Shown one piece after another: positions 1-64,000 of a stretch of 64,000 nucleotides of DNA. Position numbers and translations under genes: made by a program. The stretch spans positions 11,346,001 through 11,410,000 of the forward strand of contig OZ059894.1 in NCBI GenBank assembly GCA_964057225.1, in the 5' to 3' direction. The DNA is from Auanema rhodensis. Lineage: Eukaryota; Animalia; Nematoda. The notes beneath the pieces were generated by a model. The model had not been told where the DNA came from and did not search any database. It was given only the letters and a program-made list of their open reading frames with translations. Positions within the stretch are counted from its first letter, which is position 1, and the number at the start of each line of letters is the position of its first letter.

Positions 1-196
1 GAACATTTTCTCACACAAGGGTCCCCCCTTACCTACTTTTTTTCTCATTACTCGTTTCAACCTCATCCGATCACTCTGCAAACATGTTTAATCGTTCTAA
101 CTTGTTGAAATACGTCTTAAAAGTCTAAACAACATGCATATGCATAATAGAAACCACCCGAATAGGCCCCCACGCACTAAACGAGATATATACATT

Positions 197-362
197 ACCA
201 GTATAGTAATAGAACACATATTGAAGATTAATTCGATAAGAACAATTTATTGACGTAGAGAATGTTTGTTCCGAAAAACTACAATATTAAACTATAAAAG
301 TAACAAAAGCGTAGAGGCAGCAAAGACATGAATAAACATAAATGTAAATACAGAATTACCAG
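197..362 (-). mobile_element. Diverged relic of the U2-targeted non-autonomous element (3' tail + degenerate U2 nt 39-79 + first 10 nt of element head); same offset in all 24 units
   Basis: 197-247 ACCAGTATAGTAATAGAACACATATTGAAGATTAATTCGATAAGAACAATT aligns with 16065-16115; 248-291 TATTGACGTAGAGAATGTTTGTTCCGAAAAACTACAATATTAAA aligns with 15288-15331; weaker similarity may extend to ~510. Confidence 0.8.
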
Positions 363-562
363 GTAGTACATAAGTATGACAAAAAATTATAAGAAAGCCA
401 TGAAAATAGAAGGTTTGTGAACAAATGAGAGGTACATCTTTGATCGTATAGTCATTTCTAAACCGTTCGTATGCTGCAGCATCGTCATAAGCGTCACTCA
501 AGTTGAATTTCCATGTGTACTACACGATTTTCATTCTTATTGTTACATTCTTTCCCTGAGGG

Positions 563-748
563 AATGGGCCGTTCCCGCCAGCAGTGCAAGAGCGGGTCGA
601 CCCGTGAGGTGGAGCTAGCAAGCCAGCATCTACCTCAAGTCTCAAAAATCGGTTAACCTTATTGTGAACCAATGGAACACATATCGAAGGTTAATTCGAT
701 AAGAACGATTACTACACTTTGATCTTAGCCAAAAGGCCGAGAAGCGAT
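563..748 (-). ncRNA. U2: U2 snRNA
   Basis: Minus strand ATCGCTTCTCGGCCTTTTGGCTAAGATCAAAGTGTAGTA..., stem IIa TATCGAA/TTCGATA, Sm site GATTTTTGA, stem IV loop TTGCAC; ~186 nt, 3' end approximate. Confidence 0.97.
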
Positions 749-1178
749 ACAGCATAGCCATGAGTATCAAAGACATCAAGCAAATGTATCGTACTTGTTA
801 CGAGTGCACTCTCTCATTTGAATATAAAAGTGTGGTTTGACAATCTTGACTGTACAGGTCATAAATGGCTCATATAAACTGTGGATTTACTCAACTTTTG
901 GACTTATTTTTTTCTTATTCGAAGCGCTGCACTTTTTTCTATTCTTTTTATTCAAATACTTGTATATAGTTTTATATGTACGGTTGCAAAGTTTCCGAAT
1001 ATTTTATATATTTTTATACAATAATTAGGAGAAGGTTAATACAATGAAATCTCCCAACTTTACAGTGTTTGTATTGCTTACAGTATCTAGAACAACCACT
1101 CTTGTAATATTAGAGCACATATCAATCAACAACTTTTTCTAGTTATCAAAGCTTTTTTATTTCTTCAAGATATTTCAA

Positions 1179-1191
1179 ATAAAATATAAAA
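1179..1191 (-). terminator. Pol III terminator T-runs after 5S gene (representative; follows every 5S copy)
   Basis: Minus strand ...GTAAGC-TTTTATATTTTAT directly at the 5S 3' end. Confidence 0.7.
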
Positions 1192-1309
1192 GCTTACGAC
1201 ACCCGGGATTCCCAAGCCGTCTCCGATCCAAGTACTAACCGGGCCCAACGTTGCTTGACTTGCCAGATCGGACGGGATGGCGTACTTTCAACGTGGTATG
1301 GTCGTAAGC
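1191..1309 (-). rRNA. 5S: 5S rRNA
   Basis: 119 nt GCTTACGACCATACCACGTTGAAAG...TTAGTACTTGGATCGGAGAC...GTCGTAAGCT; helix I closes; nematode-like. Confidence 0.98.
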
Positions 1310-1550
1310 AATGTTATATTCTTCATTATCAGTTATATCACTCTAAATCTTGTTGTTAATAGTTAGGACCACAAAGAAAACAACAGGAACAGTAACAAAT
1401 GAAATGCCCAAACTTTACAGTGTTCGAGTTATTTACAGTATCTAAGACTACCTCTGTCGTGTTATTAGAGCAAACATTCGATTAACAACAACTTTTTTTT
1501 AGTTATCAAAGCTTTTTTATTTCTTCAAAAAATTTCAAATAAAATATAAA

Positions 1551-1669
1551 AGCTTACGACACCCGGGATTCCCAAGCCGTCTCCGATCCAAGTACTAACC
1601 GGGCCCAACGTTGCTTGACTTGCCAGATCGGACGGGATGGCGTACTTTCAACGTGGTATGGTCGTAAGC
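1551..1669 (-). rRNA. 5S: 5S rRNA
   Basis: Same as 1191-1309. Confidence 0.98.
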
Positions 1670-1811
1670 AATGTCATATTCTTCATTATCAGTTATATCA
1701 CTCTAAATCTTGTTGTTAATAGATACGACCACAAAGAAAACAACAGGAACAGTAACAATAACAAAAAAAATTTTTTTTTCACCTATGTGTCTAAAGGTTA
1801 GCCATGTATCC

Positions 1812-1814
<3 letters not shown>

Positions 1815-1855
<41 letters not shown>
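1815..1855. repeat. (TA)n microsatellite (representative; one per unit, ~12 to ~39 repeats)
   Basis: Pure TA run; shortest 47649-47673, longest 35719-35797. Confidence 0.97.
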
Positions 1856-1857
<2 letters not shown>

Positions 1858-1925
1858 ACAGTAAAAAGTCCAATCAAGAGAGAAATTTTTTCAACACATA
1901 GTTGTTTTTTTTTTAAATATCATTG

Positions 1926-2011
1926 TTTTTCCTCATAACTCGGTTTAAACTCGTTCTAACCCGTTGAAATACGTCTAGAAAGTCTTTATAACATGCATAT
2001 GTATGATAGAA
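1926..2011. repeat. Diverged spacer direct repeat (partner at ~2516-2630)
   Basis: CGTTCTAACCCGTTGAAATACGTCTAGAAAGTCT...AACATGCATATG versus CGTTCTAACTTGTTGAAATACGTCTTAAAAGTCT...AACATGCATATG. Confidence 0.8.
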
Positions 2012-3040
2012 CTTCATATTTATTGTAATAGAAAATTTTATTTTCAGACGTCTTGGTTAACAATGATATGTTTTACCCCCTTATAATTTTTATCATAATG
2101 TTCCTTATACGGAACGCTCAATGAAACTTGCTTCCAGAAAAATTTCTTTCTATTTTTTCTTCATATGTACGTAGATACTATAGAGAACTATGATAGAAAA
2201 CTTTAACATTCACGAAATCATCATTTCTCATTACGCTACGGAGGTTTAAAAAGCTGTGTTTTACCTTATAATAGACCGGAAAACCCTTGTGTTAAAACTG
2301 GACCGTTTTTACACATATAAAAATGTCCCGTATTCGGGACCCTAATGTAACTTTTGATTCCCTATATTTTTTTTCATGAAATTTACAATCTACTGTAGAA
2401 AGAAGAATTATTTTTATAAAAACTGTAAATTTTTGAAAAATGAAAACAAAACGAAAACAAAAACAACTTTTTTTTGAACATTTTCTCACCACACAAGGGT
2501 CCCCCCTTACCTACTTTTTTTCTCATTACTCGTTTCAACCTCATCCGATCACTCTGCAAACATGTTTAATCGTTCTAACTTGTTGAAATACGTCTTAAAA
2601 GTCTAAACAACATGCATATGCATAATAGAAACCACCCGAATAGGCCCCCACGCACTAAACGAGATATATACATTACCAGTATAGTAATAGAACACATATT
2701 GAAGATTAATTCGATAAGAACAATTTATTGACGTAGAGAATGTTTGTTCCGAAAAACTACAATATTAAACTATAAAAGTAACAAAAGCGTAGAGGCAGCA
2801 AAGACATGAATAAACATAAATGTAAATACAGAATTACCAGGTAGTACATAAGTATGACAAAAAATTATAAGAAAGCCATGAAAATAGAAGGTTTGTGAAC
2901 AAATGAGAGGTACATCTTTGATCGTATAGTCATTTCTAAACCGTTCGTATGCTGCAGCATCGTCATAAGCGTCACTCAAGTTGAATTTCCATGTGTACTA
3001 CACGATTTTCATTCTTATTGTTACATTCTTTCCCTGAGGG

Positions 3041-3226
3041 AATGGGCCGTTCCCGCCAGCAGTGCAAGAGCGGGTCGACCCGTGAGGTGGAGCTAGCAAG
3101 CCAGCATCTACCTCAAGTCTCAAAAATCGGTTAACCTTATTGTGAACCAATGGAACACATATCGAAGGTTAATTCGATAAGAACGATTACTACACTTTGA
3201 TCTTAGCCAAAAGGCCGAGAAGCGAT
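3041..3226 (-). ncRNA. U2: U2 snRNA
   Basis: Copy of 563-748. Confidence 0.97.
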
Positions 3227-3668
3227 ACAGCATAGCCATGAGTATCAAAGACATCAAGCAAATGTATCGTACTTGTTACGAGTGCACTCTCTCATTTGAA
3301 TATAAAAGTGTGGTTTGACAATCTTGACTGTACAGGTCATAAATGGCTCATATAAACTGTGGATTTACTCAACTTTTGGACTTATTTTTTTCTTATTCGA
3401 AGCGCTGCACTTTTTTCTATTCTTTTTATTCAAATACTTGTATATAGTTTTATATGTACGGTTGCAAAGTTTCCGAATATTTTATATATTTTTATACAAT
3501 AATTAGGAGAAGGTTAATACAATGAAATCTCCCAACTTTACAGTGTTTGTATTGCTTACAGTATCTAGAACAACCACTCTTGTAATATTAGAGCACATAT
3601 CAATCAACAACTTTTTCTAGTTATCAAAGCTTTTTTATTTCTTCAAGATATTTCAAATAAAATATAAA

Positions 3669-3787
3669 AGCTTACGACACCCGGGATTCCCAAGCCGTCT
3701 CCGATCCAAGTACTAACCGGGCCCAACGTTGCTTGACTTGCCAGATCGGACGGGATGGCGTACTTTCAACGTGGTATGGTCGTAAGC
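3669..3787 (-). rRNA. 5S: 5S rRNA
   Basis: Copy of 1191-1309. Confidence 0.97.
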
Positions 3788-4028
3788 AATGTTATATTCT
3801 TCATTATCAGTTATATCACTCTAAATCTTGTTGTTAATAGTTAGGACCACAAAGAAAACAACAGGAACAGTAACAAATGAAATGCCCAAACTTTACAGTG
3901 TTCGAGTTATTTACAGTATCTAAGACTACCTCTGTCGTGTTATTAGAGCAAACATTCGATTAACAACAACTTTTTTTTAGTTATCAAAGCTTTTTTATTT
4001 CTTCAAAAAATTTCAAATAAAATATAAA

Positions 4029-4147
4029 AGCTTACGACACCCGGGATTCCCAAGCCGTCTCCGATCCAAGTACTAACCGGGCCCAACGTTGCTTGACTTG
4101 CCAGATCGGACGGGATGGCGTACTTTCAACGTGGTATGGTCGTAAGC
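4029..4147 (-). rRNA. 5S: 5S rRNA
   Basis: Copy of 1191-1309. Confidence 0.97.
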
Positions 4148-4289
4148 AATGTCATATTCTTCATTATCAGTTATATCACTCTAAATCTTGTTGTTAATAG
4201 ATACGACCACAAAGAAAACAACAGGAACAGTAACAATAACAAAAAAAATTTTTTTTTCACCTATGTGTCTAAAGGTTAGCCATGTATCC

Positions 4290-4331
<42 letters not shown>

Positions 4332-5511
4332 ACAGTAAAAAGTCCAATCAAGAGAGAAATTTTTTCAACACATAGTTGTTTTTTTTTTAAATATCATTGT
4401 TTTTCCTCATAACTCGGTTTAAACTCGTTCTAACCCGTTGAAATACGTCTAGAAAGTCTTTATAACATGCATATGTATGATAGAACTTCATATTTATTGT
4501 AATAGAAAATTTTATTTTCAGACGTCTTGGTTAACAATGATATGTTTTACCCCCTTATAATTTTTATCATAATGTTCCTTATACGGAACGCTCAATGAAA
4601 CTTGCTTCCAGAAAAATTTCTTTCTATTTTTTCTTCATATGTACGTAGATACTATAGAGAACTATGATAGAAAACTTTAACATTCACGAAATCATCATTT
4701 CTCATTACGCTACGGAGGTTTAAAAAGCTGTGTTTTACCTTATAATAGACCGGAAAACCCTTGTGTTAAAACTGGACCGTTTTTACACATATAAAAATGT
4801 CCCGTATTCGGGACCCTAATGTAACTTTTGATTCCCTATATTTTTTTTCATGAAATTTACAATCTACTGTAGAAAGAAGAATTATTTTTATAAAAACTGT
4901 AAATTTTTGAAAAATGAAAACAAAACGAAAACAAAAACAACTTTTTTTTGAACATTTTCTCACACAAGGGTCCCCCCTTACCTACTTTTTTTCTCATTAC
5001 TCGTTTCAACCTCATCCGATCACTCTGCAAACATGTTTAATCGTTCTAACTTGTTGAAATACGTCTTAAAAGTCTAAACAACATGCATATGCATAATAGA
5101 AACCACCCGAATAGGCCCCCACGCACTAAACGAGATATATACATTACCAGTATAGTAATAGAACACATATTGAAGATTAATTCGATAAGAACAATTTATT
5201 GACGTAGAGAATGTTTGTTCCGAAAAACTACAATATTAAACTATAAAAGTAACAAAAGCGTAGAGGCAGCAAAGACATGAATAAACATAAATGTAAATAC
5301 AGAATTACCAGGTAGTACATAAGTATGACAAAAAATTATAAGAAAGCCATGAAAATAGAAGGTTTGTGAACAAATGAGAGGTACATCTTTGATCGTATAG
5401 TCATTTCTAAACCGTTCGTATGCTGCAGCATCGTCATAAGCGTCACTCAAGTTGAATTTCCATGTGTACTACACGATTTTCATTCTTATTGTTACATTCT
5501 TTCCCTGAGGG

Positions 5512-5697
5512 AATGGGCCGTTCCCGCCAGCAGTGCAAGAGCGGGTCGACCCGTGAGGTGGAGCTAGCAAGCCAGCATCTACCTCAAGTCTCAAAAATCG
5601 GTTAACCTTATTGTGAACCAATGGAACACATATCGAAGGTTAATTCGATAAGAACGATTACTACACTTTGATCTTAGCCAAAAGGCCGAGAAGCGAT
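5512..5697 (-). ncRNA. U2: U2 snRNA
   Basis: Copy of 563-748. Confidence 0.97.
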
Positions 5698-6139
5698 ACA
5701 GCATAGCCATGAGTATCAAAGACATCAAGCAAATGTATCGTACTTGTTACGAGTGCACTCTCTCATTTGAATATAAAAGTGTGGTTTGACAATCTTGACT
5801 GTACAGGTCATAAATGGCTCATATAAACTGTGGATTTACTCAACTTTTGGACTTATTTTTTTCTTATTCGAAGCGCTGCACTTTTTTCTATTCTTTTTAT
5901 TCAAATACTTGTATATAGTTTTATATGTACGGTTGCAAAGTTTCCGAATATTTTATATATTTTTATACAATAATTAGGAGAAGGTTAATACAATGAAATC
6001 TCCCAACTTTACAGTGTTTGTATTGCTTACAGTATCTAGAACAACCACTCTTGTAATATTAGAGCACATATCAATCAACAACTTTTTCTAGTTATCAAAG
6101 CTTTTTTATTTCTTCAAGATATTTCAAATAAAATATAAA

Positions 6140-6258
6140 AGCTTACGACACCCGGGATTCCCAAGCCGTCTCCGATCCAAGTACTAACCGGGCCCAACGT
6201 TGCTTGACTTGCCAGATCGGACGGGATGGCGTACTTTCAACGTGGTATGGTCGTAAGC
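6140..6258 (-). rRNA. 5S: 5S rRNA
   Basis: Copy of 1191-1309. Confidence 0.97.
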
Positions 6259-6499
6259 AATGTTATATTCTTCATTATCAGTTATATCACTCTAAATCTT
6301 GTTGTTAATAGTTAGGACCACAAAGAAAACAACAGGAACAGTAACAAATGAAATGCCCAAACTTTACAGTGTTCGAGTTATTTACAGTATCTAAGACTAC
6401 CTCTGTCGTGTTATTAGAGCAAACATTCGATTAACAACAACTTTTTTTTAGTTATCAAAGCTTTTTTATTTCTTCAAAAAATTTCAAATAAAATATAAA

Positions 6500-6618
6500 A
6501 GCTTACGACACCCGGGATTCCCAAGCCGTCTCCGATCCAAGTACTAACCGGGCCCAACGTTGCTTGACTTGCCAGATCGGACGGGATGGCGTACTTTCAA
6601 CGTGGTATGGTCGTAAGC
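6500..6618 (-). rRNA. 5S: 5S rRNA
   Basis: Copy of 1191-1309. Confidence 0.97.
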
Positions 6619-6760
6619 AATGTCATATTCTTCATTATCAGTTATATCACTCTAAATCTTGTTGTTAATAGATACGACCACAAAGAAAACAACAGGAACA
6701 GTAACAATAACAAAAAAAATTTTTTTTTCACCTATGTGTCTAAAGGTTAGCCATGTATCC

Positions 6761-6808
<48 letters not shown>

Positions 6809-7988
6809 ACAGTAAAAAGTCCAATCAAGAGAGAAATTTTTTCAACACATAGTTGTTTTTTTTTTAAATATCATTGTTTTTCCTCATAACTCGGTTTAAA
6901 CTCGTTCTAACCCGTTGAAATACGTCTAGAAAGTCTTTATAACATGCATATGTATGATAGAACTTCATATTTATTGTAATAGAAAATTTTATTTTCAGAC
7001 GTCTTGGTTAACAATGATATGTTTTACCCCCTTATAATTTTTATCATAATGTTCCTTATACGGAACGCTCAATGAAACTTGCTTCCAGAAAAATTTCTTT
7101 CTATTTTTTCTTCATATGTACGTAGATACTATAGAGAACTATGATAGAAAACTTTAACATTCACGAAATCATCATTTCTCATTACGCTACGGAGGTTTAA
7201 AAAGCTGTGTTTTACCTTATAATAGACCGGAAAACCCTTGTGTTAAAACTGGACCGTTTTTACACATATAAAAATGTCCCGTATTCGGGACCCTAATGTA
7301 ACTTTTGATTCCCTATATTTTTTTTCATGAAATTTACAATCTACTGTAGAAAGAAGAATTATTTTTATAAAAACTGTAAATTTTTGAAAAATGAAAACAA
7401 AACGAAAACAAAAACAACTTTTTTTTGAACATTTTCTCACACAAGGGTCCCCCCTTACCTACTTTTTTTCTCATTACTCGTTTCAACCTCATCCGATCAC
7501 TCTGCAAACATGTTTAATCGTTCTAACTTGTTGAAATACGTCTTAAAAGTCTAAACAACATGCATATGCATAATAGAAACCACCCGAATAGGCCCCCACG
7601 CACTAAACGAGATATATACATTACCAGTATAGTAATAGAACACATATTGAAGATTAATTCGATAAGAACAATTTATTGACGTAGAGAATGTTTGTTCCGA
7701 AAAACTACAATATTAAACTATAAAAGTAACAAAAGCGTAGAGGCAGCAAAGACATGAATAAACATAAATGTAAATACAGAATTACCAGGTAGTACATAAG
7801 TATGACAAAAAATTATAAGAAAGCCATGAAAATAGAAGGTTTGTGAACAAATGAGAGGTACATCTTTGATCGTATAGTCATTTCTAAACCGTTCGTATGC
7901 TGCAGCATCGTCATAAGCGTCACTCAAGTTGAATTTCCATGTGTACTACACGATTTTCATTCTTATTGTTACATTCTTTCCCTGAGGG

Positions 7989-8136
7989 AATGGGCCGTTC
8001 CCGCCAGCAGTGCAAGAGCGGGTCGACCCGTGAGGTGGAGCTAGCAAGCCAGCATCTACCTCAAGTCTCAAAAATCGGTTAACCTTATTGTGAACCAATG
8101 GAACACATATCGAAGGTTAATTCGATAAGAACGATT
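7989..8136 (-). pseudogene. U2: U2 snRNA 3' fragment (nt 39-186) downstream of truncated Utopia
   Basis: U2 match stops at ...GAACGATT (8136) where retrotransposon 3' end begins. Confidence 0.92.
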
Positions 8137-10213
8137 AATGGTTTATTGAATAACTAATGTTATGATACAATAAATAACCAATAAAAAAGAGCCCAGAATC
8201 GGGGAGACGGTATTACCAGTACAACTTAAAACAGCAAGTAATTAAAAAGTACATAATAAGACACATTGCCAACAGAGGCTAAAACGACTCAAGAGTCGGG
8301 GGAGTGGGTTAAAAAAAATGAACAAAAAAATGAATATTAAAGCAGAACAATGAGAAATCAAGTGCCGCTATGATCAAACAATTTGAGTGCCTACGGCAAT
8401 GATGTTAAAAATAAACAACAAAATACATGTACCAATGAAGGTCAGAAAGAAAGAAACAAAAGACAAAAATAAGTAATACAAAAAGTAAATACATTACAAT
8501 CAAATCACAAACAAGTCAATTGATAATTTCTTCTTCATATTGCCTTACACTAGAAACATGTTCCACGTAGATATTCCTGGCCCACTTGATGGTATCGGCG
8601 ACGACGAGCTTCTCCATTAGCCGGTTGTAGTGGCTGCTGATCTTGAGTGATCGGAGGGCTTGTCCGTTGAGCGGGTCCATAGTTCCAAGCATTCCTACGA
8701 CATATGCTTCTACACTAGTCTTATAACCAAGACATTGGTATTGGCTGGCTATGTCAGCATATTTCCTCTCCTTTATCATACGCGCGGCTATCATGGCTTG
8801 ACGGCGGTTTTCATAGCTCACTGTAACATCAACGATACTACAGTGTTTTGCGTCATGATCGACCACTACTATGTCAGGTCGGAGTGTACTATTAATGCCA
8901 GGAAGAGGCTGGTTAGTGTAAACTTCTCCGTTTTTAGGCTCTGGCAGGGCTTTGATAAGACGGTCCACGATGTTGTTGTGGCGGAGTTGGATTGCTCTCG
9001 TGTGAGAGTGGCAGTGTCCAAGAACATGTGCAGCAGTTTCGTTGGAGTAACTACACCTGCGGCACTGTTTGTTTCCTTCTCCGTGTCTTCTACAGCCATT
9101 GAGCTGGAGAGTATTGAGTCGAGCCTTGTGGATGAATCGCCAATCAGCAAACCGTATGAAATCTCCCTTCGCCATAAAGTGATTGGACGCTTTGTTGAGC
9201 ATTGTGACATCAAAGACTTTCCCTTGATCCGGTTTTTGAAGAAGGATCCGAAGGTCTTTCAGCCATAATGCACGTCGCAGGCTTCTGTGGCATAGTGAAG
9301 GTGTTAACAGTTGGTTGTTTAGATTGAGTTCTAAACCACTTTCGAGGCATGTCCAGTTAGCGTTGATGAGTTTCTTGAGTTGACGCATCGCTACTCTTAC
9401 TCTAGTCCAGATGGAGGAAACATCAGATGTTTCGGTGTCGAAAATGCCATCAACGGAACCGTTGTAATATGCAGCTGTCTCATCGTTACTGGCTTGACGT
9501 TTAATCCTTTTTGATGCTACTTTTTTTGAGTCTTGATGCGCAATATCAGCTACTACAAGATCAGATGACTTCAAAAGTTGGTAGGCATGAGTGACTTCAC
9601 AGACGTCTGACAGGTGTTGGAGTCGAGAGAGACCAAGTCCGCCGTAGTTAGTTGGCAGGTAGATTGGTTCAGCACTGGCGTTTGGAGGATAGTGCATCCA
9701 TCTACGGGCACAGCGTTTGAGTTCTTTGTCAAAGGCGACTAGTTTACTCTTTGGGACGTGGCCATTCGTCATATGAAAATTAAGGCAGGGCATCAGGAAG
9801 GTGCGTACTGCGTCAGCTTTCTGCCATTCAGCAAGTAAGGATTTGTCAATTTTTTCCAAGTGTTGACTCATAATATTCACTGTTGGAACCGCAGACTTAT
9901 GTAAATGCATTCCAGTAGGGATTCCCAGGTGGGAGTAGCTGTCGAATTTGCTGAGAGCGGGTAGAGAGGAGCTCTGTAGCATGTATGAGGCTGTTGATAT
10001 TTTCCCTTTGTCGATCGTCAAGGTGGCGCATTTCGCTGGTTTGAAGGTCAAGCCTGTGAAATTAGCCGCATTTGATGCTGCGTCCAACATTTTCTGTAGA
10101 TCTTCTGATGATGAGGAGACCAGGGCAAGGTCATCGGCGTACGCTAGCACAGCGATGTTGTGGTTGTGTAGCTTATAGCCAGTAGAGGATTCCAAGATGG
10201 TTTTAATTAGAGG
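8137..10213 (-). mobile_element. 5'-truncated Utopia-like non-LTR retrotransposon inserted in U2
   Basis: Nearly identical to 39236-41313; same 3' junction; truncated inside the RT domain just after the FNLAIE motif. Confidence 0.95.
8516..10213 (-). pseudogene. C-terminal ~565 codons of Utopia RT/RLE ORF (5'-truncated)
   Basis: YADD, GGLG, CCHC knuckle, RHN, RPD and KERKY motifs present; N-terminal RT motifs missing; first 26 codons of the listed ORF are U2 DNA. Confidence 0.9.
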
Positions 10214-10367
10214 GGTCGACCCGTGAGGTGGAGCTAGCAAGCCAGCATCTACCTCAAGTCTCAAAAATCGGTTAACCTTATTGTGAACCAATGGAACACA
10301 TATCGAAGGTTAATTCGATAAGAACGATTACTACACTTTGATCTTAGCCAAAAGGCCGAGAAGCGAT
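10213..10367 (-). pseudogene. U2: U2 snRNA 5' fragment (nt 1-155) fused to truncated Utopia
   Basis: Exact U2 sequence from ATCGCTTC to GGGTCGACCC, then element sequence; lacks stem-loop IV. Confidence 0.92.
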
Positions 10368-10809
10368 ACAGCATAGCCATGAGTATCAAAGACATCAAGC
10401 AAATGTATCGTACTTGTTACGAGTGCACTCTCTCATTTGAATATAAAAGTGTGGTTTGACAATCTTGACTGTACAGGTCATAAATGGCTCATATAAACTG
10501 TGGATTTACTCAACTTTTGGACTTATTTTTTTCTTATTCGAAGCGCTGCACTTTTTTCTATTCTTTTTATTCAAATACTTGTATATAGTTTTATATGTAC
10601 GGTTGCAAAGTTTCCGAATATTTTATATATTTTTATACAATAATTAGGAGAAGGTTAATACAATGAAATCTCCCAACTTTACAGTGTTTGTATTGCTTAC
10701 AGTATCTAGAACAACCACTCTTGTAATATTAGAGCACATATCAATCAACAACTTTTTCTAGTTATCAAAGCTTTTTTATTTCTTCAAGATATTTCAAATA
10801 AAATATAAA

Positions 10810-10928
10810 AGCTTACGACACCCGGGATTCCCAAGCCGTCTCCGATCCAAGTACTAACCGGGCCCAACGTTGCTTGACTTGCCAGATCGGACGGGATGGC
10901 GTACTTTCAACGTGGTATGGTCGTAAGC
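10810..10928 (-). rRNA. 5S: 5S rRNA
   Basis: Copy of 1191-1309. Confidence 0.97.
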
Positions 10929-11169
10929 AATGTTATATTCTTCATTATCAGTTATATCACTCTAAATCTTGTTGTTAATAGTTAGGACCACAAAGAAAAC
11001 AACAGGAACAGTAACAAATGAAATGCCCAAACTTTACAGTGTTCGAGTTATTTACAGTATCTAAGACTACCTCTGTCGTGTTATTAGAGCAAACATTCGA
11101 TTAACAACAACTTTTTTTTAGTTATCAAAGCTTTTTTATTTCTTCAAAAAATTTCAAATAAAATATAAA

Positions 11170-11288
11170 AGCTTACGACACCCGGGATTCCCAAGCCGTC
11201 TCCGATCCAAGTACTAACCGGGCCCAACGTTGCTTGACTTGCCAGATCGGACGGGATGGCGTACTTTCAACGTGGTATGGTCGTAAGC
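11170..11288 (-). rRNA. 5S: 5S rRNA
   Basis: Copy of 1191-1309. Confidence 0.97.
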
Positions 11289-11430
11289 AATGTCATATTC
11301 TTCATTATCAGTTATATCACTCTAAATCTTGTTGTTAATAGATACGACCACAAAGAAAACAACAGGAACAGTAACAATAACAAAAAAAATTTTTTTTTCA
11401 CCTATGTGTCTAAAGGTTAGCCATGTATCC

Positions 11431-11476
<46 letters not shown>

Positions 11477-12656
11477 ACAGTAAAAAGTCCAATCAAGAGA
11501 GAAATTTTTTCAACACATAGTTGTTTTTTTTTTAAATATCATTGTTTTTCCTCATAACTCGGTTTAAACTCGTTCTAACCCGTTGAAATACGTCTAGAAA
11601 GTCTTTATAACATGCATATGTATGATAGAACTTCATATTTATTGTAATAGAAAATTTTATTTTCAGACGTCTTGGTTAACAATGATATGTTTTACCCCCT
11701 TATAATTTTTATCATAATGTTCCTTATACGGAACGCTCAATGAAACTTGCTTCCAGAAAAATTTCTTTCTATTTTTTCTTCATATGTACGTAGATACTAT
11801 AGAGAACTATGATAGAAAACTTTAACATTCACGAAATCATCATTTCTCATTACGCTACGGAGGTTTAAAAAGCTGTGTTTTACCTTATAATAGACCGGAA
11901 AACCCTTGTGTTAAAACTGGACCGTTTTTACACATATAAAAATGTCCCGTATTCGGGACCCTAATGTAACTTTTGATTCCCTATATTTTTTTTCATGAAA
12001 TTTACAATCTACTGTAGAAAGAAGAATTATTTTTATAAAAACTGTAAATTTTTGAAAAATGAAAACAAAACGAAAACAAAAACAACTTTTTTTTGAACAT
12101 TTTCTCACACAAGGGTCCCCCCTTACCTACTTTTTTTCTCATTACTCGTTTCAACCTCATCCGATCACTCTGCAAACATGTTTAATCGTTCTAACTTGTT
12201 GAAATACGTCTTAAAAGTCTAAACAACATGCATATGCATAATAGAAACCACCCGAATAGGCCCCCACGCACTAAACGAGATATATACATTACCAGTATAG
12301 TAATAGAACACATATTGAAGATTAATTCGATAAGAACAATTTATTGACGTAGAGAATGTTTGTTCCGAAAAACTACAATATTAAACTATAAAAGTAACAA
12401 AAGCGTAGAGGCAGCAAAGACATGAATAAACATAAATGTAAATACAGAATTACCAGGTAGTACATAAGTATGACAAAAAATTATAAGAAAGCCATGAAAA
12501 TAGAAGGTTTGTGAACAAATGAGAGGTACATCTTTGATCGTATAGTCATTTCTAAACCGTTCGTATGCTGCAGCATCGTCATAAGCGTCACTCAAGTTGA
12601 ATTTCCATGTGTACTACACGATTTTCATTCTTATTGTTACATTCTTTCCCTGAGGG

Positions 12657-12842
12657 AATGGGCCGTTCCCGCCAGCAGTGCAAGAGCGGGTCGACCCGTG
12701 AGGTGGAGCTAGCAAGCCAGCATCTACCTCAAGTCTCAAAAATCGGTTAACCTTATTGTGAACCAATGGAACACATATCGAAGGTTAATTCGATAAGAAC
12801 GATTACTACACTTTGATCTTAGCCAAAAGGCCGAGAAGCGAT
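12657..12842 (-). ncRNA. U2: U2 snRNA
   Basis: Copy of 563-748. Confidence 0.97.
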
Positions 12843-13284
12843 ACAGCATAGCCATGAGTATCAAAGACATCAAGCAAATGTATCGTACTTGTTACGAGTG
12901 CACTCTCTCATTTGAATATAAAAGTGTGGTTTGACAATCTTGACTGTACAGGTCATAAATGGCTCATATAAACTGTGGATTTACTCAACTTTTGGACTTA
13001 TTTTTTTCTTATTCGAAGCGCTGCACTTTTTTCTATTCTTTTTATTCAAATACTTGTATATAGTTTTATATGTACGGTTGCAAAGTTTCCGAATATTTTA
13101 TATATTTTTATACAATAATTAGGAGAAGGTTAATACAATGAAATCTCCCAACTTTACAGTGTTTGTATTGCTTACAGTATCTAGAACAACCACTCTTGTA
13201 ATATTAGAGCACATATCAATCAACAACTTTTTCTAGTTATCAAAGCTTTTTTATTTCTTCAAGATATTTCAAATAAAATATAAA

Positions 13285-13403
13285 AGCTTACGACACCCGG
13301 GATTCCCAAGCCGTCTCCGATCCAAGTACTAACCGGGCCCAACGTTGCTTGACTTGCCAGATCGGACGGGATGGCGTACTTTCAACGTGGTATGGTCGTA
13401 AGC
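13285..13403 (-). rRNA. 5S: 5S rRNA
   Basis: Copy of 1191-1309. Confidence 0.97.
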
Positions 13404-13644
13404 AATGTTATATTCTTCATTATCAGTTATATCACTCTAAATCTTGTTGTTAATAGTTAGGACCACAAAGAAAACAACAGGAACAGTAACAAATGAAATG
13501 CCCAAACTTTACAGTGTTCGAGTTATTTACAGTATCTAAGACTACCTCTGTCGTGTTATTAGAGCAAACATTCGATTAACAACAACTTTTTTTTAGTTAT
13601 CAAAGCTTTTTTATTTCTTCAAAAAATTTCAAATAAAATATAAA

Positions 13645-13763
13645 AGCTTACGACACCCGGGATTCCCAAGCCGTCTCCGATCCAAGTACTAACCGGGCCC
13701 AACGTTGCTTGACTTGCCAGATCGGACGGGATGGCGTACTTTCAACGTGGTATGGTCGTAAGC
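13645..13763 (-). rRNA. 5S: 5S rRNA
   Basis: Copy of 1191-1309. Confidence 0.97.
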
Positions 13764-13905
13764 AATGTCATATTCTTCATTATCAGTTATATCACTCTAA
13801 ATCTTGTTGTTAATAGATACGACCACAAAGAAAACAACAGGAACAGTAACAATAACAAAAAAAATTTTTTTTTCACCTATGTGTCTAAAGGTTAGCCATG
13901 TATCC

Positions 13906-13959
<54 letters not shown>

Positions 13960-15139
13960 ACAGTAAAAAGTCCAATCAAGAGAGAAATTTTTTCAACACA
14001 TAGTTGTTTTTTTTTTAAATATCATTGTTTTTCCTCATAACTCGGTTTAAACTCGTTCTAACCCGTTGAAATACGTCTAGAAAGTCTTTATAACATGCAT
14101 ATGTATGATAGAACTTCATATTTATTGTAATAGAAAATTTTATTTTCAGACGTCTTGGTTAACAATGATATGTTTTACCCCCTTATAATTTTTATCATAA
14201 TGTTCCTTATACGGAACGCTCAATGAAACTTGCTTCCAGAAAAATTTCTTTCTATTTTTTCTTCATATGTACGTAGATACTATAGAGAACTATGATAGAA
14301 AACTTTAACATTCACGAAATCATCATTTCTCATTACGCTACGGAGGTTTAAAAAGCTGTGTTTTACCTTATAATAGACCGGAAAACCCTTGTGTTAAAAC
14401 TGGACCGTTTTTACACATATAAAAATGTCCCGTATTCGGGACCCTAATGTAACTTTTGATTCCCTATATTTTTTTTCATGAAATTTACAATCTACTGTAG
14501 AAAGAAGAATTATTTTTATAAAAACTGTAAATTTTTGAAAAATGAAAACAAAACGAAAACAAAAACAACTTTTTTTTGAACATTTTCTCACACAAGGGTC
14601 CCCCCTTACCTACTTTTTTTCTCATTACTCGTTTCAACCTCATCCGATCACTCTGCAAACATGTTTAATCGTTCTAACTTGTTGAAATACGTCTTAAAAG
14701 TCTAAACAACATGCATATGCATAATAGAAACCACCCGAATAGGCCCCCACGCACTAAACGAGATATATACATTACCAGTATAGTAATAGAACACATATTG
14801 AAGATTAATTCGATAAGAACAATTTATTGACGTAGAGAATGTTTGTTCCGAAAAACTACAATATTAAACTATAAAAGTAACAAAAGCGTAGAGGCAGCAA
14901 AGACATGAATAAACATAAATGTAAATACAGAATTACCAGGTAGTACATAAGTATGACAAAAAATTATAAGAAAGCCATGAAAATAGAAGGTTTGTGAACA
15001 AATGAGAGGTACATCTTTGATCGTATAGTCATTTCTAAACCGTTCGTATGCTGCAGCATCGTCATAAGCGTCACTCAAGTTGAATTTCCATGTGTACTAC
15101 ACGATTTTCATTCTTATTGTTACATTCTTTCCCAGAGGG

Positions 15140-15287
15140 AATGGGCCGTTCCCGCCAGCAGTGCAAGAGCGGGTCGACCCGTGAGGTGGAGCTAGCAAGC
15201 CAGCATCTACCTCAAGTCTCAAAAATCGGTTAACCTTATTGTGAACCAATGGAACACATATCGAAGGTTAATTCGATAAGAACGATT
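15140..15287 (-). pseudogene. U2: U2 snRNA 3' fragment (nt 39-186)
   Basis: U2 match ends at ...GAACGATT (15287). Confidence 0.92.
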
Positions 15288-16115
15288 TATTGAAGTAGAT
15301 AATGTTTGTCCCGGAGGACTACAATATTAAAATAATTACTGAAGCCCGAAGGCAGCGAGAAATAGTAAGGATACTACCTGCACTGAGTGCGTCGTATCAT
15401 AAAAAAAGAGATAGCTAATGGGCAAGTTGAAGAGCTTGAAATTAACAATGACGTCACTAGAAGTAAAGTTTTCTATCTGCAGCTGCGGGTAAAGAGGGTC
15501 AGCGTAAGCAGAATTCAATTCTACCAACAATTAGTGGGAACATTGAGAGAACAGATGAAGGAGGAAATTGTAACTTCAAGTAAAATAGATTATATCTTCA
15601 GCTGCGGGTAAAGAGAGTCAGCTTTGTACAGATTACTAGTTTACATAAGAAGTGGTAACATTTCAAAAAAGGAGCACAACATAAAAAACGAGACTACGGA
15701 CTATGAGGTAAATGTTATCATTGTCTGGATCGATGATTCGGCATTTGATTGCAGCTGCGGATTGAGTGGATCAGCTTGCATGGCGTCCGCATTCGACATC
15801 AGGGAAAATGATGAGTTTCTTGAGGTCCGGCTCGGCGGGCTGTTATGTCCTATTCCCTGTTGATGGTGTTGTTGTCCTTGAGCTTGTTCTTCTTCCCAGA
15901 AAAAAAAAACTGTGAAGCTGAAGAGTCCTATTAAACGTCTTTAAACGCAAGATTAATAAGAAGCTACTACAGCTAACACAGGACCGCCTCAAGGCCTGGT
16001 AGATCAACCAGTGTTGCTTCAATCACCAAGTATTGCGGCCTGGGCCCTTGGATCAATTCACAACACCAGTATAGCAATGGAACACATATCGAAGGTTAAT
16101 TCGATAAGAACGATT
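15288..16115 (-). mobile_element. 828-bp non-autonomous U2-targeted retroelement (SINE/SIDE-like), copy 1: 787 bp unique + 41 bp of U2 nt 39-79
   Basis: Inserted at the Utopia site; no long ORF; 3' tail resembles the Utopia 3' UTR; identical copy in next unit. Confidence 0.85.
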
Positions 16116-16153
16116 ACTACACTTTGATCTTAGCCAAAAGGCCGAGAAGCGAT
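16075..16153 (-). pseudogene. U2: U2 snRNA 5' fragment (nt 1-79)
   Basis: Exact U2 to ...GTTCCATTG, then element-specific CTATACTGG. Confidence 0.9.
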
Positions 16154-16595
16154 ACAGCATAGCCATGAGTATCAAAGACATCAAGCAAATGTATCGTACT
16201 TGTTACGAGTGCACTCTCTCATTTGAATATAAAAGTGTGGTTTGACAATCTTGACTGTACAGGTCATAAATGGCTCATATAAACTGTGGATTTACTCAAC
16301 TTTTGGACTTATTTTTTTCTTATTCGAAGCGCTGCACTTTTTTCTATTCTTTTTATTCAAATACTTGTATATAGTTTTATATGTACGGTTGCAAAGTTTC
16401 CGAATATTTTATATATTTTTATACAATAATTAGGAGAAGGTTAATACAATGAAATCTCCCAACTTTACAGTGTTTGTATTGCTTACAGTATCTAGAACAA
16501 CCACTCTTGTAATATTAGAGCACATATCAATCAACAACTTTTTCTAGTTATCAAAGCTTTTTTATTTCTTCAAGATATTTCAAATAAAATATAAA

Positions 16596-16714
16596 AGCTT
16601 ACGACACCCGGGATTCCCAAGCCGTCTCCGATCCAAGTACTAACCGGGCCCAACGTTGCTTGACTTGCCAGATCGGACGGGATGGCGTACTTTCAACGTG
16701 GTATGGTCGTAAGC
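16596..16714 (-). rRNA. 5S: 5S rRNA
   Basis: Copy of 1191-1309. Confidence 0.97.
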
Positions 16715-16955
16715 AATGTTATATTCTTCATTATCAGTTATATCACTCTAAATCTTGTTGTTAATAGTTAGGACCACAAAGAAAACAACAGGAACAGTAA
16801 CAAATGAAATGCCCAAACTTTACAGTGTTCGAGTTATTTACAGTATCTAAGACTACCTCTGTCGTGTTATTAGAGCAAACATTCGATTAACAACAACTTT
16901 TTTTTAGTTATCAAAGCTTTTTTATTTCTTCAAAAAATTTCAAATAAAATATAAA

Positions 16956-17074
16956 AGCTTACGACACCCGGGATTCCCAAGCCGTCTCCGATCCAAGTAC
17001 TAACCGGGCCCAACGTTGCTTGACTTGCCAGATCGGACGGGATGGCGTACTTTCAACGTGGTATGGTCGTAAGC
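16956..17074 (-). rRNA. 5S: 5S rRNA
   Basis: Copy of 1191-1309. Confidence 0.97.
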
Positions 17075-17216
17075 AATGTCATATTCTTCATTATCAGTTA
17101 TATCACTCTAAATCTTGTTGTTAATAGATACGACCACAAAGAAAACAACAGGAACAGTAACAATAACAAAAAAAATTTTTTTTTCACCTATGTGTCTAAA
17201 GGTTAGCCATGTATCC

Positions 17217-17262
<46 letters not shown>

Positions 17263-18442
17263 ACAGTAAAAAGTCCAATCAAGAGAGAAATTTTTTCAAC
17301 ACATAGTTGTTTTTTTTTTAAATATCATTGTTTTTCCTCATAACTCGGTTTAAACTCGTTCTAACCCGTTGAAATACGTCTAGAAAGTCTTTATAACATG
17401 CATATGTATGATAGAACTTCATATTTATTGTAATAGAAAATTTTATTTTCAGACGTCTTGGTTAACAATGATATGTTTTACCCCCTTATAATTTTTATCA
17501 TAATGTTCCTTATACGGAACGCTCAATGAAACTTGCTTCCAGAAAAATTTCTTTCTATTTTTTCTTCATATGTACGTAGATACTATAGAGAACTATGATA
17601 GAAAACTTTAACATTCACGAAATCATCATTTCTCATTACGCTACGGAGGTTTAAAAAGCTGTGTTTTACCTTATAATAGACCGGAAAACCCTTGTGTTAA
17701 AACTGGACCGTTTTTACACATATAAAAATGTCCCGTATTCGGGACCCTAATGTAACTTTTGATTCCCTATATTTTTTTTCATGAAATTTACAATCTACTG
17801 TAGAAAGAAGAATTATTTTTATAAAAACTGTAAATTTTTGAAAAATGAAAACAAAACGAAAACAAAAACAACTTTTTTTTGAACATTTTCTCACACAAGG
17901 GTCCCCCCTTACCTACTTTTTTTCTCATTACTCGTTTCAACCTCATCCGATCACTCTGCAAACATGTTTAATCGTTCTAACTTGTTGAAATACGTCTTAA
18001 AAGTCTAAACAACATGCATATGCATAATAGAAACCACCCGAATAGGCCCCCACGCACTAAACGAGATATATACATTACCAGTATAGTAATAGAACACATA
18101 TTGAAGATTAATTCGATAAGAACAATTTATTGACGTAGAGAATGTTTGTTCCGAAAAACTACAATATTAAACTATAAAAGTAACAAAAGCGTAGAGGCAG
18201 CAAAGACATGAATAAACATAAATGTAAATACAGAATTACCAGGTAGTACATAAGTATGACAAAAAATTATAAGAAAGCCATGAAAATAGAAGGTTTGTGA
18301 ACAAATGAGAGGTACATCTTTGATCGTATAGTCATTTCTAAACCGTTCGTATGCTGCAGCATCGTCATAAGCGTCACTCAAGTTGAATTTCCATGTGTAC
18401 TACACGATTTTCATTCTTATTGTTACATTCTTTCCCTGAGGG

Positions 18443-18590
18443 AATGGGCCGTTCCCGCCAGCAGTGCAAGAGCGGGTCGACCCGTGAGGTGGAGCTAGCA
18501 AGCCAGCATCTACCTCAAGTCTCAAAAATCGGTTAACCTTATTGTGAACCAATGGAACACATATCGAAGGTTAATTCGATAAGAACGATT
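18443..18590 (-). pseudogene. U2: U2 snRNA 3' fragment (nt 39-186)
   Basis: U2 match ends at 18590. Confidence 0.92.
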
Positions 18591-19418
18591 TATTGAAGTA
18601 GATAATGTTTGTCCCGGAGGACTACAATATTAAAATAATTACTGAAGCCCGAAGGCAGCGAGAAATAGTAAGGATACTACCTGCACTGAGTGCGTCGTAT
18701 CATAAAAAAAGAGATAGCTAATGGGCAAGTTGAAGAGCTTGAAATTAACAATGACGTCACTAGAAGTAAAGTTTTCTATCTGCAGCTGCGGGTAAAGAGG
18801 GTCAGCGTAAGCAGAATTCAATTCTACCAACAATTAGTGGGAACATTGAGAGAACAGATGAAGGAGGAAATTGTAACTTCAAGTAAAATAGATTATATCT
18901 TCAGCTGCGGGTAAAGAGAGTCAGCTTTGTACAGATTACTAGTTTACATAAGAAGTGGTAACATTTCAAAAAAGGAGCACAACATAAAAAACGAGACTAC
19001 GGACTATGAGGTAAATGTTATCATTGTCTGGATCGATGATTCGGCATTTGATTGCAGCTGCGGATTGAGTGGATCAGCTTGCATGGCGTCCGCATTCGAC
19101 ATCAGGGAAAATGATGAGTTTCTTGAGGTCCGGCTCGGCGGGCTGTTATGTCCTATTCCCTGTTGATGGTGTTGTTGTCCTTGAGCTTGTTCTTCTTCCC
19201 AGAAAAAAAAAACTGTGAAGCTGAAGAGTCCTATTAAACGTCTTTAAACGCAAGATTAATAAGAAGCTACTACAGCTAACACAGGACCGCCTCAAGGCCT
19301 GGTAGATCAACCAGTGTTGCTTCAATCACCAAGTATTGCGGCCTGGGCCCTTGGATCAATTCACAACACCAGTATAGCAATGGAACACATATCGAAGGTT
19401 AATTCGATAAGAACGATT
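18591..19418 (-). mobile_element. 828-bp non-autonomous U2-targeted retroelement, copy 2
   Basis: Same sequence and junctions as 15288-16115 (offset 3303 bp). Confidence 0.85.
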
Positions 19419-19456
19419 ACTACACTTTGATCTTAGCCAAAAGGCCGAGAAGCGAT
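19378..19456 (-). pseudogene. U2: U2 snRNA 5' fragment (nt 1-79)
   Basis: As 16075-16153. Confidence 0.9.
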
Positions 19457-19898
19457 ACAGCATAGCCATGAGTATCAAAGACATCAAGCAAATGTATCGT
19501 ACTTGTTACGAGTGCACTCTCTCATTTGAATATAAAAGTGTGGTTTGACAATCTTGACTGTACAGGTCATAAATGGCTCATATAAACTGTGGATTTACTC
19601 AACTTTTGGACTTATTTTTTTCTTATTCGAAGCGCTGCACTTTTTTCTATTCTTTTTATTCAAATACTTGTATATAGTTTTATATGTACGGTTGCAAAGT
19701 TTCCGAATATTTTATATATTTTTATACAATAATTAGGAGAAGGTTAATACAATGAAATCTCCCAACTTTACAGTGTTTGTATTGCTTACAGTATCTAGAA
19801 CAACCACTCTTGTAATATTAGAGCACATATCAATCAACAACTTTTTCTAGTTATCAAAGCTTTTTTATTTCTTCAAGATATTTCAAATAAAATATAAA

Positions 19899-20017
19899 AG
19901 CTTACGACACCCGGGATTCCCAAGCCGTCTCCGATCCAAGTACTAACCGGGCCCAACGTTGCTTGACTTGCCAGATCGGACGGGATGGCGTACTTTCAAC
20001 GTGGTATGGTCGTAAGC
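19899..20017 (-). rRNA. 5S: 5S rRNA
   Basis: Copy of 1191-1309. Confidence 0.97.
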
Positions 20018-20258
20018 AATGTTATATTCTTCATTATCAGTTATATCACTCTAAATCTTGTTGTTAATAGTTAGGACCACAAAGAAAACAACAGGAACAG
20101 TAACAAATGAAATGCCCAAACTTTACAGTGTTCGAGTTATTTACAGTATCTAAGACTACCTCTGTCGTGTTATTAGAGCAAACATTCGATTAACAACAAC
20201 TTTTTTTTAGTTATCAAAGCTTTTTTATTTCTTCAAAAAATTTCAAATAAAATATAAA

Positions 20259-20377
20259 AGCTTACGACACCCGGGATTCCCAAGCCGTCTCCGATCCAAG
20301 TACTAACCGGGCCCAACGTTGCTTGACTTGCCAGATCGGACGGGATGGCGTACTTTCAACGTGGTATGGTCGTAAGC
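20259..20377 (-). rRNA. 5S: 5S rRNA
   Basis: Copy of 1191-1309. Confidence 0.97.
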
Positions 20378-20519
20378 AATGTCATATTCTTCATTATCAG
20401 TTATATCACTCTAAATCTTGTTGTTAATAGATACGACCACAAAGAAAACAACAGGAACAGTAACAATAACAAAAAAAATTTTTTTTTCACCTATGTGTCT
20501 AAAGGTTAGCCATGTATCC

Positions 20520-20563
<44 letters not shown>

Positions 20564-21743
20564 ACAGTAAAAAGTCCAATCAAGAGAGAAATTTTTTCAA
20601 CACATAGTTGTTTTTTTTTTAAATATCATTGTTTTTCCTCATAACTCGGTTTAAACTCGTTCTAACCCGTTGAAATACGTCTAGAAAGTCTTTATAACAT
20701 GCATATGTATGATAGAACTTCATATTTATTGTAATAGAAAATTTTATTTTCAGACGTCTTGGTTAACAATGATATGTTTTACCCCCTTATAATTTTTATC
20801 ATAATGTTCCTTATACGGAACGCTCAATGAAACTTGCTTCCAGAAAAATTTCTTTCTATTTTTTCTTCATATGTACGTAGATACTATAGAGAACTATGAT
20901 AGAAAACTTTAACATTCACGAAATCATCATTTCTCATTACGCTACGGAGGTTTAAAAAGCTGTGTTTTACCTTATAATAGACCGGAAAACCCTTGTGTTA
21001 AAACTGGACCGTTTTTACACATATAAAAATGTCCCGTATTCGGGACCCTAATGTAACTTTTGATTCCCTATATTTTTTTTCATGAAATTTACAATCTACT
21101 GTAGAAAGAAGAATTATTTTTATAAAAACTGTAAATTTTTGAAAAATGAAAACAAAACGAAAACAAAAACAACTTTTTTTTGAACATTTTCTCACACAAG
21201 GGTCCCCCCTTACCTACTTTTTTTCTCATTACTCGTTTCAACCTCATCCGATCACTCTGCAAACATGTTTAATCGTTCTAACTTGTTGAAATACGTCTTA
21301 AAAGTCTAAACAACATGCATATGCATAATAGAAACCACCCGAATAGGCCCCCACGCACTAAACGAGATATATACATTACCAGTATAGTAATAGAACACAT
21401 ATTGAAGATTAATTCGATAAGAACAATTTATTGACGTAGAGAATGTTTGTTCCGAAAAACTACAATATTAAACTATAAAAGTAACAAAAGCGTAGAGGCA
21501 GCAAAGACATGAATAAACATAAATGTAAATACAGAATTACCAGGTAGTACATAAGTATGACAAAAAATTATAAGAAAGCCATGAAAATAGAAGGTTTGTG
21601 AACAAATGAGAGGTACATCTTTGATCGTATAGTCATTTCTAAACCGTTCGTATGCTGCAGCATCGTCATAAGCGTCACTCAAGTTGAATTTCCATGTGTA
21701 CTACACGATTTTCATTCTTATTGTTACATTCTTTCCCTGAGGG

Positions 21744-21929
21744 AATGGGCCGTTCCCGCCAGCAGTGCAAGAGCGGGTCGACCCGTGAGGTGGAGCTAGC
21801 AAGCCAGCATCTACCTCAAGTCTCAAAAATCGGTTAACCTTATTGTGAACCAATGGAACACATATCGAAGGTTAATTCGATAAGAACGATTACTACACTT
21901 TGATCTTAGCCAAAAGGCCGAGAAGCGAT
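21744..21929 (-). ncRNA. U2: U2 snRNA
   Basis: Copy of 563-748. Confidence 0.97.
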
Positions 21930-22371
21930 ACAGCATAGCCATGAGTATCAAAGACATCAAGCAAATGTATCGTACTTGTTACGAGTGCACTCTCTCATTT
22001 GAATATAAAAGTGTGGTTTGACAATCTTGACTGTACAGGTCATAAATGGCTCATATAAACTGTGGATTTACTCAACTTTTGGACTTATTTTTTTCTTATT
22101 CGAAGCGCTGCACTTTTTTCTATTCTTTTTATTCAAATACTTGTATATAGTTTTATATGTACGGTTGCAAAGTTTCCGAATATTTTATATATTTTTATAC
22201 AATAATTAGGAGAAGGTTAATACAATGAAATCTCCCAACTTTACAGTGTTTGTATTGCTTACAGTATCTAGAACAACCACTCTTGTAATATTAGAGCACA
22301 TATCAATCAACAACTTTTTCTAGTTATCAAAGCTTTTTTATTTCTTCAAGATATTTCAAATAAAATATAAA

Positions 22372-22490
22372 AGCTTACGACACCCGGGATTCCCAAGCCG
22401 TCTCCGATCCAAGTACTAACCGGGCCCAACGTTGCTTGACTTGCCAGATCGGACGGGATGGCGTACTTTCAACGTGGTATGGTCGTAAGC
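22372..22490 (-). rRNA. 5S: 5S rRNA
   Basis: Copy of 1191-1309. Confidence 0.97.
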
Positions 22491-22731
22491 AATGTTATAT
22501 TCTTCATTATCAGTTATATCACTCTAAATCTTGTTGTTAATAGTTAGGACCACAAAGAAAACAACAGGAACAGTAACAAATGAAATGCCCAAACTTTACA
22601 GTGTTCGAGTTATTTACAGTATCTAAGACTACCTCTGTCGTGTTATTAGAGCAAACATTCGATTAACAACAACTTTTTTTTAGTTATCAAAGCTTTTTTA
22701 TTTCTTCAAAAAATTTCAAATAAAATATAAA

Positions 22732-22850
22732 AGCTTACGACACCCGGGATTCCCAAGCCGTCTCCGATCCAAGTACTAACCGGGCCCAACGTTGCTTGAC
22801 TTGCCAGATCGGACGGGATGGCGTACTTTCAACGTGGTATGGTCGTAAGC
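22732..22850 (-). rRNA. 5S: 5S rRNA
   Basis: Copy of 1191-1309. Confidence 0.97.
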
Positions 22851-22992
22851 AATGTCATATTCTTCATTATCAGTTATATCACTCTAAATCTTGTTGTTAA
22901 TAGATACGACCACAAAGAAAACAACAGGAACAGTAACAATAACAAAAAAAATTTTTTTTTCACCTATGTGTCTAAAGGTTAGCCATGTATCC

Positions 22993-23038
<46 letters not shown>

Positions 23039-24218
23039 ACAGTAAAAAGTCCAATCAAGAGAGAAATTTTTTCAACACATAGTTGTTTTTTTTTTAAATA
23101 TCATTGTTTTTCCTCATAACTCGGTTTAAACTCGTTCTAACCCGTTGAAATACGTCTAGAAAGTCTTTATAACATGCATATGTATGATAGAACTTCATAT
23201 TTATTGTAATAGAAAATTTTATTTTCAGACGTCTTGGTTAACAATGATATGTTTTACCCCCTTATAATTTTTATCATAATGTTCCTTATACGGAACGCTC
23301 AATGAAACTTGCTTCCAGAAAAATTTCTTTCTATTTTTTCTTCATATGTACGTAGATACTATAGAGAACTATGATAGAAAACTTTAACATTCACGAAATC
23401 ATCATTTCTCATTACGCTACGGAGGTTTAAAAAGCTGTGTTTTACCTTATAATAGACCGGAAAACCCTTGTGTTAAAACTGGACCGTTTTTACACATATA
23501 AAAATGTCCCGTATTCGGGACCCTAATGTAACTTTTGATTCCCTATATTTTTTTTCATGAAATTTACAATCTACTGTAGAAAGAAGAATTATTTTTATAA
23601 AAACTGTAAATTTTTGAAAAATGAAAACAAAACGAAAACAAAAACAACTTTTTTTTGAACATTTTCTCACACAAGGGTCCCCCCTTACCTACTTTTTTTC
23701 TCATTACTCGTTTCAACCTCATCCGATCACTCTGCAAACATGTTTAATCGTTCTAACTTGTTGAAATACGTCTTAAAAGTCTAAACAACATGCATATGCA
23801 TAATAGAAACCACCCGAATAGGCCCCCACGCACTAAACGAGATATATACATTACCAGTATAGTAATAGAACACATATTGAAGATTAATTCGATAAGAACA
23901 ATTTATTGACGTAGAGAATGTTTGTTCCGAAAAACTACAATATTAAACTATAAAAGTAACAAAAGCGTAGAGGCAGCAAAGACATGAATAAACATAAATG
24001 TAAATACAGAATTACCAGGTAGTACATAAGTATGACAAAAAATTATAAGAAAGCCATGAAAATAGAAGGTTTGTGAACAAATGAGAGGTACATCTTTGAT
24101 CGTATAGTCATTTCTAAACCGTTCGTATGCTGCAGCATCGTCATAAGCGTCACTCAAGTTGAATTTCCATGTGTACTACACGATTTTCATTCTTATTGTT
24201 ACATTCTTTCCCTGAGGG

Positions 24219-24404
24219 AATGGGCCGTTCCCGCCAGCAGTGCAAGAGCGGGTCGACCCGTGAGGTGGAGCTAGCAAGCCAGCATCTACCTCAAGTCTCA
24301 AAAATCGGTTAACCTTATTGTGAACCAATGGAACACATATCGAAGGTTAATTCGATAAGAACGATTACTACACTTTGATCTTAGCCAAAAGGCCGAGAAG
24401 CGAT
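24219..24404 (-). ncRNA. U2: U2 snRNA
   Basis: Copy of 563-748. Confidence 0.97.
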
Positions 24405-24846
24405 ACAGCATAGCCATGAGTATCAAAGACATCAAGCAAATGTATCGTACTTGTTACGAGTGCACTCTCTCATTTGAATATAAAAGTGTGGTTTGACAAT
24501 CTTGACTGTACAGGTCATAAATGGCTCATATAAACTGTGGATTTACTCAACTTTTGGACTTATTTTTTTCTTATTCGAAGCGCTGCACTTTTTTCTATTC
24601 TTTTTATTCAAATACTTGTATATAGTTTTATATGTACGGTTGCAAAGTTTCCGAATATTTTATATATTTTTATACAATAATTAGGAGAAGGTTAATACAA
24701 TGAAATCTCCCAACTTTACAGTGTTTGTATTGCTTACAGTATCTAGAACAACCACTCTTGTAATATTAGAGCACATATCAATCAACAACTTTTTCTAGTT
24801 ATCAAAGCTTTTTTATTTCTTCAAGATATTTCAAATAAAATATAAA

Positions 24847-24965
24847 AGCTTACGACACCCGGGATTCCCAAGCCGTCTCCGATCCAAGTACTAACCGGGC
24901 CCAACGTTGCTTGACTTGCCAGATCGGACGGGATGGCGTACTTTCAACGTGGTATGGTCGTAAGC
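24847..24965 (-). rRNA. 5S: 5S rRNA
   Basis: Copy of 1191-1309. Confidence 0.97.
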
Positions 24966-25206
24966 AATGTTATATTCTTCATTATCAGTTATATCACTCT
25001 AAATCTTGTTGTTAATAGTTAGGACCACAAAGAAAACAACAGGAACAGTAACAAATGAAATGCCCAAACTTTACAGTGTTCGAGTTATTTACAGTATCTA
25101 AGACTACCTCTGTCGTGTTATTAGAGCAAACATTCGATTAACAACAACTTTTTTTTAGTTATCAAAGCTTTTTTATTTCTTCAAAAAATTTCAAATAAAA
25201 TATAAA

Positions 25207-25325
25207 AGCTTACGACACCCGGGATTCCCAAGCCGTCTCCGATCCAAGTACTAACCGGGCCCAACGTTGCTTGACTTGCCAGATCGGACGGGATGGCGTA
25301 CTTTCAACGTGGTATGGTCGTAAGC
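25207..25325 (-). rRNA. 5S: 5S rRNA
   Basis: Copy of 1191-1309. Confidence 0.97.
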
Positions 25326-25467
25326 AATGTCATATTCTTCATTATCAGTTATATCACTCTAAATCTTGTTGTTAATAGATACGACCACAAAGAAAACAAC
25401 AGGAACAGTAACAATAACAAAAAAAATTTTTTTTTCACCTATGTGTCTAAAGGTTAGCCATGTATCC

Positions 25468-25509
<42 letters not shown>

Positions 25510-26689
25510 ACAGTAAAAAGTCCAATCAAGAGAGAAATTTTTTCAACACATAGTTGTTGTTTTTTTAAATATCATTGTTTTTCCTCATAACTCGGTTTAA
25601 ACTCGTTCTAACCCGTTGAAATACGTCTAGAAAGTCTTTATAACATGCATATGTATGATAGAACTTCATATTTATTGTAATAGAAAATTTTATTTTCAGA
25701 CGTCTTGGTTAACAATGATATGTTTTACCCCCTTATAATTTTTATCATAATGTTCCTTATACGGAACGCTCAATGAAACTTGCTTCCAGAAAAATTTCTT
25801 TCTATTTTTTCTTCATATGTACGTAGATACTATAGAGAACTATGATAGAAAACTTTAACATTCACGAAATCATCATTTCTCATTACGCTACGGAGGTTTA
25901 AAAAGCTGTGTTTTACCTTATAATAGACCGGAAAACCCTTGTGTTAAAACTGGACCGTTTTTACACATATAAAAATGTCCCGTATTCGGGACCCTAATGT
26001 AACTTTTGATTCCCTATATTTTTTTTCATGAAATTTACAATCTACTGTAGAAAGAAGAATTATTTTTATAAAAACTGTAAATTTTTGAAAAATGAAAACA
26101 AAACGAAAACAAAAACAACTTTTTTTTGAACATTTTCTCACACAAGGGTCCCCCCTTACCTACTTTTTTTCTCATTACTCGTTTCAACCTCATCCGATCA
26201 CTCTGCAAACATGTTTAATCGTTCTAACTTGTTGAAATACGTCTTAAAAGTCTAAACAACATGCATATGCATAATAGAAACCACCCGAATAGGCCCCCAC
26301 GCACTAAACGAGATATATACATTACCAGTATAGTAATAGAACACATATTGAAGATTAATTCGATAAGAACAATTTATTGACGTAGAGAATGTTTGTTCCG
26401 AAAAACTACAATATTAAACTATAAAAGTAACAAAAGCGTAGAGGCAGCAAAGACATGAATAAACATAAATGTAAATACAGAATTACCAGGTAGTACATAA
26501 GTATGACAAAAAATTATAAGAAAGCCATGAAAATAGAAGGTTTGTGAACAAATGAGAGGTACATCTTTGATCGTATAGTCATTTCTAAACCGTTCGTATG
26601 CTGCAGCATCGTCATAAGCGTCACTCAAGTTGAATTTCCATGTGTACTACACGATTTTCATTCTTATTGTTACATTCTTTCCCTGAGGG

Positions 26690-26875
26690 AATGGGCCGTT
26701 CCCGCCAGCAGTGCAAGAGCGGGTCGACCCGTGAGGTGGAGCTAGCAAGCCAGCATCTACCTCAAGTCTCAAAAATCGGTTAACCTTATTGTGAACCAAT
26801 GGAACACATATCGAAGGTTAATTCGATAAGAACGATTACTACACTTTGATCTTAGCCAAAAGGCCGAGAAGCGAT
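26690..26875 (-). ncRNA. U2: U2 snRNA
   Basis: Copy of 563-748. Confidence 0.97.
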
Positions 26876-27317
26876 ACAGCATAGCCATGAGTATCAAAGA
26901 CATCAAGCAAATGTATCGTACTTGTTACGAGTGCACTCTCTCATTTGAATATAAAAGTGTGGTTTGACAATCTTGACTGTACAGGTCATAAATGGCTCAT
27001 ATAAACTGTGGATTTACTCAACTTTTGGACTTATTTTTTTCTTATTCGAAGCGCTGCACTTTTTTCTATTCTTTTTATTCAAATACTTGTATATAGTTTT
27101 ATATGTACGGTTGCAAAGTTTCCGAATATTTTATATATTTTTATACAATAATTAGGAGAAGGTTAATACAATGAAATCTCCCAACTTTACAGTGTTTGTA
27201 TTGCTTACAGTATCTAGAACAACCACTCTTGTAATATTAGAGCACATATCAATCAACAACTTTTTCTAGTTATCAAAGCTTTTTTATTTCTTCAAGATAT
27301 TTCAAATAAAATATAAA

Positions 27318-27436
27318 AGCTTACGACACCCGGGATTCCCAAGCCGTCTCCGATCCAAGTACTAACCGGGCCCAACGTTGCTTGACTTGCCAGATCGGAC
27401 GGGATGGCGTACTTTCAACGTGGTATGGTCGTAAGC
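27318..27436 (-). rRNA. 5S: 5S rRNA (three-copy unit)
   Basis: Copy of 1191-1309. Confidence 0.97.
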
Positions 27437-27677
27437 AATGTTATATTCTTCATTATCAGTTATATCACTCTAAATCTTGTTGTTAATAGTTAGGACCACA
27501 AAGAAAACAACAGGAACAGTAACAAATGAAATGCCCAAACTTTACAGTGTTCGAGTTATTTACAGTATCTAAGACTACCTCTGTCGTGTTATTAGAGCAA
27601 ACATTCGATTAACAACAACTTTTTTTTAGTTATCAAAGCTTTTTTATTTCTTCAAAAAATTTCAAATAAAATATAAA

Positions 27678-27796
27678 AGCTTACGACACCCGGGATTCCC
27701 AAGCCGTCTCCGATCCAAGTACTAACCGGGCCCAACGTTGCTTGACTTGCCAGATCGGACGGGATGGCGTACTTTCAACGTGGTATGGTCGTAAGC
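27678..27796 (-). rRNA. 5S: 5S rRNA (extra copy in three-copy unit)
   Basis: Copy of 1191-1309. Confidence 0.97.
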
Positions 27797-28037
27797 AATG
27801 TTATATTCTTCATTATCAGTTATATCACTCTAAATCTTGTTGTTAATAGTTAGGACCACAAAGAAAACAACAGGAACAGTAACAAATGAAATGCCCAAAC
27901 TTTACAGTGTTCGAGTTATTTACAGTATCTAAGACTACCTCTGTCGTGTTATTAGAGCAAACATTCGATTAACAACAACTTTTTTTTAGTTATCAAAGCT
28001 TTTTTATTTCTTCAAAAAATTTCAAATAAAATATAAA

Positions 28038-28156
28038 AGCTTACGACACCCGGGATTCCCAAGCCGTCTCCGATCCAAGTACTAACCGGGCCCAACGTTG
28101 CTTGACTTGCCAGATCGGACGGGATGGCGTACTTTCAACGTGGTATGGTCGTAAGC
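28038..28156 (-). rRNA. 5S: 5S rRNA (three-copy unit)
   Basis: Copy of 1191-1309. Confidence 0.97.
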
Positions 28157-28298
28157 AATGTCATATTCTTCATTATCAGTTATATCACTCTAAATCTTGT
28201 TGTTAATAGATACGACCACAAAGAAAACAACAGGAACAGTAACAATAACAAAAAAAATTTTTTTTTCACCTATGTGTCTAAAGGTTAGCCATGTATCC

Positions 28299-28348
<50 letters not shown>

Positions 28349-29528
28349 ACAGTAAAAAGTCCAATCAAGAGAGAAATTTTTTCAACACATAGTTGTTTTT
28401 TTTTTAAATATCATTGTTTTTCCTCATAACTCGGTTTAAACTCGTTCTAACCCGTTGAAATACGTCTAGAAAGTCTTTATAACATGCATATGTATGATAG
28501 AACTTCATATTTATTGTAATAGAAAATTTTATTTTCAGACGTCTTGGTTAACAATGATATGTTTTACCCCCTTATAATTTTTATCATAATGTTCCTTATA
28601 CGGAACGCTCAATGAAACTTGCTTCCAGAAAAATTTCTTTCTATTTTTTCTTCATATGTACGTAGATACTATAGAGAACTATGATAGAAAACTTTAACAT
28701 TCACGAAATCATCATTTCTCATTACGCTACGGAGGTTTAAAAAGCTGTGTTTTACCTTATAATAGACCGGAAAACCCTTGTGTTAAAACTGGACCGTTTT
28801 TACACATATAAAAATGTCCCGTATTCGGGACCCTAATGTAACTTTTGATTCCCTATATTTTTTTTCATGAAATTTACAATCTACTGTAGAAAGAAGAATT
28901 ATTTTTATAAAAACTGTAAATTTTTGAAAAATGAAAACAAAACGAAAACAAAAACAACTTTTTTTTGAACATTTTCTCACACAAGGGTCCCCCCTTACCT
29001 ACTTTTTTTCTCATTACTCGTTTCAACCTCATCCGATCACTCTGCAAACATGTTTAATCGTTCTAACTTGTTGAAATACGTCTTAAAAGTCTAAACAACA
29101 TGCATATGCATAATAGAAACCACCCGAATAGGCCCCCACGCACTAAACGAGATATATACATTACCAGTATAGTAATAGAACACATATTGAAGATTAATTC
29201 GATAAGAACAATTTATTGACGTAGAGAATGTTTGTTCCGAAAAACTACAATATTAAACTATAAAAGTAACAAAAGCGTAGAGGCAGCAAAGACATGAATA
29301 AACATAAATGTAAATACAGAATTACCAGGTAGTACATAAGTATGACAAAAAATTATAAGAAAGCCATGAAAATAGAAGGTTTGTGAACAAATGAGAGGTA
29401 CATCTTTGATCGTATAGTCATTTCTAAACCGTTCGTATGCTGCAGCATCGTCATAAGCGTCACTCAAGTTGAATTTCCATGTGTACTACACGATTTTCAT
29501 TCTTATTGTTACATTCTTTCCCTGAGGG

Positions 29529-29714
29529 AATGGGCCGTTCCCGCCAGCAGTGCAAGAGCGGGTCGACCCGTGAGGTGGAGCTAGCAAGCCAGCATCTACC
29601 TCAAGTCTCAAAAATCGGTTAACCTTATTGTGAACCAATGGAACACATATCGAAGGTTAATTCGATAAGAACGATTACTACACTTTGATCTTAGCCAAAA
29701 GGCCGAGAAGCGAT
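29529..29714 (-). ncRNA. U2: U2 snRNA
   Basis: Copy of 563-748. Confidence 0.97.
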
Positions 29715-30156
29715 ACAGCATAGCCATGAGTATCAAAGACATCAAGCAAATGTATCGTACTTGTTACGAGTGCACTCTCTCATTTGAATATAAAAGTGTG
29801 GTTTGACAATCTTGACTGTACAGGTCATAAATGGCTCATATAAACTGTGGATTTACTCAACTTTTGGACTTATTTTTTTCTTATTCGAAGCGCTGCACTT
29901 TTTTCTATTCTTTTTATTCAAATACTTGTATATAGTTTTATATGTACGGTTGCAAAGTTTCCGAATATTTTATATATTTTTATACAATAATTAGGAGAAG
30001 GTTAATACAATGAAATCTCCCAACTTTACAGTGTTTGTATTGCTTACAGTATCTAGAACAACCACTCTTGTAATATTAGAGCACATATCAATCAACAACT
30101 TTTTCTAGTTATCAAAGCTTTTTTATTTCTTCAAGATATTTCAAATAAAATATAAA

Positions 30157-30275
30157 AGCTTACGACACCCGGGATTCCCAAGCCGTCTCCGATCCAAGTA
30201 CTAACCGGGCCCAACGTTGCTTGACTTGCCAGATCGGACGGGATGGCGTACTTTCAACGTGGTATGGTCGTAAGC
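30157..30275 (-). rRNA. 5S: 5S rRNA
   Basis: Copy of 1191-1309. Confidence 0.97.
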
Positions 30276-30516
30276 AATGTTATATTCTTCATTATCAGTT
30301 ATATCACTCTAAATCTTGTTGTTAATAGTTAGGACCACAAAGAAAACAACAGGAACAGTAACAAATGAAATGCCCAAACTTTACAGTGTTCGAGTTATTT
30401 ACAGTATCTAAGACTACCTCTGTCGTGTTATTAGAGCAAACATTCGATTAACAACAACTTTTTTTTAGTTATCAAAGCTTTTTTATTTCTTCAAAAAATT
30501 TCAAATAAAATATAAA

Positions 30517-30635
30517 AGCTTACGACACCCGGGATTCCCAAGCCGTCTCCGATCCAAGTACTAACCGGGCCCAACGTTGCTTGACTTGCCAGATCGGACG
30601 GGATGGCGTACTTTCAACGTGGTATGGTCGTAAGC
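30517..30635 (-). rRNA. 5S: 5S rRNA
   Basis: Copy of 1191-1309. Confidence 0.97.
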
Positions 30636-30777
30636 AATGTCATATTCTTCATTATCAGTTATATCACTCTAAATCTTGTTGTTAATAGATACGACCACAA
30701 AGAAAACAACAGGAACAGTAACAATAACAAAAAAAATTTTTTTTTCACCTATGTGTCTAAAGGTTAGCCATGTATCC

Positions 30778-30817
<40 letters not shown>

Positions 30818-31997
30818 ACAGTAAAAAGTCCAATCAAGAGAGAAATTTTTTCAACACATAGTTGTTTTTTTTTTAAATATCATTGTTTTTCCTCATAACT
30901 CGGTTTAAACTCGTTCTAACCCGTTGAAATACGTCTAGAAAGTCTTTATAACATGCATATGTATGATAGAACTTCATATTTATTGTAATAGAAAATTTTA
31001 TTTTCAGACGTCTTGGTTAACAATGATATGTTTTACCCCCTTATAATTTTTATCATAATGTTCCTTATACGGAACGCTCAATGAAACTTGCTTCCAGAAA
31101 AATTTCTTTCTATTTTTTCTTCATATGTACGTAGATACTATAGAGAACTATGATAGAAAACTTTAACATTCACGAAATCATCATTTCTCATTACGCTACG
31201 GAGGTTTAAAAAGCTGTGTTTTACCTTATAATAGACCGGAAAACCCTTGTGTTAAAACTGGACCGTTTTTACACATATAAAAATGTCCCGTATTCGGGAC
31301 CCTAATGTAACTTTTGATTCCCTATATTTTTTTTCATGAAATTTACAATCTACTGTAGAAAGAAGAATTATTTTTATAAAAACTGTAAATTTTTGAAAAA
31401 TGAAAACAAAACGAAAACAAAAACAACTTTTTTTTGAACATTTTCTCACACAAGGGTCCCCCCTTACCTACTTTTTTTCTCATTACTCGTTTCAACCTCA
31501 TCCGATCACTCTGCAAACATGTTTAATCGTTCTAACTTGTTGAAATACGTCTTAAAAGTCTAAACAACATGCATATGCATAATAGAAACCACCCGAATAG
31601 GCCCCCACGCACTAAACGAGATATATACATTACCAGTATAGTAATAGAACACATATTGAAGATTAATTCGATAAGAACAATTTATTGACGTAGAGAATGT
31701 TTGTTCCGAAAAACTACAATATTAAACTATAAAAGTAACAAAAGCGTAGAGGCAGCAAAGACATGAATAAACATAAATGTAAATACAGAATTACCAGGTA
31801 GTACATAAGTATGACAAAAAATTATAAGAAAGCCATGAAAATAGAAGGTTTGTGAACAAATGAGAGGTACATCTTTGATCGTATAGTCATTTCTAAACCG
31901 TTCGTATGCTGCAGCATCGTCATAAGCGTCACTCAAGTTGAATTTCCATGTGTACTACACGATTTTCATTCTTATTGTTACATTCTTTCCCTGAGGG

Positions 31998-32183
31998 AAT
32001 GGGCCGTTCCCGCCAGCAGTGCAAGAGCGGGTCGACCCGTGAGGTGGAGCTAGCAAGCCAGCATCTACCTCAAGTCTCAAAAATCGGTTAACCTTATTGT
32101 GAACCAATGGAACACATATCGAAGGTTAATTCGATAAGAACGATTACTACACTTTGATCTTAGCCAAAAGGCCGAGAAGCGAT
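31998..32183 (-). ncRNA. U2: U2 snRNA
   Basis: Copy of 563-748. Confidence 0.97.
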
Positions 32184-32625
32184 ACAGCATAGCCATGAGT
32201 ATCAAAGACATCAAGCAAATGTATCGTACTTGTTACGAGTGCACTCTCTCATTTGAATATAAAAGTGTGGTTTGACAATCTTGACTGTACAGGTCATAAA
32301 TGGCTCATATAAACTGTGGATTTACTCAACTTTTGGACTTATTTTTTTCTTATTCGAAGCGCTGCACTTTTTTCTATTCTTTTTATTCAAATACTTGTAT
32401 ATAGTTTTATATGTACGGTTGCAAAGTTTCCGAATATTTTATATATTTTTATACAATAATTAGGAGAAGGTTAATACAATGAAATCTCCCAACTTTACAG
32501 TGTTTGTATTGCTTACAGTATCTAGAACAACCACTCTTGTAATATTAGAGCACATATCAATCAACAACTTTTTCTAGTTATCAAAGCTTTTTTATTTCTT
32601 CAAGATATTTCAAATAAAATATAAA

Positions 32626-32744
32626 AGCTTACGACACCCGGGATTCCCAAGCCGTCTCCGATCCAAGTACTAACCGGGCCCAACGTTGCTTGACTTGCCA
32701 GATCGGACGGGATGGCGTACTTTCAACGTGGTATGGTCGTAAGC
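32626..32744 (-). rRNA. 5S: 5S rRNA
   Basis: Copy of 1191-1309. Confidence 0.97.
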
Positions 32745-32985
32745 AATGTTATATTCTTCATTATCAGTTATATCACTCTAAATCTTGTTGTTAATAGTTA
32801 GGACCACAAAGAAAACAACAGGAACAGTAACAAATGAAATGCCCAAACTTTACAGTGTTCGAGTTATTTACAGTATCTAAGACTACCTCTGTCGTGTTAT
32901 TAGAGCAAACATTCGATTAACAACAACTTTTTTTTAGTTATCAAAGCTTTTTTATTTCTTCAAAAAATTTCAAATAAAATATAAA

Positions 32986-33104
32986 AGCTTACGACACCCG
33001 GGATTCCCAAGCCGTCTCCGATCCAAGTACTAACCGGGCCCAACGTTGCTTGACTTGCCAGATCGGACGGGATGGCGTACTTTCAACGTGGTATGGTCGT
33101 AAGC
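32986..33104 (-). rRNA. 5S: 5S rRNA
   Basis: Copy of 1191-1309. Confidence 0.97.
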
Positions 33105-33246
33105 AATGTCATATTCTTCATTATCAGTTATATCACTCTAAATCTTGTTGTTAATAGATACGACCACAAAGAAAACAACAGGAACAGTAACAATAACAAA
33201 AAAAATTTTTTTTTCACCTATGTGTCTAAAGGTTAGCCATGTATCC

Positions 33247-33286
<40 letters not shown>

Positions 33287-34466
33287 ACAGTAAAAAGTCC
33301 AATCAAGAGAGAAATTTTTTCAACACATAGTTGTTTTTTTTTTAAATATCATTGTTTTTCCTCATAACTCGGTTTAAACTCGTTCTAACCCGTTGAAATA
33401 CGTCTAGAAAGTCTTTATAACATGCATATGTATGATAGAACTTCATATTTATTGTAATAGAAAATTTTATTTTCAGACGTCTTGGTTAACAATGATATGT
33501 TTTACCCCCTTATAATTTTTATCATAATGTTCCTTATACGGAACGCTCAATGAAACTTGCTTCCAGAAAAATTTCTTTCTATTTTTTCTTCATATGTACG
33601 TAGATACTATAGAGAACTATGATAGAAAACTTTAACATTCACGAAATCATCATTTCTCATTACGCTACGGAGGTTTAAAAAGCTGTGTTTTACCTTATAA
33701 TAGACCGGAAAACCCTTGTGTTAAAACTGGACCGTTTTTACACATATAAAAATGTCCCGTATTCGGGACCCTAATGTAACTTTTGATTCCCTATATTTTT
33801 TTTCATGAAATTTACAATCTACTGTAGAAAGAAGAATTATTTTTATAAAAACTGTAAATTTTTGAAAAATGAAAACAAAACGAAAACAAAAACAACTTTT
33901 TTTTGAACATTTTCTCACACAAGGGTCCCCCCTTACCTACTTTTTTTCTCATTACTCGTTTCAACCTCATCCGATCACTCTGCAAACATGTTTAATCGTT
34001 CTAACTTGTTGAAATACGTCTTAAAAGTCTAAACAACATGCATATGCATAATAGAAACCACCCGAATAGGCCCCCACGCACTAAACGAGATATATACATT
34101 ACCAGTATAGTAATAGAACACATATTGAAGATTAATTCGATAAGAACAATTTATTGACGTAGAGAATGTTTGTTCCGAAAAACTACAATATTAAACTATA
34201 AAAGTAACAAAAGCGTAGAGGCAGCAAAGACATGAATAAACATAAATGTAAATACAGAATTACCAGGTAGTACATAAGTATGACAAAAAATTATAAGAAA
34301 GCCATGAAAATAGAAGGTTTGTGAACAAATGAGAGGTACATCTTTGATCGTATAGTCATTTCTAAACCGTTCGTATGCTGCAGCATCGTCATAAGCGTCA
34401 CTCAAGTTGAATTTCCATGTGTACTACACGATTTTCATTCTTATTGTTACATTCTTTCCCTGAGGG

Positions 34467-34652
34467 AATGGGCCGTTCCCGCCAGCAGTGCAAGAGCGGG
34501 TCGACCCGTGAGGTGGAGCTAGCAAGCCAGCATCTACCTCAAGTCTCAAAAATCGGTTAACCTTATTGTGAACCAATGGAACACATATCGAAGGTTAATT
34601 CGATAAGAACGATTACTACACTTTGATCTTAGCCAAAAGGCCGAGAAGCGAT
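34467..34652 (-). ncRNA. U2: U2 snRNA
   Basis: Copy of 563-748. Confidence 0.97.
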
Positions 34653-35094
34653 ACAGCATAGCCATGAGTATCAAAGACATCAAGCAAATGTATCGTACTT
34701 GTTACGAGTGCACTCTCTCATTTGAATATAAAAGTGTGGTTTGACAATCTTGACTGTACAGGTCATAAATGGCTCATATAAACTGTGGATTTACTCAACT
34801 TTTGGACTTATTTTTTTCTTATTCGAAGCGCTGCACTTTTTTCTATTCTTTTTATTCAAATACTTGTATATAGTTTTATATGTACGGTTGCAAAGTTTCC
34901 GAATATTTTATATATTTTTATACAATAATTAGGAGAAGGTTAATACAATGAAATCTCCCAACTTTACAGTGTTTGTATTGCTTACAGTATCTAGAACAAC
35001 CACTCTTGTAATATTAGAGCACATATCAATCAACAACTTTTTCTAGTTATCAAAGCTTTTTTATTTCTTCAAGATATTTCAAATAAAATATAAA

Positions 35095-35213
35095 AGCTTA
35101 CGACACCCGGGATTCCCAAGCCGTCTCCGATCCAAGTACTAACCGGGCCCAACGTTGCTTGACTTGCCAGATCGGACGGGATGGCGTACTTTCAACGTGG
35201 TATGGTCGTAAGC
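35095..35213 (-). rRNA. 5S: 5S rRNA
   Basis: Copy of 1191-1309. Confidence 0.97.
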
Positions 35214-35454
35214 AATGTTATATTCTTCATTATCAGTTATATCACTCTAAATCTTGTTGTTAATAGTTAGGACCACAAAGAAAACAACAGGAACAGTAAC
35301 AAATGAAATGCCCAAACTTTACAGTGTTCGAGTTATTTACAGTATCTAAGACTACCTCTGTCGTGTTATTAGAGCAAACATTCGATTAACAACAACTTTT
35401 TTTTAGTTATCAAAGCTTTTTTATTTCTTCAAAAAATTTCAAATAAAATATAAA

Positions 35455-35573
35455 AGCTTACGACACCCGGGATTCCCAAGCCGTCTCCGATCCAAGTACT
35501 AACCGGGCCCAACGTTGCTTGACTTGCCAGATCGGACGGGATGGCGTACTTTCAACGTGGTATGGTCGTAAGC
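35455..35573 (-). rRNA. 5S: 5S rRNA
   Basis: Copy of 1191-1309. Confidence 0.97.
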
Positions 35574-35715
35574 AATGTCATATTCTTCATTATCAGTTAT
35601 ATCACTCTAAATCTTGTTGTTAATAGATACGACCACAAAGAAAACAACAGGAACAGTAACAATAACAAAAAAAATTTTTTTTTCACCTATGTGTCTAAAG
35701 GTTAGCCATGTATCC

Positions 35716-35718
<3 letters not shown>

Positions 35719-35797
<79 letters not shown>
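35719..35797. repeat. (TA)n microsatellite, longest allele (~39 repeats)
   Basis: Pure TA run. Confidence 0.95.
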
Positions 35798-35799
<2 letters not shown>

Positions 35800-36979
35800 A
35801 CAGTAAAAAGTCCAATCAAGAGAGAAATTTTTTCAACACATAGTTGTTTTTTTTTTAAATATCATTGTTTTTCCTCATAACTCGGTTTAAACTCGTTCTA
35901 ACCCGTTGAAATACGTCTAGAAAGTCTTTATAACATGCATATGTATGATAGAACTTCATATTTATTGTAATAGAAAATTTTATTTTCAGACGTCTTGGTT
36001 AACAATGATATGTTTTACCCCCTTATAATTTTTATCATAATGTTCCTTATACGGAACGCTCAATGAAACTTGCTTCCAGAAAAATTTCTTTCTACTTTTT
36101 CTTCATATGTACGTAGATACTATAGAGAACTATGATAGAAAACTTTAACATTCACGAAATCATCATTTCTCATTACGCTACGGAGGTTTAAAAAGCTGTG
36201 TTTTACCTTATAATAGACCGGAAAACCCTTGTGTTAAAACTGGACCGTTTTTACACATATAAAAATGTCCCGTATTCGGGACCCTAATGTAACTTTTGAT
36301 TCCCTATATTTTTTTTCATGAAATTTACAATCTACTGTAGAAAGAAGAATTATTTTTATAAAAACTGTAAATTTTTGAAAAATGAAAACAAAACGAAAAC
36401 AAAAACAACTTTTTTTTGAACATTTTCTCACACAAGGGTCCCCCCTTACCTACTTTTTTTCTCATTACTCGTTTCAACCTCATCCGATCACTCTGCAAAC
36501 ATGTTTAATCGTTCTAACTTGTTGAAATACGTCTTAAAAGTCTAAACAACATGCATATGCATAATAGAAACCACCCGAATAGGCCCCCACGCACTAAACG
36601 AGATATATACATTACCAGTATAGTAATAGAACACATATTGAAGATTAATTCGATAAGAACAATTTATTGACGTAGAGAATGTTTGTTCCGAAAAACTACA
36701 ATATTAAACTATAAAAGTAACAAAAGCGTAGAGGCAGCAAAGACATGAATAAACATAAATGTAAATACAGAATTACCAGGTAGTACATAAGTATGACAAA
36801 AAATTATAAGAAAGCCATGAAAATAGAAGGTTTGTGAACAAATGAGAGGTACATCTTTGATCGTATAGTCATTTCTAAACCGTTCGTATGCTGCAGCATC
36901 GTCATAAGCGTCACTCAAGTTGAATTTCCATGTGTACTACACGATTTTCATTCTTATTGTTACATTCTTTCCCTGAGGG

Positions 36980-37165
36980 AATGGGCCGTTCCCGCCAGCA
37001 GTGCAAGAGCGGGTCGACCCGTGAGGTGGAGCTAGCAAGCCAGCATCTACCTCAAGTCTCAAAAATCGGTTAACCTTATTGTGAACCAATGGAACACATA
37101 TCGAAGGTTAATTCGATAAGAACGATTACTACACTTTGATCTTAGCCAAAAGGCCGAGAAGCGAT
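36980..37165 (-). ncRNA. U2: U2 snRNA
   Basis: Copy of 563-748. Confidence 0.97.
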
Positions 37166-37607
37166 ACAGCATAGCCATGAGTATCAAAGACATCAAGCAA
37201 ATGTATCGTACTTGTTACGAGTGCACTCTCTCATTTGAATATAAAAGTGTGGTTTGACAATCTTGACTGTACAGGTCATAAATGGCTCATATAAACTGTG
37301 GATTTACTCAACTTTTGGACTTATTTTTTTCTTATTCGAAGCGCTGCACTTTTTTCTATTCTTTTTATTCAAATACTTGTATATAGTTTTATATGTACGG
37401 TTGCAAAGTTTCCGAATATTTTATATATTTTTATACAATAATTAGGAGAAGGTTAATACAATGAAATCTCCCAACTTTACAGTGTTTGTATTGCTTACAG
37501 TATCTAGAACAACCACTCTTGTAATATTAGAGCACATATCAATCAACAACTTTTTCTAGTTATCAAAGCTTTTTTATTTCTTCAAGATATTTCAAATAAA
37601 ATATAAA

Positions 37608-37726
37608 AGCTTACGACACCCGGGATTCCCAAGCCGTCTCCGATCCAAGTACTAACCGGGCCCAACGTTGCTTGACTTGCCAGATCGGACGGGATGGCGT
37701 ACTTTCAACGTGGTATGGTCGTAAGC
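37608..37726 (-). rRNA. 5S: 5S rRNA (single-copy unit)
   Basis: Copy of 1191-1309; left flank of copy a, right flank of copy b. Confidence 0.97.
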
Positions 37727-37867
37727 AATGTCATATTCTTCATTATCAGTTATATCATCTAAATCTTGTTGTTAATAGATACGACCACAAAGAAAACAAC
37801 AGGAACAGTAACAATAACAAAAAAAATTTTTTTTTCACCTATGTGTCTAAAGGTTAGCCATGTATCC

Positions 37868-37907
<40 letters not shown>

Positions 37908-39087
37908 ACAGTAAAAAGTCCAATCAAGAGAGAAATTTTTTCAACACATAGTTGTTTTTTTTTTAAATATCATTGTTTTTCCTCATAACTCGGTTTAAAC
38001 TCGTTCTAACCCGTTGAAATACGTCTAGAAAGTCTTTATAACATGCATATGTATGATAGAACTTCATATTTATTGTAATAGAAAATTTTATTTTCAGACG
38101 TCTTGGTTAACAATGATATGTTTTACCCCCTTATAATTTTTATCATAATGTTCCTTATACGGAACGCTCAATGAAACTTGCTTCCAGAAAAATTTCTTTC
38201 TATTTTTTCTTCATATGTACGTAGATACTATAGAGAACTATGATAGAAAACTTTAACATTCACGAAATCATCATTTCTCATTACGCTACGGAGGTTTAAA
38301 AAGCTGTGTTTTACCTTATAATAGACCGGAAAACCCTTGTGTTAAAACTGGACCGTTTTTACACATATAAAAATGTCCCGTATTCGGGACCCTAATGTAA
38401 CTTTTGATTCCCTATATTTTTTTTCATGAAATTTACAATCTACTGTAGAAAGAAGAATTATTTTTATAAAAACTGTAAATTTTTGAAAAATGAAAACAAA
38501 ACGAAAACAAAAACAACTTTTTTTTGAACATTTTCTCACACAAGGGTCCCCCCTTACCTACTTTTTTTCTCATTACTCGTTTCAACCTCATCCGATCACT
38601 CTGCAAACATGTTTAATCGTTCTAACTTGTTGAAATACGTCTTAAAAGTCTAAACAACATGCATATGCATAATAGAAACCACCCGAATAGGCCCCCACGC
38701 ACTAAACGAGATATATACATTACCAGTATAGTAATAGAACACATATTGAAGATTAATTCGATAAGAACAATTTATTGACGTAGAGAATGTTTGTTCCGAA
38801 AAACTACAATATTAAACTATAAAAGTAACAAAAGCGTAGAGGCAGCAAAGACATGAATAAACATAAATGTAAATACAGAATTACCAGGTAGTACATAAGT
38901 ATGACAAAAAATTATAAGAAAGCCATGAAAATAGAAGGTTTGTGAACAAATGAGAGGTACATCTTTGATCGTATAGTCATTTCTAAACCGTTCGTATGCT
39001 GCAGCATCGTCATAAGCGTCACTCAAGTTGAATTTCCATGTGTACTACACGATTTTCATTCTTATTGTTACATTCTTTCCCTGAGGG

Positions 39088-39235
39088 AATGGGCCGTTCC
39101 CGCCAGCAGTGCAAGAGCGGGTCGACCCGTGAGGTGGAGCTAGCAAGCCAGCATCTACCTCAAGTCTCAAAAATCGGTTAACCTTATTGTGAACCAATGG
39201 AACACATATCGAAGGTTAATTCGATAAGAACGATT
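39088..39235 (-). pseudogene. U2: U2 snRNA 3' fragment (nt 39-186) downstream of full-length Utopia
   Basis: U2 match ends at ...GAACGATT (39235). Confidence 0.92.
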
Positions 39236-42200
39236 AATGGTTTATTGAATAACTAATGTTATGATACAATAAATAACCAATAAAAAAGAGCCCAGAATCG
39301 GGGAGACGGTATTACCAGTACAACTTAAAACAGCAAGTAATTAAAAAGTACATAATAAGACACATTGCCAACAGAGGCTAAAACGACTCAAGAGTCGGGG
39401 GAGTGGGTTAAAAAAAAATGAACAAAAAAAATGAATATTAAAGCAGAACAATGAGAAATCAAGTGCCGCTATGATCAAACAATTTGAGTGCCTACGGCAA
39501 TGATGTTAAAAATAAACAACAAAATACATGTACCAATGAAGGTCAGAAAGAAAGAAACAAAAGACAAAATAAGTAATACAAAAAGTAAATACATTACAAT
39601 CAAATCACAAACAAGTCAATTGATAATTTCTTCTTCATATTGCCTTACACCAGAAACATGTTCCACGTAGATATTCCTGGCCCACTTGATGGTATCGGCG
39701 ACGACGAGCTTCTCCATTAGCCGGTTGTAGTGGCTGCTGATCTTGAGTGATCGGAGGGCTTGTCCGTTGAGCGGGTCCATAGTTCCAAGCATTCCTACGA
39801 CATACGCTTCTACACTAGTCTTATAACCAAGACATTGGTATTGGCTGGCTATGTCAGCATATTTCCTCTCCTTTATCATACGCGCGGCTATCATGGCTTG
39901 ACGGCGGTTTTCATAGCTCACTGTAACATCAACGATACTACAGTGTTTTGCGTCATGATCGACCACTACTATGTCAGGTCGGAGTGTACTATTAATGCCA
40001 GGAAGAGGCTGGTTAGTGTAAACTTCTCCGTTTTTAGGCTCTGGCAGGGCTTTGATAAGACGGTCCACGATGTTGTTGTGGCGGAGTTGGATTGCTCTCG
40101 TGTGAGAGTGGCAGTGTCCAAGAACATGTGCAGCAGTTTCGTTGGAGTAACTACACCTGCGGCACTGTTTGTTTCCTTCTCCGTGTCTTCTACAGCCATT
40201 GAGCTGGAGAGTATTGAGTCGAGCCTTGTGGATGAATCGCCAATCAGCAAACCGTATGAAATCTCCCTTCGCCATAAAGTGATTGGACGCTTTGTTGAGC
40301 ATTGTGACATCAAAGACTTTCCCTTGATCCGGTTTTTGAAGAAGGATCCGAAGGTCTTTCAGCCATAATGCACGTCGCAGGCTTCTGTGGCATAGTGAAG
40401 GTGTTAACAGTTGGTTGTTTAGATTGAGTTCTAAACCACTTTCGAGGCATGTCCAGTTAGCGTTGATGAGTTTCTTGAGTTGACGCATCGCTACTCTTAC
40501 TCTAGTCCAGATGGAGGAAACATCAGATGTTTCGGTGTCGAAAATGCCATCAACGGAACCGTTGTAATATGCAGCTGTCTCATCGTTACTGGCTTGACGT
40601 TTAATCCTTTTTGATGCTACTTTTTTTGAGTCTTGATGCGCAATATCAGCTACTACAAGATCAGATGACTTCAAAAGTTGGTAGGCATGAGTGACTTCAC
40701 AGACGTCTGACAGGTGTTGGAGTCGAGAGAGACCAAGTCCGCCGTAGTTAGTTGGCAGGTAGATTGGTTCAGCACTGGCGTTTGGAGGATAGTGCATCCA
40801 TCTACGGGCACAGCGTTTGAGTTCTTTGTCAAAGGCGACTAGTTTACTCTTTGGGACGTGGCCATTCGTCATATGAAAATTAAGGCAGGGCATCAGGAAG
40901 GTGCGTACTGCGTCAGCTTTCTGCCATTCAGCAAGTAAGGATTTGTCAATTTTTTCCAAGTGTTGACTCATAATATTCACTGTTGGAACCGCAGACTTAT
41001 GTAAATGCATTCCAGTAGGGATTCCCAGGTGGGAGTAGCTGTCAAATTTGCTAAGAGCGGGTAGAGAGGAGCTCTGTAGCATGTATGAGGCTGTTGATAT
41101 TTTCCCTTTGTCGATCGTCAAGGTGGCGCATTTCGCTGGTTTGAAGGTCAAGCCTGTGAAATTAGCCGCATTTGATGCTGCGTCCAACATTTTCTGTAGA
41201 TCTTCTGATGATGAGGAGACCAGGGCAAGGTCATCGGCGTACGCTAGCACAGCGATGTTGTGGTTGTGTAGCTTATAGCCTGTAGAGGTTTCCAAGATGG
41301 TTTTAATTAGAGGTTCAATGGCAAGGTTGAACAGGATCGGAGATAGTGGGGATCCTTGTAACACACCTGCGTGAACTGGAATGGTCGAAGTGAGTCCGGA
41401 GCCTGTCTGGATTCTTGTAGAGGCATCTGTGTATAGAGCTCGTACTCGGGATATTGAGGCTTCAGCCATTCCTGACCATCTTAGAACGTCTAGCAGAGTT
41501 TCGTGTGGCAGCGATCCAAAAGCGTTTGCGAGATCAAGCCAAGCAATTGCAATTTTCTCACGTTTACGTTTAGCGTCCGCAATGGTACTTTGCAACATAA
41601 AGTTGTGTTCCATGCATCCAGCTTTGGCCACAAAGCCCTTTTGGGAGGGAGAAAGTCTTTTTTCTGCTCTTGCCCATGTTAGCAGTCGATGCGTAAGACA
41701 AGCTGAGTACGTCTTACCAATTGTGCACGAAAGTGCTATTGGTCGCCAGTTGTTAATGTCAGCTTTATCACCTTTCTTATGGATGAGGACGGTGGTCGAC
41801 TCTTTCCAGGAAAAAGGGATGTGTCCTAGCTTGTGTACGGTGTTAAATATCGCTGCTAATATGTGACCTCCTTGGTCAAATTTCTTCCAGTGCGAGTATC
41901 GAAGTCCATCAGCTCCTGGAGCCGTATCGCTGCAACGTCGTATGCGTTCCCAGACTTCCAAAGGGGTGAAAACACCTTCTAGTGGGTCGGTACTAGCTGG
42001 CAAATCCGGTCTGGTGACTGTGATGGGGAGGGCTGGGCCTTGACTGCTGTGAACAGAAAGGAAGTGTTTTTCAACCTCTGCAGATGGTATGGTGCAGGTT
42101 TCACTTTGTTCTCCGAGCAGTTGTCGAAAGGCTTTCTTCTTGTTGGCCCTCCAAAGCTTCTGGAGCTTCATCGCCTGGGTTTTTTGGTCTTCCTCAGGTT

Positions 42201-42946
42201 GTGTGTGTGGTCGGCGCCTTTGTCGGAAGTTGGGAACTTTGATCATAATGTCAAGAGACTTTCTGATTGTGTCTACCAACTCTTCCAGGACCTGCTCGAG
42301 CTCACTTTTGCACACTACCTTTTTAATTCTATCCACCCAAATATTTTCAGAGTTTCTATTCGGATCAGGGTCGGCAAAAGATGGTTCTGTACTCGGAACC
42401 CTGATCTCGTTGAATATTTCACTCTCTCGCGGAAGGGGGGAAACTTCGGCCTCTGGGGACAAGTCCAGAATTGGGGCCTCAAACAAGCGTACCGTTGATG
42501 GAGATCCTTGTTCCTGTCCACTGGATGATGTTTCCTCCATTGTACGCTCCTCCACGGGCGGGGTGGTCGTCCTTGTGCCTGGTGGGCGGGTGTTCCTGAT
42601 CCTCCGCAATATAGGGCGGGAACTGGGCTCTCTCGGAGATAGAGGTGAGATCACCACAGTTTCCTCTATGATGCGGAGACATCCTTCAGCTTTTTTCTGA
42701 TGGCTTTTAACGGCCTTCAGATTGCTGGTGAGGCCACAGGCACGGCACTCAAATTCTACTCTGACCTCATGTTCTCTCCGAAGATGGCGGACGAGACCAT
42801 TGTGGTCTGAGTAGGATCGCGGAATAGGAGCGCAGATTGAACACGAAAAAGGGCTCTGAAGAGGCACCTTTAGCTTGTAAAGCCCTTGCTCCATCTCTAG
42901 CAGATCTAAAGACTTACGTAGTACAGTTGCAATATCGATTTAGCCA
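39236..42946 (-). mobile_element. Utopia-like (NeSL group, RLE-type) U2-specific non-LTR retrotransposon with intact ORF
   Basis: Single ORF ZnF-RT-CCHC-RLE; 380-nt 3' UTR ending AATAAACCAT(T) joined to U2 nt 38/39; no LTRs; U2 target plus RLE endonuclease indicates Utopia rather than APE-bearing Keno. Confidence 0.95.
39616..42894 (-). CDS. Non-LTR retrotransposon protein: N-terminal zinc fingers, reverse transcriptase, CCHC knuckle, restriction-like endonuclease (1092 aa)
   Basis: CSIC..HLRREH and CRAC..H..C fingers; APGADG, WRPIAL, QKGF, LDLANAFGS, GVLQGSPLSPILFN, YADD, HLG; CRRC..ETAAHVLGHC; RHN, RPD..D, KERKY; in-frame TAA 16 codons upstream of the ATG. Confidence 0.97.
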   Translation of the reverse strand: MEQGLYKLKVPLQSPFSCSICAPIPRSYSDHNGLVRHLRREHEVRVEFECRACGLTSNLKAVKSHQKKAEGCLRIIEETVVISPLSPREPSSRPILRRIRNTRPPGTRTTTPPVEERTMEETSSSGQEQGSPSTVRLFEAPILDLSPEAEVSPLPRESEIFNEIRVPSTEPSFADPDPNRNSENIWVDRIKKVVCKSELEQVLEELVDTIRKSLDIMIKVPNFRQRRRPHTQPEEDQKTQAMKLQKLWRANKKKAFRQLLGEQSETCTIPSAEVEKHFLSVHSSQGPALPITVTRPDLPASTDPLEGVFTPLEVWERIRRCSDTAPGADGLRYSHWKKFDQGGHILAAIFNTVHKLGHIPFSWKESTTVLIHKKGDKADINNWRPIALSCTIGKTYSACLTHRLLTWARAEKRLSPSQKGFVAKAGCMEHNFMLQSTIADAKRKREKIAIAWLDLANAFGSLPHETLLDVLRWSGMAEASISRVRALYTDASTRIQTGSGLTSTIPVHAGVLQGSPLSPILFNLAIEPLIKTILETSTGYKLHNHNIAVLAYADDLALVSSSSEDLQKMLDAASNAANFTGLTFKPAKCATLTIDKGKISTASYMLQSSSLPALSKFDSYSHLGIPTGMHLHKSAVPTVNIMSQHLEKIDKSLLAEWQKADAVRTFLMPCLNFHMTNGHVPKSKLVAFDKELKRCARRWMHYPPNASAEPIYLPTNYGGLGLSRLQHLSDVCEVTHAYQLLKSSDLVVADIAHQDSKKVASKRIKRQASNDETAAYYNGSVDGIFDTETSDVSSIWTRVRVAMRQLKKLINANWTCLESGLELNLNNQLLTPSLCHRSLRRALWLKDLRILLQKPDQGKVFDVTMLNKASNHFMAKGDFIRFADWRFIHKARLNTLQLNGCRRHGEGNKQCRRCSYSNETAAHVLGHCHSHTRAIQLRHNNIVDRLIKALPEPKNGEVYTNQPLPGINSTLRPDIVVVDHDAKHCSIVDVTVSYENRRQAMIAARMIKERKYADIASQYQCLGYKTSVEAYVVGMLGTMDPLNGQALRSLKISSHYNRLMEKLVVADTIKWARNIYVEHVSGVRQYEEEIIN

Positions 42947-43005
42947 TTAACCTTATTGTGAACCAATGGAACACATATCGAAGGTTAATTCGATAAGAAC
43001 GATTA
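42947..43005 (-). pseudogene. U2: Internal U2 fragment (nt ~38-96) at 5' end of Utopia
   Basis: TTAACCTTATTGTGAACC...GAACGATTA matches U2 exactly; U2 nt 1-37 absent. Confidence 0.9.
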
Positions 43006-43919
43006 AAAATTTAAATTTTAAAAATTTCTTTCTATTTTTTCTTCATATGTACGTAGATACTATAGAGAACTATGATAGAAAACTTTAACATTCACGAAAT
43101 CATCATTTCTCATTACGCTACGGAGGTTTAAAAAGCTGTGTTTTACCTTATAATAGACCGGAAAACCCTTGTGTTAAAACTGGACCGTTTTTACACATAT
43201 AAAAATGTCCCGTATTCGGGACCCTAATGTAACTTTTGATTCCCTATATTTTTTTTCATGAAATTTACAATCTACTGTAGAAAGAAGAATTATTTTTATA
43301 AAAACTGTAAATTTTTGAAAAATGAAAACAAAACGAAAACAAAAACAACTTTTTTTTGAACATTTTCTCACACAAGGGTCCCCCCTTACCTACTTTTTTT
43401 CTCATTACTCGTTTCAACCTCATCCGATCACTCTGCAAACATGTTTAATCGTTCTAACTTGTTGAAATACGTCTTAAAAGTCTAAACAACATGCATATGC
43501 ATAATAGAAACCACCCGAATAGGCCCCCACGCACTAAACGAGATATATACATTACCAGTATAGTAATAGAACACATATTGAAGATTAATTCGATAAGAAC
43601 AATTTATTGACGTAGAGAATGTTTGTTCCGAAAAACTACAATATTAAACTATAAAAGTAACAAAAGCGTAGAGGCAGCAAAGACATGAATAAACATAAAT
43701 GTAAATACAGAATTACCAGGTAGTACATAAGTATGACAAAAAATTATAAGAAAGCCATGAAAATAGAAGGTTTGTGAACAAATGAGAGGTACATCTTTGA
43801 TCGTATAGTCATTTCTAAACCGTTCGTATGCTGCAGCATCGTCATAAGCGTCACTCAAGTTGAATTTCCATGTGTACTACACGATTTTCATTCTTATTGT
43901 TACATTCTTTCCCTGAGGG

Positions 43920-44105
43920 AATGGGCCGTTCCCGCCAGCAGTGCAAGAGCGGGTCGACCCGTGAGGTGGAGCTAGCAAGCCAGCATCTACCTCAAGTCTC
44001 AAAAATCGGTTAACCTTATTGTGAACCAATGGAACACATATCGAAGGTTAATTCGATAAGAACGATTACTACACTTTGATCTTAGCCAAAAGGCCGAGAA
44101 GCGAT
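43920..44105 (-). ncRNA. U2: U2 snRNA
   Basis: Copy of 563-748. Confidence 0.97.
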
Positions 44106-44547
44106 ACAGCATAGCCATGAGTATCAAAGACATCAAGCAAATGTATCGTACTTGTTACGAGTGCACTCTCTCATTTGAATATAAAAGTGTGGTTTGACAA
44201 TCTTGACTGTACAGGTCATAAATGGCTCATATAAACTGTGGATTTACTCAACTTTTGGACTTATTTTTTTCTTATTCGAAGCGCTGCACTTTTTTCTATT
44301 CTTTTTATTCAAATACTTGTATATAGTTTTATATGTACGGTTGCAAAGTTTCCGAATATTTTATATATTTTTATACAATAATTAGGAGAAGGTTAATACA
44401 ATGAAATCTCCCAACTTTACAGTGTTTGTATTGCTTACAGTATCTAGAACAACCACTCTTGTAATATTAGAGCACATATCAATCAACAACTTTTTCTAGT
44501 TATCAAAGCTTTTTTATTTCTTCAAGATATTTCAAATAAAATATAAA

Positions 44548-44666
44548 AGCTTACGACACCCGGGATTCCCAAGCCGTCTCCGATCCAAGTACTAACCGGG
44601 CCCAACGTTGCTTGACTTGCCAGATCGGACGGGATGGCGTACTTTCAACGTGGTATGGTCGTAAGC
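44548..44666 (-). rRNA. 5S: 5S rRNA
   Basis: Copy of 1191-1309. Confidence 0.97.
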
Positions 44667-44907
44667 AATGTTATATTCTTCATTATCAGTTATATCACTC
44701 TAAATCTTGTTGTTAATAGTTAGGACCACAAAGAAAACAACAGGAACAGTAACAAATGAAATGCCCAAACTTTACAGTGTTCGAGTTATTTACAGTATCT
44801 AAGACTACCTCTGTCGTGTTATTAGAGCAAACATTCGATTAACAACAACTTTTTTTTAGTTATCAAAGCTTTTTTATTTCTTCAAAAAATTTCAAATAAA
44901 ATATAAA

Positions 44908-45026
44908 AGCTTACGACACCCGGGATTCCCAAGCCGTCTCCGATCCAAGTACTAACCGGGCCCAACGTTGCTTGACTTGCCAGATCGGACGGGATGGCGT
45001 ACTTTCAACGTGGTATGGTCGTAAGC
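44908..45026 (-). rRNA. 5S: 5S rRNA
   Basis: Copy of 1191-1309. Confidence 0.97.
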
Positions 45027-45168
45027 AATGTCATATTCTTCATTATCAGTTATATCACTCTAAATCTTGTTGTTAATAGATACGACCACAAAGAAAACAA
45101 CAGGAACAGTAACAATAACAAAAAAAATTTTTTTTTCACCTATGTGTCTAAAGGTTAGCCATGTATCC

Positions 45169-45216
<48 letters not shown>

Positions 45217-46396
45217 ACAGTAAAAAGTCCAATCAAGAGAGAAATTTTTTCAACACATAGTTGTTTTTTTTTTAAATATCATTGTTTTTCCTCATAACTC
45301 GGTTTAAACTCGTTCTAACCCGTTGAAATACGTCTAGAAAGTCTTTATAACATGCATATGTATGATAGAACTTCATATTTATTGTAATAGAAAATTTTAT
45401 TTTCAGACGTCTTGGTTAACAATGATATGTTTTACCCCCTTATAATTTTTATCATAATGTTCCTTATACGGAACGCTCAATGAAACTTGCTTCCAGAAAA
45501 ATTTCTTTCTATTTTTTCTTCATATGTACGTAGATACTATAGAGAACTATGATAGAAAACTTTAACATTCACGAAATCATCATTTCTCATTACGCTACGG
45601 AGGTTTAAAAAGCTGTGTTTTACCTTATAATAGACCGGAAAACCCTTGTGTTAAAACTGGACCGTTTTTACACATATAAAAATGTCCCGTATTCGGGACC
45701 CTAATGTAACTTTTGATTCCCTATATTTTTTTTCATGAAATTTACAATCTACTGTAGAAAGAAGAATTATTTTTATAAAAACTGTAAATTTTTGAAAAAT
45801 GAAAACAAAACGAAAACAAAAACAACTTTTTTTTGAACATTTTCTCACACAAGGGTCCCCCCTTACCTACTTTTTTTCTCATTACTCGTTTCAACCTCAT
45901 CCGATCACTCTGCAAACATGTTTAATCGTTCTAACTTGTTGAAATACGTCTTAAAAGTCTAAACAACATGCATATGCATAATAGAAACCACCCGAATAGG
46001 CCCCCACGCACTAAACGAGATATATACATTACCAGTATAGTAATAGAACACATATTGAAGATTAATTCGATAAGAACAATTTATTGACGTAGAGAATGTT
46101 TGTTCCGAAAAACTACAATATTAAACTATAAAAGTAACAAAAGCGTAGAGGCAGCAAAGACATGAATAAACATAAATGTAAATACAGAATTACCAGGTAG
46201 TACATAAGTATGACAAAAAATTATAAGAAAGCCATGAAAATAGAAGGTTTGTGAACAAATGAGAGGTACATCTTTGATCGTATAGTCATTTCTAAACCGT
46301 TCGTATGCTGCAGCATCGTCATAAGCGTCACTCAAGTTGAATTTCCATGTGTACTACACGATTTTCATTCTTATTGTTACATTCTTTCCCTGAGGG

Positions 46397-46582
46397 AATG
46401 GGCCGTTCCCGCCAGCAGTGCAAGAGCGGGTCGACCCGTGAGGTGGAGCTAGCAAGCCAGCATCTACCTCAAGTCTCAAAAATCGGTTAACCTTATTGTG
46501 AACCAATGGAACACATATCGAAGGTTAATTCGATAAGAACGATTACTACACTTTGATCTTAGCCAAAAGGCCGAGAAGCGAT
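46397..46582 (-). ncRNA. U2: U2 snRNA
   Basis: Copy of 563-748. Confidence 0.97.
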
Positions 46583-47024
46583 ACAGCATAGCCATGAGTA
46601 TCAAAGACATCAAGCAAATGTATCGTACTTGTTACGAGTGCACTCTCTCATTTGAATATAAAAGTGTGGTTTGACAATCTTGACTGTACAGGTCATAAAT
46701 GGCTCATATAAACTGTGGATTTACTCAACTTTTGGACTTATTTTTTTCTTATTCGAAGCGCTGCACTTTTTTCTATTCTTTTTATTCAAATACTTGTATA
46801 TAGTTTTATATGTACGGTTGCAAAGTTTCCGAATATTTTATATATTTTTATACAATAATTAGGAGAAGGTTAATACAATGAAATCTCCCAACTTTACAGT
46901 GTTTGTATTGCTTACAGTATCTAGAACAACCACTCTTGTAATATTAGAGCACATATCAATCAACAACTTTTTCTAGTTATCAAAGCTTTTTTATTTCTTC
47001 AAGATATTTCAAATAAAATATAAA

Positions 47025-47143
47025 AGCTTACGACACCCGGGATTCCCAAGCCGTCTCCGATCCAAGTACTAACCGGGCCCAACGTTGCTTGACTTGCCAG
47101 ATCGGACGGGATGGCGTACTTTCAACGTGGTATGGTCGTAAGC
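47025..47143 (-). rRNA. 5S: 5S rRNA
   Basis: Copy of 1191-1309. Confidence 0.97.
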
Positions 47144-47384
47144 AATGTTATATTCTTCATTATCAGTTATATCACTCTAAATCTTGTTGTTAATAGTTAG
47201 GACCACAAAGAAAACAACAGGAACAGTAACAAATGAAATGCCCAAACTTTACAGTGTTCGAGTTATTTACAGTATCTAAGACTACCTCTGTCGTGTTATT
47301 AGAGCAAACATTCGATTAACAACAACTTTTTTTTAGTTATCAAAGCTTTTTTATTTCTTCAAAAAATTTCAAATAAAATATAAA

Positions 47385-47503
47385 AGCTTACGACACCCGG
47401 GATTCCCAAGCCGTCTCCGATCCAAGTACTAACCGGGCCCAACGTTGCTTGACTTGCCAGATCGGACGGGATGGCGTACTTTCAACGTGGTATGGTCGTA
47501 AGC
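47385..47503 (-). rRNA. 5S: 5S rRNA
   Basis: Copy of 1191-1309. Confidence 0.97.
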
Positions 47504-48855
47504 AATGTCATATTCTTCATTATCAGTTATATCACTCTAAATCTTGTTGTTAATAGATACGACCACAAAGAAAACAACAGGAACAGTAACAATAACAAAA
47601 AAAATTTTTTTTTCACCTATGTGTCTAAAGGTTAGCCATGTATCCGTTTATATATATATATATATATATATATCAACAGTAAAAAGTCCAATCAAGAGAG
47701 AAATTTTTTCAACACATAGTTGTTTTTTTTTTAAATATCATTGTTTTTCCTCATAACTCGGTTTAAACTCGTTCTAACCCGTTGAAATACGTCTAGAAAG
47801 TCTTTATAACATGCATATGTATGATAGAACTTCATATTTATTGTAATAGAAAATTTTATTTTCAGACGTCTTGGTTAACAATGATATGTTTTACCCCCTT
47901 ATAATTTTTATCATAATGTTCCTTATACGGAACGCTCAATGAAACTTGCTTCCAGAAAAATTTCTTTCTATTTTTTCTTCATATGTACGTAGATACTATA
48001 GAGAACTATGATAGAAAACTTTAACATTCACGAAATCATCATTTCTCATTACGCTACGGAGGTTTAAAAAGCTGTGTTTTACCTTATAATAGACCGGAAA
48101 ACCCTTGTGTTAAAACTGGACCGTTTTTACACATATAAAAATGTCCCGTATTCGGGACCCTAATGTAACTTTTGATTCCCTATATTTTTTTTCATGAAAT
48201 TTACAATCTACTGTAGAAAGAAGAATTATTTTTATAAAAACTGTAAATTTTTGAAAAATGAAAACAAAACGAAAACAAAAACAACTTTTTTTTGAACATT
48301 TTCTCACACAAGGGTCCCCCCTTACCTACTTTTTTTCTCATTACTCGTTTCAACCTCATCCGATCACTCTGCAAACATGTTTAATCGTTCTAACTTGTTG
48401 AAATACGTCTTAAAAGTCTAAACAACATGCATATGCATAATAGAAACCACCCGAATAGGCCCCCACGCACTAAACGAGATATATACATTACCAGTATAGT
48501 AATAGAACACATATTGAAGATTAATTCGATAAGAACAATTTATTGACGTAGAGAATGTTTGTTCCGAAAAACTACAATATTAAACTATAAAAGTAACAAA
48601 AGCGTAGAGGCAGCAAAGACATGAATAAACATAAATGTAAATACAGAATTACCAGGTAGTACATAAGTATGACAAAAAATTATAAGAAAGCCATGAAAAT
48701 AGAAGGTTTGTGAACAAATGAGAGGTACATCTTTGATCGTATAGTCATTTCTAAACCGTTCGTATGCTGCAGCATCGTCATAAGCGTCACTCAAGTTGAA
48801 TTTCCATGTGTACTACACGATTTTCATTCTTATTGTTACATTCTTTCCCTGAGGG

Positions 48856-49041
48856 AATGGGCCGTTCCCGCCAGCAGTGCAAGAGCGGGTCGACCCGTGA
48901 GGTGGAGCTAGCAAGCCAGCATCTACCTCAAGTCTCAAAAATCGGTTAACCTTATTGTGAACCAATGGAACACATATCGAAGGTTAATTCGATAAGAACG
49001 ATTACTACACTTTGATCTTAGCCAAAAGGCCGAGAAGCGAT
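48856..49041 (-). ncRNA. U2: U2 snRNA
   Basis: Copy of 563-748. Confidence 0.97.
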
Positions 49042-49483
49042 ACAGCATAGCCATGAGTATCAAAGACATCAAGCAAATGTATCGTACTTGTTACGAGTGC
49101 ACTCTCTCATTTGAATATAAAAGTGTGGTTTGACAATCTTGACTGTACAGGTCATAAATGGCTCATATAAACTGTGGATTTACTCAACTTTTGGACTTAT
49201 TTTTTTCTTATTCGAAGCGCTGCACTTTTTTCTATTCTTTTTATTCAAATACTTGTATATAGTTTTATATGTACGGTTGCAAAGTTTCCGAATATTTTAT
49301 ATATTTTTATACAATAATTAGGAGAAGGTTAATACAATGAAATCTCCCAACTTTACAGTGTTTGTATTGCTTACAGTATCTAGAACAACCACTCTTGTAA
49401 TATTAGAGCACATATCAATCAACAACTTTTTCTAGTTATCAAAGCTTTTTTATTTCTTCAAGATATTTCAAATAAAATATAAA

Positions 49484-49602
49484 AGCTTACGACACCCGGG
49501 ATTCCCAAGCCGTCTCCGATCCAAGTACTAACCGGGCCCAACGTTGCTTGACTTGCCAGATCGGACGGGATGGCGTACTTTCAACGTGGTATGGTCGTAA
49601 GC
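49484..49602 (-). rRNA. 5S: 5S rRNA
   Basis: Copy of 1191-1309. Confidence 0.97.
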
Positions 49603-49843
49603 AATGTTATATTCTTCATTATCAGTTATATCACTCTAAATCTTGTTGTTAATAGTTAGGACCACAAAGAAAACAACAGGAACAGTAACAAATGAAATGC
49701 CCAAACTTTACAGTGTTCGAGTTATTTACAGTATCTAAGACTACCTCTGTCGTGTTATTAGAGCAAACATTCGATTAACAACAACTTTTTTTTAGTTATC
49801 AAAGCTTTTTTATTTCTTCAAAAAATTTCAAATAAAATATAAA

Positions 49844-49962
49844 AGCTTACGACACCCGGGATTCCCAAGCCGTCTCCGATCCAAGTACTAACCGGGCCCA
49901 ACGTTGCTTGACTTGCCAGATCGGACGGGATGGCGTACTTTCAACGTGGTATGGTCGTAAGC
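49844..49962 (-). rRNA. 5S: 5S rRNA
   Basis: Copy of 1191-1309. Confidence 0.97.
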
Positions 49963-50104
49963 AATGTCATATTCTTCATTATCAGTTATATCACTCTAAA
50001 TCTTGTTGTTAATAGATACGACCACAAAGAAAACAACAGGAACAGTAACAATAACAAAAAAAATTTTTTTTTCACCTATGTGTCTAAAGGTTAGCCATGT
50101 ATCC

Positions 50105-50160
<56 letters not shown>

Positions 50161-51340
50161 ACAGTAAAAAGTCCAATCAAGAGAGAAATTTTTTCAACAC
50201 ATAGTTGTTTTTTTTTTAAATATCATTGTTTTTCCTCATAACTCGGTTTAAACTCGTTCTAACCCGTTGAAATACGTCTAGAAAGTCTTTATAACATGCA
50301 TATGTATGATAGAACTTCATATTTATTGTAATAGAAAATTTTATTTTCAGACGTCTTGGTTAACAATGATATGTTTTACCCCCTTATAATTTTTATCATA
50401 ATGTTCCTTATACGGAACGCTCAATGAAACTTGCTTCCAGAAAAATTTCTTTCTATTTTTTCTTCATATGTACGTAGATACTATAGAGAACTATGATAGA
50501 AAACTTTAACATTCACGAAATCATCATTTCTCATTACGCTACGGAGGTTTAAAAAGCTGTGTTTTACCTTATAATAGACCGGAAAACCCTTGTGTTAAAA
50601 CTGGACCGTTTTTACACATATAAAAATGTCCCGTATTCGGGACCCTAATGTAACTTTTGATTCCCTATATTTTTTTTCATGAAATTTACAATCTACTGTA
50701 GAAAGAAGAATTATTTTTATAAAAACTGTAAATTTTTGAAAAATGAAAACAAAACGAAAACAAAAACAACTTTTTTTTGAACATTTTCTCACACAAGGGT
50801 CCCCCCTTACCTACTTTTTTTCTCATTACTCGTTTCAACCTCATCCGATCACTCTGCAAACATGTTTAATCGTTCTAACTTGTTGAAATACGTCTTAAAA
50901 GTCTAAACAACATGCATATGCATAATAGAAACCACCCGAATAGGCCCCCACGCACTAAACGAGATATATACATTACCAGTATAGTAATAGAACACATATT
51001 GAAGATTAATTCGATAAGAACAATTTATTGACGTAGAGAATGTTTGTTCCGAAAAACTACAATATTAAACTATAAAAGTAACAAAAGCGTAGAGGCAGCA
51101 AAGACATGAATAAACATAAATGTAAATACAGAATTACCAGGTAGTACATAAGTATGACAAAAAATTATAAGAAAGCCATGAAAATAGAAGGTTTGTGAAC
51201 AAATGAGAGGTACATCTTTGATCGTATAGTCATTTCTAAACCGTTCGTATGCTGCAGCATCGTCATAAGCGTCACTCAAGTTGAATTTCCATGTGTACTA
51301 CACGATTTTCATTCTTATTGTTACATTCTTTCCCTGAGGG

Positions 51341-51526
51341 AATGGGCCGTTCCCGCCAGCAGTGCAAGAGCGGGTCGACCCGTGAGGTGGAGCTAGCAAG
51401 CCAGCATCTACCTCAAGTCTCAAAAATCGGTTAACCTTATTGTGAACCAATGGAACACATATCGAAGGTTAATTCGATAAGAACGATTACTACACTTTGA
51501 TCTTAGCCAAAAGGCCGAGAAGCGAT
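51341..51526 (-). ncRNA. U2: U2 snRNA
   Basis: Copy of 563-748. Confidence 0.97.
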
Positions 51527-51968
51527 ACAGCATAGCCATGAGTATCAAAGACATCAAGCAAATGTATCGTACTTGTTACGAGTGCACTCTCTCATTTGAA
51601 TATAAAAGTGTGGTTTGACAATCTTGACTGTACAGGTCATAAATGGCTCATATAAACTGTGGATTTACTCAACTTTTGGACTTATTTTTTTCTTATTCGA
51701 AGCGCTGCACTTTTTTCTATTCTTTTTATTCAAATACTTGTATATAGTTTTATATGTACGGTTGCAAAGTTTCCGAATATTTTATATATTTTTATACAAT
51801 AATTAGGAGAAGGTTAATACAATGAAATCTCCCAACTTTACAGTGTTTGTATTGCTTACAGTATCTAGAACAACCACTCTTGTAATATTAGAGCACATAT
51901 CAATCAACAACTTTTTCTAGTTATCAAAGCTTTTTTATTTCTTCAAGATATTTCAAATAAAATATAAA

Positions 51969-52087
51969 AGCTTACGACACCCGGGATTCCCAAGCCGTCT
52001 CCGATCCAAGTACTAACCGGGCCCAACGTTGCTTGACTTGCCAGATCGGACGGGATGGCGTACTTTCAACGTGGTATGGTCGTAAGC
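51969..52087 (-). rRNA. 5S: 5S rRNA
   Basis: Copy of 1191-1309. Confidence 0.97.
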
Positions 52088-52328
52088 AATGTTATATTCT
52101 TCATTATCAGTTATATCACTCTAAATCTTGTTGTTAATAGTTAGGACCACAAAGAAAACAACAGGAACAGTAACAAATGAAATGCCCAAACTTTACAGTG
52201 TTCGAGTTATTTACAGTATCTAAGACTACCTCTGTCGTGTTATTAGAGCAAACATTCGATTAACAACAACTTTTTTTTAGTTATCAAAGCTTTTTTATTT
52301 CTTCAAAAAATTTCAAATAAAATATAAA

Positions 52329-52447
52329 AGCTTACGACACCCGGGATTCCCAAGCCGTCTCCGATCCAAGTACTAACCGGGCCCAACGTTGCTTGACTTG
52401 CCAGATCGGACGGGATGGCGTACTTTCAACGTGGTATGGTCGTAAGC
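52329..52447 (-). rRNA. 5S: 5S rRNA
   Basis: Copy of 1191-1309. Confidence 0.97.
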
Positions 52448-52589
52448 AATGTCATATTCTTCATTATCAGTTATATCACTCTAAATCTTGTTGTTAATAG
52501 ATACGACCACAAAGAAAACAACAGGAACAGTAACAATAACAAAAAAAATTTTTTTTTCACCTATGTGTCTAAAGGTTAGCCATGTATCC

Positions 52590-52647
<58 letters not shown>

Positions 52648-53827
52648 ACAGTAAAAAGTCCAATCAAGAGAGAAATTTTTTCAACACATAGTTGTTTTTT
52701 TTTTAAATATCATTGTTTTTCCTCATAACTCGGTTTAAACTCGTTCTAACCCGTTGAAATACGTCTAGAAAGTCTTTATAACATGCATATGTATGATAGA
52801 ACTTCATATTTATTGTAATAGAAAATTTTATTTTCAGACGTCTTGGTTAACAATGATATGTTTTACCCCCTTATAATTTTTATCATAATGTTCCTTATAC
52901 GGAACGCTCAATGAAACTTGCTTCCAGAAAAATTTCTTTCTATTTTTTCTTCATATGTACGTAGATACTATAGAGAACTATGATAGAAAACTTTAACATT
53001 CACGAAATCATCATTTCTCATTACGCTACGGAGGTTTAAAAAGCTGTGTTTTACCTTATAATAGACCGGAAAACCCTTGTGTTAAAACTGGACCGTTTTT
53101 ACACATATAAAAATGTCCCGTATTCGGGACCCTAATGTAACTTTTGATTCCCTATATTTTTTTTCATGAAATTTACAATCTACTGTAGAAAGAAGAATTA
53201 TTTTTATAAAAACTGTAAATTTTTGAAAAATGAAAACAAAACGAAAACAAAAACAACTTTTTTTTGAACATTTTCTCACACAAGGGTCCCCCCTTACCTA
53301 CTTTTTTTCTCATTACTCGTTTCAACCTCATCCGATCACTCTGCAAACATGTTTAATCGTTCTAACTTGTTGAAATACGTCTTAAAAGTCTAAACAACAT
53401 GCATATGCATAATAGAAACCACCCGAATAGGCCCCCACGCACTAAACGAGATATATACATTACCAGTATAGTAATAGAACACATATTGAAGATTAATTCG
53501 ATAAGAACAATTTATTGACGTAGAGAATGTTTGTTCCGAAAAACTACAATATTAAACTATAAAAGTAACAAAAGCGTAGAGGCAGCAAAGACATGAATAA
53601 ACATAAATGTAAATACAGAATTACCAGGTAGTACATAAGTATGACAAAAAATTATAAGAAAGCCATGAAAATAGAAGGTTTGTGAACAAATGAGAGGTAC
53701 ATCTTTGATCGTATAGTCATTTCTAAACCGTTCGTATGCTGCAGCATCGTCATAAGCGTCACTCAAGTTGAATTTCCATGTGTACTACACGATTTTCATT
53801 CTTATTGTTACATTCTTTCCCTGAGGG

Positions 53828-54013
53828 AATGGGCCGTTCCCGCCAGCAGTGCAAGAGCGGGTCGACCCGTGAGGTGGAGCTAGCAAGCCAGCATCTACCT
53901 CAAGTCTCAAAAATCGGTTAACCTTATTGTGAACCAATGGAACACATATCGAAGGTTAATTCGATAAGAACGATTACTACACTTTGATCTTAGCCAAAAG
54001 GCCGAGAAGCGAT
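53828..54013 (-). ncRNA. U2: U2 snRNA
   Basis: Copy of 563-748. Confidence 0.97.
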
Positions 54014-54455
54014 ACAGCATAGCCATGAGTATCAAAGACATCAAGCAAATGTATCGTACTTGTTACGAGTGCACTCTCTCATTTGAATATAAAAGTGTGG
54101 TTTGACAATCTTGACTGTACAGGTCATAAATGGCTCATATAAACTGTGGATTTACTCAACTTTTGGACTTATTTTTTTCTTATTCGAAGCGCTGCACTTT
54201 TTTCTATTCTTTTTATTCAAATACTTGTATATAGTTTTATATGTACGGTTGCAAAGTTTCCGAATATTTTATATATTTTTATACAATAATTAGGAGAAGG
54301 TTAATACAATGAAATCTCCCAACTTTACAGTGTTTGTATTGCTTACAGTATCTAGAACAACCACTCTTGTAATATTAGAGCACATATCAATCAACAACTT
54401 TTTCTAGTTATCAAAGCTTTTTTATTTCTTCAAGATATTTCAAATAAAATATAAA

Positions 54456-54574
54456 AGCTTACGACACCCGGGATTCCCAAGCCGTCTCCGATCCAAGTAC
54501 TAACCGGGCCCAACGTTGCTTGACTTGCCAGATCGGACGGGATGGCGTACTTTCAACGTGGTATGGTCGTAAGC
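54456..54574 (-). rRNA. 5S: 5S rRNA
   Basis: Copy of 1191-1309. Confidence 0.97.
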
Positions 54575-54815
54575 AATGTTATATTCTTCATTATCAGTTA
54601 TATCACTCTAAATCTTGTTGTTAATAGTTAGGACCACAAAGAAAACAACAGGAACAGTAACAAATGAAATGCCCAAACTTTACAGTGTTCGAGTTATTTA
54701 CAGTATCTAAGACTACCTCTGTCGTGTTATTAGAGCAAACATTCGATTAACAACAACTTTTTTTTAGTTATCAAAGCTTTTTTATTTCTTCAAAAAATTT
54801 CAAATAAAATATAAA

Positions 54816-54934
54816 AGCTTACGACACCCGGGATTCCCAAGCCGTCTCCGATCCAAGTACTAACCGGGCCCAACGTTGCTTGACTTGCCAGATCGGACGG
54901 GATGGCGTACTTTCAACGTGGTATGGTCGTAAGC
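54816..54934 (-). rRNA. 5S: 5S rRNA
   Basis: Copy of 1191-1309. Confidence 0.97.
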
Positions 54935-55076
54935 AATGTCATATTCTTCATTATCAGTTATATCACTCTAAATCTTGTTGTTAATAGATACGACCACAAA
55001 GAAAACAACAGGAACAGTAACAATAACAAAAAAAATTTTTTTTTCACCTATGTGTCTAAAGGTTAGCCATGTATCC

Positions 55077-55134
<58 letters not shown>

Positions 55135-56313
55135 ACAGTAAAAAGTCCAATCAAGAGAGAAATTTTTTCAACACATAGTTGTTTTTTTTTAAATATCATT
55201 GTTTTTCCTCATAACTCGGTTTAAACTCGTTCTAACCCGTTGAAATACGTCTAGAAAGTCTTTATAACATGCATATGTATGATAGAACTTCATATTTATT
55301 GTAATAGAAAATTTTATTTTCAGACGTCTTGGTTAACAATGATATGTTTTACCCCCTTATAATTTTTATCATAATGTTCCTTATACGGAACGCTCAATGA
55401 AACTTGCTTCCAGAAAAATTTCTTTCTATTTTTTCTTCATATGTACGTAGATACTATAGAGAACTATGATAGAAAACTTTAACATTCACGAAATCATCAT
55501 TTCTCATTACGCTACGGAGGTTTAAAAAGCTGTGTTTTACCTTATAATAGACCGGAAAACCCTTGTGTTAAAACTGGACCGTTTTTACACATATAAAAAT
55601 GTCCCGTATTCGGGACCCTAATGTAACTTTTGATTCCCTATATTTTTTTTCATGAAATTTACAATCTACTGTAGAAAGAAGAATTATTTTTATAAAAACT
55701 GTAAATTTTTGAAAAATGAAAACAAAACGAAAACAAAAACAACTTTTTTTTGAACATTTTCTCACACAAGGGTCCCCCCTTACCTACTTTTTTTCTCATT
55801 ACTCGTTTCAACCTCATCCGATCACTCTGCAAACATGTTTAATCGTTCTAACTTGTTGAAATACGTCTTAAAAGTCTAAACAACATGCATATGCATAATA
55901 GAAACCACCCGAATAGGCCCCCACGCACTAAACGAGATATATACATTACCAGTATAGTAATAGAACACATATTGAAGATTAATTCGATAAGAACAATTTA
56001 TTGACGTAGAGAATGTTTGTTCCGAAAAACTACAATATTAAACTATAAAAGTAACAAAAGCGTAGAGGCAGCAAAGACATGAATAAACATAAATGTAAAT
56101 ACAGAATTACCAGGTAGTACATAAGTATGACAAAAAATTATAAGAAAGCCATGAAAATAGAAGGTTTGTGAACAAATGAGAGGTACATCTTTGATCGTAT
56201 AGTCATTTCTAAACCGTTCGTATGCTGCAGCATCGTCATAAGCGTCACTCAAGTTGAATTTCCATGTGTACTACACGATTTTCATTCTTATTGTTACATT
56301 CTTTCCCTGAGGG

Positions 56314-56499
56314 AATGGGCCGTTCCCGCCAGCAGTGCAAGAGCGGGTCGACCCGTGAGGTGGAGCTAGCAAGCCAGCATCTACCTCAAGTCTCAAAAAT
56401 CGGTTAACCTTATTGTGAACCAATGGAACACATATCGAAGGTTAATTCGATAAGAACGATTACTACACTTTGATCTTAGCCAAAAGGCCGAGAAGCGAT
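56314..56499 (-). ncRNA. U2: U2 snRNA
   Basis: Copy of 563-748. Confidence 0.97.
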
Positions 56500-56941
56500 A
56501 CAGCATAGCCATGAGTATCAAAGACATCAAGCAAATGTATCGTACTTGTTACGAGTGCACTCTCTCATTTGAATATAAAAGTGTGGTTTGACAATCTTGA
56601 CTGTACAGGTCATAAATGGCTCATATAAACTGTGGATTTACTCAACTTTTGGACTTATTTTTTTCTTATTCGAAGCGCTGCACTTTTTTCTATTCTTTTT
56701 ATTCAAATACTTGTATATAGTTTTATATGTACGGTTGCAAAGTTTCCGAATATTTTATATATTTTTATACAATAATTAGGAGAAGGTTAATACAATGAAA
56801 TCTCCCAACTTTACAGTGTTTGTATTGCTTACAGTATCTAGAACAACCACTCTTGTAATATTAGAGCACATATCAATCAACAACTTTTTCTAGTTATCAA
56901 AGCTTTTTTATTTCTTCAAGATATTTCAAATAAAATATAAA

Positions 56942-57060
56942 AGCTTACGACACCCGGGATTCCCAAGCCGTCTCCGATCCAAGTACTAACCGGGCCCAAC
57001 GTTGCTTGACTTGCCAGATCGGACGGGATGGCGTACTTTCAACGTGGTATGGTCGTAAGC
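56942..57060 (-). rRNA. 5S: 5S rRNA
   Basis: Copy of 1191-1309. Confidence 0.97.
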
Positions 57061-57301
57061 AATGTTATATTCTTCATTATCAGTTATATCACTCTAAATC
57101 TTGTTGTTAATAGTTAGGACCACAAAGAAAACAACAGGAACAGTAACAAATGAAATGCCCAAACTTTACAGTGTTCGAGTTATTTACAGTATCTGAGACT
57201 ACCTCTGTCGTGTTATTAGAGCAAACATTCGATTAACAACAACTTTTTTTTAGTTATCAAAGCTTTTTTATTTCTTCAAAAAATTTCAAATAAAATATAA
57301 A

Positions 57302-57420
57302 AGCTTACGACACCCGGGATTCCCAAGCCGTCTCCGATCCAAGTACTAACCGGGCCCAACGCTGCTTGACTTGCCAGATCGGACGGGATGGCGTACTTTC
57401 AACGTGGTATGGTCGTAAGC
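57302..57420 (-). rRNA. 5S: 5S rRNA, A59G variant
   Basis: Copy of 1191-1309 with t>c at 57362. Confidence 0.96.
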
Positions 57421-57562
57421 AATGTCATATTCTTCATTATCAGTTATATCACTCTAAATCTTGTTGTTAATAGATACGACCACAAAGAAAACAACAGGAA
57501 CAGTAACAATAACAAAAAAAATTTTTTTTTCACCTATGTGTCTAAAGGTTAGCCATGTATCC

Positions 57563-57620
<58 letters not shown>

Positions 57621-58800
57621 ACAGTAAAAAGTCCAATCAAGAGAGAAATTTTTTCAACACATAGTTTTTTTTTTTTTAAATATCATTGTTTTTCCTCATA
57701 ACTCGGTTTAAACTCGTTCTAACCCGTTGAAATACGTCTAGAAAGTCTTTATAACATGCATATGTATGATAGAACTTCATATTTATTGTAATAGAAAATT
57801 TTATTTTCAGACGTCTTGGTTAACAATGATATGTTTTACCCCCTTATAATTTTTATCATAATGTTCCTTATACGGAACGCTCAATGAAACTTGCTTCCAG
57901 AAAAATTTCTTTCTATTTTTTCTTCATATGTACGTAGATACTATAGAGAACTATGATAGAAAACTTTAACATTCACGAAATCATCATTTCTCATTACGCT
58001 ACGGAGGTTTAAAAAGCTGTGTTTTACCTTATAATAGACCGGAAAACCCTTGTGTTAAAACTGGACCGTTTTTACACATATAAAAATGTCCCGTATTCGG
58101 GACCCTAATGTAACTTTTGATTCCCTATATTTTTTTTCATGAAATTTACAATCTACTGTAGAAAGAAGAATTATTTTTATAAAAACTGTAAATTTTTGAA
58201 AAATGAAAACAAAACGAAAACAAAAACAACTTTTTTTTGAACATTTTCTCACACAAGGGTCCCCCCTTACCTACTTTTTTTCTCATTACTCGTTTCAACC
58301 TCATCCGATCACTCTGCAAACATGTTTAATCGTTCTAACTTGTTGAAATACGTCTTAAAAGTCTAAACAACATGCATATGCATAATAGAAACCACCCGAA
58401 TAGGCCCCCACGCACTAAACGAGATATATACATTACCAGTATAGTAATAGAACACATATTGAAGATTAATTCGATAAGAACAATTTATTGACGTAGAGAA
58501 TGTTTGTTCCGAAAAACTACAATATTAAACTATAAAAGTAACAAAAGCGTAGAGGCAGCAAAGACATGAATAAACATAAATGTAAATACAGAATTACCAG
58601 GTAGTACATAAGTATGACAAAAAATTATAAGAAAGCCATGAAAATAGAAGGTTTGTGAACAAATGAGAGGTACATCTTTGATCGTATAGTCATTTCTAAA
58701 CCGTTCGTATGCTGCAGCATCGTCATAAGCGTCACTCAAGTTGAATTTCCATGTGTACTACACGATTTTCATTCTTATTGTTACATTCTTTCCCTGAGGG

Positions 58801-58986
58801 AATGGGCCGTTCCCGCCAGCAGTGCAAGAGCGGGTCGACCCGTGAGGTGGAGCTAGCAAGCCAGCATCTACCTCAAGTCTCAAAAATCGGTTAACCTTAT
58901 TGTGAACCAATGGAACACATATCGAAGGTTAATTCGATAAGAACGATTACTACACTTTGATCTTAGCCAAAAGGCCGAGAAGCGAT
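58801..58986 (-). ncRNA. U2: U2 snRNA
   Basis: Copy of 563-748. Confidence 0.97.
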
Positions 58987-59428
58987 ACAGCATAGCCATG
59001 AGTATCAAAGACATCAAGCAAATGTATCGTACTTGTTACGAGTGCACTCTCTCATTTGAATATAAAAGTGTGGTTTGACAATCTTGACTGTACAGGTCAT
59101 AAATGGCTCATATAAACTGTGGATTTACTCAACTTTTGGACTTATTTTTTTCTTATTCGAAGCGCTGCACTTTTTTCTATTCTTTTTATTCAAATACTTG
59201 TATATAGTTTTATATGTACGGTTGCAAAGTTTCCGAATATTTTATATATTTTTATACAATAATTAGGAGAAGGTTAATACAATGAAATCTCCCAACTTTA
59301 CAGTGTTTGTATTGCTTACAGTATCTAGAACAACCACTCTTGTAATATTAGAGCACATATCAATCAACAACTTTTTCTAGTTATCAAAGCTTTTTTATTT
59401 CTTCAAGATATTTCAAATAAAATATAAA

Positions 59429-59547
59429 AGCTTACGACACCCGGGATTCCCAAGCCGTCTCCGATCCAAGTACTAACCGGGCCCAACGTTGCTTGACTTG
59501 CCAGATCGGACGGGATGGCGTACTTTCAACGTGGTATGGTCGTAAGC
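59429..59547 (-). rRNA. 5S: 5S rRNA
   Basis: Copy of 1191-1309. Confidence 0.97.
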
Positions 59548-59788
59548 AATGTTATATTCTTCATTATCAGTTATATCACTCTAAATCTTGTTGTTAATAG
59601 TTAGGACCACAAAGAAAACAACAGGAACAGTAACAAATGAAATGCCCAAACTTTACAGTGTTCGAGTTATTTACAGTATCTAAGACTACCTCTGTCGTGT
59701 TATTAGAGCAAACATTCGATTAACAACAACTTTTTTTTAGTTATCAAAGCTTTTTTATTTCTTCAAAAAATTTCAAATAAAATATAAA

Positions 59789-59907
59789 AGCTTACGACAC
59801 CCGGGATTCCCAAGCCGTCTCCGATCCAAGTACTAACCGGGCCCAACGCTGCTTGACTTGCCAGATCGGACGGGATGGCGTACTTTCAACGTGGTATGGT
59901 CGTAAGC
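59789..59907 (-). rRNA. 5S: 5S rRNA, A59G variant
   Basis: Copy of 1191-1309 with t>c at 59849. Confidence 0.96.
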
Positions 59908-60049
59908 AATGTCATATTCTTCATTATCAGTTATATCACTCTAAATCTTGTTGTTAATAGATACGACCACAAAGAAAACAACAGGAACAGTAACAATAAC
60001 AAAAAAAATTTTTTTTTCACCTATGTGTCTAAAGGTTAGCCATGTATCC

Positions 60050-60107
<58 letters not shown>

Positions 60108-61287
60108 ACAGTAAAAAGTCCAATCAAGAGAGAAATTTTTTCAACACATAGTTTTTTTTTTTTTAAATATCATTGTTTTTCCTCATAACTCGGTTTAAAC
60201 TCGTTCTAACCCGTTGAAATACGTCTAGAAAGTCTTTATAACATGCATATGTATGATAGAACTTCATATTTATTGTAATAGAAAATTTTATTTTCAGACG
60301 TCTTGGTTAACAATGATATGTTTTACCCCCTTATAATTTTTATCATAATGTTCCTTATACGGAACGCTCAATGAAACTTGCTTCCAGAAAAATTTCTTTC
60401 TATTTTTTCTTCATATGTACGTAGATACTATAGAGAACTATGATAGAAAACTTTAACATTCACGAAATCATCATTTCTCATTACGCTACGGAGGTTTAAA
60501 AAGCTGTGTTTTACCTTATAATAGACCGGAAAACCCTTGTGTTAAAACTGGACCGTTTTTACACATATAAAAATGTCCCGTATTCGGGACCCTAATGTAA
60601 CTTTTGATTCCCTATATTTTTTTTCATGAAATTTACAATCTACTGTAGAAAGAAGAATTATTTTTATAAAAACTGTAAATTTTTGAAAAATGAAAACAAA
60701 ACGAAAACAAAAACAACTTTTTTTTGAACATTTTCTCACACAAGGGTCCCCCCTTACCTACTTTTTTTCTCATTACTCGTTTCAACCTCATCCGATCACT
60801 CTGCAAACATGTTTAATCGTTCTAACTTGTTGAAATACGTCTTAAAAGTCTAAACAACATGCATATGCATAATAGAAACCACCCGAATAGGCCCCCACGC
60901 ACTAAACGAGATATATACATTACCAGTATAGTAATAGAACACATATTGAAGATTAATTCGATAAGAACAATTTATTGACGTAGAGAATGTTTGTTCCGAA
61001 AAACTACAATATTAAACTATAAAAGTAACAAAAGCGTAGAGGCAGCAAAGACATGAATAAACATAAATGTAAATACAGAATTACCAGGTAGTACATAAGT
61101 ATGACAAAAAATTATAAGAAAGCCATGAAAATAGAAGGTTTGTGAACAAATGAGAGGTACATCTTTGATCGTATAGTCATTTCTAAACCGTTCGTATGCT
61201 GCAGCATCGTCATAAGCGTCACTCAAGTTGAATTTCCATGTGTACTACACGATTTTCATTCTTATTGTTACATTCTTTCCCTGAGGG

Positions 61288-61473
61288 AATGGGCCGTTCC
61301 CGCCAGCAGTGCAAGAGCGGGTCGACCCGTGAGGTGGAGCTAGCAAGCCAGCATCTACCTCAAGTCTCAAAAATCGGTTAACCTTATTGTGAACCAATGG
61401 AACACATATCGAAGGTTAATTCGATAAGAACGATTACTACACTTTGATCTTAGCCAAAAGGCCGAGAAGCGAT
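61288..61473 (-). ncRNA. U2: U2 snRNA
   Basis: Copy of 563-748. Confidence 0.97.
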
Positions 61474-61915
61474 ACAGCATAGCCATGAGTATCAAAGACA
61501 TCAAGCAAATGTATCGTACTTGTTACGAGTGCACTCTCTCATTTGAATATAAAAGTGTGGTTTGACAATCTTGACTGTACAGGTCATAAATGGCTCATAT
61601 AAACTGTGGATTTACTCAACTTTTGGACTTATTTTTTTCTTATTCGAAGCGCTGCACTTTTTTCTATTCTTTTTATTCAAATACTTGTATATAGTTTTAT
61701 ATGTACGGTTGCAAAGTTTCCGAATATTTTATATATTTTTATACAATAATTAGGAGAAGGTTAATACAATGAAATCTCCCAACTTTACAGTGTTTGTATT
61801 GCTTACAGTATCTAGAACAACCACTCTTGTAATATTAGAGCACATATCAATCAACAACTTTTTCTAGTTATCAAAGCTTTTTTATTTCTTCAAGATATTT
61901 CAAATAAAATATAAA

Positions 61916-62034
61916 AGCTTACGACACCCGGGATTCCCAAGCCGTCTCCGATCCAAGTACTAACCGGGCCCAACGTTGCTTGACTTGCCAGATCGGACGG
62001 GATGGCGTACTTTCAACGTGGTATGGTCGTAAGC
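61916..62034 (-). rRNA. 5S: 5S rRNA
   Basis: Copy of 1191-1309. Confidence 0.97.
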
Positions 62035-62275
62035 AATGTTATATTCTTCATTATCAGTTATATCACTCTAAATCTTGTTGTTAATAGTTAGGACCACAAA
62101 GAAAACAACAGGAACAGTAACAAATGAAATGCCCAAACTTTACAGTGTTCGAGTTATTTACAGTATCTAAGACTACCTCTGTCGTGTTATTAGAGCAAAC
62201 ATTCGATTAACAACAACTTTTTTTTAGTTATCAAAGCTTTTTTATTTCTTCAAAAAATTTCAAATAAAATATAAA

Positions 62276-62394
62276 AGCTTACGACACCCGGGATTCCCAA
62301 GCCGTCTCCGATCCAAGTACTAACCGGGCCCAACGTTGCTTGACTTGCCAGATCGGACGGGATGGCGTACTTTCAACGTGGTATGGTCGTAAGC
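62276..62394 (-). rRNA. 5S: 5S rRNA
   Basis: Copy of 1191-1309. Confidence 0.97.
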
Positions 62395-62536
62395 AATGTC
62401 ATATTCTTCATTATCAGTTATATCACTCTAAATCTTGTTGTTAATAGATACGACCACAAAGAAAACAACAGGAACAGTAACAATAACAAATAAAATTTTT
62501 TTTTCACCTATGTGTCTAAAGGTTAGCCATGTATCC

Positions 62537-62590
<54 letters not shown>

Positions 62591-63770
62591 ACAGTAAAAA
62601 GTCCAATCAAGAGAGAAATTTTTTCAACACATAGTTGTTTTTTTTTTAAATATCATTGTTTTTCCTCATAACTCGGTTTAAACTCGTTCTAACCCGTTGA
62701 AATACGTCTAGAAAGTCTTTATAACATGCATATGTATGATAGAACTTCATATTTATTGTAATAGAAAATTTTATTTTCAGACGTCTTGGTTAACAATGAT
62801 ATGTTTTACCCCCTTATAATTTTTATCATAATGTTCCTTATACGGAACGCTCAATGAAACTTGCTTCCAGAAAAATTTCTTTCTATTTTTTCTTCATATG
62901 TACGTAGATACTATAGAGAACTATGATAGAAAACTTTAACATTCACGAAATCATCATTTCTCATTACGCTACGGAGGTTTAAAAAGCTGTGTTTTACCTT
63001 ATAATAGACCGGAAAACCCTTGTGTTAAAACTGGACCGTTTTTACACATATAAAAATGTCCCGTATTCGGGACCCTAATGTAACTTTTGATTCCCTATAT
63101 TTTTTTTCATGAAATTTACAATCTACTGTAGAAAGAAGAATTATTTTTATAAAAACTGTAAATTTTTGAAAAATGAAAACAAAACGAAAACAAAAACAAC
63201 TTTTTTTTGAACATTTTCTCACACAAGGGTCCCCCCTTACCTACTTTTTTTCTCATTACTCGTTTCAACCTCATCCGATCACTCTGCAAACATGTTTAAT
63301 CGTTCTAACTTGTTGAAATACGTCTTAAAAGTCTAAACAACATGCATATGCATAATAGAAACCACCCGAATAGGCCCCCACGCACTAAACGAGATATATA
63401 CATTACCAGTATAGTAATAGAACACATATTGAAGATTAATTCGATAAGAACAATTTATTGACGTAGAGAATGTTTGTTCCGAAAAACTACAATATTAAAC
63501 TATAAAAGTAACAAAAGCGTAGAGGCAGCAAAGACATGAATAAACATAAATGTAAATACAGAATTACCAGGTAGTACATAAGTATGACAAAAAATTATAA
63601 GAAAGCCATGAAAATAGAAGGTTTGTGAACAAATGAGAGGTACATCTTTGATCGTATAGTCATTTCTAAACCGTTCGTATGCTGCAGCATCGTCATAAGC
63701 GTCACTCAAGTTGAATTTCCATGTGTACTACACGATTTTCATTCTTATTGTTACATTCTTTCCCTGAGGG

Positions 63771-63956
63771 AATGGGCCGTTCCCGCCAGCAGTGCAAGAG
63801 CGGGTCGACCCGTGAGGTGGAGCTAGCAAGCCAGCATCTACCTCAAGTCTCAAAAATCGGTTAACCTTATTGTGAACCAATGGAACACATATCGAAGGTT
63901 AATTCGATAAGAACGATTACTACACTTTGATCTTAGCCAAAAGGCCGAGAAGCGAT
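63771..63956 (-). ncRNA. U2: U2 snRNA
   Basis: Copy of 563-748. Confidence 0.97.
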
Positions 63957-64000
63957 ACAGCATAGCCATGAGTATCAAAGACATCAAGCAAATGTATCGT

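Follow-up and report, generated by a model that had tools for sequence, protein, structure and literature searches.

Non-LTR retrotransposons of the Utopia family carry a restriction-like endonuclease and are specific for U2 snRNA genes (Kojima and Jurka 2015, PMC4640811). At the insertion site of Utopia and Keno, U2 resumes at nt 39, and Utopia copies were 'occasionally inserted in tandem in U2 genes'; another Utopia formed the 3' flank in 20 of 94 cases in Nasonia vitripennis (PMC4640811). The 5' junctions of Utopia are variable, and 20-bp target duplications were described in the reptile families (PMC4640811). How retrotransposons that are specific for an essential gene persist was an open question of the same study (PMC4640811). 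In another host array, the rDNA of stick insects, dead copies of R2 multiply by unequal recombination (Martoni et al. 2015, PMC4370867). The relic described here, which lies behind the U2 genes of a nematode U2-5S array, is a new instance that combines these two known phenomena, tandem stacking of Utopia and the spread of a dead element by concerted evolution. The live elements of the array belong to the known family Utopia, together with a non-autonomous rider.

The window, the whole stretch of 64,000 nt from Auanema rhodensis that was analysed (contig OZ059894.1, positions 11,346,001 to 11,410,000 of the forward strand), is a minus-strand tandem array with a unit of 2,478 bp that contains U2 and two 5S genes. 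The unit is made up of U2 (1-190), a spacer of ≈ 1.37 kb, two 5S genes in a 360-bp duplication and a spacer of 0.44 kb, and the U2 gene thus recurs every ≈ 2.48 kb. Using Rfam, we identified 21 complete or near-complete U2 genes, six partial U2 matches and 44 5S genes in the window, all on the minus strand; no Rfam families beyond U2 and 5S were detected there. Alignment of the canonical unit to the window gave identities of 98-100% among units, and U2 nt 1-38 was present in 23 exact copies. The unit downstream of the full-length element described below (37166-39236) had one 5S gene instead of two, and another unit (26876-29714) had three. The 360-bp 5S module varies in copy number among units. 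The first unit provides the reference gene:

559 to 748, minus strand: complete U2 snRNA gene of the first unit (unit 1-190), Rfam RF00004, 148.4 bits, model positions 1-192

The unit-to-unit pattern was broken at four places, by two copies of an 828-bp non-autonomous element (N828) and by one truncated and one full-length retrotransposon:

8138 to 10212, minus strand: 5'-truncated autonomous copy (element positions 1693-3768), 99.6% identical to the full-length copy
15288 to 16115, minus strand: N828 copy 1, a young 828-bp non-autonomous element recognised from its sequence, between U2 nt 1-38 and nt 39-190
18591 to 19418, minus strand: N828 copy 2, with 0 differences from copy 1 over 828 nt
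39237 to 43004, minus strand: full-length autonomous Utopia-type element, identified by its ORF, RVT_1 and motifs, then U2 nt 39-190
43005 to 43019, minus strand: 15-nt AT filler that joins the head of the full-length element to unit position 1089 of the upstream unit, identified by comparison with the canonical unit

N828 consists of U2 nt 39-79 and 787 specific bases, including a tail that ends in CAATA. Its loci read U2(1-79), the 787 specific bases and U2(39-190). The full-length element has U2 nt 39-96 as its head and a 1092-aa ORF at 39616-42894. Pfam RVT_1 matched residues 371-593 of this ORF (E 6e-28), and we found a C2H2 motif at 18-42, YADD, a CCHC motif at 911-928, RPD at 972, D989 and K1008/1011. 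An AP endonuclease (Exo_endo_phos) was sought in the ORF and gave no match. The architecture is that of Utopia: a single ORF with an N-terminal zinc finger, reverse transcriptase, a C-terminal CCHC motif and a restriction-like endonuclease motif. The best named homologues (38-44% identity) were scorpion copies located in U2, proteins from nematodes and one from Dendroctonus ponderosae, which is among the listed hosts of Utopia (PMC4640811). By its predicted architecture and its insertion site, the autonomous element is classed as a Utopia.

The 3' end adjoined U2 nt 39 in N828, in both autonomous copies and in the relic, whereas the 5' junctions varied (U2 nt 79, 96 and 155, and unit position 1089). 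The truncated copy sits between U2 nt 1-155 and U2 nt 39-190, with the fusion at 10213/10212. The full-length copy was preceded not by U2 nt 1-38 but by a complete U2 gene and 899 nt of its flank (unit 1-1089; 43020-44105). The junction of position 1089, filler and nt 39 looks like the repair of a second cut at nt 38/39, or like the use of an RNA that began at nt 39. The tails of the two kinds of element were compared as well. No blastn similarity was detected between the tail of N828 or of the relic and that of the autonomous element outside the U2 head, and a MAFFT alignment of N828 with the autonomous tail (39237-39340) gave only scattered short motifs (TATTGTA, AACATTA, TTCAATA). By this comparison, N828 and the relic do not appear to share a tail of the SINE/LINE type with the autonomous element of the window. 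The autonomous partner of N828 may lie outside the window; tails of other families at nt 39 were seen in public reads, so the partner may be found elsewhere. These other tails adjoining U2 nt 39 appeared as loose contig ends.

The relic occupies unit 455-557 (window 294-192 in the first unit) and was present in each of the 24 units with a U2 3' end. It is composed of an N828-like 3' tail (47 nt), U2 nt 39-79 (36/41) and the first 10-15 nt of the N828 head. Reading away from the U2 gene of the first unit, the features are as follows:

341 to 558, minus strand: U2 3' flank (F1; unit 191-408), no similarity to any element in the window
295 to 340, minus strand: weaker stretch that may extend the tail relic upstream (unit 409-454), collinear with N828 ≈ 743-781 in a permissive alignment
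248 to 294, minus strand: 3' tail relic of an N828-type element (copy A), ending in ...CAATA, 39/47 versus the N828 3' end
207 to 247, minus strand: relic of U2 nt 39-79, a U2-derived head or target duplication, 36/41 versus the U2 gene
192 to 206, minus strand: start of the head of copy B, CTATACTGGT (206-197) and 3/5 of the next bases, versus N828 positions 42-56

The original prediction, that a tail, a degenerate U2 39-79 and the head bases CTATACTGGT follow one another in every unit, was borne out in 24/24 units and far beyond chance. The tail relic matched the last 47 nt of N828 at 39 positions, and both stop at the same base (CAATA/AAT), as had been noted for the junctions of the young inserts. 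Its Smith-Waterman score was 59, compared to 21.2 ± 2.4 (maximum 31) in 500 dinucleotide shuffles (z ≈ 16), and blastn gave an E of 1.5e-10 against N828. The similarity to the element was significant against shuffled controls also in the tail, outside the U2-derived 41 bp. The U2 piece begins exactly at nt 39, where Utopia and Keno insert; its last base, nt 79, is the 5' junction of the young N828 copies. The ten bases that follow (CTATACTGGT, 206-197) were identical to the N828 head, and 13/15 matched when five more bases were included; together with the U2 piece they gave a blastn E of 1.9e-15 against N828. We also constructed an N828 junction of tail and head. The relic aligned to it without gaps over 103 nt with 89 identities, and the score of 77 compares to 12.6 ± 1.7 in shuffles (z ≈ 38). 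Ten of the 14 differences were GC>AT transitions, and all five differences between the U2 piece and the U2 gene were C>T or G>A. A bias of this kind is expected if sequence decays neutrally in an AT-rich genome.

The relic is a remnant and not an intact tandem. Copy A is represented by 47-93 nt and copy B by 10-15 nt, and neither has kept its body. None of the 24 relics carried an insertion, in agreement with the earlier statement that the degenerate U2 piece shows no new ones, and the relic is without U2 nt 1-38. Two further statements were correct in part. A fossil had been placed directly behind U2; it is present in each unit, but it becomes recognisable only 218-264 nt behind the U2 3' end. 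Similarly, ≈ 315 bp behind U2 had been described as ending in a diverged tail. The distance from the U2 3' end (559) to the junction ...CAATA/AATTGTTCTT at 248/247 (minus strand, first unit) is 311 nt, and of this stretch only the last 47 nt can be called element-like with security. The match runs on collinearly to ≈ 93 nt in a permissive alignment, and this extension, which is non-significant on its own, is plausible. The remainder was without element similarity.

This last point bears on the proposal that element DNA now supplies the 3' flank of U2, which our data did not support. Comparison of F1 and of unit 191-454 with N828, the autonomous element and the 3' UTR of the latter, on both strands, gave no significant match. 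With blastn at word size 7 on both strands, the best E for F1 was only ≈ 0.2, and local alignments of F1 to the elements scored no better than those of shuffles. We did not find a second copy of F1 elsewhere in the unit, nor a remnant of U2 nt 80-190 or a second tail in the whole unit. A candidate for a second, older relic within F1 (TTCTTAT...TACTACCTGGTAAT, by eye U2 39-79 and head) was rejected, its alignment scores being equal to those of shuffles. The 3' box of U2, if any, would fall in F1, that is, in sequence that is not demonstrably element-derived. A low-depth RNA contig ran from U2 nt 156 to unit position 485, a hint that read-through from U2 may extend into the relic.

The relic resembles tandem Utopia in its site at nt 39 and in that an element 3' end is followed by another copy. 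It differs in that it is dead, ≈ 100 nt long, located in the 3' flank of an intact gene and fixed in every unit of a U2-5S array. Furthermore, its parent was non-autonomous, with a tail that differs from that of the autonomous element of the window, and its U2 piece measures 41 nt, and that of the autonomous family 58 nt, as compared to 0-20 nt in published Utopia. A stack of live copies was seen in a contig of the scorpion Centruroides (KZ493963.1) with homologues of the ORF; four successive junctions in it (7161, 13871, 18312 and 22491) read tail, U2 nt ≈ 39-59, head, and only one copy had U2 nt 1-59 in front. These junctions are the living form of the relic layout in another phylum. The stack comprised at least three Utopia-like copies with ≈ 20 nt of U2 between them. 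Two head types followed the U2 piece, so more than one family appears to be present in the same stack. For the spread of the relic, the dead R2 copies of stick-insect rDNA are the nearest published precedent. As with those copies (PMC4370867), the inactive relic would have spread via recombination of the host array and not by retrotransposition. The dead R2 copies lie inside 28S genes, which they disrupt, in a fraction of the units, whereas the relic lies outside the gene in all units seen. A search of the literature for U2-5S arrays with retrotransposon relics gave nothing specific, and a metagenome scan for sister-species flanks with a clade-specific U2 20-mer gave two chance matches, neither of them U2. 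Among the closest protein relatives, the contigs for which DNA was available had no U2 flanks.

Taken at a probability of about 0.8, the relic is the dead junction of two head-to-tail N828-type copies that was homogenised through the array. Mobilisation of the N828 family would depend on a Utopia-type reverse transcriptase/restriction-like endonuclease with a nicking site between U2 nt 38 and 39. Every copy has U2 nt 39-79 on its 5' side, which may be a leader passed on from the parent or a target duplication made anew. The site is thereby reusable, and two insertions at one U2 site result in the order tail(A), U2 39-79, head(B). The later copy may have inserted at nt 38/39 before the U2-derived head of the earlier one, or the events may have occurred in the reverse order. 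The earlier suggestion of one element inserted into the U2-derived head of another agrees with the 89/103 junction match, and the opposite order agrees equally well. Copy A would have been joined by its 5' end to the U2 3' flank of the preceding unit and not to U2 nt 38; alternatively, later deletions would give the same result. An extant precedent for a 5' junction in the flank is the full-length copy at unit position 1089 with its filler. The losses would have comprised the greater part of A, almost the whole of B and the truncated U2 nt 80-190, and one intact U2 gene would have been left upstream. Since only 10-15 nt of B and 47-93 nt of A are left, the insertion order and the number and ends of the deletions are not reconstructable.

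Unequal crossing-over or gene conversion would have spread the unit with the relic through the whole array, and the scar would have decayed by AT-biased transitions before the last homogenisation. Unit 191-620 was identical in 24/24 units save for one SNP (position 192), which lies outside the relic. In public reads from runs labelled as three organisms, flank and relic were found in single contigs at full flank depth. A joint that skips the relic was sought in the contigs of the three runs and none was found, although contigs can hide rare variants. The 24 identical decayed relics and the full-depth contigs indicate that array turnover fixed the relic once it had already undergone most of its decay; this is the sweep through the array that had been envisaged. 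The relic also dates the association: the N828-type family was stacking in tandem before the last array-wide homogenisation, ≈ 12-14% decay ago.

An alternative is that U2 was re-synthesised at integration, by a long target duplication or by a switch of the reverse transcriptase to U2 or pre-U2 RNA. The functional U2 would then stem from a healed gene, and the 311 nt behind it would be element-derived. Several observations fit this idea, which was part of the original prediction. U2 nt 1-155 instead of nt 1-38 stands before the truncated autonomous copy; U2 sequence in front of or within N828 and the full-length element reaches nt 79 and nt 96, respectively; and the U2 genes found upstream of Utopia in Phytophthora are intact, as opposed to stubs of nt 1-38 (PMC4640811). 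The lack of detectable similarity of unit 191-408/454 to any element speaks against it. Chimeric retrocopies of snRNA and LINE sequences, such as the U6-L1 chimeras, arise by template switching. Such a switch would be the mechanism by which U2 is rebuilt, and the junction of U2(1-155) with the truncated element has that look. At the relic, a direct fusion of element and U2 RNA is absent: 218-264 nt of non-U2, non-element DNA intervene between U2 and the element remnant, whereas the fusion is present at the truncated copy (nt 155). Mature U2 RNA cannot template the 218-264 nt behind the U2 3' end. If copy B was already present, a downstream break of the top strand would duplicate B too and would not give an intact U2.

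In a tandem array, moreover, a junction of the deletion type is equivalent: an upstream U2(1-x) that looks duplicated reads the same as a 5' end joined to position x in the unit before, the remainder of which was lost, and rebuilding is therefore unnecessary. The layout would also result from joining to the preceding unit's flank, and a junction of this type, with filler DNA, exists. The junction at position 1089 looks like end-joining at a site cut at nt 38/39 rather than RNA-templated rebuilding. Private SNPs in unit 39-1089, which would tell duplication from deletion, were sought in the window and none were found. We consider the re-synthesis of U2 at this locus unlikely. It is likewise doubtful that integration regularly regenerates a complete U2 gene and flank upstream and that every functional U2 of the array descends from such a self-healing insertion. 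If true, self-healing insertion would explain the persistence of retrotransposons specific for an essential and often low-copy gene. The wider interest of the locus hinges on the idea, as yet unproven, that the target gene is spared or regenerated at integration, and the variable 5' junctions could decide whether Utopia-type integration duplicates its target and so spares the gene.

It is highly improbable that a junction piece of ≈ 100-150 nt was copied from a tandem pair elsewhere into a break in the U2-5S spacer, as a templated filler or short conversion patch, and then spread. The relic is short with sharp borders and unrelated sequence on both sides, the unit holds no remnant of U2 nt 80-190 and no second tail, and filler DNA is present at another junction of the array, all of which would fit a patch. 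We found no direct evidence for one, and a patch requires a rarer event than local insertion and deletion in an array that is the demonstrated target of the element. Finally, that the tail-like sequence was the ancestral U2 flank, captured by the 828-bp element as its tail and head start, is hardly credible: alignment alone gives no polarity, but the adjoining U2 fragment starts at nt 39 and ends at nt 79, the signature of an insertion, the tail is common to a second subfamily (below), and it is the flank copy that has decayed (by GC>AT changes from the U2 gene, whose ancestral state is known), a polarity that makes flank capture very unlikely.

The reads gave further information on the tandem partners, the N828 family. 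A second non-autonomous subfamily was found in contigs of the runs; it has the head and tail of N828 (15288-15407, 15980-16115) and a different body of 567 nt. Since this subfamily carries the same tail, the tail is a property of the element family and not a feature of the array flank. Word depths in the runs are rough measures only; on this scale, the depth of the N828 body was ≈ 9%, 13% and 19% of the flank depth in three DNA runs. Relative to the flank, both N828 and the second subfamily were far more abundant in the RNA run than in DNA. The N828 family appears to be still transcribed, and it is still present in roughly a tenth of the units. In one run, contigs at ≈ 1/3 of the flank depth, placed at window 15286/15248 and 16114/16076, read U2 to nt 78, a 17-nt insert and U2 from nt 40. 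This minimal insert, which is absent from the window, shows the same duplication of nt 39/40-78.

Nothing suggests a present function of the relic, which we regard as an inert scar; the ORFs that overlap its region were short (40-69 aa only). It represents a clean case in which the scar of a site-specific retroelement was fixed by concerted evolution and the host gene stayed intact. Two small hairpins of the UNCG type, GCC-UUCG-GGC and GUCC-UCCG-GGAC, were noted in the N828 tail (15311-15322 and 15344-15353, minus strand), and these are possible candidates for hairpins recognised by the reverse transcriptase. In the relic (271-282), the second hairpin (GUUU-UUCG-GAAC) could still pair and the first is broken. 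A search of N828 and its junctions against Rfam for a self-cleaving ribozyme or other RNA family gave only U2-derived matches and noise. Among these, the U2 model scored 74 bits at 16028-16153, across U2 nt 1-79 and the first 47 N828-specific bases, and a chimeric N828 transcript may retain some U2-like fold.

What the first reader, a model, noticed from the sequence alone, without database searches (positions are those of the whole stretch)
15288..16153. Candidate new system: a U2-headed, U2-targeted non-autonomous element riding on Utopia
Seen: an 828-bp insert with no credible ORF sits at exactly the Utopia site, in the same orientation. Its head is U2 nt 39-79, and the same U2(79)/CTATACTGGT junction occurs in the much older relic, so the U2 piece is part of the element rather than a one-off duplication. 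Its tail shares ordered blocks with the Utopia 3' UTR (plus strand TTTATTGAA..TAATGTT, TACAATA, AGCCC(A)GAA, GAGA, TA.TACC) but is clearly diverged, and the body shows no similarity I can see to the Utopia ORF. Knowledge: R2/R1 SIDEs in Drosophila rDNA and crocodilian U1/U2-derived SINEU exist; I know of no described Utopia-dependent site-specific SINE. Inference: it is transcribed from the host U2 promoter as U2(1-79)+body, mobilised in trans by Utopia protein, and rebuilds its own target, giving a three-tier system of U2/5S array, Utopia and hyperparasite.
Basis: partly seen in the sequence, partly recalled or inferred. Interest (0 to 1): 0.9.

Follow-up and report, generated by a model that had tools for sequence, protein, structure and literature searches.

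The report
Short non-coding rider at Utopia's U2 site
A 787-base non-coding, transcribed sequence sits in about one in ten U2 snRNA genes at the exact nucleotide where the U2-specific retrotransposon Utopia integrates, and it is most likely a non-autonomous passenger of that type of element, although fresh jumps have not been shown.

Summary
A 787-bp ORF-less insert (E) splits a U2 gene as U2(1-79)·E·U2(39-190). Its 3' junction at U2 nt 38/39 and its orientation match the two Utopia copies in the window, and a fossil tail·U2(39-79)·head junction lies in every array unit.

New evidence:
- The two window copies are an array duplication, not two insertions.
- In DNA contigs of three other organism labels, E occupies about 9-10% of units, always with the same two U2 junctions.
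- At least two further variants (E2, E3) share E's ends but differ in the middle.
- All three variants appear in an RNA run that lacks the neighbouring spacer.
- Tail similarity to Utopia is not significant over 120 nt (p about 0.07), but it is over the terminal 30-40 nt (p about 0.001-0.005, chosen post hoc).

Best reading (0.6): a non-autonomous, U2-site-specific retroelement family that uses Utopia-type target-primed reverse transcription.

Still open: whether the resident Utopia is the driver, whether U2(39-79) is an inherited leader or a target duplication, and whether the U2 promoter drives transcription. Other inserts at this site have 5' junctions at nt 68-96. The scan noted the same element elsewhere in this genome.

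The parts
15288..16074 (-). E copy 1: 787-bp non-coding insert. Its head starts CTATACTGGT at 16074 and its tail ends TTCAATA at 15288.
   Evidence: It interrupts the array unit between unit positions 152 and 112. It has no ORF above 79 aa and no Pfam hit. It shows no similarity to Utopia by blastn, tblastn or tblastx.
16075..16115 (-). U2 nt 39-79 upstream of E. This is the 5' copy of the 41-bp duplication, either a target-site duplication or an inherited leader.
   Evidence: Exact U2(39-79) matches are listed. The junction U2(79)/CTATACTGGT is also present in organisms B, C and D (records 12 and 20).
16116..16153 (-). U2 nt 1-38. Together with 16075-16115 it keeps an intact nick site (38/39) 5' of E.
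15136..15287 (-). U2 nt 39-190 downstream of E, a head-less U2. The 3' copy of the 41-bp repeat is 15247-15287.
   Evidence: It is 100% identical to unit positions 1-152.
18591..19377 (-). E copy 2, identical to copy 1.
   Evidence: All 787 of 787 bases are identical. The surrounding 3303-bp units are identical for 2123 nt, up to a microsatellite indel, so this copy arose by unit duplication.
15980..16074 (-). Conserved head of the family (E nt 1-95). It is shared base for base by variants E, E2 and E3.
   Evidence: In one search, contig record 12 (15980-16100) has depth 468.5, close to the sum of E 429, E2 19 and E3 30. The variant contigs rejoin E at 15969-15980.
15288..15411 (-). Conserved tail of the family. 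It includes the hairpins GUCC-UCCG-GGAC (15308-15319) and GCC-UUCG-GGC (15344-15353) and the terminal AACATTA..TTCAATA.
   Evidence: E2 matches 15301-15407 with 7 differences. Three of them fall in the UUCG loop and one turns a G.U pair into A-U. In the relic the first hairpin reads GUUU-UUCG-GAAC, so all 4 differences keep the pairing or the UNCG loop. The terminal similarity to Utopia has p 0.001-0.005.
15471..15775 (-). Three spaced copies of a 33-nt motif, at 15471-15503, 15590-15622 and 15743-15775. The sense strand reads GCTGAC(C/T)CTCTTTACCCGCAGCTG.., which resembles a branch point plus a 3' splice site.
   Evidence: One search finds 100%, 91% and 70% identity. The function is unknown. 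The RNA contig across the region is unspliced (record 3).
15890..15899 (-). A run of 10 T on the sense strand. Its length varies by +1 or +2 in other runs.
   Evidence: table 4. That this run and three further T6-T7 runs argue against Pol III transcription is inferred from the oligo-T Pol III terminator rule (PMC4494074).
14774..14917 (-). Relic fixed in every unit: about 93 nt of E-like tail (14825-14917), a U2(39-79)-like stretch with 36/41 matches (14784-14824), and the first 10 nt of the E head (14774-14783).
   Evidence: The tail gives z = 17. Beyond about 95 nt the similarity is not significant. Sequence past the 10-nt head is unrelated to E.
39237..42946 (-). Full-length Utopia, the only reverse transcriptase source in the window. 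The ORF is 39616-42894 (1092 aa), the 5' UTR is 52 nt and the 3' UTR is 379 nt. It is preceded by U2 nt 39-96 (42947-43004).
   Evidence: RVT_1 scores 6e-28. YADD, the CCHC motif CRRC..H..HC and an RPD..D nuclease region are present. Homologues are listed.
8138..10208 (-). 5'-truncated Utopia, 99.6% identical to positions 1639-3710 of the full copy. It is flanked upstream by U2 nt 1-160 and downstream by U2 nt 39-190.

Best explanation
E belongs to a small family (E, E2, E3 and an older lineage seen as the relic) of about 0.8-kb non-coding, non-autonomous retroelements. They live only in U2 snRNA genes.

**Shown**
- E carries no protein.
- It lies in the U2 sense orientation, with its 3' end abutting U2 nt 39, the nick site used by Utopia restriction-like-endonuclease retrotransposons.
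- Its terminal ~40 nt resemble the Utopia 3' end.
- Family members keep head and tail while the middle diverges.
- It is present in RNA.
- Each copy leaves a complete U2(1-79) target on its 5' side.

**Inferred**
1. A U2/E co-transcript is made by Pol II, probably from the U2 promoter.
2. A Utopia-type protein supplied in trans recognises the tail.
3. That protein nicks the bottom strand at 38/39 and primes reverse transcription. Pairing of downstream U2 sequence in the transcript with the target would help here, as it does for R2.
4. The 5' end is then joined so that U2(39-79) is duplicated. Either the leader U2(1-79) is part of the RNA and resolves by homology with the target, or the top strand is opened about 40 nt downstream.
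5. The regenerated site allows serial insertion, which produces tail·U2(39-79)·head arrangements like the relic.
6. Unequal crossing-over within the array then spreads E-bearing units.
For: **Position and orientation.** The precise 3' junction at nt 38/39 and the shared orientation with two Utopia copies are shown. Published Utopia behaviour agrees (PMC4640811).

**No coding capacity.**

**All copies lie in U2.** Depths of the junction contigs (408 and 468) equal the body depth (429) in X5, and the same holds in X7 and X8.

**Frequency.** E occupies about 9-10% of units in three DNA runs and 2 of about 25 units here.

**Variants.**
- E2 has an identical 95-nt head, 567 replaced letters, and a tail with 7 differences in 107 nt that spare the stems.
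- E3 is defined by the joint 15411->15969.

**Conserved hairpin.** The relic tail has z = 17, and its hairpin differences from E all keep the pairing or the UNCG loop.

**Transcription.** RNA run X10 holds E at 16.8, E2 at 62.3 and E3 at 23.6. It shows 0 over the 10-fold more abundant spacer 14700-14910, so these are transcripts and not DNA carry-over.

**Tail similarity.** The terminal tails resemble each other at p 0.001-0.005. TCAATAAA also lies near the 3' end of a scorpion Utopia that abuts U2 nt 39.

**Tandem precedent.** That scorpion locus shows Utopia copies in tandem, joined by a U2(39-..) piece.
Against: - No independent insertion is demonstrated. The window copies are a unit duplication, and every copy seen in four organism labels has the same two junctions.
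- No 5'-truncated E copy was seen.
- Organisms A-D carry a virtually identical E, so they give no evolutionary depth.
- The tail is not significantly like the resident Utopia 3' UTR over 120 nt, and it has a hairpin that Utopia lacks.
- Predicted tail and head folds are no better than shuffles.
- The origin of the body is unknown. The host genome could not be searched, so a captured cellular RNA is not excluded.
- The RNA 5' end was not observed.
Confidence: 0.6

Rival explanations
1. E is a SIDE-type derivative. It would be an internally deleted or rearranged copy of a second autonomous Utopia family, present elsewhere in the genome or extinct, whose 5' end starts CTATACTGGT and whose 3' UTR carries the UNCG hairpin. 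The resident Utopia would then be unrelated to E, or only an occasional helper.
For: - The E tail differs from the resident Utopia tail except for the terminal ~40 nt.
- The relic shows that this tail type is old.
- Related organisms hold other, unrelated elements in the same site. One is a contig of at least 1.8 kb beginning U2(42-80)+GAAATCACTAGG at high depth, and there are other tails ending before nt 39.
- Phytophthora keeps up to five Utopia families in one U2 array (PMC4640811).
Against: - No ORF remnant was detected in E by tblastn or tblastx against the resident protein or by Pfam.
- No such parent is in the window.
- E, E2 and E3 all have the same ~0.79-kb length, which suggests a stable non-coding family and not assorted deletions.
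Confidence: 0.2
2. E was a one-off event spread by the array. In this reading a single chimeric insertion occurred long ago, for example a Utopia-type reverse transcriptase switching template onto some cellular RNA. Everything else (about 10% of units, E2 and E3, and the relic) would come from unequal crossing-over, crossing-over between the 41-bp repeats, and divergence in place. There would be no ongoing mobility.
For: - The two window copies are a unit duplication.
- All copies share both junctions, and no truncated copy was seen.
- Recombination between the flanking 41-bp repeats would by itself create tail·U2(39-79)·head (inference).
Against: - The head is 100% identical and the tail differs at 7 of 107 positions (about 93% identical) while the middle is under 90%, and the tail changes spare the stems.
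- All four E-versus-relic differences in the 12-nt hairpin keep its pairing or its UNCG loop.
- All three variants are transcribed.
- The flanking U2 pieces are 100% identical to functional U2.
Confidence: 0.15
3. E is not a mobile element. It would be a host non-coding RNA gene or regulatory insert that exploits the U2 promoter and is kept in a subset of units for a cellular function. Its three motifs resembling a branch point plus 3' splice site, and its head pairing with the U2 branch-point recognition region, could for example titrate splicing factors.
For: - E is transcribed.
- It has three motifs like a branch point plus 3' splice site.
- The head junction pairs with U2 nt 27-42 at -12.2 kcal/mol, p 0.008.
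Against: - The position is exactly the Utopia nick site.
- It has a Utopia-like terminal motif and a target duplication like the neighbouring Utopia copies.
- The relic has a tandem-insertion structure.
- No known RNA family matches.
Confidence: 0.05

Closest known systems
SIDEs (short internally deleted elements) of R2 and R1 in Drosophila rDNA (Eickbush & Eickbush 2012, PMC3414825)
   Same: Both are non-coding passengers of a site-specific, restriction-like-endonuclease non-LTR retrotransposon. Both sit at the parent's exact site in a tandem multicopy RNA gene, are co-transcribed with the host gene, and are maintained at low frequency in the array.
   Different: - SIDEs are recognisable deletion derivatives that keep the parent's 5' ribozyme and 3' UTR.
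- E shares only about 40 terminal nt with the resident Utopia.
- E has no detectable ribozyme.
- E has a body of unknown origin.
- E comes with a 41-bp piece of the target at its 5' end.
Utopia (U2-specific RLE non-LTR retrotransposons; Kojima & Jurka 2015, PMC4640811)
   Same: The 3' junction before U2 nt 39 and the orientation are the same. Variable 5' junctions and tandem insertions are also reported for Utopia.
   Different: - Utopia is autonomous, with one ORF carrying zinc fingers, RT and RLE. E has none.
- The paper contains no mention of a non-autonomous partner (0 occurrences).
- No searched paper combines Utopia, non-autonomous and U2 snRNA.
SINEU (crocodilian SINEs with U1/U2-derived heads; Kojima 2015, PMC4494074)
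   Same: Both have U2-derived sequence at the 5' end of a non-autonomous retroelement. In both, transcription is unexplained by an internal Pol III promoter, and U2 pieces are added recurrently.
   Different: - SINEU elements are dispersed or Mariner-targeted, have poly(A) tails, and are thought to be moved by Tx1-type (APE) LINEs.
- E is confined to U2 genes and has no poly(A) tail.
- E's U2 piece is nt 39-79 (or 1-79) and may simply be a target duplication.
R2 co-transcript and 5'-junction mechanism (Eickbush et al. 2013, PMC3774820)
   Same: Host-gene sequence at the 5' end of the element RNA can guide 5' joining by annealing of the cDNA to the target. This is the model proposed here for a heritable U2 leader.
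   Different: In R2 the host sequence lies upstream of the insertion site and is defined by ribozyme self-cleavage. Here the extra piece lies downstream of the nick (nt 39-79), and no ribozyme is seen.

Membership tests
Utopia (for the 1092-aa element taken as putative driver) | Single ORF with N-terminal zinc fingers, an RT domain, and a C-terminal CCHC motif plus PD-(D/E)xK-type nuclease | tested here: met
   RVT_1 scores 6e-28. C2H2-like motifs at the N-terminus, YADD, CRRC..H..HC and an RPD..D region are present.
Utopia (for the 1092-aa element taken as putative driver) | 3' end abuts U2 starting at nt 39 | tested here: met
   with PMC4640811. A 43%-identical scorpion homologue also abuts U2 nt 39.
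Non-autonomous partner of a site-specific non-LTR element (generic) | No coding capacity, with the same site and orientation as the autonomous element | tested here: met
Non-autonomous partner of a site-specific non-LTR element (generic) | 3' end shared with the autonomous partner | tested here: inconclusive
   Over 120 nt, p is about 0.07. Over the terminal 30-40 nt, p is 0.001-0.005, but that window was chosen post hoc. E also has a hairpin that is absent from Utopia.
Non-autonomous partner of a site-specific non-LTR element (generic) | Several independent insertions, shown by different flanks, truncations or nesting | tested here: inconclusive
   The window copies are a duplication. All junctions are identical in four organism labels. 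Only the relic and the E2 and E3 variants suggest more than one event.
Non-autonomous partner of a site-specific non-LTR element (generic) | Transcribed | tested here: met
   RNA-run contigs carry E, E2 and E3, while the neighbouring spacer is absent. The start site was not seen.
SIDE (R2/R1 type) | Derived from the autonomous element by internal deletion, so the 5' end and 3' UTR are recognisably the parent's | tested here: not met
   E shows no similarity to the resident Utopia outside the terminal ~40 nt. A different parent cannot be excluded.
SIDE (R2/R1 type) | 5' self-cleaving (HDV-like) ribozyme | tested here: inconclusive
   No Rfam family matches E even at E <= 10. The head fold is no better than shuffles. 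HDV-like ribozymes are hard to detect by sequence.
SINE (classical) | Pol III head derived from tRNA, 7SL or 5S, with an internal promoter | tested here: not met
   No such Rfam match was found. A T10 run and several T6-7 runs lie on the sense strand.
SINEU | snRNA-derived head, a poly(A) tail and dispersed copies | tested here: not met
   E has no poly(A) tail. All copies are inside U2. The U2 piece may be a target duplication.

The most novel reading that the evidence does not exclude
Both E and Utopia have made part of their target gene a heritable 5' leader, U2 nt 1-79 for E and nt 1-96 for Utopia. In this reading:
- They are transcribed from the host's U2 snRNA promoter.
- They integrate by homology of that leader with the target.
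- Each jump therefore rebuilds a fresh target and a promoter-linked copy.

E would then be a dedicated hyperparasite of this system. Its strictly conserved 95-nt head pairs with the U2 branch-point recognition sequence. That would make three tiers: a U2/5S array, Utopia, and a rider, with no ribozyme involved.
Probability: 0.3. Interest if true: 0.75.

Novelty: new variant of a known kind. Interest (0 to 1): 0.55.

Why it matters
Site-specific non-LTR retrotransposons such as R2 are models for target-primed reverse transcription and are being turned into gene-insertion tools.

Non-coding passengers show which RNA features the enzyme needs in cis. Passengers are documented for R2 and R1, but none was found in the searched literature for Utopia or for any snRNA-gene-specific element.

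E offers a compact natural substrate with a 95-nt head and a tail of about 120 nt. With it one could ask:
- what a Utopia-type protein recognises;
- how 5' junctions with long target duplications arise;
- whether an snRNA promoter can drive a retroelement.

It also bears on how U2 arrays tolerate about 10% disrupted genes.

Tried and rejected
- **E versus Utopia by BLAST.** blastn, tblastn and tblastx of E against the resident Utopia gave nothing beyond chance. A local Smith-Waterman alignment of E against the whole Utopia found only a 16-nt chance match.
- **Known RNA families.** Rfam at E <= 10 across E found no ribozyme or known RNA. The apparent U2 hit over 16028-16153 is just U2(1-79) plus unaligned head.
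- **ORFs.** Pfam on the five longest ORFs gave nothing.
- **RNA folds.** Folds of the E tail, the Utopia tail and the E head alone are no better than shuffles, with z from -1.3 to +0.3.
- **Extent of the relic.** Similarity beyond about 95 nt of tail and beyond the 10-nt head is not significant. My first impression that the whole 311-nt U2 3' flank derives from E was dropped.
- **Closest Utopia proteins (55-56% identity).** They come from metagenome contigs. L001 has no U2 flank within the contig, and P0002's DNA could not be fetched.
- **Metagenome scans.** Two scans with U2(39-..) patterns of this organism gave zero hits and one chance bacterial hit, L002.
- **Findings search by sequence.** It came back blank.
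This holds for E (p 0.008) but not for the Utopia leader by duplex energy (p 0.32), although that leader does contain UACUAC.
- I deliberately left U2 nt 1-38 out of the stretch sent to the reads tools.

Full report
**Setting**

Rfam finds 20 intact U2 genes and about 45 5S genes, all on the minus strand. They form a tandem unit of about 2475 bp. Four U2 genes are interrupted, all at the same place:
- a full-length element at 39237-42946;
- a 5'-truncated copy of it at 8138-10208, 99.6% identical to positions 1639-3710 of the full copy;
- two copies of a 787-bp insert, called E here, at 15288-16074 and 18591-19377.

**The long element is a Utopia**
- It has one 1092-aa ORF.
- It carries RVT_1, N-terminal zinc-finger motifs, YADD, a CCHC motif and an RPD..D nuclease region.
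- Its 3' end abuts U2 nt 39. That junction is the published hallmark of Utopia (PMC4640811).
- Its relatives are 38-56% identical proteins from nematodes, a scorpion, beetles and metagenomes.
- In the scorpion locus L003 the homologue also ends directly before U2 nt 39. It is followed by a second element copy joined through a short U2(39-..) piece.

**The observation**

On the minus strand the locus reads U2(1-79), then E (787 bp), then U2(39-190). The edges are unambiguous, so exactly nt 39-79 (41 bp) is duplicated.

E has no ORF longer than 79 aa, no Pfam hit and no nucleotide or translated similarity to Utopia. A run of 10 T and several T6-7 runs lie on the sense strand. These argue against Pol III transcription; that is inference from the oligo-T Pol III terminator rule noted in PMC4494074.

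Every array unit also carries a fossil about 270 nt downstream of U2:
- about 93 nt resembling the E tail (z = 17, 0 of 300 shuffles);
- then a U2(39-79)-like stretch with 36/41 matches, all five differences being transitions;
- then the first 10 nt of the E head.

Further similarity in either direction is not significant.

1. The two window copies are identical, and so are their units for 2123 nt, up to a microsatellite indel. They are one insertion duplicated with its unit.
2. The tail blocks shared with the Utopia 3' UTR are not above chance over 120 nt (z = 1.8, 22 of 300 shuffles).
3. Restricted to the terminal 30, 40 or 60 nt, the alignment TATTGTA .. AACATTA N4-5 TTCAATA has p = 0.001, 0.005 and 0.014. 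That window was chosen post hoc.
4. TCAATAAA also sits near the 3' end of the resident and the scorpion Utopia. In E it is completed by U2 nt 39-40.
5. E additionally has a UNCG hairpin (GUCC-UCCG-GGAC) that Utopia lacks. The relic version reads GUUU-UUCG-GAAC. All four differences keep either the pairing or the tetraloop type, which suggests a constrained RNA structure.

**Evidence from public runs (Logan contigs, so they show presence, not absence)**

*Occupancy.* E is held almost letter for letter in DNA of four organism labels.
- Its depth is 8.6-11% of the array-unit depth in three DNA runs: 429 versus about 4970, 10.7 versus 102.5, and 207 versus about 1900-2300.
- The contigs over both junctions have the same depth as the body, so essentially all copies sit in U2 with the same junctions.
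- This rules out the refutation criterion 'copies mainly outside U2'.

*Variants.*
- A 677-702-nt contig (E2) shares E nt 69-95 exactly. It replaces 572 letters with 567 others, and it matches the tail at 15301-15407 with 7 differences.
- Three of those differences change the UUCG loop to UAAC, and one turns a G.U pair into A-U.
- A third form (E3) is defined by the joint 15411->15969.
- The shared head contig (15980-16100) has a depth close to the sum of the three forms, so all three share the U2(79)/CTATACTGGT junction.

*RNA.*
- In RNA run X10, E has depth 16.8, E2 62.3 and E3 23.6.
- The spacer 14700-14910 is ten times more abundant than E in DNA, yet it has depth 0 in this run. The signal is therefore RNA.
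- The RNA contigs stop at E nt 66 and at E nt 774, which are graph branch points.
- Contigs containing the human-like U2 5' end may be filtered out. The start site therefore remains unknown.

**Leader or target duplication?**

In the other organisms the same U2 site holds further inserts:
- a 17-nt mini-insert between U2 ..78 and U2 40.., at about 10% of units in one run;
- a 25-nt filler;
- element heads joined at nt 68, 73, 78 and 80;
- other tails ending before nt 39-45.

5' junctions in the 68-96 range are therefore a general feature of integration here. This agrees with the published 'variable 5' boundaries'.

On the other hand, within a family the junction is constant:
- nt 79 for E, E2, E3 and the relic;
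- nt 96 for full-length Utopia in the window and in two other organisms;
- nt 160 for the 5'-truncated Utopia copy, which is the exception.

That pattern is what an inherited U2 leader would give, copied with each full-length cDNA and resolved by homology. It would equally follow if all full-length copies descend from single insertions by DNA-level duplication. Crossing-over between the two 41-bp repeats would also create the relic's tail·U2·head order. I leave this question at about even odds.

**Conclusion**

The best-supported reading (0.6) is a non-autonomous, U2-site-specific retroelement family that uses Utopia-type target-primed reverse transcription.

*Shown:*
- the site and the orientation;
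- the absence of coding capacity;
- confinement to U2;
- conserved ends with a diverged middle;
- a constrained tail hairpin;
- transcription;
- a retained target site.

*Inferred:*
- the identity of the driver;
- the promoter;
- the 5'-joining mechanism;
- mobility itself.

*Rivals:*
- a derivative of a second Utopia family (0.2);
- a one-off chimera spread by array dynamics (0.15);
- a host RNA gene (0.05).

**Novelty**

Non-coding passengers of site-specific RLE elements are known as the R2/R1 SIDEs (PMC3414825). E fails the SIDE definition with respect to the resident element. It also fails the SINE and SINEU definitions.

No non-autonomous Utopia partner appears in the Utopia paper or in any searched paper. 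I class E as a new variant of a known kind.

Other first-stage notes of this scan describe the same 788-bp element and the fossil junction about 496 kb further along this genome. I could not read those windows.

Noticed in passing
window 42947-43020: The full-length Utopia is preceded by U2 nt 39-96 only. Directly upstream, about 14 nt of A/T filler joins to unit position 1580. About 1.4 kb of the unit is therefore missing: U2 nt 1-38, the U2 promoter and both 5S genes.
   Followed up: partly
window 8138-10208 with flanks 7985-8137 and 10209-10367: The 5'-truncated Utopia has U2 nt 1-160 upstream and nt 39-190 downstream. That is a 122-bp duplication, compared with 58 bp for the full copy and 41 bp for E.
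   Followed up: partly
window 15246-15287 / 16076-16114 (U2 nt 39-80), seen in runs X5, X7, X8: Contigs show a 17-nt mini-insert (sense AAATTTTGGTATTTCAT, with variants) between U2 ..78 and U2 40... Its depth is about 10% of units in one organism. A 25-nt filler lies between nt 80 and nt 48 in another (table 5c).
   Followed up: no
window 15228-15275 (U2 nt 51-98), depth in DNA runs: Summed depth over this piece of U2 is 8 to 67 times the array-unit depth: 40885 versus 4970, 6820 versus 102, and 23492 versus about 2000. Head-less U2 fragments therefore seem far more numerous than whole units. Multi-placed contigs may inflate the figure.
   Followed up: no
window 14911-15135: The RNA run holds one contig running from U2 nt 50 through the U2 3' end and 225 nt into the downstream spacer. 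It holds nothing further on. This points to read-through transcription past U2 or past E-disrupted U2 (record 1).
   Followed up: no
window 16068-16127 (U2 nt 27-42 with U2 nt 76-79 + E nt 1-7): The E head junction AUUG·CUAUACU can pair with the U2 branch-point recognition region at -12.2 kcal/mol (p 0.008 versus shuffles). U2(1-79) plus the E head folds with z = -3.3. The Utopia leader contains UACUAC, but its duplex energy is not unusual, p 0.32.
   Followed up: partly
window 14784-14824 and every unit's equivalent: All five differences between the relic U2 piece and real U2 are C>T or G>A. The four differences in the tail hairpin are of the same kind. This transition-only decay suggests cytosine deamination.
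   Followed up: no
L003 2089-2190 and 6368-6390: In the scorpion Centruroides, a 43%-identical Utopia has U2 nt 1 to about 60 upstream and ends before U2 nt 39. A second element copy follows, starting after a short U2(39-..) piece. This is the same tandem-with-linker layout as the relic.
   Followed up: partly
window 27318-28156, 37608-37726 and unit positions ~1254-1301: The number of 5S genes per unit varies. One unit has three, the unit before the Utopia has one, and the others have two. A dinucleotide microsatellite in the spacer also varies in length between units.
   Followed up: no
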